NCBI GenBank assembly: GCA_031549365.1
Contig: JAVBPX010000001.1
Span: 96,001-160,000 of the forward strand
Origin: Alphaproteobacteria bacterium
Lineage (GTDB): Bacteria; Pseudomonadota; Alphaproteobacteria; Rs-D84
Direction of reading: 5' to 3'
Length of the DNA stretch: 64,000 nt
Numbering within the stretch: position 1 is the first letter of the stretch; the number at the start of each line of letters is the position of its first letter. The notes beneath the pieces were generated by a model. That model searched no databases, was not told the DNA's origin, and was given only the letters and a program-made list of their open reading frames with translations. Shown piece after piece: positions 1 through 64,000 of the stretch. The position numbers and the translations under genes were made by a program.

Positions 1-202
1 TTAAAAATTCCGGAAGAATAAAATTATAAGTATCAATTACCGGAGAATAAACATAATCATTAACAACTTCGTTGAATGCAAATATTCCACGATTGGTTTG
101 TTCAATTGGATCATATGGGGCTGGCACAACGCCAACATCTCGATGGGATGCGCATCCAAAACAAACGAATACCAATAAAACTACCAAGACCTTTTTAAAC
201 AT
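1..202 (-). CDS. mlaA: VacJ/MlaA family lipoprotein (5' part; runs off window start)
   Basis: Not in the ORF track. Manual translation from ATG 202: MFKKVLVVLLVFVCFGCASHRDVGVVPAPYDPIEQTNRGIFAFNEVV...; lipobox FGC and the DPxExxNRxxFAFN MlaA signature. Confidence 0.85.
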   Translation of the reverse strand, partial: MFKKVLVVLLVFVCFGCASHRDVGVVPAPYDPIEQTNRGIFAFNEVVNDYVYSPVIDTYNFILPEFL

Positions 203-238
203 GGCCTCATTTTATCATAAAATGCTTTTAAATGCACG

Positions 239-1003
239 TTGATATTGTCCCTTAATTCTGATAATATTACAGGCATGAATACATTTGATTTCACTAAAAC
301 TTTGGCAGAAATAAAACCTTTGCTCAACCTTTGCTGTTGGACCAGCGAGGATTCATCAACTCTGATACATGCCGCCACGGCCGCGGTTGAAAATAATGTT
401 AAACTATTATCGGTCGAACCTGTATCAATACCATTGGTCTGGAGTTGGACTGAAAAAACACCATTAAAATTATATGCTTTTATGGCCGCTGATTTTAACA
501 AACAGGATGAAAAAAAATTAATATCTGATATGAATATCCCATTAAAACGTGGCGCTTCTGGAATTCAGATTTATACACCTGTTAATTCATTTGAATCTTT
601 GGTAAACGCTTTGCTGCCTATTCGCCACGATTTGTTTTTTGGACGAGATCTAACAATCGCTTTGCCATTGGACAATATTACACCGAACCAATGGCCAATG
701 ATATTTCAATATTTATCCAAATTGGATGTTTCACGATTATTATTAATTGCGTCAAAACCATTGGCCGTTGCGCAACATATATATGGCCTGCTTTCGGTAA
801 TACCTGCACACACAAATTGGTCATTGGATGTATGTGTAACGTCATCTAAAAATGCGATAAAACCAATCGAAGATACATTTCGTTTAACACAAAAAATGGC
901 GCCATGGATATTGGACCAAAACAAATTGCATTTTTTCGTCCAACCATCTTTCTTTCAAAATTACCCACGGGATACACAATATGATGATGCGGATCTGGAC
1001 TAG
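239..1003 (+). CDS. hypothetical protein, DeoC/aldolase-like TIM barrel, apparently degenerate
   Basis: 254-aa ORF; pattern AAVENNVKLLSVEP...KRGASGIQIY resembles the DeoC N-half, but no KTSTG catalytic Lys motif. Confidence 0.45.
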   Translation: MILSLNSDNITGMNTFDFTKTLAEIKPLLNLCCWTSEDSSTLIHAATAAVENNVKLLSVEPVSIPLVWSWTEKTPLKLYAFMAADFNKQDEKKLISDMNIPLKRGASGIQIYTPVNSFESLVNALLPIRHDLFFGRDLTIALPLDNITPNQWPMIFQYLSKLDVSRLLLIASKPLAVAQHIYGLLSVIPAHTNWSLDVCVTSSKNAIKPIEDTFRLTQKMAPWILDQNKLHFFVQPSFFQNYPRDTQYDDADLD

Positions 1004-1913
1004 TTTGACCACAGCCTGCTTATTAATGCTGACACTAAATACAGCGCCAGCAACATCGCCTTTTGACTATGACGATTCTAATAAAACTGGACTCTCAAAC
1101 GATAAAAACATTTCTGACAACGGTGAATATTGCCATGTAATTGGCACCTCAAACCGCGCACCGACACTATGTGGGAAACCGGTCCAGGGCGGATTATTAT
1201 ACGGAGAATCCAGAAACCATTCTGTTTATTATAAAAATGAATTGGTATCTATTGGCGACATATTTACAATCGGATTGGATCGCGATACTCCGGATACAAT
1301 TAAATTAAAGTTCTGTAATAAATTGGGGGAATGTTCTGAATACGCTTATAAAATTGAAAAGCAAAACTGGCAGATCCAACGGGTATCCGTCCCTGATAAA
1401 TTTGTACATTATACCCCCGAAATAGAAAAACGAATCGAACGCGAAAGCAATGAAATCCGAAACGCACGAACCGCCCGCGACACAACATTATTTTTCATGA
1501 ATATGGAGGAACCACTGGACTCAAAAAAATTCCGAATTTCCGGCGTTTTTGGATCGCAACGTGTGTTTAATGATATACCAAAATCCCCCCATCGTGGATT
1601 GGATTTCGCAGCACCGACTGGAACGCCTGTTATTGCTGCCGCTCCGGGTCGCGTTGTATTGGTTGGGGATCATTTTATGTCTGGAAATATCGTGATGATT
1701 TCACACGGATATGGGATATACAGTGTGTATTTGCACCTGTCAAAAATTAATGTATCTGTTGGACAAAACGTATCTGGCACCACAAAAATCGGATTGGTTG
1801 GATCAACAGGCAGATCATCTGGCGCCCATTTACACTTTGGAATTTACTGGAATCAAACTGCATTGGATCCCCAACAAATCTTGATCCCCCGTGGCACCGA
1901 AAAAACATTATAA
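981..1913 (+). CDS. M23 family metallopeptidase, secreted
   Basis: Signal peptide; HRGLDFAA (HxxxD), YLHL, GSTGRSSGAHLHF (HxH) motifs. Confidence 0.92.
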   Translation: MMMRIWTSLTTACLLMLTLNTAPATSPFDYDDSNKTGLSNDKNISDNGEYCHVIGTSNRAPTLCGKPVQGGLLYGESRNHSVYYKNELVSIGDIFTIGLDRDTPDTIKLKFCNKLGECSEYAYKIEKQNWQIQRVSVPDKFVHYTPEIEKRIERESNEIRNARTARDTTLFFMNMEEPLDSKKFRISGVFGSQRVFNDIPKSPHRGLDFAAPTGTPVIAAAPGRVVLVGDHFMSGNIVMISHGYGIYSVYLHLSKINVSVGQNVSGTTKIGLVGSTGRSSGAHLHFGIYWNQTALDPQQILIPRGTEKTL

Positions 1914-1946
1914 TCAATTGAATAATACAAAATTTATTAAAACTTG

Positions 1947-2074
1947 TTAATCGCGTCATAATGCGATGAATGTAAAGAAACATTAATTTTTTCGGGGGTG
2001 AGTGTATATAGACATACATGATCCTTCGAAAAAATTAATGTCTTGTTTTCAGTCGCGCATTATGACGCGATTAA
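1947..2074. repeat. long imperfect inverted repeat (~128-nt hairpin) between convergent genes
   Basis: TTAATCGCGTCATAATGCG (1947-1965) / CGCATTATGACGCGATTAA (2056-2074); inner ACATTAATTTTTTCG (1980-1994) / CGAAAAAATTAATGT (2027-2041). Confidence 0.85.
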
Positions 2075-2992
2075 ATAGTCTTCGACTTCCATGGCGGCCG
2101 TTGCCCCCCACCCCACTGCAATCGCAACCTGTAACTTGGTATTTGCACGAACGTCGCCCGCAACAAAAATTCCATGATTTTCAATTTGCGTTTTGTTTGG
2201 CAATGTTACCAAATGGCCATGGTCATCACGCTTAATTTCATCATTTAAAAACTCAGTATTAGGAGAATGTCCGATTGTAATAAATACGCCATCGATATTA
2301 ATTGTATTTTGCTTTTCCGAATCAATTTCTTGGGTTAATACAGATGTAACACCATTTGCATCGCCCATGATTTCAACAACATCCGTGTTCCACATAACTG
2401 ATATATTTGTCGCATTCATAATTTTATCAACAACAACTTTTTCCCCGCGGAAAAATGCATCACGACGGTAAATTATTGTTACGTGTTTGGCCAATTTTGA
2501 CATGTATAATGCTTCGACCAATGCGGAATTTCCACCGCCAATGAACACAACATCTTTGCCGCGGTAAAAAAATCCATCGCACACAGCGCAATAACTGACC
2601 CCGCGACCTAAATATTCAGATTCTCCTGGAATTCCCATTGTTTTTGCACGGGCCCCGGTTGCGACTATAATCGCGCGAGCAACCAATTCTTTGCCGTTGT
2701 CCAATGAAATATTATAATTGTCGTTATCACGTTTTACAAATTTCGCTGACGCCAAAATAATTTTTGCACCGAAACTTTCCGCCTGATTTTTCATAATCTC
2801 GGTTACTTCGAACCCTGAAATTGGTCCAATAACCCCTGGATAATTTTCCAATTCTGGGATTGTTGCCATTTGACCACCTAACTCTCCTCCGGCGACAATC
2901 GCGACCGAACGTCCGGCACGCCCTGCGTATAATGCAGCTGTTAACCCAGCAGGCCCAGACCCTAAAATAACAATGTCAAAAATATTATCCAT
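2060..2992 (-). CDS. trxB: thioredoxin-disulfide reductase
   Basis: GSGPAG FAD motif, GVSYCAVCDG redox CxxC, GGGNSA NADPH motif, GIFVAGDV. Confidence 0.96.
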   Translation of the reverse strand: MDNIFDIVILGSGPAGLTAALYAGRAGRSVAIVAGGELGGQMATIPELENYPGVIGPISGFEVTEIMKNQAESFGAKIILASAKFVKRDNDNYNISLDNGKELVARAIIVATGARAKTMGIPGESEYLGRGVSYCAVCDGFFYRGKDVVFIGGGNSALVEALYMSKLAKHVTIIYRRDAFFRGEKVVVDKIMNATNISVMWNTDVVEIMGDANGVTSVLTQEIDSEKQNTINIDGVFITIGHSPNTEFLNDEIKRDDHGHLVTLPNKTQIENHGIFVAGDVRANTKLQVAIAVGWGATAAMEVEDYLIAS

Positions 2993-3045
2993 AATTCATC
3001 CTTTTTACGGATTTTAACCATATTCAAACAAATGATGCAAGCGGT

Positions 3046-3744
3046 TTATTCCCGAAATATCACAGTATCAAACAAATTATTTAAATCTTGCTTTAAATAT
3101 TCATCATTGAAAAATTGATTGCGTTCGGTTTCGTTTGTACGAGGGCCTTCATCTGCTTCGTATACGCGATATTTTTGCACGGCAAAGCTTTTGATGCCGG
3201 CATCTGATGATCGCTTTGCTATATCCAAAACGGCTTCACGCGACACAAACCTGGGATCACATGTAATCCGAACTTCGGCAGATTTACCTGATTTTCCCAA
3301 AACTTCCAAACTTTCAATCACACGATTGTGCGCGGAACTGACCCCTGTTAATTTCAAATAATTTTTTTGATCTGTTTTTATATCCAATCCAACCCAATCA
3401 ATAATTGATAATGCTTTTTTTAATTGGTCCGGATAAAATCCGTTTGTATGCAAACCAATTAAAAAACCCATATCTTTGATTCGTTTCATATATTCCAAAA
3501 CAACATCGCCTTGGGTTAATGCCTCCCCTCCTGAAAAAACAACTGCTTCTAATTTGCCTCGACGATGATTTAACCATTCAATAATTTTTTCTGGATCGTA
3601 TTCACCCTCGCCCGCTTCCAAGAACTGAGGATTCGAACAATAAACACACCTAAATGGGCAACCTTTTAAAAATAAAACGGCGGCCAACATCCCCGGATAA
3701 TCAATCGTAGTAAAGGGAGTCAGTCCGCCGATCTGAACTTGCAT
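3046..3744 (-). CDS. nrdG: anaerobic ribonucleoside-triphosphate reductase activating protein (radical SAM)
   Basis: TTIDYPG, GCPFRCVYCSNP (CxxxCxxC), FSGGEA; downstream of nrdD. Confidence 0.93.
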   Translation of the reverse strand: MQVQIGGLTPFTTIDYPGMLAAVLFLKGCPFRCVYCSNPQFLEAGEGEYDPEKIIEWLNHRRGKLEAVVFSGGEALTQGDVVLEYMKRIKDMGFLIGLHTNGFYPDQLKKALSIIDWVGLDIKTDQKNYLKLTGVSSAHNRVIESLEVLGKSGKSAEVRITCDPRFVSREAVLDIAKRSSDAGIKSFAVQKYRVYEADEGPRTNETERNQFFNDEYLKQDLNNLFDTVIFRE

Positions 3745-3751
3745 TATATTA

Positions 3752-3928
3752 TTACGCTGCTTTCTTTAATAATTCTAAATGGCGATCGGCCGTAGTCAAA
3801 GCATTTTCTTCTTTGAAAGTTTTTCTTTCTTGGAATTCGGAAAATTTTCCAATATTAAAATGTTTAACCGGACGAATGTATCCCATGCTACGTGAAAAAG
3901 TCTCACATTTTGTTCTTTGTTTTGTCAT
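3752..3928 (-). CDS. stand-alone glycyl-radical C-terminal domain of class III RNR (58 aa)
   Basis: Not in the ORF track. MTKQRTKCETFSRSMGYIRPVKHFNIGKFSEFQERKTFKEENALTTADRHLELLKKAA; matches NrdD C-terminal CExxSRxxGYxRPxxxxNxGKxxEFxxR; strong RBS AGGAGGAG. Confidence 0.9.
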   Translation of the reverse strand: MTKQRTKCETFSRSMGYIRPVKHFNIGKFSEFQERKTFKEENALTTADRHLELLKKAA

Positions 3929-3951
3929 AATTCTCCTCCTCTATTTTTTGT

Positions 3952-6000
3952 TTATTTTACAATGTTTGCTAATCTTTCCTCGGCGGCGATTTCCTCGTCG
4001 CACTTTGGACAGAATTCATGCCGTCCCGGCAAATACCCGTGTTTCGGACAAGTCGAGAACGTAGGGGTCAAAGTCATATAAGGCAATTTATAGTTTTCAA
4101 AAATTGTCTTAATAATTTTCTTTGCCGCCTCTCCGGATGACACGGGCTCCCCCAGGTACATATGCCACATGGTACCGCCTGTATATTTCCGTTGAAATGC
4201 TTCTTGATGTTCCAATGCAACAAATGGATCATCTGTAAAATTAACTGGTAACTGAGTAGAATTAGTATAGTACGGTGCATCGTTTGTTCCCGCCGTCAAA
4301 ATATCAGGGAAATTTTTCAAATCAGTTCTTGCAAATCTGTATGCTGTGCCCTCTCCTGGTGTTGCTTCTAGATTGTACAAATTTCCTGTTTCTTCTTGAA
4401 ACACAACCAATTGTTCACGAATGAAATCCATAACGTCTATAACCAATTGTTTACCCATTGGGGATGAAATATCTTCGCGCCCATCGGTAAAATTCCTGAC
4501 CATTTCATTTGCACCATTAACACCAATGGTCGAAAAATGGTGATTCCAGTTACCCAAATAACGTTTGGTAAATGGATATAATCCGTTATCAATATTTTTA
4601 GTAATTACACGGCGTTTAATTTCCAACGAATCTTTGGCTAATCCCAATAATATTTTTAAATTATCAAACAAAGCTTCACGATTTCCCTTGTTTAAATAAC
4701 CCAACCTTGGCAAATTTATTGTAACAACTCCGATTGATCCCGTTTTTTCAGCAGATCCGAACAAACCACCGCCACGTTTTAACAATTCACGAACATCCAA
4801 CTGCAAACGGCAACACATAGAACGAACATCGGTTGGGTTCAAATCAGAATTCAAGAAATTTTGGAAATTTGGAATACCGTATTTGGCAGTTAAATCAAAC
4901 AAAGGCCCAACGTTTGGATGATTCCATGGGAAATCTTTGGTGATATTATATGTTGGAATTGGGAAAGTAAATGGACGACCATGCGCATCACCTTCGGTCA
5001 TAACTTCTAAAAATGCTTTGTTTAACATATCCATTTCTGGCTGCAAATCGCCATATGTGAAATTGACTGGTCTGCCGCCGATATACGGGTTTTGTTTTTT
5101 CAAATCTTCGGGACACGTCCAATCAAAAGTAAAATTAATGAATGGTGTTTGGGTTCCCCAGCGGCAAGGCACCGCGCAATTGAAAATCAAAGTTTGCATT
5201 GCGTTTTTAACTTCTTCGAAAGACATATTGTCAATTTTGATATATGGCGCCAAATAAGTGTCCACTGATGAAAAAGCCTGGGCCCCAGCAAATTCGTTTT
5301 GCAATGTTCCTAAAAAATTAACCATGTGGGATACAGCGGTCGACATGTGTTTCGCAGGCTGACATTGTAAATAACCCTCAACCCCGTTGAATCCTTCGTA
5401 CAATAATTCTCGCAATGACCAACCGGCACAATATCCAGTCAACCAACCCAAATCATGTATGTGCAATGCAGCACTTTTGTGCGCTTCGGCAACAGGACGT
5501 GGATACAAATGCAACCAATATTGGGCTGTTACTCGTTCGGATGTCCTCAAAATCAAGCCGCCAATCGAATATCCAATATTGGCATTTTCCTTGACTCGCC
5601 AATCGGCAGCGGACAAGTATCCGTCCATTACATCAACAACATCCAAATTTGTGTCGCGGATCTCGTTATGTTGATGTCTATATATAATGTATGCTTCGGC
5701 AGTTTTATAAGCATGATGATCCATTAATGCTTTGACCACTAAATCTTGTATTTGTTCAACAGTTGGGATTAAACCACAAAATCTGTCATCCAAATCGCGA
5801 ACAACACTGGCTTCTATGGCTAAAACTCCGGCCATATCAATTTCTTGGGTGGCGTTTGCTGCTTTTCTGATGGCATTTTGAATCTTTTTGGAATCAAAGG
5901 CTATAACTTCACCATCGCGCTTTTGAACTTTGGCGACCTTGCACGCAAAACCAGATGCGATTTCGATGATATTCTTCTGATTATTGTCCTTTTTTTCCAT
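3952..6000 (-). CDS. nrdD: anaerobic ribonucleoside-triphosphate reductase, large part with ATP-cone, lacking the Gly-radical loop
   Basis: ATP-cone VQKRDG, HIHDL, GYCAGW, RSMCCRL, EATPGEG, YTGGT, CPKHGY...CPKC; start placed at MEKKD (6000). Confidence 0.95.
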   Translation of the reverse strand: MEKKDNNQKNIIEIASGFACKVAKVQKRDGEVIAFDSKKIQNAIRKAANATQEIDMAGVLAIEASVVRDLDDRFCGLIPTVEQIQDLVVKALMDHHAYKTAEAYIIYRHQHNEIRDTNLDVVDVMDGYLSAADWRVKENANIGYSIGGLILRTSERVTAQYWLHLYPRPVAEAHKSAALHIHDLGWLTGYCAGWSLRELLYEGFNGVEGYLQCQPAKHMSTAVSHMVNFLGTLQNEFAGAQAFSSVDTYLAPYIKIDNMSFEEVKNAMQTLIFNCAVPCRWGTQTPFINFTFDWTCPEDLKKQNPYIGGRPVNFTYGDLQPEMDMLNKAFLEVMTEGDAHGRPFTFPIPTYNITKDFPWNHPNVGPLFDLTAKYGIPNFQNFLNSDLNPTDVRSMCCRLQLDVRELLKRGGGLFGSAEKTGSIGVVTINLPRLGYLNKGNREALFDNLKILLGLAKDSLEIKRRVITKNIDNGLYPFTKRYLGNWNHHFSTIGVNGANEMVRNFTDGREDISSPMGKQLVIDVMDFIREQLVVFQEETGNLYNLEATPGEGTAYRFARTDLKNFPDILTAGTNDAPYYTNSTQLPVNFTDDPFVALEHQEAFQRKYTGGTMWHMYLGEPVSSGEAAKKIIKTIFENYKLPYMTLTPTFSTCPKHGYLPGRHEFCPKCDEEIAAEERLANIVK

Positions 6001-6031
6001 TTTTTTGCCTTTTTCATAAAAAATGCCAAAA

Positions 6032-6081
6032 ATACAACTGGTTGTGTCTTTTTGGGTGTTTGTATACACAATATATAGTTT
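6032..6081. promoter_or_regulatory. tandem NrdR-box-like sites upstream of nrdD
   Basis: ACACAATATATAGTTT (6066-6081) fits the acaCwAtATaTwGtgt consensus; weaker palindrome ATACAACTGGTTGTGT (6032-6047). Confidence 0.65.
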
Positions 6082-6244
6082 TTAAAATTTTCAAACAAGA
6101 CATTTTTTTGCAAAATTTGCACTTTTTTGTCTTGACTTTTTTAAAGTGCCAAAAATCTGCCAAAACCGGATTTTGCCCCCTAGATTTTTGATAAAAAAAA
6201 TGATATACTTCGACCATATTTATTGAAACCGCGGGGAAATTCAC

Positions 6245-7054
6245 ATGCAACGTATGTTTATTATATTTGGAACTTGGGCCACAGCATCATTGATTTGGAC
6301 TTTGTTATCGATTCGTTTATTGGTTGGAACACTGTCTATGGATGCCTTGATAGAATTGGATTCCGTTATGATTTCTGCCTTGGTTATTTGCATAATTGTT
6401 CCGATTTCGATGTTTTTTATGATTGCTGTCCTATTTAATTTTTATTCGATTCAAAAACAAACTCTGCGACTATTGTTTAATATGCATAATTCATCAAAAC
6501 ATCAAATGGATATACTACAACAGTTGGGAATGGCATTTATTGAATTCAAACATCAAACATCTGCTGATTCGTTTATGCGCAATATTGATTTGATTTATCA
6601 CGATTTATTACAACATTTGATTCCAATTGCTGATTCGGTATCGGTGGTTGCCCGCTCGTCCAAGGAACATCCATTATGGCAAGTCGCAGGCGGTCTGGTT
6701 GATGCATACAATAAAAATCCACACGTGTTGGAACAATTGCGCCGCCAATTAAAATGGGACGAATCATATCAACAACATGTTGAACTGTTTTTAAAACACG
6801 CGAACCAATTGTTGGAAAAATTGGGGGAATACGACCGCGACGGATTATTGTTACAAACATTTAACGAGGGGTTAATGGGTCAAATCATGGCATTATTAAC
6901 CCAGGCTCAAAATCTGGCCATGGATTCTGGATTAAAAACACCTGCTGCTACACAATCATCATCACAAAAATCTGTGCTGTCGATTCTGGGGCAAAAATCC
7001 CCAGCCTCTCCGTCTTTGTTGGACGAAGATTTGTTGGAGCCTGATAATGCATGA
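6245..7054 (+). CDS. hypothetical membrane protein
   Basis: 269-aa ORF, two N-terminal hydrophobic helices, RBS GGGG; overlaps sufB start. Confidence 0.7.
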   Translation: MQRMFIIFGTWATASLIWTLLSIRLLVGTLSMDALIELDSVMISALVICIIVPISMFFMIAVLFNFYSIQKQTLRLLFNMHNSSKHQMDILQQLGMAFIEFKHQTSADSFMRNIDLIYHDLLQHLIPIADSVSVVARSSKEHPLWQVAGGLVDAYNKNPHVLEQLRRQLKWDESYQQHVELFLKHANQLLEKLGEYDRDGLLLQTFNEGLMGQIMALLTQAQNLAMDSGLKTPAATQSSSQKSVLSILGQKSPASPSLLDEDLLEPDNA

Positions 7055-8408
7055 ATTCAAACCAGGGATATCGCGTGATGCAATTACACAATTATCAAAA
7101 TTGCGTAACGAACCTTCTTGGTTACTGGATTTTCGATTAAATGCATTTGAACATTGGAAAACAATGAGCGAACCACATTGGTCCACAACAACATATGATC
7201 CAATTGATTACCAATCAATAACATATCATTCCAAACCCACTATTAATGATGAAATTGATGCTGATACAAAATCAGTATATGACAAATTGGGAATCCCAGA
7301 ACACGAACAACGCGCATTAATGGGAATGGCTGTGGACGCTATATTGGACAGCTCATCCATACATACATCATATCAATCCGATTTGGAAAAATTGGGAATT
7401 ATATTTATGCCTATGTCTGATGCTATCAAAAAACATCCTGAATTGGTTCGAAAATATTTGGGAACGGTTGTTCCACATACAGATAATTTTTTTGCATGCT
7501 TGAATTCCGCAGTATTTTCAGACGGGACATTTGTATATATTCCATCCGGAGTTAAATGCCCGATTGATTTGGCATCATACTTTCGAATTAATACAGCAAC
7601 CATTGGCCAATTCGAACGAACATTAATAATTGCAGAATCCGGGTCTGAATTATCTTATCTCGAGGGGTGCTCGGCCCCGCGCCGTCCAAACCATCAGTTA
7701 CATTCCGGAATTGTTGAAATAATCGCACATGATAATTCAATTGTAAAATACGCCACTGTTCAAAATTGGTACGCTGGAAATTCCGATGGCGTTGGCGGCA
7801 TATATAATTTCGTAACCAAACGTGGAATTGTTCATAAAAACGCAAAATTATTATGGACCCAGCTCGAGGTTGGATCCGCCAAAACCTGGAAATACCCATC
7901 GTCAATATTAATGGGCGATAATTCACATTCCGACTTTTATTCATTATCAATCACACGCCATCACCAAATGGCCGACACAGGAACAAAAATGATTCATATT
8001 GGAAACAATTCAACATCAAATATATTATCCCAGGGTGTCGCTATGGAACAATCAAATCAAACTTTCCGATCATTGATTACATTTGGCAAAAATACAACCG
8101 GCGCCAAAAGCGCATCAAATTGCGATTCAAAAATTATTGGGAATATGGCATCGGTAAACACATTACCAACCGTTCGCCATATGAATTCAAATAATACTTC
8201 GGGGCACGAGGCAAAAACATCCGCAATATCCGAATCCCAATTATTCTTTTTGAACGCATCCGGAATTGGTTCAGATCTGGCCACAGGATTAATTATTGGC
8301 GGGCTTGCAGCACCTATTCTTTCTCGCCTTCCTATGGAATTTTTAATAGAATCAAAACAGCTAATTCAAATCGCAGTATCAAATGGTGATAAAAATGCTA
8401 CAAATTAA
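7047..8408 (+). CDS. sufB: Fe-S cluster assembly protein SufB
   Basis: LNSAVFSDGTFVYIP, GQFERTLI, YLEGCSAP, YNFVTKRG, TWKYPS, ADTGTKMIH. Confidence 0.95.
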   Translation: MHEFKPGISRDAITQLSKLRNEPSWLLDFRLNAFEHWKTMSEPHWSTTTYDPIDYQSITYHSKPTINDEIDADTKSVYDKLGIPEHEQRALMGMAVDAILDSSSIHTSYQSDLEKLGIIFMPMSDAIKKHPELVRKYLGTVVPHTDNFFACLNSAVFSDGTFVYIPSGVKCPIDLASYFRINTATIGQFERTLIIAESGSELSYLEGCSAPRRPNHQLHSGIVEIIAHDNSIVKYATVQNWYAGNSDGVGGIYNFVTKRGIVHKNAKLLWTQLEVGSAKTWKYPSSILMGDNSHSDFYSLSITRHHQMADTGTKMIHIGNNSTSNILSQGVAMEQSNQTFRSLITFGKNTTGAKSASNCDSKIIGNMASVNTLPTVRHMNSNNTSGHEAKTSAISESQLFFLNASGIGSDLATGLIIGGLAAPILSRLPMEFLIESKQLIQIAVSNGDKNATN

Positions 8409-9072
8409 AAATTTAACCGTAACAAACGGAAATAAAAAATTATTGAATAATGTTTCAATTAATATTGCTGATAATTCAATCCATTTGTTATCTGGCCCAA
8501 ACGGCAGTGGCAAAACCAGTCTATTAATGACAATCATGGGACATCCAGACTATGTTGTCGAATCTGGTGAAATTTTATTTAATGGCAAAAACATTGTTAA
8601 TATAACTCCAACCGAACGTTCATTAATTGGGATTGCCTTGTTACAACAACATGTGCCTGAAATACCGGGATTAACAGTATCATCATATTTAAAACACGCA
8701 ATGTCAGCACATTATAAAAATAAATTTGGGAATGATTTGACCGCTGGTGAATTTTTTAAAATGTTAAATGATGCCACTGAAAATTTATCAATCCCGGCAC
8801 CTTGGCTATCGCGATCAATTAATGTTGGTTTTTCGGGTGGGGAACGTAAAAAATTGGCCCTGCTCTATCTCTATTTAATAAAACCAAGATTGGCCATGAT
8901 TGATGAACCCGATTCGGGATCCGATTTGGATACACAAAAATTAATAGCAAAAACAATTTTGGAACTGCATCAATCCGGCACCACATTTATTGTAATTTCG
9001 CACCAACCAACGTTTACGGAAATGATACATCCAACCAATGTATCAAAAATTGACAGCGGCACCATATTATAA
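8383..9072 (+). CDS. sufC: Fe-S cluster assembly ATPase SufC
   Basis: GPNGSGKT, RSINVGFSGGERKK, DEPDSG; adjacent to sufB. Confidence 0.92.
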   Translation: MVIKMLQIKNLTVTNGNKKLLNNVSINIADNSIHLLSGPNGSGKTSLLMTIMGHPDYVVESGEILFNGKNIVNITPTERSLIGIALLQQHVPEIPGLTVSSYLKHAMSAHYKNKFGNDLTAGEFFKMLNDATENLSIPAPWLSRSINVGFSGGERKKLALLYLYLIKPRLAMIDEPDSGSDLDTQKLIAKTILELHQSGTTFIVISHQPTFTEMIHPTNVSKIDSGTIL

Positions 9073-9158
9073 ATGGATTAATCTCCTATATTATTTTCTG
9101 TGGATTCCTTAAATTTTGTGATATAATACGCACGTTAAAACCATACAGGAGGAACCAC

Positions 9159-9956
9159 ATGGTAAAAAAACTAAAAGCCCCCTCGGCTCCGTCAAAATCC
9201 GTCGCCACAAAACAATCGAAAACCCAAAAACGCAGTTTGTGCTCTTGGTTTATGAGCCCACGCGAACATTTGGATCGCCTCAGCTATATCGCCATTTCAT
9301 TAAACTTATTGTTGCACGCGATTATTGCAGGAATCGGATTGCACTATTTTCATAAAAAAATCATGATGGCCTGGACAATTACCGGCCAAATGGTTCCATT
9401 GAAATTAATCTTATCACCTGCTGAACGCATTGTTTTGACAGTATTTGGAATCTATATGCTGTGGATTATCGTAATGTCTGTATTTACGATTATTAAACGT
9501 AGTCGCAAATTGGGACTGGCTGGCTGGACAATGTTATTTTCATTTCCATTCGGATTGCACACCCTGTCATTATCTGGATTCTTTTTGCCGGATTCGGACG
9601 AAAAAATGGCATTGGATTTGCGCATGAACTGGTTTAAAAAATTGGTAAATTGGGTTGCTTATTCAACACCAGGCCAAATGTTATCTGGCATTTTAATTAT
9701 GTTGTCTTCATGGATTGCGGCACCAATTATATTTGTATTTGATTTCTTGTTCTTTTGGCTGCCAGCATCATTGTTTGGCCGCGAAAAAGTTTCGAAATCA
9801 TTCAAAAATTATGCCCCTGTTATCGCAGTATTTAACATTTTGATGATTATCTTGTTGGTAATTGCAATCGCATTGGTGTACCGCGCATATTTAAATATGA
9901 CGCCAGGATCTGAATTAACAGTTTCTGAAACAATTTCTGCAACTGTAACAAAATAA
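9159..9956 (+). CDS. hypothetical multi-pass membrane protein
   Basis: 265 aa, several TM helices, RBS AGGAGG, TATAAT upstream. Confidence 0.75.
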   Translation: MVKKLKAPSAPSKSVATKQSKTQKRSLCSWFMSPREHLDRLSYIAISLNLLLHAIIAGIGLHYFHKKIMMAWTITGQMVPLKLILSPAERIVLTVFGIYMLWIIVMSVFTIIKRSRKLGLAGWTMLFSFPFGLHTLSLSGFFLPDSDEKMALDLRMNWFKKLVNWVAYSTPGQMLSGILIMLSSWIAAPIIFVFDFLFFWLPASLFGREKVSKSFKNYAPVIAVFNILMIILLVIAIALVYRAYLNMTPGSELTVSETISATVTK

Positions 9957-9959
9957 TTA

Positions 9960-11009
9960 ATGGGGACGACAATGTCAAAATTTCTATCTATTGTATTTGG
10001 AATACTTGGTGTTGTCGTCCTGTTATCCTTGGGACAGTCTGTAATTGTTCCATTTTTGGTCGCAATATTTGGCTGGTATTTAATTAATGCTCTGGCTACA
10101 TATTACGCCATGGTTATGCCACGCCCGAAATCAAAATGGACAAAAATATTTTCATTACTTTTTTCAATTGCAACCACCATTGGATTGGTCTGGTTGTTTG
10201 TAATTGAAATGACTCCAAACATCCATTTATTTATGGAAAGATGGCCTCAAATCCAATCAAAATTAATTATATTTTTACGCCAACTATTGGAACCTGTTGG
10301 AATTACAATATCAACATCTGCGATGAATATGGAATTTAATGAAATTGCTATGGCATTTCGTTCATCCCTGGCGGGATTATTTACATCCATGGGGTTAATA
10401 TTGGTGTATATATTCTTTATGTTTATTGAACAAGGAACTTTTGTTAATAAAATTCGTGCTCTTTTCTCTGAAAACAATCAGCACAAAAAAATCCTGCGAA
10501 TATTTCGTGACATCGACCATAATATGAAAAAATATTTATTTATCAGAACTGTAATGTCATCCATGATGGGTGTGTCATCTTATTTATGGATGTCCTACTT
10601 TAATTTGGAATTGGCTGGTTTTTGGGCATTTTTAATATTCGTATTAATGTATATTCCAACATTTGGATCAATTCTGGCATGTGCATTGCCTATACTTTAT
10701 TCATTGTTATTCTTTCGCGATATATCGGACACCATTACAATGGGACTTGGGATCGCAGCATTACAAATTGTTATCGGAAATATATTGGAACCAAAATTGA
10801 CCGGACAGACTTTGAATTTATCCACTTTGGCCATATTGGTAAACTTGGTATTCTGGGGAATTTTATGGGGACCCGTTGGAATGTTTTTCAGTGTCCCATT
10901 GTTGGTCGCAATATTGGTTGTAACATCACAATTTGATTCGATGCGTCCATTTGCAATTTTATTGTCCGCGAACGGAATAATCCCAGACAAGGAAGAAGAC
11001 GATAATTAA
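9960..11009 (+). CDS. AI-2E family transporter
   Basis: YIPTFGS, IGNILEPKLTG, FWGILWGPVGMFFSVPL motifs. Confidence 0.9.
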   Translation: MGTTMSKFLSIVFGILGVVVLLSLGQSVIVPFLVAIFGWYLINALATYYAMVMPRPKSKWTKIFSLLFSIATTIGLVWLFVIEMTPNIHLFMERWPQIQSKLIIFLRQLLEPVGITISTSAMNMEFNEIAMAFRSSLAGLFTSMGLILVYIFFMFIEQGTFVNKIRALFSENNQHKKILRIFRDIDHNMKKYLFIRTVMSSMMGVSSYLWMSYFNLELAGFWAFLIFVLMYIPTFGSILACALPILYSLLFFRDISDTITMGLGIAALQIVIGNILEPKLTGQTLNLSTLAILVNLVFWGILWGPVGMFFSVPLLVAILVVTSQFDSMRPFAILLSANGIIPDKEEDDN

Positions 11010-11039
11010 AAATAAACCAGAAACAAAATTTAAAAACTT

Positions 11040-11064
11040 GGGGCCCAATTTGGGCCCCACTTTT
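11040..11064. terminator. bidirectional intrinsic terminator
   Basis: GGGGCCCAA-TT-TGGGCCCC hairpin flanked by A/T runs between convergent genes. Confidence 0.75.
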
Positions 11065-11645
11065 TATTTAACTGATTTTATTTTCTTTGTTGCTTCTATT
11101 GTATATGTGACTGCGGACCAAATTGATAAAATCATTGCGATCCATAAACATAACATTGAAGCATAAAACACCAATTCCATAAATTTCGAATAAATGTATG
11201 GTGTACGAACCAAGGCTAAAAACAAATACAGACCGCTAATTGAAATAAATTGTGTGGCTGCTTTGATTTTACCAATTGAAAATCTTGGCTTTGGCACAGG
11301 CAATGAAATTTTCATTGATCCCAACCATTCGCGTAACCCAGATACATATAATTCACGCAAAATCATTAATATTGATGGTATCACACATGCCCATGCGCCC
11401 CACACAACCATCAATAACATTAATGCGATTGCCACCAAAAATTTATCACCCATGTGATCCATTACGCCGCCAAATTTGCTCTCCACTTTGTATTTTCTGG
11501 CCAAATACCCGTCAAAAAAATCCGTTGCTGCTGCGATTGAAAAAACAATAAACGCCGCACCAAACATTTGATTCATTGCCAATGGAATCAATGTAAAAGC
11601 ACCAATAATTCGAAATATAGTTAAAGCGTTAACAAATGTTTTCAT
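11064..11645 (-). CDS. pgsA: CDP-diacylglycerol--glycerol-3-phosphate 3-phosphatidyltransferase
   Basis: NALTIFRI, TDFFDGYLAR...GGVMDHMGDK CDP-alcohol phosphotransferase motif; uvrC-pgsA synteny. Confidence 0.9.
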   Translation of the reverse strand: MKTFVNALTIFRIIGAFTLIPLAMNQMFGAAFIVFSIAAATDFFDGYLARKYKVESKFGGVMDHMGDKFLVAIALMLLMVVWGAWACVIPSILMILRELYVSGLREWLGSMKISLPVPKPRFSIGKIKAATQFISISGLYLFLALVRTPYIYSKFMELVFYASMLCLWIAMILSIWSAVTYTIEATKKIKSVK

Positions 11646-11671
11646 TTAAAACTCCCTTTTGTTTATAATAT

Positions 11672-13471
11672 TTACCCTAGCGCGTCTTTGTGAAAAAATC
11701 TATATATTTTTTCAGCCGTTGATTTTGAAATACCATCAACCTTGGTCAAATTTTCGATTGAAGCGTCAATTATCCCGTTAACACTGCCGAAATATGCCAA
11801 TAATGCTTTTTTGCGCGTGCCGCCAATCCCCTCGATTGCGTCCAGCGCGGACCCAACCGCAGATTTTGCCCGTTGTTTTCGGTGAAATGATATTGCGAAT
11901 CGATGTGCTTCATCACGAACCGCACCCATTAAATTAAACAACTTGGTGTCCTTTTCAATTTTAACCTCTGACCCATCTGGCATTATGAAATGTTCATCGC
12001 CGGATCGAACCACACCCTTGACCACGCCCAATGTTGGAATATCCAAGCCAATTTCATTTTGAACCGATTTTGCAACATTCCATTGTGCGCGACCACCGTC
12101 AACAATAATTAAGCTCGGGATTGTTCCTTGTACTTCCGCTTTGGAATAACGTCGTAATAAAAATTCATGCATCATGCCGATGTCATTGCCGGCCATGGCT
12201 AAATCCTCCAATTTAAAATGGCGATATTCTTTTTTGTTAAAACCGTCCGCGCCAAATACAATCATGGACCCAACAGGATGTTTTCCAAACAAATGCGAAT
12301 TATCAAAAACATCAACCCTATTAATTTCAATACCCAACCAATTTTTTAAATCATTAATTGGCTCATCCCATTTTTTTATATTGTTTACAGAAAACCTCCG
12401 CGAGGATAACATTTGTTGTTCAATTTGATCGATTGCCCCCTTGTCTGATCCGTGCGCCATATTAATGTTAATTTTTCGTCCAAATTTTTCACGTAAAACT
12501 TTGGCCACATTTTCAGATATTTGAATTGATGTAACAATATTGATGTTATCTGTACAATCATTGTAAAACCATAATATGCTGGATTCCAGAATTTCCGAAT
12601 TTGTCATATCATCCGTGTGTTTTGGATAAATTGTTTGTGCGGAAATAATTTGACCATTGCGTTGCCTAGTAATCCCAACAATTGGTTGCGCCCCATCAAA
12701 CACACCAACAAAATAATCAACATTTCGGGTATCATGCTTGCCTTGTTTCACAGTTGTTGATATGGCTTGGATTTGATCTCTGAAACGCGTTGCGCTTTCG
12801 TAATCCATTTTATTTGATGCCGCCGCCATCTTAACTGATAATTCGCGAATCAAATCATCCGATTTCCCGGATAATACAGAACGTGCAAATTCAACATTTT
12901 TAATATATTCACCATGCGAAATTTTATCGCAACATGGACCAGAACACCGACCAATTTGATACAACAGACATGGCCTCACACGGTTTTTAAACATAGCATT
13001 GGAACAAGTCCGTAATAAACAAACCCTCTGAATTAACTTGACTGTTTCATTTAATGCGCCAACTGATGGGTACGGCCCAAACACATCACGTTTTGCTGTA
13101 ATTTTTCCACGAAATTTAATCAAGCGCGGAAAATTATCATCACTGATGTTCATCAATGGATACATTTTATCATCAGTTAATAAAATATTATATTTTGGGG
13201 CCCTATTTTTTATCAAATCAGATTCTAATATCAAAGCCTCGGTCTCGGTCTTGGTTGTTAAAATATCAACCTTATCAATCTGCAAAACCATTTGCCCAAT
13301 ACGTGCCGACACCTTGGATAAATCAGTATACTGATTTAAACGCTTTTTTAAATTCTTGGCCTTGCCTACATATAACAGTTTTGATTCATGATCAAACATC
13401 TGATAAACCCCTGGGGTTTCCGGGGCATTTTCGATTAAAATTTTTAATTTTTCTACTTTCATTATTTGCAA
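11672..13471 (-). CDS. uvrC: excinuclease ABC subunit C
   Basis: GIY-YIG (PGVYQM, LYVGKAKNL), Cys cluster, DNSH, DGG, RDEAHRFA, HhH. Confidence 0.96.
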   Translation of the reverse strand: MQIMKVEKLKILIENAPETPGVYQMFDHESKLLYVGKAKNLKKRLNQYTDLSKVSARIGQMVLQIDKVDILTTKTETEALILESDLIKNRAPKYNILLTDDKMYPLMNISDDNFPRLIKFRGKITAKRDVFGPYPSVGALNETVKLIQRVCLLRTCSNAMFKNRVRPCLLYQIGRCSGPCCDKISHGEYIKNVEFARSVLSGKSDDLIRELSVKMAAASNKMDYESATRFRDQIQAISTTVKQGKHDTRNVDYFVGVFDGAQPIVGITRQRNGQIISAQTIYPKHTDDMTNSEILESSILWFYNDCTDNINIVTSIQISENVAKVLREKFGRKININMAHGSDKGAIDQIEQQMLSSRRFSVNNIKKWDEPINDLKNWLGIEINRVDVFDNSHLFGKHPVGSMIVFGADGFNKKEYRHFKLEDLAMAGNDIGMMHEFLLRRYSKAEVQGTIPSLIIVDGGRAQWNVAKSVQNEIGLDIPTLGVVKGVVRSGDEHFIMPDGSEVKIEKDTKLFNLMGAVRDEAHRFAISFHRKQRAKSAVGSALDAIEGIGGTRKKALLAYFGSVNGIIDASIENLTKVDGISKSTAEKIYRFFHKDALG

Positions 13472-13529
13472 ACACCACTATTTTATGATATAATAGCGTC
13501 GCAAACATAAAAAAACAAGGGAGTGTTTC

Positions 13530-14006
13530 ATGTTAATTAAAAAATCCGAATCTGGACGTTCCATGATTGAAATGTTGGGTGTTTTGGCAATTATGGGCGT
13601 TTTGACTATCGGCGCCATCCAATTGGTATCATACGCCATGGCGACCCAGAAAAAAGGCACGGTTGAAACCGAAATTGTCCAAATATACCAAGGCGTTCGC
13701 AATATTTTCAGCGCAGCCGAAGATTATTCTGCCCTGGATAACGGCGTATTCGGAGCAATGGGTATTTCACAAAAAAATCCGTATGGCGGAACATATTCTG
13801 TATCGGCTGATGTTTCCAATCCACGCCAATTCACGGTTCATATTAATGGATTGCCAAAATCGGATTGCGAATACTTTAAACTGAAACGCTGGACAGAATC
13901 TGTTGAATATATCAACAGCAACGGCCAACGTGGCGGCGCCGTTGCAACCCCAGCGGATTGCTCGGACCGTGCTGGAAATAATACAGTATCAATTACTTAT
14001 TTCTAA
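13530..14006 (+). CDS. type IV pilin-like protein
   Basis: Class III signal ESG|RSMIEMLGVLAIMGVL; C-terminal NPYGG...INGLPKSDC like PilS-type pilins. Confidence 0.85.
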   Translation: MLIKKSESGRSMIEMLGVLAIMGVLTIGAIQLVSYAMATQKKGTVETEIVQIYQGVRNIFSAAEDYSALDNGVFGAMGISQKNPYGGTYSVSADVSNPRQFTVHINGLPKSDCEYFKLKRWTESVEYINSNGQRGGAVATPADCSDRAGNNTVSITYF

Positions 14007-14024
14007 ACCACGAAAATCAAACTT

Positions 14025-14047
14025 GGGGCCGATTGGCCCCTTTTTTT
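14025..14047 (+). terminator. intrinsic terminator
   Basis: GGGGCC-GATT-GGCCCC followed by a T run. Confidence 0.8.
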
Positions 14048-14132
14048 AATTGCCTTTTTATGTTGCCCAGGCTTTTATTCTTGACAAAACATTTATTTAA
14101 TATACAATTACCGTAACCAAAAGGCATAAACC

Positions 14133-14795
14133 ATGATTAAACCAGATTGCTTTGATTGTCCGATATCGCCGGGATGCCTGCCATCAACCGCAATGATTTG
14201 CGATGATAAACTGAAAAAAATAATGTTTTCTAACCACGGGGAAAATTGGCTTTGGCTGGTATTGTATCCGCAATTGTCATTTTTAATTTTATCCGCAGAG
14301 ATCACAATGAACCCTCGAATTTTGGGCAATACAGAAACAACCAAAGGCAATCCATATAATCATATCCAAAATTTCATCAAATCATTGGAATTGATGAAAA
14401 ATCAATTTTCATTTATGTCGGCAACATCAGACTTAATAACATATTATGAACTGATTTTAAAATCAACACGGAACAATAAATTATTGCGCGACGATTTTGA
14501 ATATATGGAATTATGCGGACATTATACTGGGAAATGGTCCCAACCCGACAATATAAAAAATATGCACTATGTTACTATAAATAAAATCTTGTTGGATCTA
14601 TCATCCAGTTTCAGCCGTCCTACAAAATTCACCGTGGATAAAAAAACGTACGATCGCCCTGCTTTGTCTGCAAATGACATTAAAAACTTTGAACTTTTTA
14701 CGCAAATCACATCTGAAAGATTTCGTGAATTATCCGAAAACTTTCAAAAAGCATCCATCGGCATATATGACTTTGACGACGACCAAGGGAGATAG
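14133..14795 (+). CDS. hypothetical protein, paralogue 1 of 3
   Basis: TTGACA-17-TACAAT promoter upstream; shares AExxMNP and NxHY motifs with the next two ORFs. Confidence 0.75.
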   Translation: MIKPDCFDCPISPGCLPSTAMICDDKLKKIMFSNHGENWLWLVLYPQLSFLILSAEITMNPRILGNTETTKGNPYNHIQNFIKSLELMKNQFSFMSATSDLITYYELILKSTRNNKLLRDDFEYMELCGHYTGKWSQPDNIKNMHYVTINKILLDLSSSFSRPTKFTVDKKTYDRPALSANDIKNFELFTQITSERFRELSENFQKASIGIYDFDDDQGR

Positions 14796-14806
14796 AGGAC
14801 AAAAAA

Positions 14807-15373
14807 ATGCAAACAAAAACAATTGCAACAAATTTTCCATATCCTTGTTCGGACGAAATGAAAAATGCTATGGAACAATTTCCAAAATCTCTCTATTGGA
14901 CCGAAAGCGTATTTCATTTCATATACGAAAATATTAAATTCGCAGAACTGACAATGAACCCAAAATATATTCATTCAAATAATTCTGATCCAACTCTTCG
15001 ATTCCGCGCATATTATACAAATGTGATGGACGTTATGCGCAGCCTGAATTTAATCCACTATATGGAATTCCCCGAAGTTAAAAATCATTACGATAAAATT
15101 TTGAACGCACTGCGTCCTCGGATTGAAATTGATGACATATTGGATTTATTTGAATTCTGTCGATACGATTTGGCCACATGTACCCCAACCCGAAACAATA
15201 TCCACTATGTTGCTATTATGAAAGTACTCCGTGAATGGAAAGACTCTGCAAACGGCAAACCATCTGTCATTATTGAAAAAATTGGACCAACCGCATCTGG
15301 CATTGCCTATAATAATTTCATAGATTTCACTAATGCTACAATCAAACACGTGCGCAATGAAAAATTAAAATGA
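14807..15373 (+). CDS. hypothetical protein, paralogue 2 of 3
   Basis: RBS GAGG; FAELTMNP, DILDLFE..YDL, NIHY. Confidence 0.75.
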   Translation: MQTKTIATNFPYPCSDEMKNAMEQFPKSLYWTESVFHFIYENIKFAELTMNPKYIHSNNSDPTLRFRAYYTNVMDVMRSLNLIHYMEFPEVKNHYDKILNALRPRIEIDDILDLFEFCRYDLATCTPTRNNIHYVAIMKVLREWKDSANGKPSVIIEKIGPTASGIAYNNFIDFTNATIKHVRNEKLK

Positions 15374-15942
15374 TGTACGAAGATATAATTCATATTGATT
15401 TATACACCGAACTACCCTGTCCAATGCGAGGATGGTGCCACGGACAAAATCAAGATATTATTAATTTTTTTAAAAAACATAAATTTTCACACAACGATTA
15501 TAAAAAAATCCATGCGATTTATAATCATATAATGTGTGCAGAATATTGGCTGGCGCCGCATTTGGTTCATAAAAAATTTCAAGATCCGGTACGCCGATAT
15601 CATTATTACCGGGATTCTGTCATGTCCATAATTAAACAAACAACGGACATTTGGGATGCTCCGTTCCCAGAATTAAATAAACATTATAAATCATTTATTA
15701 AAAACAAATATAACGGCTGTATATATGATTTGGATATTTTGGATTTACTAGAACAAAATTACTATGATTTAAAAACATTGTCCCCTTCATTACAAAACAT
15801 TCATTATCAAATAGCTAGTTCGATAATAGAATTGGCAAAACAAGAAACAAAATTTTCGGCCTCGCAAATTGCACTGCCATCACTGTTATTACAATTTAAA
15901 AATATATTAATCTCAAATATTAAACGCGACAAATTCAAATAA
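15370..15942 (+). CDS. hypothetical protein, paralogue 3 of 3
   Basis: ATGA overlap; CAEYWLAP, DILDLLE..YDL, NIHY. Confidence 0.75.
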   Translation: MMYEDIIHIDLYTELPCPMRGWCHGQNQDIINFFKKHKFSHNDYKKIHAIYNHIMCAEYWLAPHLVHKKFQDPVRRYHYYRDSVMSIIKQTTDIWDAPFPELNKHYKSFIKNKYNGCIYDLDILDLLEQNYYDLKTLSPSLQNIHYQIASSIIELAKQETKFSASQIALPSLLLQFKNILISNIKRDKFK

Positions 15943-15944
15943 TA

Positions 15945-16904
15945 TTATTTATACCGATTATTTGATGACATCACATCAACATTTTTATTCTTGTATAATT
16001 CAACCATTTTATCACGAGCAACAGACAAATAAGTACGCGGATCAAATACATCTGGTTGTTCGGATAATACTTTCCTTATCCCTGCTGTAAAAGCCAACCT
16101 GGAATCAGAATCAACATTTATTTTGCAAATATTTTTTTGAACAGCCAAACGCAATTCAGATTCTGGCACACCATGGGCATTAATTAATCTTCCGCCAAAT
16201 TTATTAATTTCATCAATCAAATATTCCGGCACGGACGAAGCTCCGTGTAATACCAGCGGAAAATTCGGTAATTTTTTTGCAATCTCATCCAAAATATCCA
16301 AACGCAGTTTCGCATTTTCATTTTTAAATTTATACGCCCCATGCGATGTCCCGATTGATATAGCCAAACTGTCGACACCCGTTAATTCTACAAATTTAAC
16401 AACATCATCCGGGTTTGTATACATTGATTTATCGGATTCAATATCTTCCTCTATTCCGCCCAATATTCCCAATTCGCCTTCAACTGAAACATCAAATTTT
16501 TTTGCATATTCAACAACGCGCTTTGTTAATGCAATATTTTCATCAAATGGTAAATCGGAACCATCAATCATAACTGATGAAAAGCCAGAATCAATGGCGT
16601 CAACACATGATTCAAAACTGTTGCCATGATCCAAATGTAGTGCTATCGGGAAACGCCCGCCCATTTCACGCGCATATTCGGTCGCGCCCATCGCCAAATG
16701 TTTTAATAATGTTGATCCCATATACTTTCTAGCGCCCCGGGAAACCTGTAAAATCACGGGGGAACCTGTTTCCGCGCATGCTAAAATTATTGCCTGTAAT
16801 TGTTCCAAATTATTGAAATTGTACGCCGGCACAGCATATTTATTATCATATGCATGTCTAAACATTTCGCGTGTATTTACCAAACCCAAATCTTGATATT
16901 TCAT
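15945..16904 (-). CDS. fba: class II fructose-1,6-bisphosphate aldolase
   Basis: HLDHG, SVMIDGS, VEGELG, GTSHGAYK, VLHGAS, KINVD. Confidence 0.95.
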   Translation of the reverse strand: MKYQDLGLVNTREMFRHAYDNKYAVPAYNFNNLEQLQAIILACAETGSPVILQVSRGARKYMGSTLLKHLAMGATEYAREMGGRFPIALHLDHGNSFESCVDAIDSGFSSVMIDGSDLPFDENIALTKRVVEYAKKFDVSVEGELGILGGIEEDIESDKSMYTNPDDVVKFVELTGVDSLAISIGTSHGAYKFKNENAKLRLDILDEIAKKLPNFPLVLHGASSVPEYLIDEINKFGGRLINAHGVPESELRLAVQKNICKINVDSDSRLAFTAGIRKVLSEQPDVFDPRTYLSVARDKMVELYKNKNVDVMSSNNRYK

Positions 16905-17007
16905 TAGCTCACCTTTGTAGTTGCATTATAGCATAAAAAGACGTGGATTCGAAAATAAATTGAAATACGTCCCTCAAATTACGAGTCCAATAATTTTGTT
17001 AAAAAAT

Positions 17008-17039
17008 CATCCGGGAAAATCAACGATTTCCTCCGGATG
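17008..17039. repeat. intergenic palindrome family B
   Basis: CATCCGGGAAAATCAACGATTTCCTCCGGATG; near-identical copy at 45483-45514. Confidence 0.8.
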
Positions 17040-17075
17040 CAGTAACAGAATATTAAATAATACAAAGAATAAAAT

Positions 17076-19055
17076 TTACACAAATACGTCTTTTACAAAT
17101 TTGGCATGTTCTGTAATAAATTTGAAACGGAACTCTGGTTTTTTCCCCATTAATTCAGCAACTAAAACCCGGGTTTTTTCGGCATCTTCTGCCCCCTCTT
17201 CGGTTTTTTCGGGCAATTCAACACGAATTAAACGACGTGTCCGCGGATCCATTGTCGTTTCTTTTAATTGGTTCGCCATCATTTCACCCAATCCTTTGAA
17301 TCGTGAAATTTCGACTTTTTTATTTTTTAATTTTCCGTTTAATAACTCATCCAATTCTTCGTCGGACGCAACATAAATACTTTCGGTTCCAACCGTTACC
17401 TTGAACAAAGGCGGGCAAGACAAATATAAATGCCCGTTTTGGATTAATCCCGGCATTTGTTGATAGAAAAATGTCATCAACAACGAAGCAATGTGCGATC
17501 CGTCAACGTCAGCGTCGGTCATAATAATTACTTTTTCATAGCGTAATTTTTCATCATCATAATTGCGTAGAGAGCCTGCTCCCAAAGCTTCAATTAAATC
17601 ATTCAATTCTTTGTTTGCTTCGAACTTTTCATTTGAATGCGTCGCAACATTTAAAATTTTTCCGCGCAATGGTAAAATCGCTTGGGTTTCTCTGGAACGC
17701 GCTTGTTTAGCCGTACCGCCCGCGGAATCGCCTTCGACTATGAATAATTCAGTGCCGATCACACCATGCTTTGAACAGTCTGCCAATTTACCCGGTAAAC
17801 GCACGCGCTTGGTCGGAGTTTTACGCGCAACATCTTTGACTTTTTTTGTTTTAATACGCGCATCGGACAACATAATAATGAAATCCAATAACGCATTCGC
17901 AGTCTTTGGATCTGATGCCAAAAATAAATCGAACGGATCCTTCATCGCATTTTCAACATAACGTGCAATTTCTGGATTTGATAATTTTTCCTTGGTCTGC
18001 CCTAAAAATTGTGGGGTTTTATAAAATACAGATAACAAAACAGTCGCAGAATCTAAAACATCCTCGGCCACGATTTGATTGGCGTGTTTATTGCTAATTT
18101 TTTCGCCATAATTTTTTAATCCCTTGACCAATGCAGAACGTAATCCCGATTCATGCGTTCCACCATCAATTGTTGAAATGGTATTGCAATACGAATTGAA
18201 AAATCCATCGTCTGACGCTGCCCCATTTTCATCCGTCAACCAAGATACCGCCCATTCTACATGCCCTAAATCATCTGGGAATTCGACGGACCCTGCAAAA
18301 ATTTTTGGCGTAATTGTTTGTTTTTTTGAAACTACTTGGCTTAAAAAATCCTCGACTCCGTTTTTAAAAAAGAACGTGGCACGATCCGGAATATTCATAT
18401 CCTCGGTTATTAAATCTGGATTGCAAATCCATTCAATTTTAACACCACGTGTTAAAAAAGCTTTGGCGCGCGCCAATCTATATAATTTAACTGGTTTAAA
18501 TACAGCCGCATCACCAAAAATTTGCTCATCCAATGTGAAACGCACCGCAGTTCCATGCCCCTTGGTCGGCGCACCCTGACTAATTTTTGAAACTGTTTTC
18601 CCGCGTGAAAATGTTTGAGTCCATGAATACCCATCCTTGATAACTGTCACAGTCGTATCGGATGATAATGCATTAACAACAGCAGCACCAACACCGTGCA
18701 ATCCGCCGGATGTTTTGTAAACATTGTTGTTAAATTTTCCGCCCGAATGCAATGATGTAAATATAATTTCCAGCGCGGATTTATCTGGGAACTTTGGATG
18801 CGGATCAATCGGAATACCACGACCATTGTCTGAAATTTCAACAGTTTTAGCATCAATTAATTTAAATGTGATTGTATCTGCGAATCCTGCCACAGCCTCG
18901 TCCACGGCATTGTCCAAAATTTCGACCGGCAAATGGTGCCAAGCTTTTTCATCAGTGCCGCCGATATACATTCCCGGGCGCAACCGAACAGGTTCCAGCC
19001 CTTCCAATACTTGAATGTCTGACGCAGAATAAGAATTATTAATTTTTTCACTCAT
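17076..19055 (-). CDS. parE: DNA topoisomerase IV subunit B
   Basis: LEGLEPVRLRPGMYIG, VEGDSAGG, LPLRGKILN, MTDADVDG, RFKGLGEM; 659 aa without the GyrB insert. Confidence 0.93.
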   Translation of the reverse strand: MSEKINNSYSASDIQVLEGLEPVRLRPGMYIGGTDEKAWHHLPVEILDNAVDEAVAGFADTITFKLIDAKTVEISDNGRGIPIDPHPKFPDKSALEIIFTSLHSGGKFNNNVYKTSGGLHGVGAAVVNALSSDTTVTVIKDGYSWTQTFSRGKTVSKISQGAPTKGHGTAVRFTLDEQIFGDAAVFKPVKLYRLARAKAFLTRGVKIEWICNPDLITEDMNIPDRATFFFKNGVEDFLSQVVSKKQTITPKIFAGSVEFPDDLGHVEWAVSWLTDENGAASDDGFFNSYCNTISTIDGGTHESGLRSALVKGLKNYGEKISNKHANQIVAEDVLDSATVLLSVFYKTPQFLGQTKEKLSNPEIARYVENAMKDPFDLFLASDPKTANALLDFIIMLSDARIKTKKVKDVARKTPTKRVRLPGKLADCSKHGVIGTELFIVEGDSAGGTAKQARSRETQAILPLRGKILNVATHSNEKFEANKELNDLIEALGAGSLRNYDDEKLRYEKVIIMTDADVDGSHIASLLMTFFYQQMPGLIQNGHLYLSCPPLFKVTVGTESIYVASDEELDELLNGKLKNKKVEISRFKGLGEMMANQLKETTMDPRTRRLIRVELPEKTEEGAEDAEKTRVLVAELMGKKPEFRFKFITEHAKFVKDVFV

Positions 19056-19155
19056 GCGCCCTATTATAAGGATTTCAATCGCGATTGCAAATTAAAAATG
19101 CCCCTTGACTTTAATCAATGCTAAACTATATACATAACAAAAAGGATTGTATTAA

Positions 19156-20259
19156 ATGGCCAAAAATTTATATGAAATATTGGGTGTATCCAAAACTGCA
19201 AACGATGCTGAAATTAAAAAGGCATACCATAAATTGGTGATGCAATACCATCCCGATCGAAACCCGGATAACAAAGAAGCAGAATCCAAATTCAAAGAAA
19301 TAAACTCTGCCTATGATATTTTGCGCGACCCACAAAAACGTGCGGCCTATGACCAATTTAGCGACGCAGCATTCCAAAATGGTAACACTGGGGGCGGCGC
19401 TGGATTTAACGGGTTTGGCGGCGGATTTGGTGGTTTTGGGGCTGGCGGTGCCGATTTTTCCGACATATTCGAAGATTTATTTGGCGGAATGGGATTTGGC
19501 GGCGGGACAAAACAGCAACGCAACCAACCTGGCCGCGATTTATTACACGAAGTAACAATGTCATTACACGATGCATTTTTGGGAAAAACTGAAACCGTTA
19601 CATTTACAGCTGCATCCAAATGCAAAAAATGCCATGGGCACGGTACGGATAGCGGGAAAGAAGCCCCAACCTGTTCAACCTGTCACGGATCTGGAATGGT
19701 TCGCCGGTCCCAGGGTTTCTTTGCAATGCAAACACCGTGTCCCGAATGTCATGGATCCGGACATATTATTAAAAGCCCATGTACTGAATGTCATGGGAAC
19801 GGCGTTGTTAATGAAAAACGAACATTGGATGTAAAAATACCTGCCGGCGTTATGGACGGCACACGATTACGACTGGCCGGCATGGGCGAAGCATCAGTGC
19901 ACGGTGGCCGCGCGGGTGATTTTTATGTTGATATACGCGTTCGTGCGGATAAAACATTTGACCGCGATGGCGACGATTTGCACCAAACCATATCGGTTCC
20001 ATTTACAACATTGGCAATGGGTGGCAAAATTGATGTTGATACAATTGATGGCAAACCAGTTGAATTAAAAATTGCGGACGGCACCCAAATTGGAACAAAA
20101 ATGCGCGTTCGCGGACGCGGAATGCCCGTTGTTGGTCGCGATTCGCGTGGGGACATGTATGTCCATATAACAACTGATATTCCAAAAAAATTAACGGACA
20201 AACAACGTGAATTGTTGGAAAAATTCGCCGCCGAAAAACCAAAAAAGGGCTGGTTTTAA
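19156..20259 (+). CDS. dnaJ: molecular chaperone DnaJ
   Basis: HPD J-domain, G/F region, four CxxCxGxG repeats. Confidence 0.97.
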   Translation: MAKNLYEILGVSKTANDAEIKKAYHKLVMQYHPDRNPDNKEAESKFKEINSAYDILRDPQKRAAYDQFSDAAFQNGNTGGGAGFNGFGGGFGGFGAGGADFSDIFEDLFGGMGFGGGTKQQRNQPGRDLLHEVTMSLHDAFLGKTETVTFTAASKCKKCHGHGTDSGKEAPTCSTCHGSGMVRRSQGFFAMQTPCPECHGSGHIIKSPCTECHGNGVVNEKRTLDVKIPAGVMDGTRLRLAGMGEASVHGGRAGDFYVDIRVRADKTFDRDGDDLHQTISVPFTTLAMGGKIDVDTIDGKPVELKIADGTQIGTKMRVRGRGMPVVGRDSRGDMYVHITTDIPKKLTDKQRELLEKFAAEKPKKGWF

Positions 20260-20263
20260 TTAT

Positions 20264-20303
20264 TGTTAAATCCAGAATAACATTGTTATTTCCGGATTTA
20301 ACA
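20264..20303. repeat. intergenic palindrome family A
   Basis: TGTTAAATCCAGAATAACATTGTTATTTCCGGATTTAACA. Confidence 0.75.
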
Positions 20304-20418
20304 AACTCAATAATAATTGTAAAAAACCAAAACAAATCTTCATTTTTGCTCATACTTAGCACCAAATGCGACCCATAAAATCCCAATCATATATAGACTG
20401 ATGCAACCTCACGCCTCA

Positions 20419-20461
20419 TGTTAATTCCGTGGAAAATTAAAAATTTTATCCTGAATTAACA
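20419..20461. repeat. intergenic palindrome family A
   Basis: TGTTAATTCCGTGGAAAATTAAAAATTTTATCCTGAATTAACA. Confidence 0.75.
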
Positions 20462-20502
20462 ATCACAATAAAAACATAAAACATTATTTCGTAACCAACA
20501 TT

Positions 20503-20524
20503 AAAACCCGGAATTCCGGGTTTT
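20503..20524. terminator. bidirectional intrinsic terminator
   Basis: AAAACCCGGAATTCCGGGTTTT perfect palindrome. Confidence 0.75.
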
Positions 20525-20528
20525 AATA

Positions 20529-20738
20529 TTAATACGATTTTGAACCATGCTGACCTGTATATGGATTTACATTACCACTGCTGCTCCAGTTATCACTTTT
20601 TGTATGATTTGCGTCGGATCTATAATGACCTTGGACGTGCGTGCCGTTGGATCTTGTATATCCATTAACGTACGTATCTGCCACAGCTGCCGACGAAACA
20701 AATGCCAACACACCAAATAAAACAAGTATTTTTTTCAT
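20529..20738 (-). CDS. small secreted protein (YVxGYxRxNGTxVxGHYR type)
   Basis: MKKILV...AVA signal peptide, RBS AAGGA; YVNGYTRSNGTHVQGHYRS...NVNPYTG. Confidence 0.8.
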   Translation of the reverse strand: MKKILVLFGVLAFVSSAAVADTYVNGYTRSNGTHVQGHYRSDANHTKSDNWSSSGNVNPYTGQHGSKSY

Positions 20739-20951
20739 ATTCATTCCTTTTAATTTGCGGCAGAAATATTTCTGCCATCTCAACCAATGATTGAATCAAA
20801 AACATAAAAAGTAAACAGGTTCATATTCCTAGGATATGTTAAAAATATCTATGCCGGCATCCCTCTTTTTTGACCATGTGCCAACCCCAACAAATTACTT
20901 GACAAACGCAATAAATCGTTTATTATGTATTCATAGACCAAAGGAAATAAA

Positions 20952-21344
20952 ATGCCAAATTGTAACGAATGCAAATATTTAAATACATGCGACCTGCGCA
21001 AATCGGACGTGCCAGAATTATGCACGGACGAATTATTACAACACCGTTTTGTATCGGCTTCTGAAATGGGAACAATGTCAAAACACGCTATTGCTCACTA
21101 TAAAAATTTACGCAATGCGTTAAATTTGTTGTGCAATTCCAGGAACATATCCGAAATCAAACGCCTGTCAAAATTCTTGGGGAACAGTTTGGAAATTTTA
21201 CAAAATACAGTTGATCACCATAAAAATATCGGCGGGCTGAGCAAATACACCGAAAGCACAAAACAATTTTCGGTTATTAACCTCCGTGCGCTTGAAATTT
21301 TAAAACCAGAAATCGAACGCGTAATCACGCAAAACTCAAAATAA
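20952..21344 (+). CDS. hypothetical protein with N-terminal Cys cluster
   Basis: TTGACA promoter and AAGGA RBS; CxxCxxxxxC. Confidence 0.65.
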   Translation: MPNCNECKYLNTCDLRKSDVPELCTDELLQHRFVSASEMGTMSKHAIAHYKNLRNALNLLCNSRNISEIKRLSKFLGNSLEILQNTVDHHKNIGGLSKYTESTKQFSVINLRALEILKPEIERVITQNSK

Positions 21345-21346
21345 CG

Positions 21347-21883
21347 GTGAATATTATGAAATTCAAACCATTGTTTAAAACAGCATTATTATCATTATTA
21401 ATGTTTGTCGCATGCAAAAAGGATGAAAACGGTCCAACCGTTGAAAAATACAATGCAAAAATTAACGCAACAACCGACGCGAATTCTGTTTATGCCGCTG
21501 GGCATCGTGCGATTCGCCTGGGTGCATCCGAAATGGTAATTACATCCGACATTGGCCGATATGAATTAACGCCATCTGGCATTAATCATTGGTTTCAATT
21601 GCGCCTGCATATGGAGGATGCCGGTAACAAAAAATTCATTGTAAACAACATTGACACCCTGTCCCCTGCGATGAAGGGTCAACCATTTAATTTACACACC
21701 ATGGTTGCGTACGAAAAAATGGGATACCCGGTTATTGTTTATATCGGATCAAATTCATTCCAATTTGATACGGTAACCGCCGGCAAATTTTCGTTGGATT
21801 CAATTAAATCACCAATTATAATTGATACAACAAAAACCGTTATATCAGAATCCTCTGCCCGTAATGCAATTAATTCAAAATAA
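21347..21883 (+). CDS. putative lipoprotein
   Basis: Lipobox-like FVAC-KKDE after a hydrophobic stretch. Confidence 0.65.
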   Translation: MNIMKFKPLFKTALLSLLMFVACKKDENGPTVEKYNAKINATTDANSVYAAGHRAIRLGASEMVITSDIGRYELTPSGINHWFQLRLHMEDAGNKKFIVNNIDTLSPAMKGQPFNLHTMVAYEKMGYPVIVYIGSNSFQFDTVTAGKFSLDSIKSPIIIDTTKTVISESSARNAINSK

Positions 21884-21892
21884 GGAAAAATC

Positions 21893-22577
21893 ATGACAAA
21901 ACAAAACAAATATATTCTATAAAAAAATAACTATCGAACTTCCTATTTCTACTAGTATCCAAGAAGCCGCAGAGAAAGCTATATTAACAGCAGAAATCGA
22001 GGAAGGCTTTTTTACAAATGCAAAATGTATTGTATCTTTTAATTTTAATGGGGTAACAATTAACGTTACTTCTGCAATGACTATCGAACAAGTAACCGCT
22101 TCTCTGTTCAGAAAATATGAACTCCGATCGATGAAAGACAAAAGCTCGCCAGACTATATCAAAAGCGATTTGCTTTCTAAACTTGCTTATGTTAAACGCG
22201 AACGAGCCGACAAAAAAACACAGACTAAGGTTCAAGCCGAGCCATTTGAAACATCCTCCATACCAGCATGGAACAATTACAGGGATCTAAATTCTGATTC
22301 GTACAGCAATGCCGTTATGGAATATGCGGAAATATGGGCGAAATTAATGCAAATTGAATTGCGCACTGGGGCAAAATTAACCAAAGAGCTTGCAGATCTG
22401 CTATCCGACCAAGCAGATGTTTTGGGAATCTCTGGGTTCCAATTTGGATGTGCAAAAAATTGCTTATACGCTTACTGGAAATACGGCGAAGAATTGGGCG
22501 CGGCTTATAATGCCCCATCTGACAAAATCAAACAAATTCGATCGGATGTTGCAAAACGTCAAAAAGAATCCAAATAA
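21893..22577 (+). pseudogene. hypothetical protein, frameshifted just after the start codon (the 22077 ORF is its 3' part)
   Basis: RBS+ATG at 21893 stops at 21920; the +1 frame is open from 21897 to 22577; C-terminal YAExWAKLM...GISGFxxGCA...WKYGEEL motif. Confidence 0.6.
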
Positions 22578-22585
22578 ACCGCCAT

Positions 22586-22612
22586 AAAAAACCCGCCAAT
22601 TGGCGGGTTTTT
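22586..22612. terminator. bidirectional intrinsic terminator
   Basis: AAAAAACCCGCCAATTGGCGGGTTTTT. Confidence 0.85.
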
Positions 22613-22615
22613 CTT

Positions 22616-23731
22616 TTATATCCTCTGTGGCATTAAAATGAATAATGCGTCTTTCTTGTCTTTCGATTGCAAAATCGTTGGAGACAATGGATCCATCATT
22701 ATCATTTGCATCGTATCGCCATCGATTTGATTCGCAATATCCAATAAAAAACGAACATTAAACGAAATCACAAATTGATCATCGCCATTGTATTCGATAT
22801 CCATATCTTCGGTCGCAGTACCAGTTTCTGGGGTCGAGGCGGATGCCACCAATTTGTTCATTGAAAAAGTCAATAAAACTGATTTTGTTTTCTCGGTCGA
22901 TGCAACGGATACACGATCAACGATTTGAATGAAATGCGCTTTGTCCATTGTAACAACTTTGTCGTTGTTCTTTGGAATTACAACTTTGTAATTTGGATAT
23001 TGAGCGTCAACCAGTTTGGATGTTAATACGGCGTCGCCCACAGTGAATCTGGCCTTGGTTTCGGACAATTCGATAACAACGTCGTCTGATGCTGCATCAT
23101 CCAATAATTTACGCAATTCGCCAATTACACGACGAGGCAAAATAACGGACGGCATTTCCTCGGAACCCTTGGGCGATGGCACAGAACACAATGCTAAACG
23201 TTGTGAGTCGGTCGCAACGGACGTCAACATTTTTTGGCCTTTTTCTTCGGTCAAATGGAAATAAATCCCGCCCAAATGATAACGAACATCATCTGTTGGA
23301 ATTGCAAATTTTGTTTGATCAATCATATGCGATAAATCATCTGTCGACATCGCAAATTTTGTGGTCAAATGCGCACCCGCCATCATTGGGAAATTATCGG
23401 CTGGTAATGTTGATAATGTAAATCTGGCCTTGCCACTCGACACAACCATTTGATCGCCAATTTGCTTCATCTTGATTTCGGAATCATCTGGTAATTTGCG
23501 AACGATATCGTACAACAAATGGACAGGCAATGTCATTTTACCCTGTAATGTAACGTCGGCTGGAACTTTTTCAACCAATTCCAAATCAACGTTTGTTGCG
23601 GTCATAATCAAACTGTCTTTGACCTCCATTTTAACGTTCATCAAAATTGGTAATGTAGCACGTCTTTCCACGATGGATTGCATGTGTGCCAATGTTTTGA
23701 TTAAATCCTGACGATATACTGAAAATTCCAT
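22616..23731 (-). CDS. dnaN: DNA polymerase III subunit beta
   Basis: VERRATLPIL, VATDSQRL, SKLVDAQYPNY, FILMPQRI; follows dnaA. Confidence 0.96.
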   Translation of the reverse strand: MEFSVYRQDLIKTLAHMQSIVERRATLPILMNVKMEVKDSLIMTATNVDLELVEKVPADVTLQGKMTLPVHLLYDIVRKLPDDSEIKMKQIGDQMVVSSGKARFTLSTLPADNFPMMAGAHLTTKFAMSTDDLSHMIDQTKFAIPTDDVRYHLGGIYFHLTEEKGQKMLTSVATDSQRLALCSVPSPKGSEEMPSVILPRRVIGELRKLLDDAASDDVVIELSETKARFTVGDAVLTSKLVDAQYPNYKVVIPKNNDKVVTMDKAHFIQIVDRVSVASTEKTKSVLLTFSMNKLVASASTPETGTATEDMDIEYNGDDQFVISFNVRFLLDIANQIDGDTMQMIMMDPLSPTILQSKDKKDALFILMPQRI

Positions 23732-23832
23732 CGTATGCTCCTTTGTAATCTTTTGTATTTCATGGCTATTTTAACGAAAATCCCCCCGCGACGCAAGGGA
23801 TTTTTGGGTATTTTTTCAAAAATTTCTAGATG

Positions 23833-25170
23833 TTAAATGGATCCGCCACAAATGCGGGCCAATTGATCCAATTCTGCGATTAATGTCAAATCGGACAGCT
23901 TTTGTTGTTCAATTTGATCAATTCCGTACAAAACAGTCGCATGATCACGATCGCCCAACAATTTACCAATGGCCGTCAAAGATAAATCCGTAGAATTTTT
24001 CAAAACATACATCATCATGTAACGGGCACGAACAACTGATTTTTGACGACGAGAGGATAAAACATCATCAAACGCAACACCTATCGATTCGCACATTTTT
24101 TTAACAAAATCTGTTGGTGTTTTTGGTTGTGATATTACATCGCGCAATAAAAATTCGGCGCGATCGCGGGATACTTTTTGTCCCGTCAAATCGGACCAGG
24201 CCGCAACTTTTTTCAAAACACCGGACATTACATGGCCATTACCTTGGATTATTGATGCAATATGTTCGGCAACATTTAAATCCAGTCCCGCACGCGCCAA
24301 AATCGTTTTTTTAACATGTGCATTCATTGAACAAACGTCCACCACCAGGCCCGATGCCAATATCGATTGGAAACGACGATCAAAACCAGTTAATGCGGAT
24401 GGCGCCATCGGAGCAGTGATTACAACTTGTTTTCCGGCAGCGATTAAATCCAATAATGTTAATAACATTTCCTCGGTTGATGCGCGTTTCCCAATTAATG
24501 CCGAAATTCCATCAATAATTAAAACATCGCATGCGCGCAATTTGTCCTTGAAATCAAATGTGGATTTTTCATGAATCGAACGAATGAAATCGGATGCAAA
24601 CCCGGCCCCAGTCATCATTAATACATTGCGTTTGCCATTGGATTCAATGTCGCCGGCAATCGCGTTTAATAAATGGGTTTTTCCGCATCCTTCGTCGCCA
24701 TAAATGAATAATGGTGAAAACACAGCGGCGTTTGATGATGCCACTTTTTTGCATGCTGCCACAGCAAAAGAATTTTCATCCACTGTTACAAAATTATTAA
24801 ATGTTTGATCACGATTTGCAATTGGCGCAGATGTTTCAAATATCGCTTTTTGAATATTGTCATTAACGTTTTCCGTAATAATTTCGCATGAAACACTACG
24901 GCGAATTGATACTGTTACTGTCAATCCGAACGAACCCGCAACCTTGTTAATTATTGATAAATGGGTATGTAGTATAAAATCAGAAACAAAACGATTTGGA
25001 GCAATGATATTAACTTGGTTATTTTCGATGTTGCCAACACATGGGGCAATCCAGCTTGCAAAAGCAGCCTCGTTCATACTCTTTTTTAATTGGTCGCAAA
25101 ATAAATCCCAAGTAACATTTGAAACTTGTCCAATAACATTTGTTTGGTGCGCCAATAAAACCATTACCAT
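23833..25170 (-). CDS. dnaA: chromosomal replication initiator DnaA (divergent AAA+ motifs)
   Basis: TFNNFV, SPLFIYG..GCGKTHLL, domain IV DRDHATVLYG; upstream of dnaN; start uncertain (25164/25170/25197). Confidence 0.88.
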   Translation of the reverse strand: MVMVLLAHQTNVIGQVSNVTWDLFCDQLKKSMNEAAFASWIAPCVGNIENNQVNIIAPNRFVSDFILHTHLSIINKVAGSFGLTVTVSIRRSVSCEIITENVNDNIQKAIFETSAPIANRDQTFNNFVTVDENSFAVAACKKVASSNAAVFSPLFIYGDEGCGKTHLLNAIAGDIESNGKRNVLMMTGAGFASDFIRSIHEKSTFDFKDKLRACDVLIIDGISALIGKRASTEEMLLTLLDLIAAGKQVVITAPMAPSALTGFDRRFQSILASGLVVDVCSMNAHVKKTILARAGLDLNVAEHIASIIQGNGHVMSGVLKKVAAWSDLTGQKVSRDRAEFLLRDVISQPKTPTDFVKKMCESIGVAFDDVLSSRRQKSVVRARYMMMYVLKNSTDLSLTAIGKLLGDRDHATVLYGIDQIEQQKLSDLTLIAELDQLARICGGSI

Positions 25171-25334
25171 TCCCCTTCTTGGGTTTACAGAAAACATCTC
25201 TATACCAATGCGCCCCGAATTTTCAATCAACCAACATATAAATTATATGTTTTTAATTATGACCGCTGAAACATCACCGCGAACACAATATGATTGTCCC
25301 TATCACCCGAACACATCCATCACAAATAATCAAA

Positions 25335-25495
25335 ACGTCAGTCCCATTTTGAAAACATGTTTTGAACGGTATAGCCTTCCTCTTCTTTTTGTTTACTGTG
25401 CCGTCAAAGATTTTTTGGAATATAGATTCTGAATTTATGCGCTATTACAACAATTCGAACCCGTCTTCAAAATGTCTTCGATCGACTGGATACGT
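25335..25495 (-). ncRNA. structured RNA / 5' leader upstream of dnaA
   Basis: Closing helices ACGT, CAGTC/GACTG and 12-bp CATTTTGAAGAC/GTTTTCAAAATG enclose two hairpins; promoter TTGTAA-16-TACTAT (25528-25501) puts the TSS at the helix start. Confidence 0.55.
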
Positions 25496-25673
25496 AGTTC
25501 ATAGTATATTCAAAAACCCAACTTACAAGCGTTTTTTTTCAAAATAACAAACTTTTTTTTCTTGACGATTTTCGGGCAATTTGATTTTTATTTTGTATAT
25601 ACATTGCCTATCCGTTTATGGGCTTTAATTTTCAAAAAATCCCTAACTAAAACCGATTCTGATTTTACACTTT

Positions 25674-26684
25674 TTACGCTAAAATAAATCCGCCTTCAAC
25701 ACGAATTATGCTGCCATTTATTTCCAATATAACTAATTCTTTTTTAATATCAGATACATTTTTGTTCAATATTAATGATATTTCAGATTCAGATAATGGC
25801 TTTTGACTTAATAACTCCAAAATATTTGATTCAACTTGAATCTTTTTCTCGTTGATTTTTGTATCTTTTTTGAAAAAATCCGTTATACCCATGCACAATG
25901 TGGCCTGCCCTGATTTTATTAACGAATTTGGCCCAAAACTGCGTGGGTCTGTTGGGTGCGATGGAATCGCAAACACAGGCCTAGACAATTTAATCATATG
26001 ATTCGCAGTAATCATACTGCCCGATTTATCTGTTGCTTCGCCCAATATCATTTGATTCGAAATCCCAGCCACCAATTGATTTCGCTTCACGAAATACTTT
26101 GCTATGGGTTTTGTGCCAATTGGCATATCCGATATAACGCATCCGCGTTCAATAATTGATTTATATAACGATTCGTTTTCAATGGGCCAAGGCTGATCAA
26201 CCCCGCCTGCCAAAACAGCAACTGTTACATTGTTTTTGCTTGATTTTAATGCGCCCTGATGTGCGGCGGCGTCCGATCCCATCGCCATACCAGATACAAC
26301 CAAAAATCCATTTTCGGCAAATTCATATGACAATTGCCCCATAAACTTTAAGCCATTTGCGGATGCGTTTCTGGTACCCACCATCGCAACCGATTCTTTT
26401 GATAATGTGTCTGGGTTACCCAACACACTGATTACAGGCGGATGACCGTGCATAGACTTTAAATTAACGGGATATCTTGGGTCATCATCAAATATGAATT
26501 CGGACCCTTTTCTATTCATCAATTCAATCTCACGTGAAACCGAATCGTGTAACGAATCTTTAATTGCCAAATTATCCAGCGCGGACCTGGCCGAACCAAA
26601 TTCATTTATTAATTGATTATATTTGACGGGGCCAACGCCATCCATCCGAATTAACGTTAATCTATCAATGTCCGATTGTTTCAT
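25674..26684 (-). CDS. dprA: DNA-processing protein DprA
   Basis: VAMVGTRNAS, VVSGMAMGSD, FVKRNQLVAG, SGSMITA. Confidence 0.93.
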   Translation of the reverse strand: MKQSDIDRLTLIRMDGVGPVKYNQLINEFGSARSALDNLAIKDSLHDSVSREIELMNRKGSEFIFDDDPRYPVNLKSMHGHPPVISVLGNPDTLSKESVAMVGTRNASANGLKFMGQLSYEFAENGFLVVSGMAMGSDAAAHQGALKSSKNNVTVAVLAGGVDQPWPIENESLYKSIIERGCVISDMPIGTKPIAKYFVKRNQLVAGISNQMILGEATDKSGSMITANHMIKLSRPVFAIPSHPTDPRSFGPNSLIKSGQATLCMGITDFFKKDTKINEKKIQVESNILELLSQKPLSESEISLILNKNVSDIKKELVILEINGSIIRVEGGFILA

Positions 26685-27313
26685 TTTTTTAATTTTATCC
26701 TGGATTCTTCACCACGAATCAAACGTTTGATATTTTCATAATGACGAGCCCATCCCAACAACGCCAAAACAGCAAATGTTACAACTATAATCTGTTGGCC
26801 AGTTATTAAATATGCAAACATAGGCAGAGACAATAACATCATTAACGCCGCCAGCGAAGAATAACGGAATACAATTGCCATTACCAACCAAACTAAAACT
26901 GCTCCGATAAACATATTTGTATTAACAGCCAATGCGAACCCCAGGGTGGACGCAATACCCTTGCCTCCCTTGAACTTTAACCAAATTGGAAAGTTATGTC
27001 CCAGCACAGCAAAAAAACCGGCAACAATGCCCGCCATTGGATTAAATAATGTCTGACCTATGATTGTTGCCAATGCGGCCTTGCCCCCATCCAACAACAC
27101 GGTTAATATGGCCAATTCCCAACGACCTGTTCGCAAAACATTCGTTGCCCCGATGTTTCCGGACCCAATTTTACGCAAGTCCCCTGCTTTGAACAATTTG
27201 GTCAAAATCAATCCAAATGGGATTGAGCCCAGCAAATAGCCCGTCACCATCATAGTGTACAGAGGCGGCTGATTGAAAAACCAAACAGAAATTGATTCGA
27301 ATAATTGTTGCAT
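26681..27313 (-). CDS. plsY: glycerol-3-phosphate 1-O-acyltransferase PlsY
   Basis: GSIPFG, GSGNIGATNVLR, GHNFP, FKGGKGIA, RHYENI. Confidence 0.96.
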   Translation of the reverse strand: MQQLFESISVWFFNQPPLYTMMVTGYLLGSIPFGLILTKLFKAGDLRKIGSGNIGATNVLRTGRWELAILTVLLDGGKAALATIIGQTLFNPMAGIVAGFFAVLGHNFPIWLKFKGGKGIASTLGFALAVNTNMFIGAVLVWLVMAIVFRYSSLAALMMLLSLPMFAYLITGQQIIVVTFAVLALLGWARHYENIKRLIRGEESRIKLKK

Positions 27314-27410
27314 TTTAATCCTCCTTGATTAAAAAACTTGACCTTTTTCGTTTTATACTTTATAACATATCCTGTTCAACTCCGTAAAGGAAAAAAAGGA
27401 TATAAAAAAT

Positions 27411-27671
27411 ATGGCACACCATAAATCTGCAAAAACTCGTATTACACGCAACGAAAACGCTCGTTCTGTGAATATTTCCCGCAAATCACGCATCCGTACT
27501 TTTATTAAAAAAGTAACAACTGCTATTACAGGCGGCGACAAAAAAACAGCAACCGAAAACATGCGCGTTGCAGAATCCCAAATGGCACGTGGTGCTGGCC
27601 GCGTAATGCATAAACGCACTGCAGCCAGAAAGACTTCGCGCATGGCAAAGAAAGTCAATAAAATGGCTTAA
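27411..27671 (+). CDS. rpsT: 30S ribosomal protein S20
   Basis: MAHHKSAK...KSRIRTFIKK...MHKRTAARKTSR. Confidence 0.96.
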   Translation: MAHHKSAKTRITRNENARSVNISRKSRIRTFIKKVTTAITGGDKKTATENMRVAESQMARGAGRVMHKRTAARKTSRMAKKVNKMA

Positions 27672-27766
27672 TTTCCCCTTGGGAATATAAACTTCTTGCC
27701 CCGGACGTTTGTCTGGGGTAAAATTTTGTTTGGATATATACAATTCATAAACCAAAGGGGGGATAA

Positions 27767-28414
27767 ATGAAAAAAGTATTAATATTCTTGGGCATAATTG
27801 CTGTTGCATTGATTGGCGCATACGCCTATTTCGGTGGATTTTCATCCGTTACTGTTAATAATGTAACACGCGATCAAAAAATCGCAGTATACGTAACACA
27901 CACTGGATGTTACAAAAAAATGAACGATGATATGATGCCATTGTACAAAAATTTGGAAAAAACATTTGGTCCGGACGCTAAAAATTTGGTCGGTTTTGGA
28001 ATTTATTTGGATAATCCTGAAACTGTTAAATCCACGGATTTGCGCTCAATCGTTGGATATTTCATTTCAGAGGATCAGGCTAAAAAATTAAAAGACGAAA
28101 CATTCCATTCGGGCATCACAGTAATCCCATCATATAATGCGATTTCGGTTCCATTTACATATCGCGGAATGCCTTCGTTTATAATTGGTGTAATGCGTGC
28201 ATACCCTGCGTTGGATAAATTCATCATGGCGAATCCTGAATTAAAATGGGGATCATCCGTTGAAATCTATGATTTACAAAATCACCAAGTTTTCTATGAC
28301 GTACCAACAGGCGAAAGCTTTACAATCATGATGACAAATCTGTATACAAAGTCGGTATTGGCAAAACCATCCACGGCACCTGCCGCCCCTGTTGAACCAA
28401 CACCTGCAAAATAA
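27767..28414 (+). CDS. membrane-anchored GyrI-like domain protein
   Basis: N-terminal TM; HTGCY, GIYLDNP, DLRSIVG, EIYD. Confidence 0.7.
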   Translation: MKKVLIFLGIIAVALIGAYAYFGGFSSVTVNNVTRDQKIAVYVTHTGCYKKMNDDMMPLYKNLEKTFGPDAKNLVGFGIYLDNPETVKSTDLRSIVGYFISEDQAKKLKDETFHSGITVIPSYNAISVPFTYRGMPSFIIGVMRAYPALDKFIMANPELKWGSSVEIYDLQNHQVFYDVPTGESFTIMMTNLYTKSVLAKPSTAPAAPVEPTPAK

Positions 28415-28431
28415 TTATTTTGCTGATAATT

Positions 28432-28459
28432 AAATCCCCGTGTCTTGCGGGGATTTTTT
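28432..28459 (+). terminator. intrinsic terminator
   Basis: ATCCCCG-TGTCTTG-CGGGGAT followed by a T run. Confidence 0.8.
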
Positions 28460-28484
28460 ATTGCAATCTAGGGCATGCATTTTA

Positions 28485-28526
28485 TGTTAATTTCAGAATA
28501 ACATCCTGTTATTTTCGAAATTAACA
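28485..28526. repeat. intergenic palindrome family A
   Basis: TGTTAATTTCAGAATAACATCCTGTTATTTTCGAAATTAACA. Confidence 0.75.
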
Positions 28527-28619
28527 ATGCCAACAATTTAAAACTATCCATAATCAGTATAATTTAATACTAACACTTGTCATTGCTAACAAAGCGCGAC
28601 AATCTTTGCAATTAAAAAA

Positions 28620-28640
28620 CATCCGGGATTTTCCCGGATG
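28620..28640. repeat. short family-B palindrome, likely terminator
   Basis: CATCCGGGATTTTCCCGGATG. Confidence 0.65.
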
Positions 28641-28663
28641 TTAAAAAATCAAATAACAATCAA

Positions 28664-29362
28664 TTAAAACAATATATGCAAACGTCCACCAATTGTTAAA
28701 TCAGATTCATCAATTGCATACGACATATATCCAACCCATTGTGTGCGTCCATAAATTTTGTTCAATCCCAAATTAATGAATATGTCATCGAAATCGGATT
28801 CTGTTGATTTTCTGAACGTTACACCCAAATTACTGGACCAGCTTTCTGTAAACCTGAACTGCATTTCTGGTGTAAAATCAATGTTTGCAAAACCATCATC
28901 ATGATCAAAAACCCATGATGTTTTCAAAGTTCCCGTAAATGTAACATTTTTACGAACAGTACCGCCACGAATTCCCAATGTATAAATCGTGTGATAATAT
29001 TCTGGGACATCATCTTTGGCACCAAATCGAATGTCCGCCAATGCGTCGTAAATCATTGACCCCTCGGCCAAACGAACAACCGTTCCGATTTGAACATTTG
29101 CTAATCCGTCTTCGTCGCTATTTAAATCTTCGCGATAACGAATTGCGCCCCAAACAGAAGTATTTGGAGTAACACCCCACAATACTTTTTCTGAAATTTC
29201 TGCAACTTCATGGGTAAAAGATAACCCTGTTGTTGATAAAATGTCATTGCGCGCGGCCATCCATAATGGATCTTCCATGTTTGTTGAAAATGGTCTTTCT
29301 GCCGCCATGGATGCACTTGGCAATACCAATAAACCGGCCAAAATTACTAAATAACGTTTCAT
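28664..29362 (-). CDS. putative outer-membrane beta-barrel protein
   Basis: Signal peptide, alternating amphipathic strands, C-terminal Phe (GRLHILF). Confidence 0.7.
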   Translation of the reverse strand: MKRYLVILAGLLVLPSASMAAERPFSTNMEDPLWMAARNDILSTTGLSFTHEVAEISEKVLWGVTPNTSVWGAIRYREDLNSDEDGLANVQIGTVVRLAEGSMIYDALADIRFGAKDDVPEYYHTIYTLGIRGGTVRKNVTFTGTLKTSWVFDHDDGFANIDFTPEMQFRFTESWSSNLGVTFRKSTESDFDDIFINLGLNKIYGRTQWVGYMSYAIDESDLTIGGRLHILF

Positions 29363-29379
29363 ATTATATGCTCTTTAAA

Positions 29380-30585
29380 TTAAAAATATATCTTTAAACC
29401 AACGCCAACATTGTATTCGCTGCTGTTGTCGATTTTGCCAGTGTACAATTGTTTTCTGACACCTTGGTATACGCGTTCCAACGTCATGTTGTCACCATCA
29501 CCACTATCCCACAATACCATTGACCCGAACACATCCAAAGCAACATATTTATTGAATTGGTATCCCAAATCAGCCCTGGCACCCCATTTTTGATGCCAAC
29601 CAAAATCCCCGATTGCTGTGGATAAATCCAAAGACAATCCGTTCCCGAACGCAGTAAACACACCGACAGTTCCTTCGACGTATACATGATTTTTCCCGTC
29701 TTCCAATACAATAATGTACTGTGCGGCATCCGCTGGATTTACAACACCGATTCCACGCTCTTCGTCATCATACATTGCAATATAAACGTCTGCGGCTGCA
29801 TACAATGTAGACATTTGCATTTTATACCCAACTCTGCCATCCAAAACAAACTGGGACGAAGCATCTTGTTTTGTATACATTAATGATGTGCGCGTAACGA
29901 TCTTGCTGTCTTCGTATGGGCGATATGTAACACCAACACCATAATCATCCAAACCAGAATCACTCTCTTTTAATCCGATAAATTTATAATCTGAATCATG
30001 ATATAATCCGACAACAAAAATTGCGAAATTATCTGTGATTCCAACGCCGAATTCTTGGGTAATATCCAATGATTTTCCCCGCCATTCTGCCACATCACCA
30101 ACAACTGCTGGATTTCCATTTACCAACAACGGGTTATCCAGAGGATCCAAAATTGCACCAACCTTGAAATCCAAATCATATTTATGAAAAGCGGCTTCGG
30201 TTGATGAAACAAAAGCACCCTCGCCCGGCATAAAGAATGGGTGTAACAATGTTTTCTCACGATTTTTTGTTGTCGTGGTGGTTGTTTTATCCCTATAATT
30301 TTTTGCTTTTACAGTCGTTTCACAATTGCTTGTTTTGCAACCATCATAATCATCATAAATGCTGGATGGAGTATAATACATATTTGCGCCACCGCGTGTT
30401 GGTTCTTGGACAGCATATGCGGATCCAGCAACCGTTTGGTTTGACGCATTATATTTATTCCATTCGATATTTTGCTTTGGCTGTTGTGCTTTTTGGGTCA
30501 AATTTGCTTGGTACGATGGATAACTAGCTGCATTCGCAACGCCAACAGAAAACAACCCCAGCGCTAACAGAGATACTTTTTTCAT
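29380..30585 (-). CDS. putative outer-membrane beta-barrel protein
   Basis: MKK signal peptide ending ANA, RBS AGGAG, C-terminal VGVGLKIYF beta-signal. Confidence 0.72.
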   Translation of the reverse strand: MKKVSLLALGLFSVGVANAASYPSYQANLTQKAQQPKQNIEWNKYNASNQTVAGSAYAVQEPTRGGANMYYTPSSIYDDYDGCKTSNCETTVKAKNYRDKTTTTTTKNREKTLLHPFFMPGEGAFVSSTEAAFHKYDLDFKVGAILDPLDNPLLVNGNPAVVGDVAEWRGKSLDITQEFGVGITDNFAIFVVGLYHDSDYKFIGLKESDSGLDDYGVGVTYRPYEDSKIVTRTSLMYTKQDASSQFVLDGRVGYKMQMSTLYAAADVYIAMYDDEERGIGVVNPADAAQYIIVLEDGKNHVYVEGTVGVFTAFGNGLSLDLSTAIGDFGWHQKWGARADLGYQFNKYVALDVFGSMVLWDSGDGDNMTLERVYQGVRKQLYTGKIDNSSEYNVGVGLKIYF

Positions 30586-30648
30586 AAACAACTCCTATGT
30601 TTCATCCGTTGATTATATCACAAAAGCAATCCCCCTCCAAATGTTTTT

Positions 30649-31287
30649 TTACTTTGGATTATGACTAAAAATATCCCTCTCGGACCATTCTAAATCCAAT
30701 AAAACCCTTGTTGGCAAAAATTCAAAACAAGAATTTGCAACATCCAACAAATTTTTATCCTCTAACATTTGTTCCAACACCAGTTTTAATTCATGCAAAA
30801 ACAACACATCGTTGGCTGCATATTCACGTTGCGGACGCGTTAAATCTTTGGACCAATCGGACATATTTTCTGACTTGTCCAATTCGATACCCAAAACCTC
30901 TTTTAATGAACGGGCCAGAGTATGCCCTTTTTTAGGCCGGGCCAATAAAACTGCAATTTTAGAACAAAATGTTGGCATTGCCCAAACGCCCAATTCTTTG
31001 TAAATCATCAATAAATCCATCCGGGCATAATGAAATATTTTTAAACATTTTTTATTTGATAAAACACGCTTTAAATTATCATATTCTACACCGCGCTTGA
31101 TCTGAACCAAATAAACATCGTCGCTGCCCTTGGCCTTTAATTGAACCAATAATAAACGATCTTCGTGAACATCAATACCTGTTAATTCAGTATCAACCGC
31201 CAATTCTTTGGTTTTTAATAAATCTTCGGCCATTTCATCCGATAAATCTTGTTTTAAATAAATTATGTTTGGCGCTGTCATAAACAT
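30649..31287 (-). CDS. rnd: RNase D-like 3'-5' exonuclease
   Basis: AVDTE, KIFHYARMD, SDWS, YAANDV (DEDDy). Confidence 0.88.
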   Translation of the reverse strand: MFMTAPNIIYLKQDLSDEMAEDLLKTKELAVDTELTGIDVHEDRLLLVQLKAKGSDDVYLVQIKRGVEYDNLKRVLSNKKCLKIFHYARMDLLMIYKELGVWAMPTFCSKIAVLLARPKKGHTLARSLKEVLGIELDKSENMSDWSKDLTRPQREYAANDVLFLHELKLVLEQMLEDKNLLDVANSCFEFLPTRVLLDLEWSERDIFSHNPK

Positions 31288-31751
31288 GTCCTTTTTGCTT
31301 GATCCAAAAAATCATTTAATAAAATTGTCGCAGACATTTGATCCGTTGTTTCGCGTCGACGTGCTCTGGATAAATTTAATTCGCCCAATAATCTGGATTC
31401 TGCGGCCTTGGATGTTAAACGTTCGTCCATAAAAAATATTGGAAAATCAAACTGGGCCAATAATTTATCTGCAAATCCGCGAACTTTACCGGCCGTTTCA
31501 CCGATTGACCCGTCCATATTTTTTGGGTCCCCAATAACAATACCACCTATGTTATTCTCGGATATCATGGTTAAAATTGTATCTATTGCCCTGTCCTGAT
31601 TTTTTGCTTCAATTTGCGCCCTGGGTAACGCCATCACCATATCATAGTCAGACACAGCAATACCAATACGAACACTGCCCCAATCAATCGCCAAAACGCG
31701 CTTTTTTTGGGGGATTTTTGACATAAAATCCTTGCAACTTGTGTAAATCAA
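31278..31751 (-). CDS. ruvX: pre-16S rRNA nuclease / Holliday junction resolvase-like YqgF
   Basis: LAIDWGSVRIGIAVSD, GDPKNMDG, DERLTS. Confidence 0.92.
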   Translation of the reverse strand: MIYTSCKDFMSKIPQKKRVLAIDWGSVRIGIAVSDYDMVMALPRAQIEAKNQDRAIDTILTMISENNIGGIVIGDPKNMDGSIGETAGKVRGFADKLLAQFDFPIFFMDERLTSKAAESRLLGELNLSRARRRETTDQMSATILLNDFLDQAKRTCL

Positions 31752-31792
31752 TGGTATAACCTTCTATGTTTTATATAACCAAAGGTAGCATA

Positions 31793-32092
31793 ATGAGTAT
31801 TGATAAATCAAGTCTGAAAAAAATCGCAAAATCAGTATGCCTGGAAATAACCGATGAACAAATTGATAATTTGGATTTAATATCTGTTATTGAATGGGCC
31901 GGCGAAATTTCCCGTGTTGATACAAAAAATATTGAACCAATGTATCATATTCCAACGCATGCTATGATATTCCGTGATGATGTTGCCAATACTGGCGGGA
32001 TTCAGAAAACAATACTTGCAAATTCACCGGATAAAACGGGCGTAAATGCCGGCTATTTTGCCGTTCCAAAAATGATAGGTGGGGAAGAATAA
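31793..32092 (+). CDS. gatC: Asp/Glu-tRNA amidotransferase subunit C
   Basis: VDTKNIEPM, FRDDV, YFAVPKMI; precedes gatA. Confidence 0.88.
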   Translation: MSIDKSSLKKIAKSVCLEITDEQIDNLDLISVIEWAGEISRVDTKNIEPMYHIPTHAMIFRDDVANTGGIQKTILANSPDKTGVNAGYFAVPKMIGGEE

Positions 32093-32094
32093 CC

Positions 32095-33573
32095 ATGACA
32101 AAATTATACGATTTAACATTAAACGAAGCATTGATTGGGTTAAAAAACCGCGATTTCTCATCAGCTGAATTAACAAATGCTTTTTTATCCCGTATGGAAA
32201 AATTCCGTACAATGAACGCGTATATTACGGAAACACCTGAACGCGCTTTGGCTGATGCGACGGCGGCGGATAAACGAATTGCCGATGGCAACACCCTGCC
32301 GTTGGATGGCGCCCCAATCGGAATGAAGGATTTATTCGCAACACGCGGAATTCGCACAACCGCGGCCTCACGTATTTTGGAAAATTTTGTACCAGATTAT
32401 GAATCAACGATTTCAAAAAAATTGACTGACGCAGGAACAGTATTATTGGGCAAATTGAATTTGGATGAATTCGCCTGTGGAACCACATCCAAATCATCAT
32501 TTTTTGGAACTCCGATTAATCCGTGGAAAAATGAACTGAAATTAATTGCAGGCGGATCGTCCGGCGGCTCAACTGTTGCTGTTGCTGGGGGATTGTGCTT
32601 GGCCGCAACAGGGACCGATACCGGCGGTTCAATCCGTTATCCATCATCAATCACTGGGTTGGTCGGATTTAAACCAACTTATGGAACATGTTCTCGTTAT
32701 GGATGTATTGCATATTCATCATCGTTGGATACTCCCGGGACATTATCCCGAACTGTCATGGACGCGGCGCTAATGTTTGATACAATGCGCGGATATGATC
32801 CGATGGACGCAACATCTTCGCCTGAAAAATTCGATCCAGCAACACCAGAAATTGGAAAAAAATCCGTATCCAAATTACGCGTTGGCACAATTCGTGAAAT
32901 TAATGAATTGCCATTATCGGATGATGCCCGCAAATTATACATGAAACATTTGGAATCATTGAAATCCATGGGCGCTGAAATAATTGAATTTTCAATGCCT
33001 CTGGTCCATTACGCATTACACAGCTATGCGATAATTACCGCGACCGAGGTCGCTTCTAATTTGGCCCGTTATGACGGCGTTCGTTATGGATTGCGCGTTG
33101 ATGGAACGGATTTGAATGACATGTATGTAAAAACACGCAACGCTGGATTTGGCGGAACAATTACCCGCAAAATAATGCTGGGCGCAACTTTTTCATCATC
33201 CAAATATTTTGAATCCCATTATGTCCAGGCCGCCCGCGTTCGCCAAATGGTAACAGACGCGTTTGATGATATTTTATCAAAATGTGATTTGTTGCTAACG
33301 CCAACTTGTTTGAACCCTGCATTTCCAATTGATCGCGAAATGAACGCAATTGACGCATCAGCACTTGATTTGTTGGTATTGCCGATGAATTTGGCTGGGT
33401 TACCATCTTGCTCGGTCCCATCAGGATTAACAACTGACGGATTGCCGGTTGGAATCCAGGTTGTTGGCCGTCGATTTGATGATAACAACGTATTGGCATT
33501 TGCCCATGTCGTTGAACAATTGGCCCGTGACAACGGCTTTGATAATAAACCAAGCCTTATTTTGGGGGAATAA
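32095..33573 (+). CDS. gatA: Asp/Glu-tRNA amidotransferase subunit A
   Basis: GGSSGGS, TGTDTGGSIR, SNLARYDGVRYG. Confidence 0.96.
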   Translation: MTKLYDLTLNEALIGLKNRDFSSAELTNAFLSRMEKFRTMNAYITETPERALADATAADKRIADGNTLPLDGAPIGMKDLFATRGIRTTAASRILENFVPDYESTISKKLTDAGTVLLGKLNLDEFACGTTSKSSFFGTPINPWKNELKLIAGGSSGGSTVAVAGGLCLAATGTDTGGSIRYPSSITGLVGFKPTYGTCSRYGCIAYSSSLDTPGTLSRTVMDAALMFDTMRGYDPMDATSSPEKFDPATPEIGKKSVSKLRVGTIREINELPLSDDARKLYMKHLESLKSMGAEIIEFSMPLVHYALHSYAIITATEVASNLARYDGVRYGLRVDGTDLNDMYVKTRNAGFGGTITRKIMLGATFSSSKYFESHYVQAARVRQMVTDAFDDILSKCDLLLTPTCLNPAFPIDREMNAIDASALDLLVLPMNLAGLPSCSVPSGLTTDGLPVGIQVVGRRFDDNNVLAFAHVVEQLARDNGFDNKPSLILGE

Positions 33574-33574
33574 T

Positions 33575-35041
33575 ATGACATACTTAATTCATGGAAAAAC
33601 ATCTGATTGGGAATTGGTAATTGGGCTGGAAACCCACATGCAGGTTACATCAAACGCCAAATTATTTTCAGGGGCATCTGCCGATTATACTCCGAAATCA
33701 ATCCCAAATGACCAGGTTGACTTTATCGATGCCGCATTCCCTGGAATGTTGCCAACACCAAATCGTTTTTGCATCGATCAGGCAATCCGCATGGGACTTG
33801 GCATTAATGCAGAAATCAATTTAAAATCCATTTTTGCACGTAAAAATTATTTCTATGCTGATTTGGCATCTGGGTATCAAATCACCCAAACAACACCCAT
33901 TGTTGGAAACGGGTATTTGGATATTTTGGACGAGGATAATAATACAAAACGCATCCGTATTGAACGCATTCACTTGGAACAAGATGCCGGGAAAAATAAA
34001 CACGACCAAAACCCAACAAAATCATTCGTTGATTTTAACCGCGCCGGCGTTGCATTAATGGAAATCGTATCATTTCCTGACATATCGTCCCCGGTTCAGG
34101 CCGCAAATTATTTACGCGGATTACAGGCCATTGCCCGCGCATTAAAAACATCCGATGGAAATATGGAGGCAGGATCCATGCGAGCGGATGTCAACGTATC
34201 CGTACGCCGTGTTGGTGAAACAGAATTCCGCACTCGTTGTGAAATAAAAAACATGACCAGCTTTTCTTTCATCCAATCCGCAATTGAATTCGAAGCCAAC
34301 CGCCAGGTTGAAATATATGAAAACGGTGGTGTAATTGACCAAGAAACACGCCGTTATCATCCGGATATAAATGAAACTTCGACCCTGCGATCCAAGGAAA
34401 ACGCCCTTGATTACCGATATTTTCCCGATCCGGATTTATTGCCATTGATATTAACATCTGAATATGTTGAAAATATTCGCAAATCCATGCCTGAATTACC
34501 GGCCGCTAAACGCAACCGTTTCATATCCGAATATGGGTTATCCGAATATGATGCAAACATTTTAACAATGGACATGAACACTGCCGAATGGTTTGAAAAA
34601 TCCGTTAATGGAAATGCGAAATCTGCAAAACCAATTGCAAATTGGATGATATCTGAATTATTTGCGCATTTAAATAAATCAAACGAAACATTATTGGATT
34701 GCCCGATTAAACCGGAACATTTATCCGAACTGGTTGAATTGATTTCAACGGATGTAATATCCGGCAAAATCGCCAAAACCGTATTTGCAAAAATGTTGGA
34801 AGGCGACGGCGAACCATCAAAAATCGTTGAAAAACACGGATTGAAACAGGTAACCGACACATCTGCAATTGATGCGGTCATTGATGAATTGATTGCATCA
34901 AACCCGGATTCTGTTTCGGCATATAAAAACGGTAAAACCGCTTTAATCGGTTGGTTTGTTGGCCAAGTAATGCAAAAAACCGGCGGCCGCGCAAACCCTG
35001 GCGTTGTAAACCAATTATTAACCAAAAAACTGAATGGATAA
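33575..35041 (+). CDS. gatB: Asp/Glu-tRNA amidotransferase subunit B
   Basis: VIGLETH, RIHLEQDAGK, YRYFPDPDL, GRANP; start moved to MTYLI. Confidence 0.96.
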   Translation: MTYLIHGKTSDWELVIGLETHMQVTSNAKLFSGASADYTPKSIPNDQVDFIDAAFPGMLPTPNRFCIDQAIRMGLGINAEINLKSIFARKNYFYADLASGYQITQTTPIVGNGYLDILDEDNNTKRIRIERIHLEQDAGKNKHDQNPTKSFVDFNRAGVALMEIVSFPDISSPVQAANYLRGLQAIARALKTSDGNMEAGSMRADVNVSVRRVGETEFRTRCEIKNMTSFSFIQSAIEFEANRQVEIYENGGVIDQETRRYHPDINETSTLRSKENALDYRYFPDPDLLPLILTSEYVENIRKSMPELPAAKRNRFISEYGLSEYDANILTMDMNTAEWFEKSVNGNAKSAKPIANWMISELFAHLNKSNETLLDCPIKPEHLSELVELISTDVISGKIAKTVFAKMLEGDGEPSKIVEKHGLKQVTDTSAIDAVIDELIASNPDSVSAYKNGKTALIGWFVGQVMQKTGGRANPGVVNQLLTKKLNG

Positions 35042-35257
35042 AATCATGTATAAATTACACCAAGTATTACGTAAATTGTTTCCAAATGCCCCTGTTGCAT
35101 TTTTCCTTTTTCCACAAAACAAACGTTTGGAAAAAAGAAACAACAGCAAACAACTATCAAACAAAACAAATACTGTTTTAAAATTTCACAATCGCACACA
35201 TCAAAACCGCAGCGGGAAATAAATTGATTCTAAAACAGGTAAAAATTAAAAAATAAA

Positions 35258-36577
35258 ATGTCCAAGCCATCAACATTTTTTCTGCAAACTTTTGGATGCC
35301 AAATGAATGTGTATGATGGCAAACGCATATCATCAATGTTGATCCAACACGGATTAAAACATGTTGAAAATGCAGCGGATGCGGATGTCATCATTTTAAA
35401 TACTTGTTCTGTCCGGGAAAAGGCATCGGAAAAAATATTTTCAGCACTCGGCCGATTGGAAAAAATAAAATCAAAACGACAGAAATTAACAAAAAGGCCG
35501 GTAATTATGGGTATTGTCGGCTGCGTCGCACGCGAATCCGGCGCGAATGCCTTTCGCCGCCAACGGGCACTAAATTTTGTTTTGGGCCCCCAGAGCTATC
35601 ATAAATTACCCGAAATATTATTGGATCCCGAAACACCATATTTGGATATTGATTTATCAGGGTTGGAAAAATTTAATGCCCTGCCCGCCGTTCACGAAAG
35701 CACGGCTGTTGGTTATGTCCCGATCCAAGAAGGTTGCGACCACGTATGCACGTATTGCATTGTTCCATACACTCGCGGCCGCGAATTATCACGCGATATG
35801 ATGGATATAATGGCCGAGATTGAACACCTGGCCCACCTGGGCGCAATGGAAATTTGTTTTTTGGGACAAAATGTAAATGGGTATCGCGGGCCAAACGGAA
35901 AAACATTGGCCGATTTAATTCGTGAAACTGCAAAAATACCAGCAATTAAACGAATTTGGTATACATCATCATATCCAACCGAAATGACGGATGAATTGAT
36001 TGCAATGCACGGGACTGAACCAAAATTGTTACCAATTGTCCATTTGCCGCTTCAATCTGGGTCGCCCGCCGTTTTAAAACGAATGAACCGTCCGTACGAT
36101 TTAAATCAATACATATCAATTATTGAAAAATTACGCGCTGCACGATCCGATTTACAAATTTCATCCGATTTTATTGTTGGATTTCCTGGGGAAACGGACG
36201 ACGATTTTAATGAAACTGTAAATATCGTTAATAAAATTGGATACATAAATTCGTTCAGTTTTAAATATTCCAAACGTCCGCATACTGCTGCGGCATTAAT
36301 GATGGATCAAATTCCTGAAAATATAAAATCGGTTCGTCTAAAAACATTGGACGGGATTTTAAACGAACAACAACGCGCTTTTAATCAATCATTAATTGGA
36401 AAAACTTTTTCATGTTTAATTGATCAAAACGGCAAACTTCCGAACCAAGTTATTGCCCGCACACCATACATGCAGCCCGTGATTTTGGATAATGCGAAAC
36501 ATTTAATGGGCAAATTGGTTAACGTTAAAATCACATCCGGAAACAAGAGTGCGTTAAGGGGGGATATCATAGAATGA
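35258..36577 (+). CDS. miaB: tRNA-2-methylthio-N6-dimethylallyladenosine synthase
   Basis: TFGCQMNVYD, NTCSVREKA, EGCDHVCTYCIVP, C-terminal TRAM. Confidence 0.95.
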   Translation: MSKPSTFFLQTFGCQMNVYDGKRISSMLIQHGLKHVENAADADVIILNTCSVREKASEKIFSALGRLEKIKSKRQKLTKRPVIMGIVGCVARESGANAFRRQRALNFVLGPQSYHKLPEILLDPETPYLDIDLSGLEKFNALPAVHESTAVGYVPIQEGCDHVCTYCIVPYTRGRELSRDMMDIMAEIEHLAHLGAMEICFLGQNVNGYRGPNGKTLADLIRETAKIPAIKRIWYTSSYPTEMTDELIAMHGTEPKLLPIVHLPLQSGSPAVLKRMNRPYDLNQYISIIEKLRAARSDLQISSDFIVGFPGETDDDFNETVNIVNKIGYINSFSFKYSKRPHTAAALMMDQIPENIKSVRLKTLDGILNEQQRAFNQSLIGKTFSCLIDQNGKLPNQVIARTPYMQPVILDNAKHLMGKLVNVKITSGNKSALRGDIIE

Positions 36578-38580
36578 CAACAACACACATAACAATAAAT
36601 GACACTCGCTGGAAAAACGCCAAACTTGATTTTGGCACAATTGTTAATCAAACGTTAAAGTATATGGGGCATAAAAAACCCGGGGCCGAGGTTTCAATCC
36701 TACTTACCAATGATTCCGAAATCCAAAAATTAAATTCTGAATATCGCGGCAAAAACAAACCAACAAACGTATTATCATTTGAAACTGGTGATGATATGAT
36801 GCTGGGCGATATTGTATTATCATATGATACAGTTGAACGCGAATCTATATCTGAACACAAATCTTTTAAAAATCATGCGACTCATCTAATTATCCACGGG
36901 GTATTACATTTATTGGGTTACGATCATATTGATGAAAATCAAGCCAATGAAATGGAGGGGTTGGAACAAAAAATCCTTAATACCATGAAAATTGCTGACC
37001 CGTATTCTGATAAACACCGCAAATTGCCAAAATGGTTGCGCGGTTCATTATTATCATTTGGATTAATGTTGCTGGGTGCATTTACATCCCTTGGGTTTGC
37101 TCCAACAAATTTTATTTGGGCGTCGATTATCGGAATGATTGTTTATTACATTGTAATTTTTCCAAAACACGGATTTATAAATGGAATGAAAACCGGCTTT
37201 TGGTTTGGCGCAGGATACGCATTAACCATGTTATCATGGATGACATCATCATTTTTTGTTGACGCAACGGCGGCTGCAACATTTGGTCCATTATTACCAC
37301 TGGCGTTAATGGGGATTGGAATTGGTGGCGGAATTATATTTGGATTGCCTGCGGCACTGACAGCTATGACGCGCGAAACATCCTGGCGACATGCCGTGTT
37401 TTTTGCAACATTTTCAACATTAATATTATGGGCCCGCGGTTGGATTCTTACTGGATTTCCCTGGAACCCGTTCGGCTTGGTTTTAATGCCATATGCAGCG
37501 ATCGCAAATTCAATGTCTTTGATTGGATCATTGGGGCTTTCATTTTTGTTGATCGGTTTGTGTTCAGCAATTGGATTTATAATCGCCAAACGCATATATA
37601 AAATACCAGCCCGCACAATGGATCAATTAATGGTATCTGTGTTTGCAATATTATTGTTTGCTTGTTCTTGCTATGGGGCATACCGCTTGAATATGGAATT
37701 ACCAAAACCAATTGCAAATGTCCGTTTGGTCCAGGCCGCAATCCCACAACAATTCAAATGGGACCCAGAAATGGCAACTGATCACGTAAATAAACACATC
37801 ATGCTGTCGAATTTACCATCAAAAAATCATTTGGATGCCATAATTTGGCCGGAAAGCGCATATCCATTCGTACAATCAAAACCGGTCTTTTTGCCCGCTA
37901 CCCAAACAAAAATGCGTGATAATATTTTAATCAGTGGCGCAATATTAAAATCAGATTCAAATTACTATAACGGATTAATTGTTGCGAACACATCTGGCAA
38001 TATTATCCAAACATATCAAAAACATCACTTGGTCCCATTTGGAGAATATAATCCATTTGAAATTATTGGGATGGGCGCATTGGTTCCAATGCCCGGGTCT
38101 TTTGGTTCAGGGAATGGTGTTAAGACGATTGAAACACCAACCTTTTCATTTGCCCCAGCAATCTGCTATGAAATAATTTTTTCAGGCGGAGTTATTGGCG
38201 ATATAAAACCAAAAATGATTTTAAACATCACAAATGATGGTTGGTTTGGAACAACGTCTGGGCCATACCAACATTTAAACTTGGCCATTGCACATGCAAT
38301 TGAAACTGGAACTTCGGTTACACGTGTATCATATTCGGGAATATCCGCTGTAATTGATCCTGTTGGATATTTGGTAAACGGAGAACGTACAACCATCACC
38401 GACAGCGTAATTTCAAACGATGTATCAAACAATATCCCACTACAACAAATGGGCGTGTTGGATGTTTATGTGCCGGGACCAATGTATGCACCGTATTTAT
38501 GGGTCGGCCCACATAAAATGATGATATTGATTTTGTTATTGGTATTAATTACGACAAAAATTCGATTTAATCGGAAATAA
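36574..38580 (+). CDS. ybeY-lnt: YbeY endoribonuclease fused to apolipoprotein N-acyltransferase Lnt
   Basis: N-term LNSEYRGKNKPTNVLSF, HGVLHLLGYDH; C-term TGFPWN, WPESA, KHHLVPFGEY, ICYE, ITNDGWFG in one stop-free ORF. Confidence 0.92.
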   Translation: MTTTHITINDTRWKNAKLDFGTIVNQTLKYMGHKKPGAEVSILLTNDSEIQKLNSEYRGKNKPTNVLSFETGDDMMLGDIVLSYDTVERESISEHKSFKNHATHLIIHGVLHLLGYDHIDENQANEMEGLEQKILNTMKIADPYSDKHRKLPKWLRGSLLSFGLMLLGAFTSLGFAPTNFIWASIIGMIVYYIVIFPKHGFINGMKTGFWFGAGYALTMLSWMTSSFFVDATAAATFGPLLPLALMGIGIGGGIIFGLPAALTAMTRETSWRHAVFFATFSTLILWARGWILTGFPWNPFGLVLMPYAAIANSMSLIGSLGLSFLLIGLCSAIGFIIAKRIYKIPARTMDQLMVSVFAILLFACSCYGAYRLNMELPKPIANVRLVQAAIPQQFKWDPEMATDHVNKHIMLSNLPSKNHLDAIIWPESAYPFVQSKPVFLPATQTKMRDNILISGAILKSDSNYYNGLIVANTSGNIIQTYQKHHLVPFGEYNPFEIIGMGALVPMPGSFGSGNGVKTIETPTFSFAPAICYEIIFSGGVIGDIKPKMILNITNDGWFGTTSGPYQHLNLAIAHAIETGTSVTRVSYSGISAVIDPVGYLVNGERTTITDSVISNDVSNNIPLQQMGVLDVYVPGPMYAPYLWVGPHKMMILILLLVLITTKIRFNRK

Positions 38581-38968
38581 CTTTTTTCATATTAATGGCA
38601 TCAACACCACTGTAATATCCGGGACGTCGCCCTATTTCAACAAAACCTGTTTTTTTGTATAACGATATTGCGGCAATATTTTCAACACTGACTTCTAAAA
38701 AAATTGATTTAACTCCGGCTGATTTTAATTCTTTTTCCATCAATGCTAACATTGTTTCAGCGATCCCGCTTCGACGAGAATTCGGACGAACGGCAATTGT
38801 TAATAATTCAGCCTCGTCCAAAACACTCCGCCATACAATTAATCCATTGTCGGATGCCAAAATCTCGGCCCCAGATTTTTTTAATTCATCAAAATCCGTG
38901 GCGCACCAACCATGATCCCCAAATGATTCACGATGTAAATCTTCCAATAATTTTATGAATTCTGACAT
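38567..38968 (-). CDS. rimI: ribosomal protein S18-alanine N-acetyltransferase
   Basis: DEAELLTIAV, RRSGIA, FLEVSVEN, RPGYY. Confidence 0.88.
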   Translation of the reverse strand: MSEFIKLLEDLHRESFGDHGWCATDFDELKKSGAEILASDNGLIVWRSVLDEAELLTIAVRPNSRRSGIAETMLALMEKELKSAGVKSIFLEVSVENIAAISLYKKTGFVEIGRRPGYYSGVDAINMKKVISD

Positions 38969-39522
38969 GTGTTCTTCTCGGCATAATGGGGGCGCAAATA
39001 CATGGGAATAACATCTAAAACACCGGCTTTTTTGTCCATTGCCATGAAACCAAATTTCATATCTGTTGGAATTTTTGTAATGACTTTTAATTCTGTATTT
39101 TTAATCTCTTGGTCGGTCATAGTTGATGGTTCAATTAAAACCGAGCCGTCAGAATTAATTCCGGATACAAAAAAATCTTCGCGACCCGAATTAATTTTGA
39201 ATAATGCGGCATGCCCCGAATTTTCGGCCGCCATCATATCGAATACTGATACCGGGACAACCGGGATGTTTAATCCCAACCCAACGCCCTTGGCAAATGC
39301 GATTGACAAACGAATGCCGGTAAAAGAGCCCGGCCCTACAACGACGCCAACTTGGGATAATTCCTTAAATTTAACATCTGCATCATGCAAAACGTCATCG
39401 GTCATTTTGATTAAATCGACGGCTTGGCGTTCTGCTGTAAATTCACGTGCAAAAATCTGGCCTTTTGTTTCAACGGCCACACGAATATTTTGTGTTGATG
39501 TATCAATAAACAATCTCTTCAT
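38953..39522 (-). CDS. tsaB: t6A biosynthesis protein TsaB
   Basis: LFIDTS, GPGSFTGIR, PMYLR. Confidence 0.92.
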   Translation of the reverse strand: MKRLFIDTSTQNIRVAVETKGQIFAREFTAERQAVDLIKMTDDVLHDADVKFKELSQVGVVVGPGSFTGIRLSIAFAKGVGLGLNIPVVPVSVFDMMAAENSGHAALFKINSGREDFFVSGINSDGSVLIEPSTMTDQEIKNTELKVITKIPTDMKFGFMAMDKKAGVLDVIPMYLRPHYAEKNTCQNS

Positions 39523-39596
39523 TGCCATATAATGGCACAGCTTTTTTACTAAATCAAGGCCTTGATTTCAGGCCCCCATCGCGCTATTATCCGGAT

Positions 39597-40679
39597 ATGA
39601 TAATAACATTAACATTGACCAATTTTCGAAATCACCCAACAACCCGCATTCGGGTTGATGGCGCGCGGCACATTGTATTAACCGGCGAAAATGGATCGGG
39701 TAAAACAAACGTGATCGAGGCTTTATCCTTGCTCGCCCCTGGCACAGGACTTCGTCGTGCAAATTTATCGGAAATTTCTACCTTTAATTCATCATCCGGA
39801 TTCGGAGTCGTTGCAGAATTGTCAAATGGGACATTGGTTGCAACGGCATTATCAAATGATTCTGAAAAGCGTGTTGCTACAATTGATAAACAAACATCCG
39901 CAATATCCCATTTTCCAAATGTGATACGTTTGGTTTGGATAACCCCGCGCGAGGATCGACTGTTTAACGATTCAGTATCCGATCGTCGTTCATTTTTTGA
40001 TCAATTAATAACAACATTTGATCCTGCACATTCTGGCCGAATTTCCAGATTATCCAAATTACTAAACGAACGTGCATACGCATTAAAATGTGGGGGCGAT
40101 TCAATTTGGCTGGACGGAATTGAAAAACATTTATCTGAAACATCCGCATCAATTGCAGCCGCACGCGTGATGTATGCATCCGAAATTAATCATTTTTTTG
40201 GTGACGCATCATCCCCATTTGGCCAAAACGCATTGACTGTTTCCGGTTGGTTCGAGGATCGAATTATTAAAAATAAAACGTCAATTGAAATCGAATCTGA
40301 ATATATTGAATACCTGCGAAATAACCGGTTTTTAACCAATGATAAACAAATAATTGATGGGCCGAATAAATCGGATATTGTGACTTGGAATATAACATTG
40401 GACCGCCCTGCACACCTGTGTTCCACCGGCCAGCAAAAGATGATTTTATTATCTTTGATTTTATCCCATGCAAAATTGGTCATGACAAAAACTGGATCTG
40501 CGCCCGTTATATTATTGGACGAAGTCGTCGCACATTTGGATCCAAACACGCGCGCATCTTTGTTTAACGCATTGAACCAATTGAATGGGCAAACCTGGAT
40601 GACGGGCGTTGATCCCAATTTATTTTCGGGACTGGACGGTGCATTAATTTTAAACGTTAATAATGGTAAAATTTCTTAA
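39597..40679 (+). CDS. recF: DNA replication/repair protein RecF
   Basis: LTNFRN, GENGSGKTN, CSTGQQK, LLDEVVAHLD; start moved to MIITL. Confidence 0.93.
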   Translation: MIITLTLTNFRNHPTTRIRVDGARHIVLTGENGSGKTNVIEALSLLAPGTGLRRANLSEISTFNSSSGFGVVAELSNGTLVATALSNDSEKRVATIDKQTSAISHFPNVIRLVWITPREDRLFNDSVSDRRSFFDQLITTFDPAHSGRISRLSKLLNERAYALKCGGDSIWLDGIEKHLSETSASIAAARVMYASEINHFFGDASSPFGQNALTVSGWFEDRIIKNKTSIEIESEYIEYLRNNRFLTNDKQIIDGPNKSDIVTWNITLDRPAHLCSTGQQKMILLSLILSHAKLVMTKTGSAPVILLDEVVAHLDPNTRASLFNALNQLNGQTWMTGVDPNLFSGLDGALILNVNNGKIS

Positions 40680-41014
40680 TCACAAACTTTTTGCTTGGCC
40701 AAAAACGGTTCAATTTCATCTGTGATATACCGAACTATGTAATCATAAATCTCGGGGTTTCCACCGGTTGATAATGCCAATTTTTCAAATCCAGAACGCA
40801 CATTTTCGGTTTCGACCAAAAAATCAATTGGATGACAATCACGCTCTTGGAACTTTTCATATTTATGAATCAGATCTGCAAAAAATTTATTATGTTGCAT
40901 TGCGCGTTCCAACGTTACTTTTTCGGGAACACCATCGGCATATAAATTCGGAAAAACATATAAAACACCGGCAAATAAAACAAAAATCAGAATAAATTTA
41001 ATGAAATCTTTCAT
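40676..41014 (-). CDS. hypothetical protein with N-terminal TM/signal
   Basis: 112 aa, RBS AGGGG. Confidence 0.6.
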   Translation of the reverse strand: MKDFIKFILIFVLFAGVLYVFPNLYADGVPEKVTLERAMQHNKFFADLIHKYEKFQERDCHPIDFLVETENVRSGFEKLALSTGGNPEIYDYIVRYITDEIEPFLAKQKVCD

Positions 41015-41086
41015 GATGTACCCCTTTGATGGTTACATCATTTTAACATATATTAAAACTTAATTCAACCCATGGTTGCATAAATA

Positions 41087-43102
41087 TTATTGACCAAACT
41101 GCTTATTTTGCTGACTGGATTGGGTGGTCTTTTTGTTCAATTCATCTTGGATCGATGATAATTTCATAGACATATTTGCAATACATGTATTGGCCTGGTT
41201 TGCATCTTTTATTTCACTCTCTGAACATCCACTGACGGCACCAACACCAGTTACCCTGTTTGTTGAATAACTGTTAATTGATGACGCTAATTTTGCCAAT
41301 TGTTTACGCGCCTTGTCCGACACAGTTTTACCAGAAATCAAACTCTTTGATTGCGACAATTGGTTGTTGAAACAATACATTCTGTCTGTATCAGTTGATT
41401 TGATTAAACAATCTTCGGATGAAACCGATCCCGATGCACCGGATGCGGACGCCGTTAAATCTTCGCCGGATTCAACCCTGGCAATTGCTTTTTGTAACTG
41501 CATTTGGAAACGCATGGTGGTTGATTCCAAATAATTATATTGGCGCTGCATTTCACGTGTTAATAATGTAACCTTGGACGCGATCAAACGATTTAATTCG
41601 GCCTTGGACGCTTCGTCCGTCACAAACTTCGTATCCAAATCTGCGGAATTATAAACTGCGGTTGAACATAATGCATAATACGGATTAACAGAACCTTTGA
41701 TCCAACCTTTGGTTGGATCGAGATCAGATTCCAAAATCCATTGAATTCCCGCTGTTGATATCTTTGCCAAATCCTTGTCCAATTCGATCTGTGTTGATTG
41801 ACATTTATTCTTCGCCTTTTCTATGTCTGTTTCATTTCCAGCCTTGGCTGTGACGGTTCCATCAACTGCTAAAACTTTGCGTAATTTTGAAATCGACACA
41901 CCCTGATCATTATCCATAATACCTTCGAAAAAGCCGGAATTCATTGCCGTATCCGATACACATTTAACAACCGTTTTACCAGTTTTATCGATGCTGGACA
42001 TAAATTTATCTTCTACTTCTTGGTTATCTGTGAACAAACGCAACAACTGATCGGGCTTACCATCTTCTGTTTGATACAATCCCCAAACTGAACATGAATT
42101 GGTCAACATACGATAAATATCATTAACATCAACACCCAATGCCTGGGCTGAAATCAATGCTTTGTAAACTTCGCGGCGCGCATTATCATACGGATCAAAA
42201 AATGCTTCGGCCTTTTGCTTGAAGGCAGCCACGCGTTTTGGCCCGGTACAATTGTCCCCGGTTGCGTTACAACCTGCGTATGTAAATGCATCCTGCATTG
42301 CTTTACGCACAGTTGCCAATGATGCATTAATATTATCCAATTTTGTTAACAATTCGCCGGACGGCGTTGCACGCGCCAATAAATCAGATTGCGATACGCT
42401 GGTTTGTTGTTGGGCGGCTTGAGCCGCCAATACTTCTTGGACCTGTGATGCGGCTTGTTGTTGAGCCATCTGAACTTGCTGATTCATTTGTTCCATTTGT
42501 TGCTGCATCATGGCCATTTGCTGATTTGTTTGGGCGGATATTGCTGCGGCTTCGGCCTGTTGTGCTTTGCCTGCGGAATCGGCAGCCAATGCGGCGGCAA
42601 CCGCACTTGAAATTGTTGGAAATTGTTTACAGCCAAACGCTATACGACCGGATAACGATGACATGCAACCATCGGCAATGCCTGTTGCAACCCCGGAATC
42701 CCCACAACCACCGGATTTACATTTTGGGGACGCACAACGCAAAACCATTCCATAACAATTATTATAATTTACGCCGTCCGCTTCCAAACAGCCCCGAACC
42801 ATATCGGTGCAACGTTGGGACCCAGCCTTGATAATACCGTTTGCAAATGAATTCATATCCAATGTTGCTGCACATTGATCAAAATATTGATCGCATTGGG
42901 ATGATGCCGTACGTCCACCGGATGTTCCCGATGTCCACATTGCATTGTTTGCCCCGCCAAAATTGCTGGACGCTGATGTTAAATTTCCACCGCCACCAAA
43001 AATCGCAGGCGCTGGTCCCGTTACCGGGTTCGCAGCATACAACAAAACCGGGCATAATAACATCCCACAAAAAACTGCCAATAAACCGGTTTTTTTAACC
43101 AT
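41087..43102 (-). CDS. large secreted Cys-rich protein with Gln/Ala coiled-coil
   Basis: Signal peptide, many Cys, QQMAMMQQQMEQMNQQ segment. Confidence 0.75.
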   Translation of the reverse strand: MVKKTGLLAVFCGMLLCPVLLYAANPVTGPAPAIFGGGGNLTSASSNFGGANNAMWTSGTSGGRTASSQCDQYFDQCAATLDMNSFANGIIKAGSQRCTDMVRGCLEADGVNYNNCYGMVLRCASPKCKSGGCGDSGVATGIADGCMSSLSGRIAFGCKQFPTISSAVAAALAADSAGKAQQAEAAAISAQTNQQMAMMQQQMEQMNQQVQMAQQQAASQVQEVLAAQAAQQQTSVSQSDLLARATPSGELLTKLDNINASLATVRKAMQDAFTYAGCNATGDNCTGPKRVAAFKQKAEAFFDPYDNARREVYKALISAQALGVDVNDIYRMLTNSCSVWGLYQTEDGKPDQLLRLFTDNQEVEDKFMSSIDKTGKTVVKCVSDTAMNSGFFEGIMDNDQGVSISKLRKVLAVDGTVTAKAGNETDIEKAKNKCQSTQIELDKDLAKISTAGIQWILESDLDPTKGWIKGSVNPYYALCSTAVYNSADLDTKFVTDEASKAELNRLIASKVTLLTREMQRQYNYLESTTMRFQMQLQKAIARVESGEDLTASASGASGSVSSEDCLIKSTDTDRMYCFNNQLSQSKSLISGKTVSDKARKQLAKLASSINSYSTNRVTGVGAVSGCSESEIKDANQANTCIANMSMKLSSIQDELNKKTTQSSQQNKQFGQ

Positions 43103-43192
43103 TCCCTGTCCCTTATCCTCTTATGCTTAATATTCTATCACATTTTTCATAAACCCCGCAACCAATATTTGTTATAAAAACATCAAGCCACA

Positions 43193-43234
43193 TGTTAATT
43201 TCAGAACAATTAAAAATTGTTTCCAAAATTAACA
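43193..43234. repeat. intergenic palindrome family A
   Basis: TGTTAATTTCAGAACAATTAAAAATTGTTTCCAAAATTAACA. Confidence 0.75.
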
Positions 43235-43466
43235 TCAACAACAAAAATTTATGAACAAATATGTAAAATTTCATCTGGCCGCTGCCAATCAATTCGCGAC
43301 CCAAATTGTCATCACTCGGCGGCTATGGGCCCGCGGCAATTTTTACGATTGAAAAACCATCCTGGAAAATCAAAGATTTTTTGCATAAAAAAATAAAACC
43401 CAGGGAAATATTAAATTTTCTCTGGGTTTTATTCGTATAACAACAATAAAATTATTATAAAATATT

Positions 43467-45200
43467 TTATATGTCGCTGTGCGGCATTTTAACAGAATGC
43501 TTCATTAATTCGACAAAGTCGGACAATGACATTGTTTCTTGTTTTTCCACACCCAAACGTCGAATGGTGACAGTTTGGTCGGCTTTTTCCTTTTCCCCAA
43601 CAATAACTGTGATTGGGGTTTTTGCCAACGCATGTTCACGAATCTTGTAATTAATTTTTTCATTACGCAAATCGGATTCTGCATAAATGCCGGCTTTTTT
43701 CAACAATTTAACAACATCGGACGCATAATCATTAAATATATTGATAATTGGACAAACGACAACTGGATTTGGCGACAACCACAATGGCAAATGCCCCGCA
43801 GTATTTTCCAACAATATGCCAAAAAACCGTTCGATTGATCCGAATAACGCACGATGCAACATAATTGGACGATGTTTGTCCCCATCTTCGCCAATGTATG
43901 AAATATCAAAACGTTCCGGCAAATTCATATCAACTTGGACCGTTCCACACTGCCAATCACGACCGATGGCATCACGCAGAACGAATTCCAATTTTGGCCC
44001 ATAAAATGCGCCTTCACCCTCGTTAATTTGATATTCAAAGCCGTGTTTGGTCAAAGCATTTTTCAAAGCATTTTCAGACAAATCCCAAACTTCGTCTGAA
44101 CCAATTCGATGAATACTGTCCGGCCTGGTTGATAATTTAATTAATACTTTTTCAAAACCAAAATCCTTGTAAATATCGATGATCAATTTCGTAGTATCAA
44201 TAATTTCAGATTCCATCTGATCCGGAGTACAAAAAATATGGGCATCATCCTGGGTAAATTCGCGAACACGCATCAAACCCATTAATGAACCAGATGCTTC
44301 GTAACGATGAACCTTGCCAAATTCAGCCATGCGAATTGGTAAATCGCGATACGATTTTAAACCCTGTTTGTATACCAACAATCCGCCCGGGCAATTCATT
44401 GGCTTGATACAAAACACACGACCGTCTTCGGTTTCGCCGGAATAATTATGCTCACCATATTTATCCCAATGGCCCGAAGTTTCCCACAAACAACGATCCA
44501 TAACGGCTGGCGTTGACACTTCGGAATAATCATTTTGTTCCTGACGCATACGCATATATTCAATCAAACGACGGTATACGCGATATCCCAAATTATGCCA
44601 AAACACAGAACCAGGCGCATAATCAGGTTCAAAATGAAACAAATCCATTTCGCGTCCCAATTTGCGATGATCGCGCTTGGCTGCTTCTTCCAACATTTTT
44701 AAATGCTGTTCCAATTCTGCATCGGTAGCAAAAGCATCAACATAAATTCGTTGTAACATTTTGTTTTTGGAATCACCCTTCCAATATGCGCCTGCAATTT
44801 TTTGTAATTTAAACGATTTTGGTAAATCTTTGGAACTTTCAACGTGTGGACCGCGACATAAATCAGTAAAATCACGAAATTTATAGATCGAAATTTCACC
44901 ATCATTTAAATCGTTAATCCATTCCAATTTGTATGGTTCGTTTTTGAAAATTTCCAATGCTTCCGGCTTGGATACAATGCTCTTTTCGAAACGACCGTTG
45001 GATTTAATTAAATCCCGCATTTCGCGTTCGATTGTTGGAAAATCATCCGGGGTAAATACGTGATCTGAATCAAAATCATAATAAAAACCGTTTTCGATGG
45101 ATGGACCGCCTGCGAATTTGACGCCTGGGTACAATTTTTGAATGGCCGCCGCCATAACATGAGCCAGAGAATGGCGAATAACTTCAATTGGATAAGACAT
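43467..45200 (-). CDS. thrS: threonine--tRNA ligase (no N-terminal TGS domain)
   Basis: RHSLAH, DLCRGPH, RDHRKLG, KPMNCP, RVREFTQDDAH, HRALFGS. Confidence 0.97.
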   Translation of the reverse strand: MSYPIEVIRHSLAHVMAAAIQKLYPGVKFAGGPSIENGFYYDFDSDHVFTPDDFPTIEREMRDLIKSNGRFEKSIVSKPEALEIFKNEPYKLEWINDLNDGEISIYKFRDFTDLCRGPHVESSKDLPKSFKLQKIAGAYWKGDSKNKMLQRIYVDAFATDAELEQHLKMLEEAAKRDHRKLGREMDLFHFEPDYAPGSVFWHNLGYRVYRRLIEYMRMRQEQNDYSEVSTPAVMDRCLWETSGHWDKYGEHNYSGETEDGRVFCIKPMNCPGGLLVYKQGLKSYRDLPIRMAEFGKVHRYEASGSLMGLMRVREFTQDDAHIFCTPDQMESEIIDTTKLIIDIYKDFGFEKVLIKLSTRPDSIHRIGSDEVWDLSENALKNALTKHGFEYQINEGEGAFYGPKLEFVLRDAIGRDWQCGTVQVDMNLPERFDISYIGEDGDKHRPIMLHRALFGSIERFFGILLENTAGHLPLWLSPNPVVVCPIINIFNDYASDVVKLLKKAGIYAESDLRNEKINYKIREHALAKTPITVIVGEKEKADQTVTIRRLGVEKQETMSLSDFVELMKHSVKMPHSDI

Positions 45201-45482
45201 AAAAACAACTCCTGTTTTTCTTTTTTAATTTGCTTGATTATTATAAGTATTGTGCGAAAAAATCGCAATAGAAATTATAACCCCAACGGGGTTGTAGTTG
45301 TTGTAACAAAAAAGTTAAATTTGAATAACATATATTTATTATATAAATAACAATTCCAAAAATCAAGAGCAAACGATAATATTACTCTTTTTTATGTCAT
45401 TACTCGGTACGGATACATAAAACGATTAATAATCGTTTTCTCAGTCCTCATCAGCAATAACAATCATTGTAATTAAAAAAAT

Positions 45483-45514
45483 CATCCGGGAAAATCAAAG
45501 ATTTTCTCCGGATG
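45483..45514. repeat. intergenic palindrome family B
   Basis: CATCCGGGAAAATCAAAGATTTTCTCCGGATG. Confidence 0.8.
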
Positions 45515-45541
45515 CAACATCAATAAATGATTGAATAAATA

Positions 45542-47545
45542 TTACTTTTTGAATCCCTGCAACCTCAAAAAGGCATCTTTGGATGGCCCCCGGCCCATAA
45601 ATGCACGGAATGATTCTGCCATTGGACGGGATCCACCAACGGATAAAATTTCATCCAAATAATCATAACTACGTTCTGGGCTTTCAATCAAAACACTGGC
45701 CACATCGGATGATAATACACGGGACCACAAATAAGAATAATATCCCATTGCGTATCCGCCGGCAAATATATGACTGAATGCAGTTGGGAAACGTGTCCAA
45801 TTTGGAGACGGAACAACACCGTATTTTTCTCGAACTCGAAACCATTCATCCATTATGTTTATATCACCAGTCTTTGATTCATAAATTTTCATATCAAATA
45901 TTCCGTATTCCAACTGGCGAACCCAAAATAATCCATTTTGAAAATGCTTGGCCGAAATTACCCGATCAACCAACGCTGCTGGGATTTTTTCATGCGTTTT
46001 GACATGTTCGCTCATCGCTATTAAAAAGTCGCGATTCCAAACAAATTCTTCCATCATTTGGCTCGGCAATTCAACGCCATCCCATTCGACGCTCGTCCCA
46101 GACACGTCTAACACATCAATCGTTGTCATAATTTCATGCATCGTGTGACCCATTTCATGAAACAGTGTTTCTATTTCACCAATTTTTAATGTTGCTGGAT
46201 TATCCGATGTTGGCGGGGTAAAATTTGCCACCAAATACGCCATCGGCAACTGAGTCTTTCCATCAAATACCCGGCGTTTTTGAAAACCGTTTTCCCAAGC
46301 ACCCGATCTTTTACCATCGCGCGCATATAAATCCACATAGATACCACCAATAACGTTCCCGTTTTTTACAACTTGGTAATATTTAACATCATCATGCCAA
46401 ACTGGAACTTTTTTTTGAGCAAACGTAATTCCGTACATTTGGTTCAGCTTTTGAAATAATGCGTCAACAACACGATTGGTTGGGAAATATTGCTCGACCT
46501 CGGTTTCTGAAAAATCATATTGGGATTTACGCATTTTTTCTGAAACATAATTTGCATCCCATGGATCAATTTTATCCATACCCATTTCAGTTCTTGCGTA
46601 TTTTTGCAAATCTTTCCATTCCGATATCGCAATTGGACGCGCAGATGTCATGACATCCATTAACATAGCATCAACCTCGGATACGGATTTTGCCATTTTT
46701 GTAACCAGCGCGACTTCGGCGTAATTTTTATACCCTAAAATATTTGCTTTTTCAGCCCTCAATTTCAAAATTTTCTGCATGTTATTGGTGTTATCAAACG
46801 CCTGATTGCCTTGGTCGCTCGCTCTTGTTTGATACGCACGATAAATTTTATATCGCAAATCTTGGCTGTTCGCATACTTTAAAATGGCCCCAACTTCTGG
46901 TGCGGATAATCCAATGCGCCACCCGTCAATGCTGGCCTTTTTGGCGTTATCTGCGAATATAGCGACCATATTATCAGGAATGCCTGACAACTCATTAATA
47001 TCTGATACATTCAATTTAAATTCATCCGTTGATTTTAAAATATTTTCTTCAAATTTTGATGTTAACACAGATAATTCGGAATTAATCGCGGCCAATTTTT
47101 CTTTTTTATCCTTTGGCAAATTAACACCTGATAATTCAAATGCTTGGATTGTCAAATCAATTGATCTGCGTTGCGCCGCCGAATATGTCTTGTATTCAGG
47201 TCCAAATTTTAATTGTTTAAATAATTCGTACAATTTTTCGTCCTGATTGATTTTCGTTGAAAAATCACTTAATTCAGGCAATAATTCCTGTTCAGTCGCC
47301 CTTAATTCCGACGTACTTTTAACAGATGTTATATGTTCAATTAAACCAAATGAACGGGAAACCCTGTCGGTTGCTGACATCAAAGGTTCCGCAACATTAT
47401 TCCAAGTCGGCACAATAACTTGCTTAATTAATACTATTTGTTCACGACCTTGTTTAATCGCCAATCTGACCGCGGGCCCCATGTTTTCGGGTGTCACATA
47501 TGAAAAATTTGGATTATATTTAAAATCAATTAATTCTTTTTGCAT
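45542..47545 (-). CDS. prlC: M3 family oligopeptidase A
   Basis: TLFHEMGH, VELPSQ, FSHIFAGGYAMGYYSY. Confidence 0.92.
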   Translation of the reverse strand: MQKELIDFKYNPNFSYVTPENMGPAVRLAIKQGREQIVLIKQVIVPTWNNVAEPLMSATDRVSRSFGLIEHITSVKSTSELRATEQELLPELSDFSTKINQDEKLYELFKQLKFGPEYKTYSAAQRRSIDLTIQAFELSGVNLPKDKKEKLAAINSELSVLTSKFEENILKSTDEFKLNVSDINELSGIPDNMVAIFADNAKKASIDGWRIGLSAPEVGAILKYANSQDLRYKIYRAYQTRASDQGNQAFDNTNNMQKILKLRAEKANILGYKNYAEVALVTKMAKSVSEVDAMLMDVMTSARPIAISEWKDLQKYARTEMGMDKIDPWDANYVSEKMRKSQYDFSETEVEQYFPTNRVVDALFQKLNQMYGITFAQKKVPVWHDDVKYYQVVKNGNVIGGIYVDLYARDGKRSGAWENGFQKRRVFDGKTQLPMAYLVANFTPPTSDNPATLKIGEIETLFHEMGHTMHEIMTTIDVLDVSGTSVEWDGVELPSQMMEEFVWNRDFLIAMSEHVKTHEKIPAALVDRVISAKHFQNGLFWVRQLEYGIFDMKIYESKTGDINIMDEWFRVREKYGVVPSPNWTRFPTAFSHIFAGGYAMGYYSYLWSRVLSSDVASVLIESPERSYDYLDEILSVGGSRPMAESFRAFMGRGPSKDAFLRLQGFKK

Positions 47546-47560
47546 ATTCCGCTCCGTCAG

Positions 47561-48274
47561 TCAATTTAATAAAATGCATCCGTATAAAACGGCAAAGAAA
47601 TGTAACACCGTTCCACCAATTACAAACAAATGCCAAATTGCGTGTGAAAATTTCAACCTGCGCCATAAATAAAATATAACACCAACGGTATATGAAATTC
47701 CGCCTAATAAAACAAAAATTAATCCGATTGTTGGGATTTTTGCAATCATTTGTGGCAATATAAATAACAACGCCCACCCCATTAACAAATATAATCCAAC
47801 CGTCCATTTTGGTTGTTTGTCTTTGTAATAAAACTTTAATATGGTCCCAAATATCGCAACAGCCCATAAAATACCGAATACAGTCCAACCGACGGGGCCA
47901 CGCAAATTCACTAATAAAAACGGGGTATATGTTCCAGCAATCAAAAAATAAATCGCAATGTTGTCCATCATTTCAAAACAGCGTTCACCCTTTTTCCCAG
48001 TGCGCCAATGGCAAAAAGTTGATGCAAAATACATAAATATTGCGGAACTTCCAAAAATAACTGTCGATACAATGGCCCATGGATCGCCCTTGATCCCAGC
48101 AAACACCGCCAACAATGTTACCGCCGCAATCCCTAAACCTATGCCTATGCCATGTATTACGATATTCATAAACTCTTCGGCTTTGGTATGGCCACATTCC
48201 CAACGACAATCACCGATTGTTTGTTTATTTTCTTTGATGATTTTTGATTTTATCTTTCTTATTACCTTTCCCAT
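47561..48274 (-). CDS. hemolysin III / PAQR family membrane protein
   Basis: EEFMNIVIHG, STFCH, IAGTYTPF, HAIWHLFV. Confidence 0.92.
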   Translation of the reverse strand: MGKVIRKIKSKIIKENKQTIGDCRWECGHTKAEEFMNIVIHGIGIGLGIAAVTLLAVFAGIKGDPWAIVSTVIFGSSAIFMYFASTFCHWRTGKKGERCFEMMDNIAIYFLIAGTYTPFLLVNLRGPVGWTVFGILWAVAIFGTILKFYYKDKQPKWTVGLYLLMGWALLFILPQMIAKIPTIGLIFVLLGGISYTVGVIFYLWRRLKFSHAIWHLFVIGGTVLHFFAVLYGCILLN

Positions 48275-48394
48275 ATTTTACTCCTCTGAATTGTTATTAC
48301 AGCCAATTTATTAGCACTGCAATCTTTGCAATATTATATTATTAATTTCAGGAAAATTGAAATTAATACTTAAACAACGTTTCATTAAATATGA

Positions 48395-50065
48395 CTATCC
48401 ATTGATGATGTTGTTTAACCTGTCAATTACCCGGCTTTTACCCATAACTTGCATAATTGAATACAAGTCTGGGGTCATTTTACGTCCCGTTATTGCAACA
48501 CGCAAAAAAGACGCGACATCTGATACCGTCCCAATGTACTTATCGGGGGCAGCATCGTATTCCTTTTGATTTTTGGCAAAACCAAACCTTTCACCCAAAT
48601 CGCGAACGCCGTTGAACCAATCTGATGCGTCCAGCGCATCATCATAATTATCACGAAACTCGGATAAAACAGATATAATAACTTCATGGTTCAACCCATT
48701 GAATTCAGATTCAAATTTTGATTTTGTTAATTTGAATAAATCGTCATAGAAATACGATACTTCATCTAAAGTCTGACGCCATGTAACAAAATCTTTTCTG
48801 ATTCTTTTCGGATTATCGCGTTCAATCGCCAACATATTTTTTAAATAATCCGGGGATTTGGCAATTCGTTCCGACCAATCAGCATCATATTTCATGGCAA
48901 ATTCGTAAACGCTTGCAAACAAATCGTTAATCGACAATGTCGCAATCCATTCACGCGAAATGCTCTCTAATTTTTTCATATCAAATAATGCGCCTGATGG
49001 ACTCATCTTTTTTAAATTGATTGGATATGACCACATGTTAATTGATGAATTTTTTAATTTCGCATCTTCGTACCCAGATGCTGCAATATTAAACAAATAT
49101 TCCAAAATTGCCTGAGGAGCAAAACCCTGCTCTAACATTAATGCAATTGATGCTTCGGGGTCGTGACGTTTTGAAATTTTACGGCGTGATTCGCCATCCA
49201 TTTTATCAATTGTCCCCAAATGAGCATAAACAGGCACATCCCAACCCATCATTTGAAATAACGACACGTGCAAAGGCATTGATGACAACCATTCTCCGCC
49301 ACGAACAACGTGCGTTGTGCGCATTAAATGATCATCAACCAAATGGGCAAAATGATATGTTGGCAAACCATCCGATTTTAAAATAACAATATCCGTGTCG
49401 TTTTGCGGAAATGCAATTGATCCGCGGAGAGCGTCCTTACAATAAATTTTTTCATCATAATTACCGGTTGAATATAATCTAAAAATTGGTTTTTTCCCGG
49501 CGTCCAAACGCGTGATAATTTCATCCTCGGCCAAATTACGATCACGGGCATATTCACCGTAAAAGCCGGGCCTCAACCCACTTTTCGTTTGAATGGATGT
49601 GATTTTTTCAATATCATCTTCGGCCATAAAACATGGGTATGCCAAACCGCGCTCCAATAAATCAGCAACATATGTTTTATAAATTTCAACGCGATGACTT
49701 TGGGTATATGGGCCATAATTACCGTGCTCGCCCCCACCCAGTTTTGGGCCCTCGTCAATCTTTAATCCGAATCTTGATTCAACCTCTAAAATAACATCTA
49801 TTGAACCTGCGACCGAACGTTTTGTGTCGGTATCTTCGATACGTATAAAAAATACACCATTTGATTGATGGGCCAAACGCTCGTTTATCATTAACATATT
49901 TAATGAGCCCAAATGCAAAAACCCGGTTGGGGATGGCGCGAAACGCGTAACCATTGCCCCGTCCAACAATTCTCGCTTTGGATACATTTCTTCCAATTGA
50001 TTTGGGGTATATTTAACATCCCCTAACAAACGTCCAATTAATGATTTTGATAGGCCTGATCTCAT
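48395..50065 (-). CDS. gltX: glutamate--tRNA ligase
   Basis: TRFAPSPTGFLHLG, RIEDTD, PTYHFAHLVDD, KISKR; start moved to MRSGL. Confidence 0.93.
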   Translation of the reverse strand: MRSGLSKSLIGRLLGDVKYTPNQLEEMYPKRELLDGAMVTRFAPSPTGFLHLGSLNMLMINERLAHQSNGVFFIRIEDTDTKRSVAGSIDVILEVESRFGLKIDEGPKLGGGEHGNYGPYTQSHRVEIYKTYVADLLERGLAYPCFMAEDDIEKITSIQTKSGLRPGFYGEYARDRNLAEDEIITRLDAGKKPIFRLYSTGNYDEKIYCKDALRGSIAFPQNDTDIVILKSDGLPTYHFAHLVDDHLMRTTHVVRGGEWLSSMPLHVSLFQMMGWDVPVYAHLGTIDKMDGESRRKISKRHDPEASIALMLEQGFAPQAILEYLFNIAASGYEDAKLKNSSINMWSYPINLKKMSPSGALFDMKKLESISREWIATLSINDLFASVYEFAMKYDADWSERIAKSPDYLKNMLAIERDNPKRIRKDFVTWRQTLDEVSYFYDDLFKLTKSKFESEFNGLNHEVIISVLSEFRDNYDDALDASDWFNGVRDLGERFGFAKNQKEYDAAPDKYIGTVSDVASFLRVAITGRKMTPDLYSIMQVMGKSRVIDRLNNIING

Positions 50066-50216
50066 ACTTAAATCCTTTTTATAACGGCTTATATTATAAT
50101 CCCCCTCCCCAATAATGCAAGAGGATTTAACCATCCTGTTAATTCAAGCCCTTGAAATATTTTTATTGAACTGTTATAATTCGCCCAATACCAAAGGTAT
50201 GCATTTGGGGAATAAC

Positions 50217-50882
50217 ATGGCAATAAAAAATATATTTTGGGATGTTGATGGGGTATTGGCGGATTTGAATTTCGCATACTTTAATTTTTTGAAAAACCAT
50301 CCAAAATACCGGGAAACATATAAAAATTTAAAGTGGGACGAGTTACCTAACGTTTTGCCAATCCAACCAAAATATGGGGCGTTGGAATTAAAAACACATC
50401 CAACGATGGGCGATGTTATGGATCATGATTTTTGTGCCGATTTAAACTTTTTCAATAACCGTCCATTGTATCCAGACGTTATCCAAACACTTAAAAAATT
50501 AAATGACTTGGGCTATCACCAATTTACGATGTCGGCCACTTTTGATGTTGAAACCAAGAAAAAATTGTTAAATACCCTGCTTGCCGATGTAACTGATTTT
50601 TTAACAATTGAATGTGTACAACATGGAAAATTCATGCACGACACGGCCAAGCAAGACATGTTGCGCGAATGCTTTGAAAAATATGGTCTGAAACCAGACG
50701 AAACAATATTGGTTGATGACCGGATTTATAACCTGGCCGCGGCTATTAATGTTGGGGCACATCCAATTCGCATGCGTTGCGAATTTACAACGGATGCCCC
50801 GGATGATTTGAAATGGGTTCCTGAAATACATAACGTTACTGAATTACATGATTATTTAATAAAAAATGGGGAAAAACTATGA
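50217..50882 (+). CDS. HAD-superfamily hydrolase
   Basis: WDVDGVL (DxD), MSA, K, LVDD motifs; translationally coupled to kdsB. Confidence 0.85.
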   Translation: MAIKNIFWDVDGVLADLNFAYFNFLKNHPKYRETYKNLKWDELPNVLPIQPKYGALELKTHPTMGDVMDHDFCADLNFFNNRPLYPDVIQTLKKLNDLGYHQFTMSATFDVETKKKLLNTLLADVTDFLTIECVQHGKFMHDTAKQDMLRECFEKYGLKPDETILVDDRIYNLAAAINVGAHPIRMRCEFTTDAPDDLKWVPEIHNVTELHDYLIKNGEKL

Positions 50883-51649
50883 AAACAGCCGTAATTATAC
50901 CAACACGTTTAAAATCAACACGATTACCAAACAAACCATTAATTGATATTAATGGCAAAACCATGATCCAACATGTTTATGAAAATGTTGCCGCTATTTA
51001 TGATCGTGATGATATTTATATCGCATCCGGGGACGCTGAAATAATTGATGTTGCGAATAAGTTCGGCGCAAAATGCTTGTTAACCGACCCAACTCTGCCA
51101 TCTGGTACGGATCGAATTGCTGCCGCATTAAAACAAATTGATCCGGACGGTTCCAAATACGATGTTATCGTTAATTTTCAGGGCGACGGCATAAACGTTG
51201 ACCCAAAATTGAATAATGAACTGGTTGCTATAATGCGCGAAACAAATGCAGACATTGTAACCGTTTGCCAAAAAATCACTGATGCTGATGAAATCCAAAA
51301 CCCAAATTTGGTTAAAATTGCGATGGGGTTAAGCAATAATGAAACCGTTGGCCGTTGTTTGTATTTTTCACGCGCCCCAATTCCATTTGACCGCGATTTG
51401 GACGGCACTCCCAAGCTTGCCTATTGGCACATAGGCATATATGTTTACAATGCAAAATCATTGCAGAGGTTTGTTGAATTACCTGTTGGGATATTGGAAA
51501 ATACCGAAAAATTGGAACAATTGCGCGCATTGGAAAATGGCATGACAATATACGCTAAATTGGTTGATGATGTCCGCTTGATTAAACAAGCACCTGCGGA
51601 TATCAACACCCCGCAAGAATATGCAGAAGCATTAAAGTGGATAAAATAA
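50879..51649 (+). CDS. kdsB: 3-deoxy-manno-octulosonate cytidylyltransferase
   Basis: STRLPNKPL, SGTDRI, NFQGD, YFSRAPIP, HIGIY, EKLEQLRALE. Confidence 0.95.
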   Translation: MKTAVIIPTRLKSTRLPNKPLIDINGKTMIQHVYENVAAIYDRDDIYIASGDAEIIDVANKFGAKCLLTDPTLPSGTDRIAAALKQIDPDGSKYDVIVNFQGDGINVDPKLNNELVAIMRETNADIVTVCQKITDADEIQNPNLVKIAMGLSNNETVGRCLYFSRAPIPFDRDLDGTPKLAYWHIGIYVYNAKSLQRFVELPVGILENTEKLEQLRALENGMTIYAKLVDDVRLIKQAPADINTPQEYAEALKWIK

Positions 51650-51666
51650 TCCGCCCTAATCTTTGT

Positions 51667-51708
51667 TGTTAATTCGGGGAAAATTAAAAATTTACTCCCG
51701 AATTAACA
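51667..51708. repeat. intergenic palindrome family A
   Basis: TGTTAATTCGGGGAAAATTAAAAATTTACTCCCGAATTAACA. Confidence 0.75.
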
Positions 51709-51781
51709 AAATAACATCCAAATAATTATATAATATTTATCCTTGCACTTTTGTAAAAATCAACTTAATATACCCCCATTC

Positions 51782-51873
51782 GGAGAGGTGGCAGAGCCCG
51801 GTTGAATGCGCTCGACTCGAAATCGAGTATACTGGCGACAGTATCGGGGGTTCGAATCCCCCCCTCTCCGCCA
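51782..51873 (+). tRNA. tRNA-Ser(CGA)
   Basis: GGAGAGG/CCTCTCC acceptor, CTCGA-CT-CGA-AA-TCGAG anticodon arm, long variable arm, TTCGAAT, G73-CCA. Confidence 0.96.
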
Positions 51874-51926
51874 GACAAGATATTGATTTTACTACAATTT
51901 TTTACAAAATCGATAACCCTTGAATT

Positions 51927-51951
51927 ATCCCCGGAATTCGGGGATTTTTTT
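51927..51951 (+). terminator. terminator after tRNA-Ser
   Basis: ATCCCCG-GAATT-CGGGGAT followed by a T run. Confidence 0.8.
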
Positions 51952-52088
51952 GATGCGATTTTAAGGTTATTGCAATGGTATGTGATTTAATATGTGAAAA
52001 TACGGCGATATTTTGATGTTTACATACAATGCCCGTTTTTGGCAGTGCACTGTTCATTGGTGCGAGGAAATTTTAAGGGAGTTTATTA

Positions 52089-52191
52089 TTGACTTTTTTG
52101 ATGATTTGTGGTATAATGCAGAGTATATTAGGACGGATTTTATCCGTCTTTTTTAATTTTAGTCCCGCTATTTTTGGCGGGGCTTTTTTTT
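52089..52191 (+). promoter_or_regulatory. sigma70 promoter followed by two terminator-like hairpins
   Basis: TTGACT-17-TATAAT (52089-52117); GACGGA-TTTTA-TCCGTC+T run; CCCGCTA-TTTT-TGGCGGG+T run. Confidence 0.65.
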
Positions 52192-52210
52192 ATATTTTTA
52201 AGGGAGTAAT

Positions 52211-52990
52211 ATGAAAAATAATTTTTTTAACGAACAATCTTTAAATTCTGATATTAAAACTCAGATTATCTTAGCTACATTTAAACTTTGGCTTCAAGAC
52301 AATAAAAAGGAACAAAATCTATCTTATATTGATCTATTTTCAGGGCCTGGCATATATGATGATGGAACATTATCTACACCGATATGTATTTTACAGGAAA
52401 TTTGCAATAATAAGAGAATGGCACAGAGATTCAATGTGATCTTAAATGATTATAATGCAGAATTTATTGCAAAATTGCGTCGTATGATTTTGAATGTGAA
52501 AAATGCTAGGTTTATAAAAACTTTGGTTACTTCGATTGGTAATGCTGAAAGTTTTCAAAAGACCGTATCTAATAATGAACATATCTTCATGTTAATTGAT
52601 CCTTGGGGATGGAAGGGTATAAATAGAAATTATATTAATAATATGTTATTAAATAAGGACTGTGATATTGCGGTGATGTTTAATTTTAATCAGTTTAATC
52701 GGTTTATGAATTTTGATATCGCAGATGAATTGTTTAATGATTTGTTTGATAAAAAAACTTTGCACGAAATACGTAAATTTTGTAGCACAAATCCAAAATC
52801 GGAAAGAGAACAATTCGTGATAGATAAATTTGTGAAAATGGTTTGTAAAAATTGTGAAAATTGTAATTACACGCCATTTAAATTTAAGATGGAAAAATCG
52901 ACGCGTACAAGCCATTATATTATTTTTATAATTCGTGATAAAGATAGATTTCAAGCAACGAAAACTTTGTTAAATCAATACTTGGCTTGA
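52211..52990 (+). CDS. tcmP: three-Cys-motif partner protein (TcmP, SAM-methyltransferase-like fold)
   Basis: YIDLFSGPGxYDDG...TP, LIDPWGWKG; directly upstream of DUF5131. Confidence 0.8.
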   Translation: MKNNFFNEQSLNSDIKTQIILATFKLWLQDNKKEQNLSYIDLFSGPGIYDDGTLSTPICILQEICNNKRMAQRFNVILNDYNAEFIAKLRRMILNVKNARFIKTLVTSIGNAESFQKTVSNNEHIFMLIDPWGWKGINRNYINNMLLNKDCDIAVMFNFNQFNRFMNFDIADELFNDLFDKKTLHEIRKFCSTNPKSEREQFVIDKFVKMVCKNCENCNYTPFKFKMEKSTRTSHYIIFIIRDKDRFQATKTLLNQYLA

Positions 52991-53021
52991 AAAATAATAT
53001 CGTTTCTGGCATAATGTGAAT

Positions 53022-53756
53022 ATGGCAGAAAAATCTAAACTTGAATGGACGGATGCAACGTGGAACCCAGTTGTTGGATGTACAAAGTACAGCGATGGGT
53101 GTATAAATTGTTATGCAAAACCAATTGCAGAACGTTTGTGTAGACAAGGAGTTTTTGGATACGAAAATGGTTTTAAAATGACATTGCGTCCAGAGCGTTT
53201 GGAAATTCCATTGCATTGGAAAAAACCAAGATTAATATTTGTAGACTCCATGTGCGATTTATTTCACGATGATGTGCCATTAGAATATATTCAGAAAGTT
53301 TTTGCAATAATGAAGCGTGCAGATTGGCATGTTTATACCATATTAACAAAACGATCAAAGCGTTTGCGTGAATTGGCGTCAAACCTTGAATGGATGCCGC
53401 ATGTTGTAATGGGTGTAACGATTGAATCCGATAAATATCGTGATAGGCTGGATGATTTGAAGGCTGTGCCTGCATATATGCGATATTTATCATTGGAGCC
53501 ATTGTTGGGACCAATTAACCGATTGGATTTGGATGGAATTGATTGGGTTATTGCTGGTGGAGAATCCGGACCAAATGCACGGCAACTGGATACAAATTGG
53601 GTCAGAGAAATTCGCGATTGGACATTGGAACAAAAAGCTGCGTTTTGGTTTAAACAGTATAGCGAGTATGGGGGACAGCATAAAGACCCTATTTTAGATG
53701 GGGAAAAATATAAGCAATTTCCAGATTTTAAAACCGGAAAACCGAGTCTGTTTTAA
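53022..53756 (+). CDS. DUF5131 (phage Gp37/Gp68-like) radical-SAM-like protein
   Basis: EWTDATWNPVVGCTKYSDGCINCYA, SMCDLFH, LTKR, SLEPLLG, WVIAGGESG, FKQ. Confidence 0.9.
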   Translation: MAEKSKLEWTDATWNPVVGCTKYSDGCINCYAKPIAERLCRQGVFGYENGFKMTLRPERLEIPLHWKKPRLIFVDSMCDLFHDDVPLEYIQKVFAIMKRADWHVYTILTKRSKRLRELASNLEWMPHVVMGVTIESDKYRDRLDDLKAVPAYMRYLSLEPLLGPINRLDLDGIDWVIAGGESGPNARQLDTNWVREIRDWTLEQKAAFWFKQYSEYGGQHKDPILDGEKYKQFPDFKTGKPSLF

Positions 53757-53959
53757 TGGCAATGATTTATACAATCGGTTTTAGTGGAAAAACAGCGGAC
53801 ATTTTTACGGATGTTCTGGATGCTGTTGGTGTCAAAAAATTGATTGATATTCGTTTATGGCGGGCGTCACGATTTGTTCCATGGGCATCGGGTGCAAATT
53901 TGCAGAAACTTTTGGGTGACAAATATTGTTATATGCCGGAATTGACACCAACAAAATGA
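53756..53959 (+). pseudogene. truncated DUF488-family protein
   Basis: IYTIGFS...LIDIR...PELTPT then stop at 67 aa; C-terminal CxHR region absent. Confidence 0.7.
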
Positions 53960-54387
53960 AGAAATTATTAAAAAGATAAATTATCGTCTGGGTACAAATG
54001 CGGATAAAATAAAACTCATTGAAAAAAACTATAATCGTCCGAATATTGAAGAATATTTGCAAATGTTTTCAAAAAACATGGATGGAGTAGATGAGACCAG
54101 AATTGCCCACTTTTATTTGAAATATTGCGATTTCAAACATTCCAATGTACTGACGTGTTTAGAAGGACAAATACTTGATTTTCAGGTTGAACGCGTTATT
54201 ACAGTAATGGTTATGCTTGTTACATATTTGAGTATGGCAAAATTAGAGCCCTATGTACATCCTGTCGGTATTTAAATATCAATTATCCAGTAGGAAAATA
54301 CTATTATGGATCAATGCTGTTAGTGAGACTTTCTTGACTTTTTAACATTATAATAGTAGCATCCTTTGTGAGAAAAATGAGGTTTAA

Positions 54388-55980
54388 ATGTCGGATAACA
54401 ATGCCATTCATTGGGCGGATTTTATTGCAGAGCGAATAATTCGTGAAAAAGGCGATAAAGATTTATATACTTTGGCCAGCGGAATTACCCCGTCTGGGAC
54501 AATTCATATTGGAAAATTTCGCGAGATTATAACCACCGAATTGGTGTCCCGGGCGTTGGTTCGCATGGGGAAAAAGGTACGTTTTATTTATTCTTGGGAT
54601 GATTATGATACTTTTCGCAAAGTGCCGGGCGATATGCCACAGCAAGAGATGTTAAAAGAATTATTGTATCAGCCGATTGTCGATATTCCAGATGTTTACG
54701 GAACAGAAAGTTCTTATGCTCGGCATAACGAAGTGTCGTTGGAACGTATTGCTCCGGTATTGGGCATAACAAATATTGAATTTATTTATCAAAGTCGGAT
54801 GTATCGTAGTGGCGAATATAATGATTTGATTATAAAGGTTATGGATTCGCGAGATAAAATTCGTGATATTTTACAGACATCTAAAAGCCAGGGGATGGAT
54901 GAAGAGTTTTATCCTATTGCAACTTATTGCAGCAATTGCAATCGTGACCGAATTGTTTTTTCAAATTATAATACATCAGATAAAACAGTTGATTATAAGT
55001 GTAAGTTATGCAACCACACGGAAAAGTTAAATTTACGCGATTCAAGGCGGCTGAAATTGCCTTGGCGAATTGATTGGCCAATGCGTTGGGCATTTGAAAA
55101 TGTTGATTTTGAACCAGGTGGGACAGATCATTCTTCGGCTGGGGGCAGTTTTGATACCAGCAAAGTAATCGTTAGTGAGATTTTTGGAGGGGCGTCTCCG
55201 GTTTATGCAAAATATGCATTTGTATTGCCAAAGGGTGAAAGCAAAAAGATGTCTTCGTCAATTGGTAACGGGTTTTCTGTGGAAAGCGTTTTGCAGGTTT
55301 ATGAACCAGAAATGATACGTTGGTTTTTTGCTTCGTATAAACCAGATGCGCAGTTCAGTATGGCTTTTGACATTGATGTTTTGAAGAATTACGAAGCATT
55401 TGACCGAATGGAACGCGTGGTTTATGGATTGGAAGATGTGAATGATGACAGGCGTGCAGTGCAGCGGCGTATTTATGAAATGTCTCAGATAAATTTTGAT
55501 GGAAAGATTCCGGAACAGATGCCTTTTCAGCCGAGTTTTAGGCACCTGTGTAATCAGTTGCAAATAAACGAATTTGATATCGAAAAAACCAGAGCATATT
55601 ACGCCCACCAAATCAAAAATGACATCGATGAACAACGGTATCAAGAAAGGTCCAAATGCGCAGTATTTTGGATACAAAATTGTGCTTCGGATGATTTCAA
55701 ACTTATATTGAATTCCGAAAAACGCAATGACATGACATTGTCGACAGATGAAAAAAAGTTCGTGAATGACTTGCACAAAATGTTGGAGATTGATTGGGAC
55801 AATTTAGATGACGAACGCGTCTTACAAAGTAAGGTCGGTGAATTAATTAAGGCCAACGGATTGGAAGTACTAAATGCGTATAAACTGTTATATCAGTTAC
55901 TGGTCAATCGGGACCAAGGACCAAAGCTGGCCGGATTTATTTTGGGTATTGGCAAGGATAAGATTCTGAATTTGTTGTAA
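54388..55980 (+). CDS. lysS: class I lysine--tRNA ligase (spirochaete-like)
   Basis: HWAD, ASGITPSGTIHIG, SWDDYD..RKVP, KLPWRIDWPMRW, KMSSS, GPKLAGFI. Confidence 0.93.
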   Translation: MSDNNAIHWADFIAERIIREKGDKDLYTLASGITPSGTIHIGKFREIITTELVSRALVRMGKKVRFIYSWDDYDTFRKVPGDMPQQEMLKELLYQPIVDIPDVYGTESSYARHNEVSLERIAPVLGITNIEFIYQSRMYRSGEYNDLIIKVMDSRDKIRDILQTSKSQGMDEEFYPIATYCSNCNRDRIVFSNYNTSDKTVDYKCKLCNHTEKLNLRDSRRLKLPWRIDWPMRWAFENVDFEPGGTDHSSAGGSFDTSKVIVSEIFGGASPVYAKYAFVLPKGESKKMSSSIGNGFSVESVLQVYEPEMIRWFFASYKPDAQFSMAFDIDVLKNYEAFDRMERVVYGLEDVNDDRRAVQRRIYEMSQINFDGKIPEQMPFQPSFRHLCNQLQINEFDIEKTRAYYAHQIKNDIDEQRYQERSKCAVFWIQNCASDDFKLILNSEKRNDMTLSTDEKKFVNDLHKMLEIDWDNLDDERVLQSKVGELIKANGLEVLNAYKLLYQLLVNRDQGPKLAGFILGIGKDKILNLL

Positions 55981-55984
55981 TTCA

Positions 55985-56749
55985 TTACCTTTCTTGTATG
56001 TGCTTTCCCATAATGCACTGGCGAGCGATGATTTTTTTGATGTTACTGCCGACAAGTTGCGATGTTAGAGGGCAATGATAGCTTTTTTTGAAATTTTCAG
56101 TGCATTGTTGTAAAGTTTCTGTAAAATTTGGTTTATAAAATTTTCCAATTTCTATACCCACAGGGGTGTTTTCAAGATTTCCCTTTGCTATTTCGTTATC
56201 AAAATTTTGTTTTGTAGTCGCAATTATATGTTTATTATCAGTGGTATGCAAGTGTGGTTCAGCCCTCTCCCATTGCGGTTGTGTAGATACAAATTTATCG
56301 GCCTCTTGCTTGTATGTTGAGTGTAATAGTGGACTATCTTTTAGTATTATTTTAGGTAAGTGCAACACCCATAAAATAATTCGAGCATATTGAAATTGCG
56401 ATAATATGCAATCAGTTAATACGCATGAAGAACTCATAATTGACGGTAGAGAATCTTTAATGTTATTTGCAATGTATATGAGATCTGAAAGGCATTCTTT
56501 GTCTAGGCAAAATCCAAGGTGGTCAAAATCCTTTTGAAGGTCGTAATGCAGTTTCTTCATGTATTCAAGAAATTTTTTTTCTTGTTCGTGGTTGGATTTT
56601 TTTAGTAATATAAAAGTGTCAACATCTGAATTTGTTTTATCTTCACCTCGAGCAGTTGAGCCACATATAAATGAAAACTCTAGATTGTCTCCGAATATCT
56701 CTCGGGTATCTAAGTCCAATTGTTTTATCTGTTTTTTTGTTATTTTCAT
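55985..56749 (-). CDS. Pol-beta-superfamily nucleotidyltransferase-domain protein
   Basis: FICGSTARGEDKTNSDVDTFI (hGS...DxD). Confidence 0.8.
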   Translation of the reverse strand: MKITKKQIKQLDLDTREIFGDNLEFSFICGSTARGEDKTNSDVDTFILLKKSNHEQEKKFLEYMKKLHYDLQKDFDHLGFCLDKECLSDLIYIANNIKDSLPSIMSSSCVLTDCILSQFQYARIILWVLHLPKIILKDSPLLHSTYKQEADKFVSTQPQWERAEPHLHTTDNKHIIATTKQNFDNEIAKGNLENTPVGIEIGKFYKPNFTETLQQCTENFKKSYHCPLTSQLVGSNIKKIIARQCIMGKHIQER

Positions 56750-56771
56750 TATTATTTACCAGTTGCTGTTT

Positions 56772-58229
56772 TTATAAGTATCTTACGATTTCTCTCTGAG
56801 GTAGAATTGGTTGTGGAGTAAATATGCCTTTGTAATAGATTCCAGATGCATGCTTTCCTATACCGCCATATGGTTTGTATCCATGCTCGAAATTGTGTAG
56901 ATGGTCATTCACAAGTATAGAGTCCGGCATATGGATTTTTTCATCATAAAGTATGGCTATTGTTTCTTCTTTTAATTTTCCATAAACTGTCAAAAACATA
57001 GCTGATTCTTTATATTTTGTATTTTTGAAATAGTTTATAAGTTCATTTTCTGAATCATAAGGTTGTATAAAGAATATTGGACAGAACAATTCTTCGTAAT
57101 TAGCTCCTTCAGAGAGATCCTTTACTATTACCGTAGGATATATCATATTTTTTGAAGCGTCTATAAGACCTCCATAATAAATATTCTTCCGATTGTTATA
57201 AATTAGTTTTGCAGCATTTAATGCGTATCCATCTTTTGTATTAGGCATTATTATCGTGGATTTTTCAGGATTTGAATTACAGTTTTCATGAATTTCTTTT
57301 AATTTATTTATTAAAATTTCTTGAAAATCTGTTAAACAATCTCTTTTCACAAGTAATGCATTTGGGGCGGCACAGTCTTGTCCTTGGTTGTATGTTCCAA
57401 GCTCGATACATGCTTCGACGGCTTCTTTGATATTTGACCGAAGATTTATTATAACCGGGTTTTGTCCAGCACCACCAAAGAAACAATATAACTCTTTGTT
57501 ATACGATCTTTTTACTTTCTTCATGTTTTCATATGTACCTGTAAATATAAATGCCTTTATTTCATTTCGTGTAATATTGAGAAAATCCTCTCTTCCTCCA
57601 TAGAATATTTCTATATTTGGCATACTTGATAAATTTAACAATTTATCTAGCTCTTTAAAAACGTCTTGAGAATCATTTGGATATCTAACATATACTTTCT
57701 TACAAATATACGATGGAACAAGAGCAAAACAAACAAAGGAATACAGCAATTGGTTTAAAGGCATAAATGACGCGATTGGTGCTTTCTCTTTTAAAAAGTA
57801 TTCCTTATTTATGGTAAGATTTGTAAGAAGGTCTATTGATCTATCAATTTCATCACATATTGTATTATAGGTGGCATATGATGAAAGAGCTTTATAGATA
57901 TCTTCTCTGCGCTGATTTAATTGAAACGAAAAATTGAGCGCGTCTGTTAAAATTTTATCAAAGTCTAGATTATTTTCCACGTCTTTTTTAGAAATATTTG
58001 TTCTTTGTCCAAACCAAGAGCCAATTTCCTTTTTACTGAGTTTCTCTGTTTTTACTATAAGCCCTAAGTCATTTTTTTCATACTCCAGGCTGAGATTGTT
58101 AATATTGTGGAGTATATTATCTTTAGCTTTTGTATCCATCTCATCAAATTTGAGGATAAAAGTCAGCCCATTTTTATCTTGTAAAATGGTTCCAATAGGC
58201 TGTTTCTTTTTCCTTACTATGAAGTCCAT
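56772..58229 (-). CDS. aldehyde dehydrogenase-fold protein (atypical)
   Basis: PLNQ, FTGT, GGAGQNP, NQGQDC (catalytic Cys), EELFCP, PYGG; RBS AAGGAG. Confidence 0.85.
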   Translation of the reverse strand: MDFIVRKKKQPIGTILQDKNGLTFILKFDEMDTKAKDNILHNINNLSLEYEKNDLGLIVKTEKLSKKEIGSWFGQRTNISKKDVENNLDFDKILTDALNFSFQLNQRREDIYKALSSYATYNTICDEIDRSIDLLTNLTINKEYFLKEKAPIASFMPLNQLLYSFVCFALVPSYICKKVYVRYPNDSQDVFKELDKLLNLSSMPNIEIFYGGREDFLNITRNEIKAFIFTGTYENMKKVKRSYNKELYCFFGGAGQNPVIINLRSNIKEAVEACIELGTYNQGQDCAAPNALLVKRDCLTDFQEILINKLKEIHENCNSNPEKSTIIMPNTKDGYALNAAKLIYNNRKNIYYGGLIDASKNMIYPTVIVKDLSEGANYEELFCPIFFIQPYDSENELINYFKNTKYKESAMFLTVYGKLKEETIAILYDEKIHMPDSILVNDHLHNFEHGYKPYGGIGKHASGIYYKGIFTPQPILPQREIVRYL

Positions 58230-58260
58230 ATTTTCTCCTTGATTAATGTGGACCTTAAGT

Positions 58261-59760
58261 TTATCTCAACTTTATTTTTTTTAACATGGGAAATGTTAAA
58301 ACATCTCTGATATTAGATGAGTTTGTTAACATCATGGCGAGGCGATCTGCACCTATTCCCATGCCTCCTGTAGGGGGCATACCGTATTCTAAAGCTGTAA
58401 GAAAGGCTTCATCCATTTGCATTGCTTCAGGATCATCTGAAAGAGATGCTTGTTCTTCGAATTTTTTTCTTTGATCTATTGGATTTGATAATTCTGAGTA
58501 AGCTTCACCAAATTCAATGCCGCCAACATAGAGCATAAATCTTTCAGAAAGACGTGGGTTTTGTCGATGTATTTTTGTCAGCGGAGATATATCATATGGA
58601 ACATCCATTACGAAAGTTGGTTGAATAAGAGTTTTTTCGACTTTTTCTTCAAATATAGTTTCTACTACTTTACCCCAAGATTCAGTTCCCTTGAGTCGAA
58701 TTTTGTGTTTTTGGGCAATGCTATGAATTTCCCTATCGCTCATGTTTATAAGATCTTCGTTCAGCGCTTCTGATGCTGCGTCTACCATTGGTAATCTTTT
58801 AAATGGTTTTTCAAGGTCTATTAAGGCATCTTTCCAAGTAATGTGGAGAGAGCTGTTGACAGCCATAGATGAATCTCGCAGCAATCTTTCTGCGAGAATC
58901 ATCATGTCAAAATAGTCTTTATAAGAGCCATATATATCTAGCATTGTGAATTCTGGACTGTGGCGATTATCAATACCTTCATTGCGGAAATTTTTACCAA
59001 TTTCAAACACTCGAGGAATGCCTCCAACAATGAGCCGCTTTAGTTCAAGTTCAGATGCTATCCTGAGATAAAAATCGTCTTTAAGAGAATTATAATGTGT
59101 AGTAAATGGAGCAGCATTTGCACCGGCTTTTACTGGGTGAAGTATAGGTGTTTCTACCTCTATATATCCCTCATCGTGCATTACTTCGCGTATAGCATAC
59201 ATTGCTTTCGCCCTATTGAGAACAACATCCCGAGAGTTTTTGTTTACTATAAGATCTACGGATTTATTGCGGTATCTTTCTTCGGAGTCTGTTAGACCGT
59301 GGTATTTTTCAGGAAGAATATTCAATGATTTTGACAGCATTGTTACTTCCAGAGGAGTAACAGAAACTGCTCCTCGCAAAGTTTTTTTAATTCCTCCCAA
59401 AACACCAATTATATCACCAATGTCAAGATTTTTAAGCATGTTATTAAATTGTGTATCTGCTTTTGGATTTTCATTGCAAATTTGAATTTTTCCGGATTCA
59501 TCTTCAACATCGATGAACATTCCGGAATTTCGGATTGCCATAATTCTTCCTGCAATTTTTACAATGTCTTTTGTATCCGCTGTCTTTTCACCAGGTTGAA
59601 GGTGGCCAAATTCAGCTATTATATTACTGGCAAGATGCGTTGGTTTGTATATGTGTGGATATGCGTTTATTCCTTGAGATTCGATGTCTTTAAGTTTTTG
59701 AATCCTTATTTCTTTTAAAGAATTTATTGGTGTCTTATTATCTTTTTTTTGATTTTGCAT
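58261..59760 (-). CDS. lysS: class II lysine--tRNA ligase paralogue (full length, with OB-fold)
   Basis: AGRIMAIR, LPEKYHGL, EVETP, YLRIASEL, FRNEG..HSPEF, YGMPPTGGMGIGADRL. Confidence 0.92.
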   Translation of the reverse strand: MQNQKKDNKTPINSLKEIRIQKLKDIESQGINAYPHIYKPTHLASNIIAEFGHLQPGEKTADTKDIVKIAGRIMAIRNSGMFIDVEDESGKIQICNENPKADTQFNNMLKNLDIGDIIGVLGGIKKTLRGAVSVTPLEVTMLSKSLNILPEKYHGLTDSEERYRNKSVDLIVNKNSRDVVLNRAKAMYAIREVMHDEGYIEVETPILHPVKAGANAAPFTTHYNSLKDDFYLRIASELELKRLIVGGIPRVFEIGKNFRNEGIDNRHSPEFTMLDIYGSYKDYFDMMILAERLLRDSSMAVNSSLHITWKDALIDLEKPFKRLPMVDAASEALNEDLINMSDREIHSIAQKHKIRLKGTESWGKVVETIFEEKVEKTLIQPTFVMDVPYDISPLTKIHRQNPRLSERFMLYVGGIEFGEAYSELSNPIDQRKKFEEQASLSDDPEAMQMDEAFLTALEYGMPPTGGMGIGADRLAMMLTNSSNIRDVLTFPMLKKIKLR

Positions 59761-59782
59761 AGATATACCTTTTTATACTTTT

Positions 59783-59855
59783 TGGGGGGCGGTCCGGATT
59801 TGAACCGTACCTCTGAGGGAAAACTCAGCGTTCTGCCTAATTATACTACCCGCCC
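59783..59855 (-). tRNA. non-canonical tRNA-like gene (73 nt including CCA)
   Basis: GGGCGGGTAGTATAATTAGGCAGAACGCTGAGTTTTCCCTCAGAGGTACGGTTCAAATCCGGACCGCCCCCCA: acceptor GGGCGG/CCGCCC, D-loop GG, CTGAG/CTCAG arm with 6-nt loop, GGTTCAAATCC, CCA. Confidence 0.8.
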
Positions 59856-59938
59856 TATAATTGTGATGAAGTGATCCCATCAACTTATCATTGTTTATGT
59901 CAAAAGCAATTTAAATGTCAATAATTATTTTTTGTTAT

Positions 59939-61051
59939 TTATTTGTTATTTAATATAATTAATGGCACTTGCATTTCGGATGCTGTCCCGCCTGCATGTT
60001 CAGATGCTGGTGAGCCAAACTCTTCCCAAGCTTTTTGATTTTGATGCAATGATTTGTTTCCTATTCCAATTGCGACATAGTCCCCGATTGATTCATCTTC
60101 CAGCACTCTATTCTTGGCAGAATACCAGTGAAGGTAGTTTGTTTTAAAAGTTTCCTTATTGATCAGCAAAAAATCTTTCTCCGAAAATATTTCATAAAAT
60201 ATTCTTTCAAAGCTATTTTTAGCCTCTGGTTTTACGAAAAATTGTGTACAACGCGCCTCACATGAAATCGGCATTATCAGAGTGTCAGCAATACCCGTAA
60301 AATCTTCGATAAATAAGGGCAAAGTATCAATATGACCGTGATCAGCAGTTATGATGAATAATGTATCTGGGCAATTATTTTGCAAATTTATTATTGCATC
60401 TCGTATATTGCAGATACAATTTCTGGCTTCGCCAGACAAAATTCCGTGATCATGGTTAGTGCTATCTGGCTCCGGCCAATACGCGTATATGTAATTTTTA
60501 TTGGCATTTTTTGTATTTGCTATTTTTTCAATAGTTGAACACCATTTCTCAACTGTATTATGCTCTGGTGTAATAAACTGAGGCATAACCTCAAAAGCGC
60601 TCCATTCGGAAATATCATTGATTTGGTCAACAAGTAATGCTGGCATTTTTTCCAACGGAGGCTTCGTAAGATGAGATGATTCACCACTATAAAAGTCACA
60701 ATTAGTAAAATTTTCGACAATCTCTCCAGATTCTTTATAATATTGCGACCATCCCAATAACCCATGTGATACAGGCAACAGCCCCGTGCGCAAAGTTGTT
60801 GTGGCGGCAACCGTAGTAGAAGGAACTATTGTATCAATAGTATCATATTTGTTTTTATAAAAATAGTCTGTCACAGAATCGCTTAATACATCCAGCTGTT
60901 CTGTCCCCATTCCGTCTAGGACTATAAGAGCTATGTTTTTGTACACTTCCGATGACCACGAATTTATGATCATTGGATGCGACTCATAATTTGGACATAG
61001 TCCAACAATTTTTTGTATTGCAGATGTTATTGATGTTATATCGTATTTCAT
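59939..61051 (-). CDS. alkaline-phosphatase-superfamily nucleotide pyrophosphatase/phosphodiesterase
   Basis: LIVLDGMG, PSTT, EPDSTNHDHG, ITADHG, EHAG; probable start MKYDI. Confidence 0.85.
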   Translation of the reverse strand: MKYDITSITSAIQKIVGLCPNYESHPMIINSWSSEVYKNIALIVLDGMGTEQLDVLSDSVTDYFYKNKYDTIDTIVPSTTVAATTTLRTGLLPVSHGLLGWSQYYKESGEIVENFTNCDFYSGESSHLTKPPLEKMPALLVDQINDISEWSAFEVMPQFITPEHNTVEKWCSTIEKIANTKNANKNYIYAYWPEPDSTNHDHGILSGEARNCICNIRDAIINLQNNCPDTLFIITADHGHIDTLPLFIEDFTGIADTLIMPISCEARCTQFFVKPEAKNSFERIFYEIFSEKDFLLINKETFKTNYLHWYSAKNRVLEDESIGDYVAIGIGNKSLHQNQKAWEEFGSPASEHAGGTASEMQVPLIILNNK

Positions 61052-61183
61052 GAGGTACATATTAGCAATGACATATCTTGAAGTCAACCGCGTATTTGGT
61101 TGAAAGTTGAGCGGAATTCTAGTTTCGTGGGAATATTGGTTGTTTTTATGTTTTGGTAATGAATTTTCATTGTTATTTAAAAT

Positions 61184-61437
61184 AAATTCCCTGTTAGGGT
61201 TTTAGGGAATTTGGGGTGATGTGGGTAGTGGATGCCGCGGTGTGGTTGGGGTTGTGAATTTGGGACCAATTGGTAAAATGCGATTTTAGGGGCAAAACCA
61301 CAAAATTTCCCTGTAAATTCCCTGATGTTGTTTGTGTGATTAATTTTGCTGTGTGGAATCGCGTAACCTTGCGATGCACACATCAATTCCGTGCTAATAA
61401 CGCACGTCATTGTGTGTTTATATGCTCGGTTTCCCTG
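61184..61437. repeat. clustered (AAA)TTCCCTG motifs at the island right boundary
   Basis: AAATTCCCT(61184)-11 nt-AGGGAATTT(61212) inverted pair; direct copies at 61304, 61315 and 61431. Confidence 0.65.
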
Positions 61438-61714
61438 ATAATCGGTTGGATGTTGGTGGGGTGTTGGATTATTCGGGGAAATAATCGGGATAAGTGATTT
61501 ATGAGGTGTTTATCATGTTTAGTATGCTCTACACCAATAACATTTACACCTCCGCCAGAATTGGCCGTTTTATTTTTATCCGCGCGCGGCCCCGAAAACT
61601 CGCGGCTTTACTTTTTATTTTCACAGTGGTATGGTGATTTATATCAAAAATCTGCAGATTTGGTTCTCCTTACATACGATTACCATTTTTGCACTGTGAA
61701 CTTTGGGGGCTGTT

Positions 61715-62206
61715 ATGACCGCAACAATACATTTAGTACATGGTTTTATTGGGTTTGGAAAAACTACGATTGCGAAAAGATTGGCGCATGAATTGCCTAC
61801 GGTTATTCTGTCTGATGATGAATTTATGGTAAAATTATATGGCAATAATCCTCCTGCTGATTTATTTCGTGATTATTATAATCGTATAGATAATTTAATT
61901 TGGAATTTAGCAAAAGAGATTGTAAAAACTGGCGCAGATGTAATTATTGATTCCGGTTTTTGGAGTAAAGAAAGTCGTGCAACTGCATATAATCGCGCAA
62001 AAAATATTACAAAAAATGTAGTGTTTCACAACATTCAATGCAATATGGATATTGCCCGGCAACGAGCATTGGAACGGACAAAAATGAATTCCGGCGAATT
62101 GGCTGTGGATGAAAATACGTTTGATTTATTTAAAATTCAATTTCAACCAATTGATTCTGATGAAAATTATATAGTAATTAACCACGATAATAATATTAAA
62201 AAATGA
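61715..62206 (+). CDS. AAA_33-type P-loop kinase/ATPase
   Basis: GFIGFGKTT, LSDDE, IIDSGFW, R...R lid. Confidence 0.85.
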   Translation: MTATIHLVHGFIGFGKTTIAKRLAHELPTVILSDDEFMVKLYGNNPPADLFRDYYNRIDNLIWNLAKEIVKTGADVIIDSGFWSKESRATAYNRAKNITKNVVFHNIQCNMDIARQRALERTKMNSGELAVDENTFDLFKIQFQPIDSDENYIVINHDNNIKK

Positions 62207-62769
62207 AACAAGTAAAACGCTGTGAATGGTGCGGGACAGACCCACTATATGTTAAATACCACGATACCGAATGGGGACGTTTGGTAGATGACGACCAAAC
62301 AATGTTTGAATTTTTAACGTTGGAATCAGCCCAGGCCGGCTTATCATGGATAACCGTATTGCGCAAACGGGAAAATTATAGACAGGCTTTTGCAAATTTT
62401 GATGTGAATGCAGTTGCTAAATTTACTGACAAAGATGTCGAAAAATTAATGCAAAATAATGGCATCATTCGAAATCGCTTAAAAATCCGTGCAGCAATTA
62501 CAAATGCACAAAAATTTATTGAAATACAAAGGGAATTCAAAAGCTTTTGTAATTATATTCGCGGCTTTTTACCAAACGAAAAACCCATTGTAAATAAACC
62601 GAAATCATTATCCGACATCCCTGCCCGCTCAGAACTCTCCGACGCGATTTCAACGGACATGAAAAAACGTGGTTTTAAATTTTTCGGATCAACCATATGT
62701 TATGCACATTTGCAAGCAACCGGATACATAAATGACCATTTGGCTCATTGCTCGTTCCGCAACAATTAA
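62203..62769 (+). CDS. tag: DNA-3-methyladenine glycosylase I
   Basis: RCEW, YHDTEWG, ESAQAGLSW, IIRNRLKI, NDHLAHC. Confidence 0.96.
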   Translation: MKQVKRCEWCGTDPLYVKYHDTEWGRLVDDDQTMFEFLTLESAQAGLSWITVLRKRENYRQAFANFDVNAVAKFTDKDVEKLMQNNGIIRNRLKIRAAITNAQKFIEIQREFKSFCNYIRGFLPNEKPIVNKPKSLSDIPARSELSDAISTDMKKRGFKFFGSTICYAHLQATGYINDHLAHCSFRNN

Positions 62770-62815
62770 TACAATGTGCTTTTATTTTGCCGCAACATAA
62801 TGTATAATCGAGCCC

Positions 62816-63124
62816 ATGGGAATAAACAAAACATTATACATTATTATAACTTTTTTCGCTTTGTCCGCCTGTTCTCCATCGGTATTACAGGTTGGGAATC
62901 CCGAACAAAAGCCGACCGAACCAACACACACCGAAACAATTCGCCATTATTTTTGGGGGGCAATTGGAACAAACACAATTGATGCCGAAAAAATTTGCAC
63001 TGGGAATCATTTAAATTCAATAGAAACCAGCGATAACTTTGTAAATGGAATTTTAAACTTTTTCACTGGCGGAATTTACATGCCTGTTACTTATTCATTT
63101 TATTGCAATGCTGTAAAAATTTAA
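62816..63124 (+). CDS. Bor/Iss family lipoprotein
   Basis: Lipobox LSAC; HYFWG...IC...FVNG...GIYMP...YC. Confidence 0.85.
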   Translation: MGINKTLYIIITFFALSACSPSVLQVGNPEQKPTEPTHTETIRHYFWGAIGTNTIDAEKICTGNHLNSIETSDNFVNGILNFFTGGIYMPVTYSFYCNAVKI

Positions 63125-63756
63125 TTTTTTTGTTGTTTTTCTTTTGTTTTTTTAATTATTTTATTACAGGAAATGTATGTAATATCTGCAAAAACCATAC
63201 CTATGAATGCACCAACAATTACGTCGGACGGATAATGAGCCCCCACAATAACGCGCGATACACCCATTAATACAGCCAGAGTCCAGGTCAATGGTTTAAA
63301 TTTTTTGAATAATAATCCCAACATTACCATCCCTGCAAACGTTGCAACCGTGTGCCCAGAAGGAAAAGAATGGAACGCGTCCGAAAAAGTAAATGGATAA
63401 AAACCCGATTGCCCCAACGCATCGTAAAACATTGGTCGCATACGACCAAATCCAAATTTTAAAATCCATGCAAACGCAGACGCCGAAATCAATGACATCA
63501 TCACAAAAAATGCTGTTCTGGTTATTTTTTTGTTTTTTAAAATCCAACCAGCGATAAAACAAGACCCAACCACCAAAAACCAAATTTTGGCTGCGCCCAT
63601 TTGCGTACCTCTGTCCCATAAAATATTTTGATGTTCAATCATCCAAACATGTACCGGCAAATCCAGCCAAAATATACCCAAAACAGCCAAAATGCCGGAA
63701 ATCACAAACCCAACAACTATGTTTTTTATAGATAATTTATCATTTTTGATAAACAT
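63121..63756 (-). CDS. PAP2 family phosphatase
   Basis: KFGFGRMRP, SFPSGH, SRVIVGAHYPSD. Confidence 0.92.
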   Translation of the reverse strand: MFIKNDKLSIKNIVVGFVISGILAVLGIFWLDLPVHVWMIEHQNILWDRGTQMGAAKIWFLVVGSCFIAGWILKNKKITRTAFFVMMSLISASAFAWILKFGFGRMRPMFYDALGQSGFYPFTFSDAFHSFPSGHTVATFAGMVMLGLLFKKFKPLTWTLAVLMGVSRVIVGAHYPSDVIVGAFIGMVFADITYISCNKIIKKTKEKQQKN

Positions 63757-63775
63757 GGGATTCCCCTTCTCTCTA

Positions 63776-63982
63776 TTATGGAATCAATTTAATTAACGCG
63801 TCATAAACCTTTGGGTTTGAAAATATTTGCGCAACAACACCCTGGGTTAACAAATCTTCATCTTGGCCATTTGCAACTTCGGGACAACCACGACGAATTT
63901 TTTCAATACGCGATTGATCTGTTTCCGAATACCACGTTTCCAATCCTGTTTTGAAATCTTTGTTTAAAATGTTAACAAACAT
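63776..63982 (-). CDS. small hypothetical protein (may be the 3' end of a longer gene)
   Basis: 68-aa ORF co-oriented with the PAP2 gene at the window edge. Confidence 0.45.
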   Translation of the reverse strand: MFVNILNKDFKTGLETWYSETDQSRIEKIRRGCPEVANGQDEDLLTQGVVAQIFSNPKVYDALIKLIP

Positions 63983-64000
63983 AACTTCTTGCTGCTTTTG

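Follow-up and report, generated by a model that had tools for sequence, protein, structure and literature searches.

We found that an aldehyde dehydrogenase (ALDH)-superfamily enzyme coupled to a lysyl-tRNA synthetase (LysRS) of either class, often together with a Pol-beta-type nucleotidyltransferase (NTase), forms a gene module that is widespread across phyla and apparently undescribed. One copy lies in the stretch of DNA analyzed here (the window; 64,000 nucleotides of an alphaproteobacterial contig). Judged from sequence and by analogy with glutamyl-tRNA synthetase (GluRS) and glutamyl-tRNA reductase (GluTR), the likeliest function of this module is that of a thioester reductase that is coupled to LysRS and acts on Lys-tRNA, with the substrate and product deduced from gene linkage and from two active-site positions. 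For the window itself, we would put at about even the chances that the locus is an acquired operon of the module, in which the thioester from Lys-tRNA would be reduced and a class II LysRS and a tRNA-like RNA would form a dedicated pair.

The source is a gut bacterium with a tiny genome (~0.9 Mb) that carries three LysRS genes, two of which adjoin the acquired operon. The original prediction had placed both LysRS classes side by side, and profile searches bore this out. The class I gene (54388-55980, plus strand) matched TIGR00467 with 478 bits over residues 7-526 of 530 (cut-off, 147.55) and PF01921 with 382.7 bits, whereas the class II gene (58261-59760, minus strand; 499 aa) matched TIGR00499 with 540.8 bits (cut-off, 427.6) and contained the Pfam domains PF01336 (OB anticodon binding; residues 67-141) and PF00152 (residues 159-493). 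The whole-genome count that the prediction had called for came to one class I and two class II genes, the third, which it had missed, being found when the genome's contigs were profiled. This copy, on contig C5 (488 aa; TIGR00499, 589.6 bits), shares 47% identity with the window's class II enzyme and 70-78% with copies in relatives. Ordinary tRNA-Lys(UUU) and tRNA-Lys(CUU) genes lie elsewhere in the genome.

The class I gene is intact and retains both ATP-site signatures, PSGTIHIG (HIGH-like) and KMSSS, present as KKMSSSIGNG (KMSKS-like). Its identity to the copies of three relatives (G012, G017, and G023) is 68-79%; it has ~20 database homologues at 68-74% identity, several of them from named Rickettsiales, and a genome-typical GC content of 38-39.5%. 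By these sequence properties, it is the lineage's own native type. The operon next to it (55985-61087, minus strand) is, on the same kind of evidence, acquired, foreign DNA. It consists, in order, of a phosphodiesterase gene, the tRNA-like gene, the class II LysRS gene (lysS), the ALDH-like gene, and the NTase gene, separated by 82, 23, 31, and 22 nt, respectively. The GC content of the ALDH/NTase part is 30-33%, versus ~39% for the genome, and searches for the ALDH-like, NTase, and phosphodiesterase genes each found none in 40 relatives. Gene order is poorly conserved in the host's family, and missing synteny thus carries little weight. All open reading frames (ORFs) of the locus are intact, and RNA-library contigs, from which neither transcription nor strand is provable, bridge 55653-56194 and 58243-58452, covering operon junctions. 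The first gene (59939-61087, minus strand) encodes a type I phosphodiesterase/nucleotide pyrophosphatase-like protein (PF01663, 48.3 bits), and no such gene was found beside the ALDH-like genes in loci L032 to L111. The last gene (55985-56749, minus strand) encodes the NTase (PF01909, 31 bits; PF18765, 28.8 bits), whose GS...DxD...D signature is invariant at G30, D42, D44, and D76 in nine aligned homologues; its C-terminal half neither aligned with homologues nor gave a usable structure model.

The ALDH-like gene (56772-58229, minus strand; PF00171, 68 bits) encodes a thioester-reductase-like enzyme. Its AF2 model (pLDDT 93.6) has an ALDH fold (TM ~0.66), with a match to GapN (3pqa; Foldseek E 8e-21, TM 0.66) and an identity to solved ALDHs of only 13-20%; weak matches to PF05893 (LuxC) occur among the ALDH-like proteins. 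Cys286 aligns with the ALDH nucleophile and is present in 148/148 aligned sequences, and Glu380 of the NAD site is retained in 147. The Glu of the ELGG motif, which we take to be the general base that hydrolyzes the thioester, is replaced by Asn252 in 147 sequences and by Gly in the window's copy; we therefore rejected the possibility of an ordinary hydrolytic aldehyde dehydrogenase. Membership in the HemA/GluTR family was also rejected, because the fold is that of an ALDH and all 49 fold matches listed belong to the ALDH superfamily. In LuxC acyl-protein reductase and the CoA-acylating ALDHs, a Cys nucleophile holds a thioacyl group that is not hydrolyzed, and an aldehyde is the product or substrate. 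The ALDH-like enzymes share the fold and the Cys nucleophile with these proteins, but would draw the acyl group from an aminoacyl-tRNA or adenylate instead of from CoA or an acyl-protein. The window's copy is the sole one of 149 with Gly252 and Gln256, at two positions that are otherwise near-invariant, its branch is long (1.47 versus a median of 0.24), and it has no homologue above 40% identity in the protein database. Its divergence, together with the unalignable half of the NTase, suggests that the operon may be decaying.

Coupling to LysRS was surveyed in 160 loci (80 genomic and 80 metagenomic), which yielded 148 distinct ALDH-like sequences. In 35/148 loci, the ALDH-like domain and a class I LysRS catalytic domain share a single frame, in either domain order; such a catalytic domain lies within 600 nt in 10 and within 5 kb in 1 more, and 63 have a fusion to the class I C-terminal domain alone, the last ~90 residues (hhalign probability 98.2%, E 4e-14). 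In 109/148 loci, the ALDH-like gene thus has a class I LysRS, whole or in part, fused or adjacent to it. The HIGH-like and KMSKS-like motifs are intact in all 46 linked catalytic domains, and the signatures of the window's class I enzyme align with theirs. Full class II LysRS genes lie within 5 kb in 7/148 loci, and these partners come from separate lineages, which points to independent recruitment. An NTase is adjacent or fused in 13/148. The ALDH-linked LysRS is the sole LysRS found in three genomes (G438, G439, and G441) and an extra one in two (G440 and G442). Co-occurrence of both classes in homologous clusters, which the original prediction had proposed as a check, was seen in three Saccharibacteria loci (L068, L082, and L118), where an ALDH-class I fusion lies ~3 kb or less from a divergent class II paralogue, with an NTase in two of them and a contig that ends before the NTase position in L118. 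However, it does not extend to G438 and G439, whose class II-linked modules occur without any class I gene.

The island class II LysRS and three metagenomic proteins (59-62% identity) form a clade with a support of 100, whose sister group consists of copies from order relatives rather than of the C5 enzyme of this genome. At two lysine-site positions, in the motifs TM.E.Y and E..N..SEL (whose roles we assume from the Escherichia coli LysS/LysU structures), the island enzyme has D and E in place of the canonical residues, and the three metagenomic proteins share both the E-to-D and the N-to-E change. All remaining aligned class II sequences have E at the first position; the second is N in most; K occupies it in six CPR copies and P in two, and L035 has D there. 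Since the three metagenomic proteins share these pocket changes and no ALDH-like homologue above 40% was found in the database, the changes may be unrelated to the module.

The tRNA-like gene (59784-59856, minus strand) was folded by ARAGORN into a cloverleaf with a TTCAAAT T-loop and an encoded CCA. Its 5-bp anticodon stem carries a 6-nt loop (UUUUCC) with a 2-nt "anticodon," where a normal tRNA has a 7-nt loop, U33, and a purine at position 37. The D arm is weak, there is a G.A pair at the stem base, and the CCA follows a discriminator C, where the genome's tRNA-Lys genes have A. Against the Rfam tRNA model (RF00005), the gene scored 28.6 bits, just under the gathering score of 29, and is not listed at that threshold; a local search of 601 nt matched 71/71 model positions (E 7e-4). 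No close parent was found among the genome's 44 other tRNAs.

Rather than a substrate, this element could be a defunct tRNA or a leader that mimics tRNA and regulates the island lysS. Such a role would be consistent with its position 23 nt 5' of the lysS start, with an RNA-library contig (59705-59922, 100% identical) that holds both the element and the lysS start, with a promoter-like -10 hexamer within it, and with its subthreshold Rfam score. We consider this improbable: the CCA end, the T-loop, and the G18G19-type D-loop nucleotides are retained, and tRNA-Lys accounts for 7/29 tRNA genes in distinct ALDH-like loci (binomial p 2.6e-4 versus 2/44). Moreover, the odd tRNA-Lys gene lies 5' of the ALDH-like gene in L035 and L116 and 3' of lysS in L156, and a lysS-leader role therefore does not generalize. 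Anticodon loops are aberrant in all four tRNA-Lys or tRNA-Lys-like genes beside ALDH/class II pairs (U37 in L035 and L116, G33 in L156, and 6 nt in the window), and G438 additionally has normal tRNA-Lys(CUU) and tRNA-Lys(UUU) genes.

If the two do form a dedicated pair, the island class II LysRS would charge the tRNA-like RNA, which keeps an acceptor arm, the CCA, and a U-rich anticodon loop; decoding by this RNA would be impossible, and the pathway would be kept apart from translation. The non-proteinogenic tRNAs that serve cell-wall synthesis, mentioned in one source (PMC3399842), are similar in that a charged tRNA is kept from ribosomal decoding, the charging being a proposal in our case; they differ in being tRNA-Gly species whose anticodon loops are normal, while those of the genes described here are not (U37, G33, or 6 nt).

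The role of the class I gene is a separate matter. Its TAA ends at 55980 and is followed by 4 nt (TTCA) and then by the minus-strand NTase stop, which begins at 55985; as the original prediction had it, no terminator-like site was seen at this junction, and the nearest one on the minus strand (55606-55592) lies within the class I gene. The two units are convergent, with no sense co-transcription. With a single class I gene in the genome and ~806 non-overlapping ORFs of at least 100 aa, the chance that it would flank the island is ~2 in 806, a rough and post hoc figure, and its position at the 3' end of the operon is probably not due to chance. The class I enzyme may work together with the ALDH-like enzyme or serve as a spare synthetase, or the tie may lie in convergent, overlapping transcription. 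The earlier suggestion that the class I enzyme may take part in the system gains partial support from the family, where the linkage is frequent, but here the gene is of native type and convergent, and the relatives' copies occur without the cluster. Conversely, the counterproposal of a syntenic housekeeping copy that is never linked to the cluster is right as to native type and wrong as to linkage.

A more mundane explanation is that a LysRS exchange in the host's family has been caught at a stage with three genes, the class I gene lying between two insertions by chance, with no functional tie, and the operon perhaps decaying. LysRS type is indeed a mosaic among 24 family relatives (class I above the cut-off in 3, one of two class II types in the rest); G017 has both classes without the module, and both the class I and the C5 enzymes closely match the relatives' copies, at the identities given above. 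LysRS replacement is inferred to pass through a two-enzyme stage, alphaproteobacteria included, in the portion of Shaul et al. (2006; PMC1475646) drawn on here. The class I gene also has foreign DNA on either side, as a separate foreign segment with TcmP-like, DUF5131, and DUF488 remnants by Pfam (52211-54275, plus strand) lies 3' of a tRNA-Ser gene (51782-51873), with a GC content of 29-30% at 52000-53200; in addition, the window's ALDH-like copy lacks the two near-invariant residues. We nevertheless regard this explanation as unlikely, given the low odds of chance adjacency, the family-wide tie to class I LysRS, the intact ORFs with operon junctions covered by RNA-library contigs, and a comparable three-LysRS arrangement around ALDH/NTase genes in the Saccharibacteria genome G440.

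The preferred reading, a LysRS-coupled thioester reductase, has a precedent in the C5 pathway of heme synthesis, in which GluRS charges tRNA-Glu, the aminoacyl group is transferred to a Cys of HemA to form a thioester, and NADPH reduces it to an amino-aldehyde. The same logic of synthetase, thioester, and reduction is proposed here for lysine: the Cys of the ALDH-like enzyme would take the lysyl group off Lys-tRNA (or lysyl-adenylate) as a thioester, and NAD(P)H would reduce it to lysine aldehyde. The enzyme would be a convergent analogue of GluTR, with a predicted activity, an ALDH fold, and fusions to LysRS parts in the family, whereas HemA has its own fold and is free-standing.

Both LysRS classes are uncommonly found together, known cases including Methanosarcina and the Bacillus cereus group. 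In Methanosarcina, joint binding of tRNA-Pyl by LysRS1 and LysRS2 was once proposed, a model superseded by PylRS; the likeness lies in coexisting LysRS classes and one unusual tRNA, but that system is archaeal and is not known to involve a reductase-like partner. B. cereus has LysRS1, LysRS2, and tRNAOther, a non-canonical tRNA-like RNA that neighbors a genomic island, has a Trp anticodon, and is now regarded as belonging to a regulatory RNA, according to the sections of three papers used here (PMC1475646, PMC3399842, and PMC2916919). Both bacteria thus combine the two LysRS classes with an odd tRNA-like RNA, but those sections report no ALDH-like enzyme or NTase in B. cereus, and the present case has a U-rich 6-nt loop, an RNA inside the operon, and three LysRS genes.

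The original prediction had also raised self-resistance, and the product of the module could be a lysine-derived inhibitor (such as an amino-aldehyde or an amino-alcohol that the NTase has adenylylated) from which two LysRS classes protect translation. The cited part of PMC1475646 discusses extra synthetase copies as resistance determinants, the lesser effect of lysine analogues on class I LysRS, and the mupirocin-insensitive IleRS of Pseudomonas fluorescens, a duplicate synthetase for self-resistance. That case is alike in having an extra synthetase in a possible maker of an amino-acid-related product and differs in that the extra enzymes here are linked to a reductase-like enzyme, not to a polyketide cluster. 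Three LysRS genes in one genome and an NTase and phosphodiesterase within the module would fit this idea, as would an MFS transporter gene that follows the LysRS1-ALDH fusion gene in the two proteobacterial fusion loci examined (L055 and L098) and the ALDH-like gene in Thiomonas (L069), and the aminotransferases, SDR, and HAD around the ALDH and NTase genes of a Cytophagales locus (L032). However, where the ALDH-linked LysRS is the sole one found (G438, G439, and G441), a LysRS inhibitor would poison its producer unless exported, and no exporter gene was seen in the window's island by Pfam. We therefore hold self-resistance to be quite improbable.

To our knowledge, GluTR is the only enzyme family known to reduce aminoacyl-tRNA. 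If the reductase reading is true, the LysRS-coupled ALDH-like family, with more than 100 cases of LysRS fusion or adjacency in five phyla, would constitute a second route, reached by convergence, from a charged tRNA to an amino-aldehyde. It would also provide a concrete reason for keeping both LysRS classes and odd tRNA-Lys genes, a question since B. cereus and Methanosarcina. In its fullest form, which we offer tentatively and think somewhat doubtful as a whole, this would be a second kind of aminoacyl-tRNA reductase, of the ALDH superfamily, converting Lys-tRNA to lysine aldehyde in Patescibacteria, Actinomycetota, Gammaproteobacteria, Bacteroidota, and the present alphaproteobacterium. It would dock on tRNA-Lys by borrowed class I LysRS domains or by a partner LysRS of either class, its lysine aldehyde would feed an NTase-dependent downstream step, and some genomes would have their own decoding-incompetent tRNA-Lys carrier. 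In the present genome, both LysRS classes might bind one RNA from opposite sides, one charging it and the other holding it for the reductase. Members of the family occur in culturable Photorhabdus, Xenorhabdus, and Pseudomonas, with an MFS transporter gene after the fusion gene in loci examined, and the proposal is directly testable there. Many proteins of the family now bear the annotation "lysyl-tRNA synthetase class 1" or "aldehyde dehydrogenase," and neither name fits.

The two lysyl-tRNA synthetase (LysRS) classes of the window meet at a tightly packed convergent junction, in a 911-kb genome of 15 contigs (97.6% complete; GC, ~39%). An intact class I LysRS gene on the plus strand (54388 to 55980; TIGR00467, 478 bits, cut-off 147.55; PF01921, 382.7 bits) retains both ATP-site signatures. 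Facing it on the minus strand are a type I phosphodiesterase-like gene (59939 to 61087), a tRNA-like gene (59784 to 59856), the island copy of class II LysRS (58261 to 59760; TIGR00499, 540.8 bits, cut-off 427.6), an aldehyde dehydrogenase (ALDH)-superfamily gene (56772 to 58229), and a Pol-beta nucleotidyltransferase (NTase) gene (55985 to 56749), separated in that order by 82, 23, 31, and 22 nt. The class I TAA ends at 55980 and is followed by 4 nt (TTCA) and then by the stop of the NTase gene, with no terminator-like site at the junction. Coordinates, profile scores, and junction sequence thus all agree with the original prediction, which described convergent class I and class II genes with a 4-nt stop spacing and no terminator between them. 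The nearest minus-strand terminator-like hairpin, and the only one downstream of the operon, is at 55606 to 55592, antisense to the class I gene and ~380 nt into it. Repeats at the island borders amounted to nothing except short AT-rich chance matches. PADLOC returned generic MNT-type matches for the NTase only and none for the other four island proteins, and the island is no catalogued defense system. Elsewhere in the window, the minus strand encodes a bacterial-type GluRS of 579 aa (48395 to 50134) whose profile matches start only at residue ~60, leaving an unexplained N-terminal extension.

The original prediction had called for the LysRS genes of the whole genome to be counted, and there are three. 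A PF01921 search found one class I gene, and PF00152 matched four places: AspRS, the window class II LysRS, a weak match on contig C11, and a second class II LysRS on contig C5. This C5 enzyme (488 aa) scores above the window copy on TIGR00499 (589.6 bits), and the two are 47% identical (227/485). Ordinary tRNA-Lys(UUU) and tRNA-Lys(CUU) genes are also present. By sequence, the C5 copy looks native: it is 70 to 78% identical to the copies of three relatives (G008, G009, and G022) and falls within a family clade with a support of 100. The class I LysRS likewise looks native to the lineage in type and composition. Its GC content is 38 to 39.5%, it shares 68 to 79% identity with the copies of G012, G017, and G023 (all of the same family) and 58% with sister-family copies, and in a large protein database it has ~20 homologues at 68 to 74%, several of them named Rickettsiales, after which identity declines smoothly. 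The island class II LysRS does not look native. It forms a clade (support, 100) with just three metagenomic proteins (59 to 62% identity), sister (support, 98) to copies of the order relatives G029, G030, and G034; the best match in 400 genomes of the class reached 52% identity, and none was closer. Its gene has a GC content of 36 to 37%, and the NTase and ALDH-like genes are at 30 to 33%. The ALDH-like gene, the NTase, and the phosphodiesterase were each found in 0 of the 40 relatives searched (24 from the family and 16 from the order).

LysRS types are distributed as a mosaic: of 41 genomes, 27 exceed the TIGR00499 cut-off and 11 exceed that of TIGR00467. Besides the present genome, only three family members (G012, G017, and G023) have class I LysRS. 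The neighbors of the class I gene in those three have their counterparts on other contigs of our genome or no match at all. Synteny with relatives is likewise missing around the C5 class II gene, and its absence is therefore a weak guide in this family. In G022 (locus L011) a class II lysS and in G017 (L201) a class I lysK immediately precede homologues of one and the same gene of our genome (C1:3015-4382). By this arrangement, the two classes appear to fill one chromosomal position in separate members of the family, as though one had displaced the other in situ.

The operon is a member of a large, apparently unnamed family of LysRS-coupled ALDH-like and NTase genes. In a collection of 5.8 billion proteins, 76 others are homologous to its ALDH-like protein, the best at 40% identity. 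Several of these are labeled "lysyl-tRNA synthetase class 1" at source, and one Xenorhabdus protein contains a class I LysRS fragment; the ESM Atlas gave nothing but generic "aldehyde dehydrogenase family" clusters. We compared the best 80 loci from species genomes and the best 80 from metagenomes, scoring all open reading frames (ORFs) with custom-built profiles; 12 of the 160 loci were duplicates, which left 148 distinct ALDH-like sequences. The ALDH-like sequence shares a single open frame with a class I LysRS catalytic domain in 35 of the 148, has one within 600 nt in 10 (mostly actinomycetes), and has one within 5 kb in 1. Another 63 are fused only to a C-terminal extension, which is homologous to the final ~90 residues of class I LysRS (profile-profile probability, 98.2%; E = 4e-14), and 39 have no class I piece; in 25 of these a contig end cuts the locus less than 1.8 kb away. 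The LysRS part comes first in the fusions of Photorhabdus, Xenorhabdus, Pseudomonas, and Brenneria, and the ALDH-like part comes first in those of Saccharibacteria and other Patescibacteria. None of the 46 linked class I catalytic domains has lost either signature motif.

Class II enzymes also partner this family. Seven loci (L035, L066, L116, L156, L169, L174, and L185) have a full class II LysRS no more than 5 kb away, and in a tree these partners fall into separate lineages. The NTase neighbors the ALDH-like gene or is fused to it in 13 loci, with fusion in L097, L174, L187, and L190. The linked synthetase is the sole LysRS found in two genomes with class II (G438 and G439) and in one with a fusion (G441), and it is an extra LysRS in the Saccharibacteria genome G440 and in Photorhabdus G442. 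Among 37 neighboring proteins at 12 loci without a LysRS partner, there was no ArgRS or other aminoacyl-tRNA synthetase beside the ALDH-like gene. Because the two unrelated LysRS classes share just their products, lysyl-adenylate and Lys-tRNA-Lys, a shared product is the most economical common denominator of the link. The largely open-access literature covered yielded neither a report of LysRS-ALDH fusions nor one of any lysyl- or aminoacyl-tRNA reductase besides GluTR.

The family has an ALDH fold with an altered active site. An AF2 model of the window protein (pLDDT, 93.6) matches solved ALDHs with a TM score of ~0.66 at 13 to 20% identity; LuxC matches in the family are weak. In profile alignments, the Cys of the family motif NQGQDC falls in the catalytic Cys column, and NGAGHNP aligns with ELGG(K/H)xP, which places Asn at the position of the general-base Glu; the roles of both positions we take from ALDHs. 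Among the 148 homologues and the window copy, no aligned sequence lacks the Cys, while Asn252 and His256 occur in 147 and Glu380 likewise in 147. A Cys enzyme unable to hydrolyze its thioester is typical of thioester-forming or -reducing members of the ALDH superfamily. We infer a reductase chemistry in which the lysyl group would pass from Lys-tRNA or lysyl-adenylate to the Cys, the thioester would be reduced by NAD(P)H, and lysine aldehyde would be released. The logic resembles that of GluRS, tRNA-Glu, and GluTR, but with an ALDH fold here instead of HemA. The window copy is alone in having Gly252 and Gln256 and sits on a long branch, which is evidence against full activity in this organism. 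The NTase model is confident at residues 1 to 77 only (mean pLDDT, 51.3).

A tRNA-Lys also recurs in these neighborhoods. ARAGORN predicted 31 tRNA genes in the 160 loci, 8 of them tRNA-Lys (7 of 29 in distinct loci), an enrichment near ALDH-like genes relative to the 2 of 44 in our genome (binomial P = 2.6e-4). Every tRNA-Lys gene directly adjoining an ALDH-like/class II LysRS pair has an abnormal anticodon loop: UUCUUUA with U37 in L035, CUCUUUA with U37 in L116, CGUUUAA with G33 in L156 (identical to L159), and the 6-nt loop UUUUCC in the window. The L035 gene (79 nt) encodes CCA, whereas the normal tRNA-Lys genes of the same genome do not. Near other ALDH-like types (L067, L141, L176, and L182), all four tRNA-Lys genes have canonical loops. 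In the window element, the acceptor stem consists of 6 bp and an additional G.A pair, the T-loop is TTCAAAT, the D-loop contains GG, and CCA is encoded after discriminator C; the genome's own tRNAs include no close parent. Retention of the U-rich anticodon positions with loss of the decoding positions fits RNAs that may be charged yet excluded from translation, acting as carriers. That the window element is instead a dead tRNA serving as a leader remains a rival, favored by a -10-like hexamer inside it and by a single RNA-library contig that covers it together with the lysS start.

That contig is one of several from RNA libraries. The entire window is contained in one DNA run, which may be where it comes from, and parts of it in two metatranscriptome runs of the same study. 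RNA-library contigs 100% identical to the window cover 55653 to 56194, 58243 to 58452 (the lysS2/ALDH junction), 59391 to 59707, 59705 to 59922, and 60681 to 60828; they give neither strand nor level and may include DNA carry-over, and the 17 of 30 bins without them carry no information on expression. The first of these, 542 nt long, spans the convergent junction, and transcripts of the class I and NTase sides probably overlap there. Its end at 55653 is just short of the hairpin at 55592 to 55606.

Whether the class I enzyme is functionally tied to the operon is the part of the original prediction on which the evidence divides, and we regard a tie as possible but somewhat doubtful. In its favor are this junction-spanning contig, the low chance of adjacency (~2 in 806 ORFs), the predominance of class I LysRS as partner of the ALDH-like family elsewhere, and three distinct Saccharibacteria loci (L068, L082, and L118) that combine an ALDH-class I fusion with a divergent paralogue of class II LysRS ~3 kb away. 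This paralogue reaches 203 bits on the LysRS subfamily model, under both the LysS and EpmA cut-offs; the NTase is also present in L068 and L082, and the L118 contig ends before that position. The genome of L068, G440, has three LysRS-type genes (the fusion, the divergent paralogue 3 kb off, and a standalone class II gene elsewhere), a layout like that of our genome. Against a tie, the class I gene runs convergently to the operon and is native in type and composition, with island-lacking relatives G012, G017, and G023 carrying the same type; foreign DNA flanks it on both sides, with a TcmP/DUF5131 cassette upstream; and the class II-linked modules of G438 and G439 do without any class I LysRS. 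The main rival is that the two classes coexist through LysRS replacement, which Shaul et al. (PMC1475646) infer to pass through a two-enzyme stage. They also infer that class I LysRS may protect against lysine analogues, the self-resistance role that had been proposed here as an alternative to membership in the system. In Bacillus cereus, both LysRS classes likewise occur together with an odd tRNA, but that RNA, tRNAOther, carries a Trp anticodon, unlike the window RNA, and is currently interpreted as regulatory (PMC1475646, PMC3399842, and PMC2916919). The interpretation is partly supported: class I linkage to the family stands outside this lineage, while the local gene is of native type. Simple assays could address the proposed reductase chemistry, as well as the roles suggested for the tRNA-like RNA and for class I LysRS.

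Several neighborhoods of the ALDH-like family have further features. In five loci of Patescibacteria/CPR (L066, L104, L124, L130, and L176), a HisKA/HATPase_c histidine kinase gene lies directly downstream of the ALDH-like gene, suggesting a regulatory tie. An 878-aa triple fusion of GNAT acetyltransferase, ALDH-like, and Pol-beta NTase domains is encoded at L097:9533-12169, and GNAT genes also neighbor the ALDH-like gene in L089 and L098. The class II LysRS at L035:7751-9718, which is its genome's only LysRS and has the ALDH-like gene and the abnormal tRNA-Lys as neighbors, carries a C-terminal DUF2000 (PF09391) fusion, as do the database proteins P0146, P0171, and P0182. In a Cytophagales metagenome-assembled genome (L032, 7775 to 14951), no LysRS lies near the ALDH-like and NTase genes, which are surrounded by two aminotransferases (class I/II, 734 aa, and class III), an SDR, and a HAD hydrolase; this cluster looks like a small-molecule pathway processing an aldehyde. 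An MFS transporter gene directly follows the LysRS1-ALDH fusion in Pseudomonas (L055) and Xenorhabdus (L098) and the ALDH-like gene in Thiomonas (L069).

What the first reader, a model, noticed from the sequence alone, without database searches (positions are those of the whole stretch)
55985..59855. Candidate undescribed tRNA-dependent pathway: atypical tRNA + LysRS-II paralogue + ALDH-fold enzyme + nucleotidyltransferase in one operon
Seen: four tightly packed co-oriented genes (gaps of 22, 31 and 22 nt) behind a promoter-like TTGCTT-16-TAAGTT with an extended TG (~59909-59882). The first is a CCA-ending cloverleaf that breaks canonical tRNA rules, and it sits immediately before a second LysRS although a class I LysRS is next door. 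Known: dedicated aaRS paralogues and non-translational aminoacyl-tRNAs feed biosynthesis (HemA reduction of Glu-tRNA, Fem/MprF transferases, aaRS paralogues in natural-product clusters). Inference: the RNA is a private carrier charged by this LysRS. The ALDH-fold enzyme could process the aminoacyl group through its Cys thioester, and the NTase could modify the RNA or the product. A defence or anti-toxin role (a tRNA-Lys decoy) is an alternative.
Basis: partly seen in the sequence, partly recalled or inferred. Interest (0 to 1): 0.92.

Follow-up and report, generated by a model that had tools for sequence, protein, structure and literature searches.

The report
Lysyl-tRNA-linked ALDH-like reductase operon
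An odd tRNA-like gene, an extra lysyl-tRNA synthetase, an aldehyde-dehydrogenase-like enzyme and a nucleotidyltransferase form one gene set whose parts are fused or adjacent in many other bacteria, pointing to an undescribed pathway that probably uses lysine-charged tRNA as a chemical substrate.

Summary
On the minus strand lie a 73-nt CCA-ending tRNA-like gene (59783-59855) with a 6-nt anticodon loop UUUUCC, a full class II LysRS, an ALDH-fold protein and a Pol-beta-type nucleotidyltransferase. The gaps are 22, 31 and 22 nt, and a class I LysRS is convergent next door.

The genome also holds a third LysRS, the vertically inherited class II copy, so the operon copy is an extra, fast-evolving paralogue.

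The main result is comparative. Of 146 non-redundant loci encoding this ALDH-like family, 127 have it fused or adjacent to a LysRS. The forms are class I at the N-terminus, class I at the C-terminus, class II at the C-terminus, or the class I anticodon-binding C-terminal domain alone (hhalign E 2e-31). The NTase family is adjacent in 20 of 146 loci and is itself fused to the ALDH in other proteins.

The family keeps the ALDH catalytic Cys, oxyanion Asn and NAD(P) site, but Asn replaces the hydrolytic Glu. That pattern fits a reductase.

Two other loci carry an extra, atypical tRNA-Lys (U37) just upstream of the ALDH gene.

Best reading: a Lys-tRNA-dependent reductive pathway. The chemistry is inferred, not shown. 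My literature searches found no description of it.

The parts
59882..59909 (-).
   Evidence: Present in the sequence. Not listed by the consensus scan, and promoter-like sites in the region are at chance level: 30 against 30.7 +/- 5.6.
59783..59855 (-). tRNA-like gene, 73 nt. It has a 6-nt anticodon loop UUUUCC, discriminator C, an encoded CCA, a canonical T-loop UUCAAAU and GG in the D-loop. The D-stem, T-stem and pair 7:66 contain mismatches.
   Evidence: ARAGORN tRNA-???. Rfam RF00005 28.6 bits against gathering score 29. Single copy in the genome. No repeat of its 3' half in the window. Covered without differences by an RNA-library contig at 59705-59922.
58261..59760 (-). Class II lysyl-tRNA synthetase: an extra, divergent paralogue with an OB-fold anticodon-binding domain and the catalytic core
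   Evidence: PF00152 273 bits and PF01336 41 bits. PRK00484 596 bits. 47-48% identical to the genome's second class II copy on contig C5 (blastp 46.8%; 48%), and on a long branch of 0.89. Only 4 of 56 otherwise invariant positions are changed.
56772..58229 (-). ALDH-fold enzyme with a basic N-terminal extension (residues 1-88, pI 9.2). Proposed Lys-tRNA reductase.
   Evidence: PF00171. AlphaFold model pLDDT 94. ALDH fold with TM about 0.66. C286, N159, E380 and the FTGT motif are kept, and N252 replaces the general-base Glu. Family fused or adjacent to LysRS in 127 of 146 loci. pI.
55985..56749 (-). Pol-beta-superfamily nucleotidyltransferase (GS...DxD...D); role unknown
   Evidence: PF01909 and PF18765. 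Invariant G30, D42, D44 and D76. Family adjacent to the ALDH gene in 20 of 146 loci and in L187. Fused to the ALDH in P0088, P0090, P0165, P0184, P0195 and P0213.
54388..55980 (+). Class I lysyl-tRNA synthetase, convergent neighbour; possibly part of the system
   Evidence: PF01921 382.7 bits and TIGR00467 478 bits. Class I LysRS is the commonest fusion or neighbour partner of the ALDH family. 68-72% identical to the LysRS1 of two relatives in the same family that lack the ALDH (G017 72%; G012 70%, 68%; ALDH absence).

Best explanation
The four genes form one functional module that diverts lysine from translation through lysyl-tRNA.

1. Charging. A LysRS charges a tRNA(Lys)-type acceptor with lysine. 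Here that is the extra class II copy, perhaps together with the neighbouring class I enzyme.
2. Reduction. The ALDH-fold enzyme takes the lysyl group from the tRNA 3' end onto its conserved Cys286 as a thioester. Because it lacks the water-activating Glu, it does not hydrolyse the thioester but reduces it with NAD(P)H to an alpha-amino aldehyde (lysinal). This parallels glutamyl-tRNA reductase in a different fold.
3. The RNA. The CCA-ending tRNA-like RNA keeps a U-rich anticodon-like loop for LysRS recognition but has a 6-nt loop unfit for decoding. It most likely serves as a dedicated, non-translational acceptor.
4. The NTase. It is a conserved third enzyme that most likely nucleotidylates the small-molecule product or intermediate. 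Its substrate is unknown.

Shown: the gene set; the intact catalytic motifs; the recurrent fusion or adjacency of ALDH with LysRS of both classes and with the NTase; and the tRNA(Lys)-binding domain appended to the ALDH in many lineages.

Inferred: the reductase chemistry, the product, charging of the odd RNA, and the NTase's substrate.
For: (1) Link to LysRS by fusion and adjacency. Of 160 loci fetched with the family profile, 146 are non-redundant. Their forms are:
- 68 carry the ALDH with an appended ~170-aa domain. A profile of 63 distinct copies matches the last ~145 residues of class I LysRS (window LysRS1 residues 389-530) with hhalign probability 99.9% and E 2e-31.
- 25 are LysRS1-ALDH fusions.
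- 13 are ALDH-LysRS1 fusions.
- 5 are ALDH-LysRS2 fusions.
- 3 have LysRS1 within 600 nt, 2 have LysRS2 within 600 nt, and 4 have LysRS2 elsewhere in the locus.
- 7 actinomycete loci have a LysRS1-like gene directly upstream.
The total is 127 of 146. Fusion to two structurally unrelated LysRS classes, in both orders, and to the anticodon-binding domain alone, ties the enzyme to tRNA(Lys).

(2) Active site. In the alignment to solved ALDHs and in 45 homologues:
- C286 aligns with the catalytic Cys.
- N159 aligns with the oxyanion Asn.
- E380/F382/P384 align with the EExFGP motif, and FTGT aligns with the NAD(P) loop.
- The general-base Glu of 'MELGG' is Asn252, which is nearly invariant.
Relatives also hit LuxC acyl-CoA reductase PF05893. 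The fold is ALDH: model pLDDT 94 and TM about 0.66.

(3) NTase.
- The same family lies on the same strand next to the ALDH in 23 of 160 loci, or 20 of 146 non-redundant loci, and in L187.
- It is fused to the ALDH in L111 and in 6 of 10 long representatives examined.
- The other 4 of those 10 are fused to aminotransferase, PLP-decarboxylase or opine-dehydrogenase domains. That points to a small-molecule amine substrate.

(4) tRNA.
- The genome has canonical tRNA-Lys UUU and CUU as well as the odd RNA.
- L008 and L086 each have an atypical tRNA-Lys(CUU) with U37 directly upstream of the ALDH gene.
- L008's genome also has canonical CUU and UUU genes, so its atypical copy is supernumerary.

(5) The appended N- and C-terminal extensions are basic, with pI 9.2 and a median of 9.6.

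(6) The operon LysRS2 is an extra copy. The C5 copy is 70-76% identical to those of same-family relatives and clusters with them (100/100 support). The operon copy sits on a long branch but keeps its catalytic and anticodon-domain invariants.

(7) RNA-library contigs identical to the window cover parts of the NTase, LysRS2 and the RNA. This is a weak hint only.
Against: - There is no biochemical evidence for any step.
- The RNA scores just under Rfam's gathering score (28.6 against 29).
- Its minimum-free-energy fold is not a cloverleaf and is not clearly better than shuffles: z -1.85, with 9 of 200 shuffles folding at least as well.
- It has mismatches in three stems.
- No orthologue was found, so there is no covariation support.
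- 144 of 146 related loci have no atypical tRNA beside the ALDH gene. The family therefore works without a private tRNA, and this one could be a relic.
- The ALDH gene was not found in 0 of 40 relatives nor in 0 of 400 sampled genomes of the class. G+C also drops to 30-34% over ALDH and NTase against 39% for the genome. It is therefore a lateral acquisition whose function in this host is unproven.
- The direction of the reaction and the acyl acceptor are inferred. An ALDH without the hydrolytic Glu could instead transfer an acyl group to an amine or thiol.
- No enzyme that would handle a reactive amino aldehyde is seen in the window apart from the NTase.
- The RNA-library contigs have low depth, and DNA carry-over is not excluded.
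Confidence: 0.5

Rival explanations
1. The pathway is the same, but the tRNA-like gene is a decayed tRNA-Lys relic or a neutral passenger. LysRS2 and the ALDH-like enzyme use the canonical tRNA-Lys pool.
For: - Rfam score is below the gathering threshold.
- It has a 6-nt loop and mismatched stems, and its fold is not better than shuffles.
- 144 of 146 related loci have no atypical tRNA by the ALDH gene.
- The gammaproteobacterial fusions have no tRNA-Lys in the locus.
- In L008's genome the ALDH-adjacent LysRS2 is the only LysRS found, so it must charge canonical tRNA-Lys.
- The operon LysRS2 keeps all invariant anticodon-domain residues.
Against: - It keeps the encoded CCA, the T-loop, the GG of the D-loop and a GGGC acceptor start like the genome's tRNA-Lys(UUU).
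- It sits 22 nt before the LysRS2 start.
- Two independent loci also carry a supernumerary atypical tRNA-Lys directly upstream of the ALDH gene.
- An RNA-library contig spans it.
Confidence: 0.3
2. The tRNA-like element is a cis-acting tRNA mimic in the leader of the LysRS2 mRNA. LysRS binds it and so controls its own translation or the operon's expression, as ThrRS does with its operator (recalled). It is not an acceptor.
For: - It lies 22 nt upstream of the LysRS2 start codon.
- The loop is U-rich like the tRNA-Lys anticodon.
- An RNA-library contig runs continuously from upstream of the element into LysRS2, 59705-59922.
- No terminator-like site lies between them.
Against: - An encoded CCA end and a full acceptor/T-arm are not needed for an anticodon-arm mimic.
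- The atypical tRNAs of L008 and L086 precede the ALDH gene, not a LysRS gene. In L008 the LysRS is on the other strand.
- A contig across two genes does not show a single transcript (tool caveat).
Confidence: 0.08
3. The ALDH-like enzyme does not reduce Lys-tRNA. Instead it oxidises an aldehyde to an acyl-Cys thioester and passes the acyl group to an amino group of tRNA-bound lysine. This would make N-acyl-Lys-tRNA, either for insertion into proteins or as a donor. The atypical tRNAs would then be decoding variants.
For: - Loss of the hydrolytic Glu with retention of Cys and the NAD(P) site is also what acyl-transferring (CoA-acylating) ALDHs show (recalled).
- The tRNA(Lys)-binding domain would hold the acceptor.
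- The atypical anticodon loops, U37 or 6 nt, could alter decoding.
Against: - The gammaproteobacterial and actinomycete form is a two-gene cassette with an MFS transporter, which fits a small exported or imported molecule.
- L006 pairs the ALDH with transaminases, an SDR and a HAD hydrolase.
- NTase fusions to transaminase, decarboxylase and opine-dehydrogenase domains also point to small-molecule chemistry.
- No aldehyde-supplying enzyme is conserved nearby.
Confidence: 0.07
4. The genes are unrelated neighbours. The extra LysRS is a resistance or stress paralogue (as LysU is, or inhibitor-resistant aaRS copies), the ALDH is an ordinary aldehyde dehydrogenase, and the NTase is an MNT-type antitoxin or defence protein.
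For: - aaRS paralogues are often explained this way (passages of PMC5388404).
- The NTase weakly resembles the MntA antitoxin (21.2 bits against cut-off 60) and PADLOC PDC-S09.
Against: - The ALDH family is fused to both LysRS classes and to this NTase family.
- The hydrolytic Glu is missing.
- PADLOC gave no hit for the ALDH or either LysRS.
- No HEPN partner is present, and MntA membership fails the cut-off.
Confidence: 0.03

Closest known systems
Glutamyl-tRNA reductase (HemA/GluTR) with GluRS, the C5 pathway (recalled)
   Same: An aminoacyl-tRNA made by a synthetase is attacked by an active-site Cys and reduced by NADPH to the alpha-amino aldehyde. The proposal here is the same logic applied to lysine. 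One related locus (L006) even carries a class-III aminotransferase next to the ALDH, and HemL belongs to that class (recalled).
   Different: The fold is unrelated. The window protein hits only PF00171 (ALDH) and has an ALDH fold. The amino acid differs. The enzyme is physically fused to the synthetase or to its anticodon-binding domain, an NTase partner is present, and the reaction has not been demonstrated.
LuxC-type acyl-CoA/acyl-protein reductases and CoA-acylating ALDHs (ALDH superfamily)
   Same: ALDH fold and a Cys thioester. The hydrolytic Glu is absent here, as I recall it is in these known enzymes. Several relatives reach the LuxC Pfam cut-off: 23.7-26.9 bits against 21.
   Different: The window protein itself gives no LuxC hit. 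The inferred acyl donor is an aminoacyl-tRNA, not an acyl-CoA or acyl-protein. tRNA-binding domains are appended.
Bacillus cereus tRNAOther with LysRS1 + LysRS2, and Methanosarcina tRNAPyl charged by a LysRS1:LysRS2 complex
   Same: An atypical tRNA-like RNA in a genome that holds both LysRS classes. In those systems the two enzymes act together on the odd tRNA (passages of PMC2916919), and tRNAOther is poorly lysylated and is not on polysomes (passages of PMC3399842).
   Different: tRNAOther has a Trp anticodon and acts as a T-box regulator. It has no ALDH or NTase partner. I did not test sequence homology between the RNAs. Here the RNA has a U-rich 6-nt loop and lies inside an enzyme operon.
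LysX / MprF (LysRS fused to a Lys-tRNA-using transferase)
   Same: A LysRS paralogue is fused to the enzyme that consumes its Lys-tRNA product (passages of PMC9437257 and PMC2922099). That is the same design principle as the LysRS-ALDH fusions.
   Different: The consumer there is a membrane aminoacyl-transferase acting on phosphatidylglycerol. Here it is a soluble NAD(P)-dependent ALDH-fold enzyme. Both LysRS classes are used, and the fusion occurs in either order.
Non-proteinogenic tRNA-Gly of staphylococci for Fem-dependent peptidoglycan synthesis (recalled; cited within PMC3399842)
   Same: Supernumerary tRNA isoacceptors with sequence changes that keep charging but disfavour use in translation.
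   Different: Those are full cloverleaves with normal anticodon loops. Here the loop has 6 nt (window) or carries U37 (L008, L086), and the function is unproven.

Membership tests
tRNA (Rfam RF00005) | Score at or above the curated gathering score (29 bits) | tested here: not met
   28.6 bits, E 0.017. The canonical tRNA-Ser in the same search scores 57.7 bits, and the atypical tRNA-Lys of L008 and L086 score 48.1 and 49.4 bits.
tRNA (Rfam RF00005) | 7-nt anticodon loop with U33 and a purine at position 37 | tested here: not met
   The loop is UUUUCC, 6 nt. ARAGORN reports a 2-base anticodon.
tRNA (Rfam RF00005) | Acceptor stem with a 3' CCA, a T-loop UUCRAAU, and GG in the D-loop | tested here: met
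   Six G-C/C-G pairs plus a G7:A66 mismatch, discriminator C, encoded CCA, T-loop UUCAAAU and D-loop AAUUAGGCA. All other 44 tRNA genes of the genome also encode CCA.
Class II lysyl-tRNA synthetase (TIGR00499 / PRK00484) | Whole-protein score above the curated cut-off, with the OB-fold anticodon domain and class II core | tested here: met
   596.2 bits against 468 and 540.8 against 427.6. PF01336 and PF00152 are both present. 52 of 56 positions invariant in 17 other LysRS2 are kept.
EF-P lysyl ligase EpmA/PoxA | LysRS2 catalytic core without the anticodon-binding domain; score above cut-off | tested here: not met
   TIGR00462 scores 209.6 bits against a cut-off of 286.9, and the OB-fold domain is present.
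Aldehyde dehydrogenase superfamily (PF00171) | Pfam score above cut-off and ALDH fold | tested here: met
   68 bits against 23. Foldseek best hit 3pqa: E 8.5e-21, TM 0.66-0.70, 13-20% identity across the listed hits.
Hydrolytic (classical) NAD(P)+ aldehyde dehydrogenases | General-base Glu (Glu268 equivalent, 'ELGG') that activates water for deacylation | tested here: not met
   The family's 'NGAGHNP' aligns with 'MELGGHAP' of the solved ALDHs 9zh8 and 5x5t. Asn252 replaces the Glu and is nearly invariant in 45 sequences. No NCBIfam ALDH equivalog comes near its cut-off; the best is 57 bits against 650.
Hydrolytic (classical) NAD(P)+ aldehyde dehydrogenases | Catalytic Cys, oxyanion Asn and NAD(P)-binding motifs | tested here: met
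   C286, N159, G231 and E380 are invariant and F382 is nearly invariant (at least 90%); all five align with the corresponding ALDH residues.
LuxC acyl-CoA reductase (PF05893) | Pfam score above the cut-off of 21 bits | tested here: inconclusive
   The window protein gives no hit. Its relatives P0004, P0003, P0041 and P0016 score 23.7-26.9 bits.
Glutamyl-tRNA reductase (HemA) | Homology to the GluTR catalytic domain | tested here: not met
   The Pfam scan returned only PF00171 and the fold search returned only ALDHs. The resemblance is functional only, and it is inferred.
Pol-beta-type nucleotidyltransferase (PF01909/PF18765) | G[SG] ... DxD ... D catalytic signature and score above cut-off | tested here: met
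   31 bits against 21 and 28.8 against 26.9. G30, D42, D44 and D76 are invariant in 14 homologues.
MntA antitoxin / ANT(9) / Hailong HalB | NCBIfam score above the curated cut-off | tested here: not met
   21.2 bits against 60, 19.8 against 340, and 15.9 against 190. The fold search gave no hit at E <= 0.001.
Known anti-phage defence systems (PADLOC) | Hits to the system's defining proteins | tested here: not met
   Only weak generic MNT models match the NTase (best 36.7 bits). None matches the ALDH, LysRS2, LysRS1 or the phosphodiesterase-like neighbour.

The most novel reading that the evidence does not exclude
This ALDH-fold family is a new class of aminoacyl-tRNA reductase, a lysyl-tRNA reductase. 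It has been wired to LysRS several times independently: by fusion to class I, by fusion to class II, or by capturing only the tRNA(Lys) anticodon-binding domain. It makes lysinal-derived metabolites in insect-pathogen symbionts, pseudomonads and actinomycetes (with an MFS transporter) and in a large part of the candidate phyla radiation. A partner nucleotidyltransferase acts with it. In some genomes, including this one, the pathway is fed by private, non-decoding tRNA-Lys derivatives.
Probability: 0.4. Interest if true: 0.92.

Novelty: new variant of a known kind. Interest (0 to 1): 0.86.

Why it matters
Few enzyme families are known to use aminoacyl-tRNA outside the ribosome: GluTR, Fem/MprF, L/F-transferases, cyclodipeptide synthases, LanB and PEARLs. 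Each discovery of such a family opened a field.

Here the genomic logic is unusually clear. The protein is fused to two unrelated LysRS classes, and in many lineages to the tRNA(Lys) anticodon-binding domain alone. This points to another such family, built on the ALDH fold.

The idea can be tested at once, because natural LysRS-ALDH fusions exist in culturable Xenorhabdus, Photorhabdus and Pseudomonas.

If the family is a Lys-tRNA reductase:
- It would be, to my knowledge, only the second aminoacyl-tRNA reductase after GluTR.
- It would explain an unannotated two-gene cassette in producers of natural products.
- It would give a function to a gene that recurs widely in CPR genomes (about half of the loci fetched), whose metabolism is poorly understood.

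The atypical extra tRNA-Lys genes would add cases of tRNAs dedicated to chemistry rather than decoding.

Tried and rejected
- Complex prediction of LysRS2 with the ALDH-like protein gave no verdict (score 0.00, mark 0.32). I do not count it either way.
- The NTase model was poor beyond residue 100 (pLDDT 57). Its fold search gave no hit at E <= 0.001, and its word-based homologue search found only itself. The family was reached only with a profile built from neighbours of the ALDH gene.
- The N-terminal extension of the window ALDH gave nothing in the ESM Atlas (best 0.85, below the useful range). It is unrelated to the 115-aa ORF that precedes the ALDH gene in many CPR loci (hhalign probability 0.1%).
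- Covariation analysis of the odd RNA was not possible. I found no orthologue: the ALDH is in 0 of 40 relatives, 0 of 400 genomes of the class, and only 2 of 24 genomes of L008's order including L008's own.
- Rfam with relaxed thresholds found no further tRNA-like element in five other LysRS2-linked loci: L051, L111, L142, L039 and L101. ARAGORN at 90% thresholds added only implausible calls inside coding regions of high-GC loci, plus a 'tRNA-Stop(tta)' about 620 nt upstream of the ALDH in L049/L157 that I did not follow up.
- I found no att-like repeat of the RNA's 3' half in the window.
- The window's LysRS1 shares no flanking synteny with its orthologues in relatives.
- The phosphodiesterase-like gene upstream of the operon has no homologue in the 160 loci, so I left it out of the system.
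- Parts of the operon without RNA-contig cover are not evidence of silence.
- Literature: seven full-text searches and passage searches in PMC2922099, PMC9437257 and PMC5388404 found no description. 'Lysyl-tRNA reductase', 'aminoacyl-tRNA reductase' and 'tRNA-dependent reductase' each occur 0 times in the papers listed.

Full report
OBSERVATION

The window's minus strand carries, in order, four features:
- A 73-nt tRNA-like gene (G1 at 59855, A76 at 59783).
- A class II LysRS (58261-59760, 499 aa).
- An ALDH-superfamily protein (56772-58229, 485 aa).
- A Pol-beta-type nucleotidyltransferase (55985-56749, 254 aa).

The gaps read from the sequence are 22, 31 and 22 nt. A class I LysRS (54388-55980, +) is convergent, and its stop lies 4 nt from the NTase stop. 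No terminator-like site separates the genes.

THE RNA

- ARAGORN calls it 'tRNA-???' with a two-base anticodon. Rfam's tRNA model gives 28.6 bits, just under the gathering score of 29.
- It has six G-C/C-G acceptor pairs plus a G7:A66 mismatch, discriminator C, an encoded CCA, a canonical T-loop UUCAAAU and GG in the D-loop.
- Its anticodon loop has only six bases (UUUUCC), and its D- and T-stems are weak.
- Its minimum-energy fold is not a cloverleaf and is not clearly better than shuffles (z -1.85).
- The genome has 44 ordinary tRNA genes, all with encoded CCA, including tRNA-Lys(UUU) and tRNA-Lys(CUU). The odd RNA is therefore supernumerary.
- It is single-copy and has no att-like repeat in the window.
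- A contig assembled from an RNA library of another sample of the same study reproduces 59705-59922 without any difference, so the six-base loop is not an error of one assembly.

THREE LYSRS IN A 0.91-Mb GENOME

Besides the two LysRS in the window, contig C5 encodes a second class II LysRS of 488 aa.
- In a maximum-likelihood tree the C5 copy groups with three relatives of the same family (clade support 100/100, 70-76% identity). It is the vertically inherited enzyme.
- The operon copy sits on a long branch (0.89 against a median of 0.24). It is only 45-52% identical to any relative's LysRS2 and groups loosely with three of them.
- The best match in the 5.8-billion-protein collection is 62%.
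- The operon copy keeps 52 of 56 positions that are invariant in 17 other LysRS2, including all those in the anticodon-binding domain. It looks like an active LysRS.

Among 40 relatives, 28 have a class II LysRS and 10 a class I LysRS; only one has both. The class to which the genome belongs holds genomes of up to 5.9 Mb, and the nearest named LysRS2 homologues (about 48-50%) come from Alphaproteobacteria MAGs. The host is therefore a reduced member of a class of ordinary bacteria, not a CPR organism.

THE ALDH-LIKE PROTEIN

- An AlphaFold model built with 45 homologues is confident (pLDDT 94). It matches solved ALDHs with TM about 0.66 at 13-20% identity.
- In the profile alignment to solved ALDHs and in the family alignment:
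  - C286 in 'NQGQDCAAPN' aligns with the catalytic Cys.
  - N159 aligns with the oxyanion Asn.
  - E380/F382/P384 align with the cofactor-binding EExFGP motif, and FTGT aligns with the NAD(P) loop.
  - The Glu of 'MELGG' that activates water in hydrolytic ALDHs is replaced by Asn252, which is nearly invariant.
- Several relatives also reach the Pfam cut-off for LuxC acyl-CoA reductase.
- This pattern is expected of an enzyme that forms a Cys thioester and does not hydrolyse it. It would either reduce the thioester or hand the acyl group on.
- Residues 1-88 form a separate small basic domain (pI 9.2) found only in a subfamily.

COMPARATIVE GENOMICS

The first homologue search returned 77 proteins. 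Many are about 600-620 aa and are named 'lysyl-tRNA synthetase class 1' by one source, and one from Xenorhabdus carries a class I LysRS Pfam domain.

Scans of genome and metagenome contigs with the family profile gave 160 loci, of which 146 are non-redundant. Classified by BLASTP and HMM searches with the window's proteins, they fall into these groups:

| Form | Loci | Notes |
|---|---|---|
| ALDH plus a ~170-aa C-terminal domain | 68 | CPR lineages |
| LysRS1-ALDH fusion, 936-991 aa | 25 | Photorhabdus, Xenorhabdus, Pseudomonas, Brenneria and others |
| ALDH-LysRS1 fusion, 977-1126 aa | 13 | CPR |
| ALDH-LysRS2 fusion, about 890 aa | 5 | |
| LysRS1 within 600 nt | 3 | |
| LysRS2 within 600 nt | 2 | |
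| LysRS2 elsewhere in the locus | 4 | |
| None seen by the script | 26 | see below |

- For the first group, a profile of 63 distinct C-terminal domains matches the last ~145 residues of class I LysRS (window residues 389-530) with hhalign probability 99.9% and E 2e-31. This region is the anticodon-binding part of the enzyme (domain assignment recalled).
- The LysRS1-ALDH fusions are followed by an MFS transporter in the three loci scanned. A homologous ~385-aa ORF cluster spans 21 loci.
- Of the 26 'none seen' loci, 7 are high-GC actinomycete loci that do have a LysRS1-like gene directly upstream, and 9 have a contig end within 600 nt. That leaves 10 with adequate flanks and no LysRS.

In all, 127 of 146 loci link this ALDH-like domain to a LysRS or to its tRNA-binding domain. 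Independent fusion to two structurally unrelated LysRS classes, in both orders, and to the anticodon-binding domain without the catalytic domain, is hard to explain unless the enzyme works on tRNA(Lys)-bound substrate.

In some genomes the linked LysRS is the only one found (L008's genome, and those of L051 and L039). In another, an extra class I enzyme is fused to the ALDH beside a separate class II enzyme (L042's genome).

THE NTASE

- A single-sequence search found no homologue.
- A profile built from the ORFs next to the ALDH gene found the same family, always on the ALDH strand, in 23 of 160 loci, or 20 of 146 non-redundant, and again in L187.
- It keeps G30, D42, D44 and D76, the catalytic signature of Pol-beta nucleotidyltransferases.
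- In the 1.84-billion-protein library the profile finds 320 proteins at E <= 1e-10.
- Of 10 long ones examined:
  - 6 are ALDH-NTase fusions, one of them with an added GNAT domain. Their ALDH parts are 30-36% identical to the window's.
  - The other 4 join the NTase to an aminotransferase (two proteins), a PLP-decarboxylase or an opine-dehydrogenase domain.
- In the loci it is also fused to a GTP-cyclohydrolase-II-like domain (L043, L046/L103) or an APH kinase domain (L164).
- These partners suggest a small amine-type substrate rather than the tRNA, but nothing here shows what it is.
- It is not a member of the MntA, ANT(9) or HalB families by their cut-offs.

OTHER ATYPICAL tRNAs

ARAGORN found a tRNA-Lys gene in 5 of the 160 loci.
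- Three are canonical and lie 1-2.5 kb away (L043, L070, L129).
- Two lie directly upstream of the ALDH gene on the same strand: 25 nt before the ALDH ORF start (68 nt before the ALDH match) in L008, and about 400 nt in L086.
- These two share unusual features: anticodon loops UUCUUUA and CUCUUUA with U at position 37 where tRNA-Lys has A, a mismatch at the top of the anticodon stem, and a longer variable region. Their Rfam scores are 48-49 bits, against 65-77 bits for other tRNAs in the same loci and genome.
- L008's genome also has canonical tRNA-Lys(CUU) and (UUU) genes, so its atypical copy is an extra one, as in the window.
- All three loci with an atypical tRNA are of the type with a separate class II LysRS.
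- The three RNAs are not orthologues, so there is no covariation test.

EXPRESSION

One RNA library (run X2, same study as the probable source DNA run) holds contigs identical to 55653-56194, 58243-58452, 59391-59707 and 59705-59922. The last spans the RNA gene and the LysRS2 start. Depth is low and DNA carry-over is not excluded, so this is a weak hint only.

ORIGIN

The ALDH gene was not found in 40 relatives nor in 400 sampled genomes of the class. G+C falls to 30-34% over ALDH and NTase, against 39% for the genome. The closest ALDH homologue is 40% identical. The module was probably acquired laterally.

MECHANISM

The reading that fits the evidence best is as follows.
1. LysRS charges a tRNA(Lys)-type acceptor.
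2. The ALDH-like enzyme is held on the tRNA by an appended domain or by the synthetase itself. It takes the lysyl group onto Cys286 and reduces it with NAD(P)H to lysinal.
3. Further enzymes act on the product: the NTase here, and transaminases, an SDR or a transporter elsewhere.

The odd RNA would be a dedicated acceptor that LysRS can still recognise through its U-rich loop but that cannot decode.

The gene links are shown. The chemistry, the product and the role of the RNA are inferred.

The main rival keeps the pathway but treats the RNA as a relic. Others make it a regulatory tRNA mimic, or reverse the chemistry to acyl transfer onto Lys-tRNA. A defence or toxin-antitoxin reading found no support.

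NOVELTY

- Full-text searches found no paper that joins LysRS and an ALDH-like reductase.
- Two reviews list only LysU, PoxA and LysX/MprF as LysRS paralogues or fusions in the passages I read (PMC9437257 lists all three; PMC5388404 mentions only the MprF-LysRS fusion).
- A survey of class I aaRS-like proteins does not contain the word 'aldehyde' (PMC2922099).
- The nearest known systems work alike but are not homologous (GluTR), or share only the odd-tRNA theme (tRNAOther).

I therefore rate it a new variant of a known kind, namely tRNA-dependent biosynthesis, realised with an unrelated fold and new partners.

LIMITS

The library lacks most subscription journals, and supplements were closed. 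Contexts of the closest protein homologues (Logan contigs) could not be fetched. The loci are a sample ranked by similarity to the window protein, not a census.

Noticed in passing
Own genome, contig C5:19866-21308 (-) = L002:1501-2967 (-); outside the window: A third LysRS, the vertically inherited class II copy. A 0.91-Mb genome thus carries three LysRS genes (one class I, two class II), while 38 of 40 relatives show one class or the other and only one has both.
   Followed up: yes
L081:4399-8389, L029:4306-8389, L011:4364-8372 and 18 further loci: In Xenorhabdus, Photorhabdus, Pseudomonas, Brenneria and actinomycetes the LysRS1-ALDH fusion (or gene pair) is followed by a ~385-aa MFS transporter. 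This looks like a minimal two-gene biosynthetic cassette of unknown product.
   Followed up: partly
L008:3751-5718 (-); also P0296, P0321, P0332: Class II LysRS fused at its C-terminus to DUF2000 (PF09391). In L008 this is the only LysRS of the genome, and it is divergent from the atypical tRNA-Lys and the ALDH gene.
   Followed up: no
L043:8630-10219, L046:4176-5792 (= L103), L051:3515-4147, L164:3422-4942: The NTase family is fused to a GTP-cyclohydrolase-II-like domain (L043, L046/L103) or an APH-type kinase domain (L164). L051 has a separate GTP-cyclohydrolase-II-like gene between the ALDH and LysRS2. This may mean a nucleotide takes part in the pathway.
   Followed up: partly
e.g. L145:1301-2791 and L143:4618-4965: In CPR loci with the 600-650-aa ALDH form, two ORFs lie upstream: a ~496-aa protein with a TrmB-like N-terminus (69 loci) and a ~115-aa ORF without any family hit (48 loci). 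The small ORF overlaps the ALDH start by 4 nt. DnaK, DnaJ and a class I Trp/Tyr-type aaRS (PF00579) are also frequent neighbours.
   Followed up: partly
L006:3775-10951: In a Cytophagales MAG the ALDH and NTase sit in a cluster with a 734-aa class I/II aminotransferase-domain protein, a class-III (omega) aminotransferase, an SDR and a HAD hydrolase. No LysRS lies within 6 kb.
   Followed up: partly
window 59939-61087 (-): A type I phosphodiesterase / nucleotide pyrophosphatase-like gene (PF01663) ends 83 nt upstream of the RNA gene on the same strand. It has no homologue in the 160 related loci, so it was not counted as part of the system.
   Followed up: partly
window 51782-53756: tRNA-Ser(CGA) at 51782-51873 is followed by a very AT-rich stretch (G+C 0.29 at 52000-52999) and a DUF5131 gene (53016-53756). 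There are weak sub-threshold sRNA-like Rfam hits at 52111-52191. This may be an island boundary.
   Followed up: no
L008:5855-5933 versus L181:1501-1572 and L182:1500-1573: The atypical tRNA-Lys next to the ALDH gene encodes its CCA end, while the two canonical tRNA-Lys genes of the same genome do not.
   Followed up: no
L049:5207-5295 and L157:4207-4295: At relaxed thresholds ARAGORN calls an 89-nt 'tRNA-Stop(tta)' with a long variable arm about 620 nt upstream of the ALDH gene in two near-identical CPR loci. I did not examine it further.
   Followed up: no

Follow-up and report, generated by a model that had tools for sequence, protein, structure and literature searches.

Why does a gut bacterium with a genome of 0.91 Mb (G000; 97.6% complete) maintain three genes for lysyl-tRNA synthetase (LysRS), and what is the function of the one in which active-site residues have changed? 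The question is raised by P0001, a class II LysRS gene in the 64,000-nt stretch of alphaproteobacterial DNA analysed here (the window). The open reading frame (ORF) encodes an intact accessory class II LysRS, the third LysRS of the host genome. Its product matches the Pfam families tRNA-synt_2 (PF00152; 3.3e-81) and tRNA_anti-codon (PF01336; 1.9e-10), scores above the curated lysS cut-offs (NF001756, 596.2 bits, cut-off 468; TIGR00499, 540.8, cut-off 427.6) and aligns over its full length with solved bacterial LysRS at 40–44% identity. An EpmA/PoxA identity was considered and rejected, the score being 209.6 against a cut-off of 286.9 and the OB fold being present. Motifs 2 and 3 (FRNEG and GxGxGxDR; R259, E261 and R473) are invariant in alignment A2. 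Of the 67 positions with a conservation of 95% or more among 266 other class II LysRS (LysRS-II), P0001 retains 64 and the other members of its clade (see below) retain 66.

Of the two remaining LysRS genes, one, on contig C5, encodes a canonical LysRS-II with the motifs EFTMMEAY, ELCNAYSEL and TGELT and 48% identity to P0001, so that the variant is a paralogue and not the housekeeping copy, as a sequence-only reading of the window had supposed. The other encodes a class I LysRS which lies in the window itself, such that both LysRS classes are encoded within ~4 kb (Table 1). This gene shows 72% and 70% identity to its counterparts in the same-family genomes G017 and G012, respectively, and has a GC3 of 0.379; comparison of its flanks with those in G017, G012 and the f3 genomes detected no synteny within 1.5 kb beyond the gene itself. 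By contrast, the composition of P0001 (GC3 0.26) and of the aldehyde dehydrogenase (ALDH)-like gene downstream of it (0.251) reads as foreign, given a mean of 0.351 and a 5th percentile of 0.286 for ORFs of at least 300 aa. Run X1 contains a DNA contig, possibly the source itself, that matches the stretch without differences. RNA-library contigs 100% identical to the window cover positions 59705–59922, 59391–59707 and 58243–58452, the uncovered stretches being no evidence of silence; the depth of the library is low and DNA carry-over is possible, and the coverage of P0001 can be taken as a hint of expression.

Table 1. Features of the P0001 locus, in window coordinates.
Feature	Coordinates	Strand	Remarks
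Class I LysRS	54388..55980	+	convergent with the operon; native-looking
Pol-beta-type nucleotidyltransferase gene	55985..56749	-	22 nt downstream of the ALDH-like gene; PF01909 3.4e-7, PADLOC PDC-S09 9.5e-10
LuxC-like ALDH-superfamily gene P0270, 485 aa	56772..58229	-	31 nt downstream of P0001, same strand
Variant class II LysRS P0001, 499 aa	58261..59760	-	OB-fold anticodon domain and class II core
Glu419, codon GAA	58504..58506	-	at LysU N424 / human N497; covaries with position 409
Met409, codon ATG	58534..58536	-	at LysU E414
Asp275, codon GAT	58936..58938	-	at LysU E278 / human E339 (alpha-amino ligand)
Glu239, codon GAA	59044..59046	-	Tyr of ELYLK in LysU (Y242)
Ala217, codon GCT	59110..59112	-	K/R of GGAxA[KR]PF
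Ala131, codon GCA	59368..59370	-	at human E195; GELS Glu
tRNA-like element	59784..59856	-	22-23 nt upstream of the P0001 start codon
Type I phosphodiesterase / nucleotide pyrophosphatase-family gene	59939..61087	-	upstream of P0001; PF01663 1.5e-12, GC3 0.316

The motifs to which the sequence-only reading drew attention, EFTMLDIY, EFGEAYSEL, SELELK, KAGA and RGAVS, are all found in P0001, opposite EFTMMELY, EIGNGFSEL, PELYLK, PGGA and TGELS of Escherichia coli LysU. We aligned P0001 residue by residue to LysU (1e1o_A), the LysU number being that of P0001 plus 3 in the ungapped range 229–296 and plus 5 in the 414–428 strand, and counted residues in a 270-sequence MAFFT alignment of the 120 nearest clusters, 149 representatives at 50% identity and the second LysRS-II of G000, which represents the neighbourhood of P0001 and not a random sample of LysRS-II. 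Three changes distinguish P0001 and its relatives P0002–P0004 (LysU numbering is used for all three). The E278 column contains Glu in 266 sequences and Asp in these four, that is, in none of the 266 sequences outside the clade. The E414 column contains Glu (243), Gln (12), Asp (9) and Met (4), with Met throughout the variant clade. In the N424 column, Asn (247) is accompanied by Asp (7), Glu (4), Thr (4), Pro (3), Val (2) and one each of Lys, Gly and Ser, and Glu is again confined to P0001–P0004 (0/266 others). Positions 414 and 424 covary: each of the nine sequences with Asp at 414 has a residue other than Asn at 424, and the E/N pair occurs in 234 of the 270 sequences, although other combinations exist.

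Of the pocket substitutions listed in the sequence-only reading, E278D and N424E are indeed absent from housekeeping LysRS-II, but F426Y (Tyr 149, Phe 114) and G425A (Ala 217) are ordinary; likewise, ATP motifs 2 and 3 are kept as noted, but the replacement of E414 with Met had been missed. The Arg of RGxxS, opposite the Thr of LysU TGELS, is ordinary, R/K variants being common, and the column of the first Gly of GGA contains Gly (249), Ser (16) and Ala (4). Two further replacements are private to P0001, namely, Ala for the GELS Glu (Glu 258, Ala 1 of 270), mapped to human E195 by alignment to 4dpg_A with 6chd numbering, and Glu for the Tyr of ELYLK (Tyr 184, Glu 1 of 270), whereas Ala in A[KR]PF (Lys 123, Arg 119, Ala 2) is nearly so.

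In human LysRS, according to the literature, E339 and E301 bind the alpha-amino group of lysine, Y341 and Y499 sandwich its side chain, E501 binds the epsilon-amino group, and E195 contacts U35/U36 of the anticodon. A literature search for primary work on LysU/LysS active-site mutants returned only a preprint on human LysRS. The contacts to the side chain and the epsilon-amino group are retained in P0001 (Y277, Y421 and E423, equivalent to human Y341, Y499 and E501), as are E237 (human E301) and G213, and equivalents of LysU Y280, F/Y426, E428, E240, G216 and E421 are all present. Among the anticodon-reading residues, R77, F82 and Q93 are kept (human R136, F144 and Q155), and the loss of the E195 equivalent concerns this copy only. 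What appears to have been remodelled throughout the variant clade is the corner of the active site around the alpha-amino group, Mg and the adenylate. Three coupled reaction-centre changes define the clade: E278D shortens the alpha-amino ligand, and E414M, which affects a residue that we take to be a Mg ligand in LysU, together with N424E shifts a carboxylate to the covarying position. Because the side-chain, epsilon-amino and ATP contacts are kept, lysine is still the likely substrate, and most likely P0001 still activates L-lysine. Proteins over the curated cut-off for LysX carry D/T at the 414/424 pair, so a residue other than Asn at 424 is compatible with a lysine enzyme.

The nearest relatives of P0001 are P0002 (62% identity), P0003 (61%) and P0004 (59%), followed by sequences at 52% (7997 scored); among 1.84 billion representatives of 50% clusters, one shows 63% identity and the next 47%. 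In the phylogenetic tree, the variant sequences (five rows) group as a single clade (SH-aLRT 100), which is itself part of a clade of 11 rows (98) that includes LysRS of families f2 and f6 from the same order; the canonical LysRS-II of G000 falls outside it. Asp at 278 is kept in all 26 cluster members that cover the region and Glu at 424 in 30 of 30, the three clade changes being invariant across ~40% divergence. The variant was found in one of 41 genomes around G000, one of 61 around G041 and two of 80 in the order of G041, and all three variant-bearing genomes found (G000, G041 and G110) also hold a canonical LysRS-II; one member of the P0002 cluster is present on 51 contigs. In G041, the variant gene adjoins genes for a type III restriction enzyme, a DrmD-like helicase and a peptidase S51, with a SLOG-family protein encoded two genes downstream, whereas in G110, ClpB is encoded upstream and a NUDIX hydrolase directly downstream, with an AbiE/Schlafen island alongside. 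The upstream leaders of the three variant genes show no mutual similarity and contain no Rfam tRNA over threshold, T-box or riboswitch. A metagenome contig scan with the clade alignment yielded, among the matches listed, only housekeeping-type LysRS with at most 49% identity, the contig of P0003 not being among these matches, and a viral contig scan yielded eight relatives with at most 47% identity and no sign of phage origin. Overall, the variants are a small, laterally moving lineage which split off from the LysRS-II of related gut Alphaproteobacteria with tiny genomes and is rare and sporadic, in unrelated accessory and defence-island contexts.

The best functional lead is the LuxC-like neighbour P0270, which the sequence-only reading had not noticed. 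P0270 and its relatives match the Pfam LuxC family. Every one of the 94 proteins in the family has the catalytic Cys and none has the hydrolytic Glu, the general-base position being occupied by Asn in 91, Ser in two and Gly in P0270. All 18 long relatives of P0270 are fusions to LysRS, 16 of class I and two of class II, and 53 of the 75 mid-length relatives have a C-terminal extension that corresponds to the C-terminal module of class I LysRS; when a profile of this extension was compared to the 2590 ORFs of G000, the class I LysRS was the sole match (E 1.9e-6). In the fusion proteins (P0346–P0363), which include records named from Xenorhabdus and Aliiroseovarius, the ALDH part is 32–39% identical to P0270. 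One of them, P0361, contains an intact class II LysRS with the canonical E278 and N424, whereas in P0354 the fused class II domain is degenerate. A literature search found no paper on ALDH-LysRS fusions, a protein atlas returned generic ALDH and nucleotidyltransferase clusters only for the neighbour genes, and a plasmid search with P0270 returned only distant homologues (at most 29% identity). In pBMB171, the homologue is the first gene of an operon that also encodes an adenylate-forming enzyme and an NRPS, which is suggestive for the superfamily and not for the P0270 family. Complex prediction for P0001 and P0270 scored 0.00, which has no bearing either way, and the membership of the phosphodiesterase-family gene in the P0001 unit is uncertain.

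Since members of the P0270 family occur fused to class I or class II LysRS in many organisms, we read P0001 and P0270 as an unfused two-enzyme unit. In G000, the P0001 gene would have arrived together with the ALDH-like gene, and the pair may constitute a lysine-activating and lysine-reducing system, a reading to which we assign somewhat less than even odds (roughly 0.45), with lysine as the presumed substrate and with a putative hand-over and product. The variant LysRS would produce activated lysine, in the form of Lys-AMP or of lysine attached to tRNA(Lys) or to the tRNA-like leader; the Cys enzyme P0270 would accept it as a thioester and reduce the latter with NAD(P)H to an amino aldehyde, in a scheme akin to LuxE/LuxC or glutamyl-tRNA reductase (GluTR). 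More tentatively, and rather unlikely in its full extent, a LysRS combined with a Glu-less, Cys-bearing LuxC-like ALDH could represent an undescribed 'lysine reductase' which would use adenylate or aminoacyl-tRNA chemistry to yield lysine aldehyde or a derived product. Such a system would be widespread in candidate-phyla bacteria and Xenorhabdus as fusions to class I LysRS (or to its tRNA-binding tail), rarely to class II, and the window would contain its unfused class II version, in which a remodelled LysRS and a translation-incompetent tRNA-like carrier might keep the lysine pool apart from protein synthesis. Neither G041 nor G110 encodes a member of the ALDH-like family or a class I LysRS. 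Because the ALDH-like partner is missing from both genomes, where the neighbours differ as well, the three clade changes cannot have arisen for it, unless it was lost twice. The canonical E278 and N424 of the fusion P0361, the aberrant sequence of P0270 and the long terminal branch of P0001 (see below) also speak against the two-enzyme reading.

A serious alternative, albeit an unlikely one, is that the variant is a spare LysRS insensitive to an inhibitor: its remodelled corner would withstand a lysine analogue or an adenylate mimic that occurs naturally in gut communities, and the gene would be kept beside the sensitive housekeeping copy, as in mupirocin resistance of IleRS. The coexistence with a canonical LysRS-II in three of three genomes, the sporadic occurrence in accessory or defence islands with no constant neighbour, and changes that lie at the reaction centre and are invariant in the face of considerable divergence are all consistent with such a role, and according to PMC1475646, duplicate LysRS may protect against backbone-substituted lysine analogues. 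However, no inhibitor is known for the gut setting of the variant, neither a producer gene cluster nor an immunity context was evident, and the tight operon with a LysRS-linked ALDH family in G000 would be left unexplained. Furthermore, G000 already has a class I LysRS, the less analogue-sensitive type according to the same paper.

It is distinctly improbable that P0001 is a redundant or decaying xenologue in which the three clade changes offset one another in a neutral exchange, with relaxed selection behind the private ones. The 414/424 pair covaries elsewhere, including in LysX, and, judged from the sequence, E-to-D with N-to-E would conserve combined length and E414M with N424E would conserve charge. 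Moreover, the terminal branch of P0001 is long (0.46, compared to 0.014–0.24 in its four clade-mates), and the E195-equivalent anticodon contact is gone. The neighbour is aberrant as well: of 87 positions conserved in its family, P0270 differs at 15, among them the N (to G) and the H (to Q) of the FIxNGAGHNP motif, and its terminal branch measures 1.25 against a family median of 0.34, so that the P0001-P0270 operon could be decaying; the tRNA-like element, too, looks degenerate. Nevertheless, P0001 is of full length with nearly all conserved positions in place, the lineage is maintained in three or more genomes and on numerous contigs, the gene is represented in RNA-library contigs, and useless genes would rarely be kept in a genome of this size.

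The tRNA-like element itself suggests that P0001 could be a dedicated synthetase for the adjacent RNA, possibly acting with the class I LysRS as in the case of Bacillus cereus tRNA(Other), the lysylated RNA being a regulator or carrier outside translation; we consider this very unlikely. The element contains UUU in its anticodon loop and an encoded CCA, lies close to the gene, and is spanned, together with the P0001 start, by a single RNA-library contig. P0001 alone carries a substitution of the OB-fold Glu that recognises U35/U36, LysRS of either class are encoded nearby, and, according to PMC2916919, LysRS1 and LysRS2 jointly charge tRNA(Other). Against this, the Rfam tRNA score of 28.6 bits is just under the gathering threshold of 29, the anticodon loop (UUUUCC) has 6 nt, the acceptor, D and T stems contain mismatches, and the minimum free energy fold is not a cloverleaf (z -1.67). 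A TATAAT box lies within the D arm, with the promoter-like site at 59867..59840, and no counterpart of the element precedes the variant gene in G041 or G110. Co-adaptation to the odd tRNA, as the sequence-only reading had it, is conceivable for P0001 but not for the clade, because the other members lack both the OB-fold change and the element.

LysU makes Ap4A, and a LysU-like signalling enzyme, tuned for the synthesis of Ap4A-type dinucleoside polyphosphates and working within stress or defence islands with nucleotide pyrophosphatases as partners, is another highly improbable option. The NUDIX hydrolase and ClpB genes next to the variant in G110, the phosphodiesterase/pyrophosphatase gene upstream in G000, the SLOG-family protein in G041, the defence genes beside the variant in G041 and G110, and the location of the changes at the Mg/adenylate corner would fit, but these neighbours belong to three unrelated families, none of which is common to the three loci, the G110 NUDIX protein is below the cut-off for every Ap4A hydrolase model, and the variant LysRS matches no PADLOC model. 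Finally, a changed amino-acid specificity (for beta-lysine, ornithine, a modified lysine or a D-isomer), the altered substrate of the sequence-only reading, is extremely unlikely: the exchange of the otherwise strictly conserved alpha-amino ligand and the new carboxylate at 424 could be read that way, but the residues that contact the side chain and the epsilon-amino group are retained, D/T at 414/424 is tolerated in LysX, the EpmA models are below cut-off, the best match to the KamA family of lysine 2,3-aminomutases in the nearly complete G000 genome reaches 27.4 bits against a cut-off of 199.2, and two of the three hosts lack a special tRNA, so that lysine codons would be translated with the new amino acid.

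Duplicate aminoacyl-tRNA synthetases are a source of new functions in resistance, signalling, cell-wall and natural-product chemistry. In the variant lineage, the alpha-amino ligand, elsewhere strictly conserved, and an acidic residue that is conserved at the reaction centre have changed in concert in an enzyme otherwise under constraint, which makes it a natural experiment on the rewiring of class II active sites. The more important lead is the neighbour, a thioester-type ALDH repeatedly fused to LysRS of both unrelated classes, and these fusions point to a hitherto overlooked pathway with activated lysine as its input. Should the lysine-reducing reading hold, GluTR would be joined by a second reductase that depends on an aminoacyl-tRNA or an adenylate, which would provide a function for ~100 protein clusters now named 'aldehyde dehydrogenase' or misnamed 'lysyl-tRNA synthetase'.

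Compared to the housekeeping LysRS-II, such as E. coli LysS/LysU and Geobacillus LysRS, P0001 has the same architecture and length but differs in the three clade-wide replacements and in those at the E195 equivalent, Y242 and the ARPF Lys/Arg found in this copy only, as well as in being a third LysRS gene of foreign composition in an operon with non-translation genes. Drug-insensitive second synthetases such as the mupirocin-insensitive IleRS, mentioned in PMC1475646, are likewise divergent and laterally spread copies with active-site changes beside a canonical one, whereas no inhibitor, producer or phenotype is known for the variant LysRS lineage. In B. cereus, as described in PMC2916919, LysRS1 and LysRS2 occur together with a tRNA-like RNA, as in G000, although the element in the window is sub-threshold, unique to G000 and overlaps a promoter-like box. 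LysX, a LysRS-II joined to lysyl-phosphatidylglycerol synthase (NF002821), exemplifies the non-ribosomal use of activated lysine by a LysRS-II and, like the variant, departs from E/N at 414/424. However, E278 is retained in LysX, whose fusion partner is a membrane domain of the MprF type, whereas the partner of P0001 is a separate, soluble LuxC-like ALDH, and P0001 scores 517.5 against the LysX model, below the cut-off of 742. In the LuxE/LuxC fatty-acid reductase and in GluTR, an acyl group supplied by an adenylate-forming or tRNA-charging enzyme is passed to a catalytic cysteine and then reduced to the aldehyde, although the fold of GluTR differs from that of the ALDH-like enzyme. By analogy, the same logic may apply to P0001 and P0270, with an amino acid activated by an aminoacyl-tRNA synthetase as the proposed substrate. 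Further counterparts are the ALDH/LuxC-like-LysRS fusions, which consist of the same two modules as found in the window, there fused in one protein and here encoded by adjacent genes.

LysRS', the variant class II lysyl-tRNA synthetase (LysRS) of the window, is encoded by a single ORF; in its 499-aa product, P0001, Pfam recognises the OB-fold anticodon domain (1.9e-10) as well as the class II D/K/N core (3.3e-81). Its NCBIfam scores exceed the curated cut-offs for the two bacterial lysS models (596.2 versus 468 and 540.8 versus 427.6) and fall below those for LysX and EpmA. All motifs quoted in the sequence-only reading were found in P0001, opposite the named residues of E. coli LysU (alignment to 1e1o_A), and the underlying observation is confirmed and sharpened here. 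Numbering follows ungapped ranges, with P0001 residue r corresponding to LysU r+3 and human r+64 around 226-295, and to LysU r+5 and human r+78 around 391-430; in the OB fold, explicit alignment equates human R136, F144, Q155 and E195 with P0001 R77, F82, Q93 and A131.

We compared 270 LysRS-II sequences, an alignment that samples the neighbourhood of P0001 only (120 best 90%-clusters, 149 best 50%-representatives and the other copy of the host genome, G000). Several substitutions initially regarded as unusual proved to be common, namely, Tyr at LysU position 426 (149/270), Ala at 425 (217/270), Arg preceding GELS (157/270) and Lys at the proline position of PGGA (61/270). By contrast, Asp278 and Glu424 held up, being confined to P0001 and its clade-mates P0002-P0004; all 266 other sequences have Glu at 278, and 247 of the 270 have Asn at 424. 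A third clade-restricted residue, Met at 414, had been overlooked; elsewhere, this position is occupied by Glu (243), Gln (12) or Asp (9 of 270). Positions 414 and 424 covary: the pairs are E/N in 234 LysRS-II, Q/N in 11 and E/D in 7, M/E in the variant clade and D/T in LysX, and in all nine D414 sequences residue 424 is T, P, V or G. Of the nine, four have lengths of 1070-1121 aa; both of those that were scanned are LysX, above the curated LysX cut-off. Given this covariation, residue 424 does not count as a 'lysine-specificity' residue in its own right, and E414M together with N424E reads as a carboxylate shifted between two coupled positions, with conservation of charge. Further changes distinguish P0001 itself: the Glu of GELS is Ala and the Tyr of ELYLK is Glu (each 1/270), R166K is present, GGA has lost its first Gly to Ala, and, as a nearly private change (2/270), Ala stands at the K/R position of A[KR]PF. 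Outside the clade, 67 positions show conservation of 95% or more; P0001 retains 64 of them and its three relatives 66.

A human LysRS-tRNA cryo-EM preprint describes the alpha-amino group as held by E339 and E301, the side chain as sandwiched between Y341 and Y499, the epsilon-amino group as bound by E501, and U35/U36 as read by R136, Q155 and E195 with F144 (10.1101/2024.12.07.627298). Mapped onto the contacts given there, P0001 retains those to the side chain and the epsilon-amino group as well as the E301 equivalent, the E339 equivalent is the shorter Asp, and the E195 equivalent is lost in P0001 alone. Remodelling thus appears to affect the alpha-amino/Mg/adenylate corner rather than the pocket that gauges the side chain; LysU E414 is presumably a Mg ligand. 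The site of remodelling favours lysine as the substrate over a new amino acid. Co-adaptation to a tRNA is possible, as is insensitivity to an inhibitor. The altered substrate envisaged in the sequence-only reading is unsupported, with the side-chain pocket kept and no KamA-type aminomutase above the cut-off in G000 (97.6% complete).

G000 (0.91 Mb, 15 contigs) carries three intact LysRS genes, including a class I enzyme and a canonical class II enzyme on contig C5 (48% identity to LysRS'; EFTMMEAY, ELCNAYSEL, TGELT), and 45 tRNA genes, with normal tRNA(Lys) UUU and CUU among them. Only P0002, P0003 and P0004 (62, 61 and 59%) exceed 52% identity to P0001 among 5.8 billion clusters; the search of 1.84 billion 50%-representatives gave a single cluster at 63%, followed by one at 47%. 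Asp278 and Glu424 are present in 26/26 and 30/30 of the cluster members covering these positions, and a member of the P0002 cluster occurs on 51 contigs. The variant is also carried by genomes G041 and G110, its frequency being 1/41 genomes around G000, 1/61 around G041 and 2/80 in the order of G041, and all three carriers have a canonical LysRS-II as well. The five variant rows group as a single clade in a 73-row tree (SH-aLRT 100, stem 0.25). This clade is nested in one of 11 rows (98) that also contains LysRS of families f2 and f6 from G000's own order; the canonical LysRS-II of G000 lies elsewhere, with its own family. The variant LysRS is a paralogue in a small, mobile lineage, and both the tree and its base composition fit lateral acquisition. 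Among genomes G000-G040, all six of family f3 and G012, G023 and G033 have class I without class II LysRS; only G000 and G017 have both.

The variant loci of the three genomes have no neighbour in common (Table), and their upstream leaders are unrelated to each other. In G041, the genes ahead of the variant gene encode a type III restriction enzyme and a DrmD-like helicase; beyond it come an S51 peptidase gene in convergent orientation and one for a SLOG protein. In G110, its flanking genes encode ClpB and a NUDIX hydrolase, with DUF488, a Schlafen-type helicase and AbiEii next to them. No tRNA, T-box or riboswitch was found upstream of it in G041 or G110. In the window, GC3 falls lowest in the AAA_33 / zeta-toxin-like kinase gene (0.22, against its neighbourhood), which may be part of the same foreign stretch.

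Features of the LysRS' unit and of related loci
Feature	Locus	Coordinates	Strand	Context
Phosphodiesterase-family gene (gene 1)	window		-	83 nt to tRNA-like element
tRNA-like element	window	59784-59856	-	23 nt to LysRS'
LysRS' (gene 2)	window	58261-59760	-	31 nt to ALDH-like gene
ALDH-like gene, P0270 (gene 3)	window	56772-58229	-	22 nt to nucleotidyltransferase gene
Nucleotidyltransferase gene (gene 4)	window		-	then convergent class I LysRS
Class I LysRS	window	54388-55980		
Promoter-like site	window	59840-59867	-	ATCACA, 16 nt spacer, TATAAT
AAA_33 / zeta-toxin-like kinase gene	window	61703-62206	+	
Class II aaRS-like protein, 409 aa (tRNA-synt_2, 1.6e-15)	G041, L103	14926-16155	+	3.4 kb from variant LysRS; in polysaccharide-type cluster (glycosyltransferase, nitroreductase-like, pyruvyl transferase, short HisG-like protein, SLOG)
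NUDIX hydrolase	G110, L211	10514-10963	+	directly 3' of variant LysRS
Defence-type island	G110, L211	12987-17763		past NUDIX: DuOB, DUF488, Schlafen-like helicase, AbiEii
ALDH-like operon, Bacillus cereus-group megaplasmids	pBMB171, L195	8998-19146		distant P0270 homologue (29% identity) first, then TPP enzyme, adenylate-forming enzyme, KS-like protein, exporter, NRPS

The tRNA-like element scores 28.6 bits against an Rfam threshold of 29. Its loop is 6 nt long, three stems contain mismatches, and its predicted fold is no cloverleaf (z -1.67). The -10 box of the promoter-like site falls inside its D arm. RNA-library contigs from one study, 100% identical to the window, cover 59705-59922 (the element and the gene start), 59391-59707, 58243-58452 and 55653-56194, at low depth and with DNA carry-over possible; the first extends upstream of the promoter-like site.

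P0270, the LuxC-like protein of the ALDH superfamily encoded next to LysRS', has 75 relatives at E <=1e-5 (266-849 aa). Several of these bear the source name 'lysyl-tRNA synthetase class 1', and across the family many have either this name or just 'aldehyde dehydrogenase'; several family members match Pfam LuxC. The catalytic Cys is invariant (94/94), and the general-base Glu of hydrolytic ALDHs is absent from all 94, replaced by Asn (91), Ser (2) or, in P0270, Gly. A C-terminal extension of about 150-290 aa is present in 53 of 75 mid-length relatives, and a profile of it matches exactly one of 2590 G000 ORFs, the class I LysRS, at its C-terminal end (E 1.9e-6). All 18 longer relatives are LysRS fusions (16 class I, 2 class II). 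Source names place the fusions in Xenorhabdus species, Aliiroseovarius and candidate-phyla MAGs. In 13, a complete or almost complete class I LysRS lies C-terminal to the ALDH-like domain; three have an N-terminal class I catalytic part. The class II LysRS of P0361 shares 43.6% identity with P0001 across 498 residues and has canonical E278/N424; that of P0354 is degenerate. No paper on fusions of this kind came up in full-text searches. The joining of this family to two LysRS classes of unrelated structure provides strong evidence that the ALDH-like enzyme acts on what LysRS makes, and the tRNA-binding tail of most members suggests that its substrate is Lys-tRNA.

The P0270 and LysRS' genes share the same aberrant GC3 (0.251 and 0.26, the latter under the genome's 5th percentile of 0.286), whereas GC3 is typical in the class I (0.379) and canonical class II (0.333) LysRS genes. 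P0270 is itself an aberrant, long-branch member (end branch 1.25 versus a median of 0.34; 15/87 conserved positions changed). Neither the ALDH-like family nor class I LysRS was found in G041 or G110, so the partner does not explain the clade-defining substitutions. On the best-supported reading, LysRS' is an accessory enzyme that activates lysine and whose reaction centre has been rewired; in G000, it would be coupled to a LysRS-linked reductase-like enzyme. The latter would capture activated lysine as a thioester, which would then be reduced to an amino aldehyde. Thioester capture and reduction to an aldehyde are known from LuxE/LuxC and glutamyl-tRNA reductase, which, by analogy, may serve as the model for the proposed chemistry of the ALDH-like enzyme and LysRS'.
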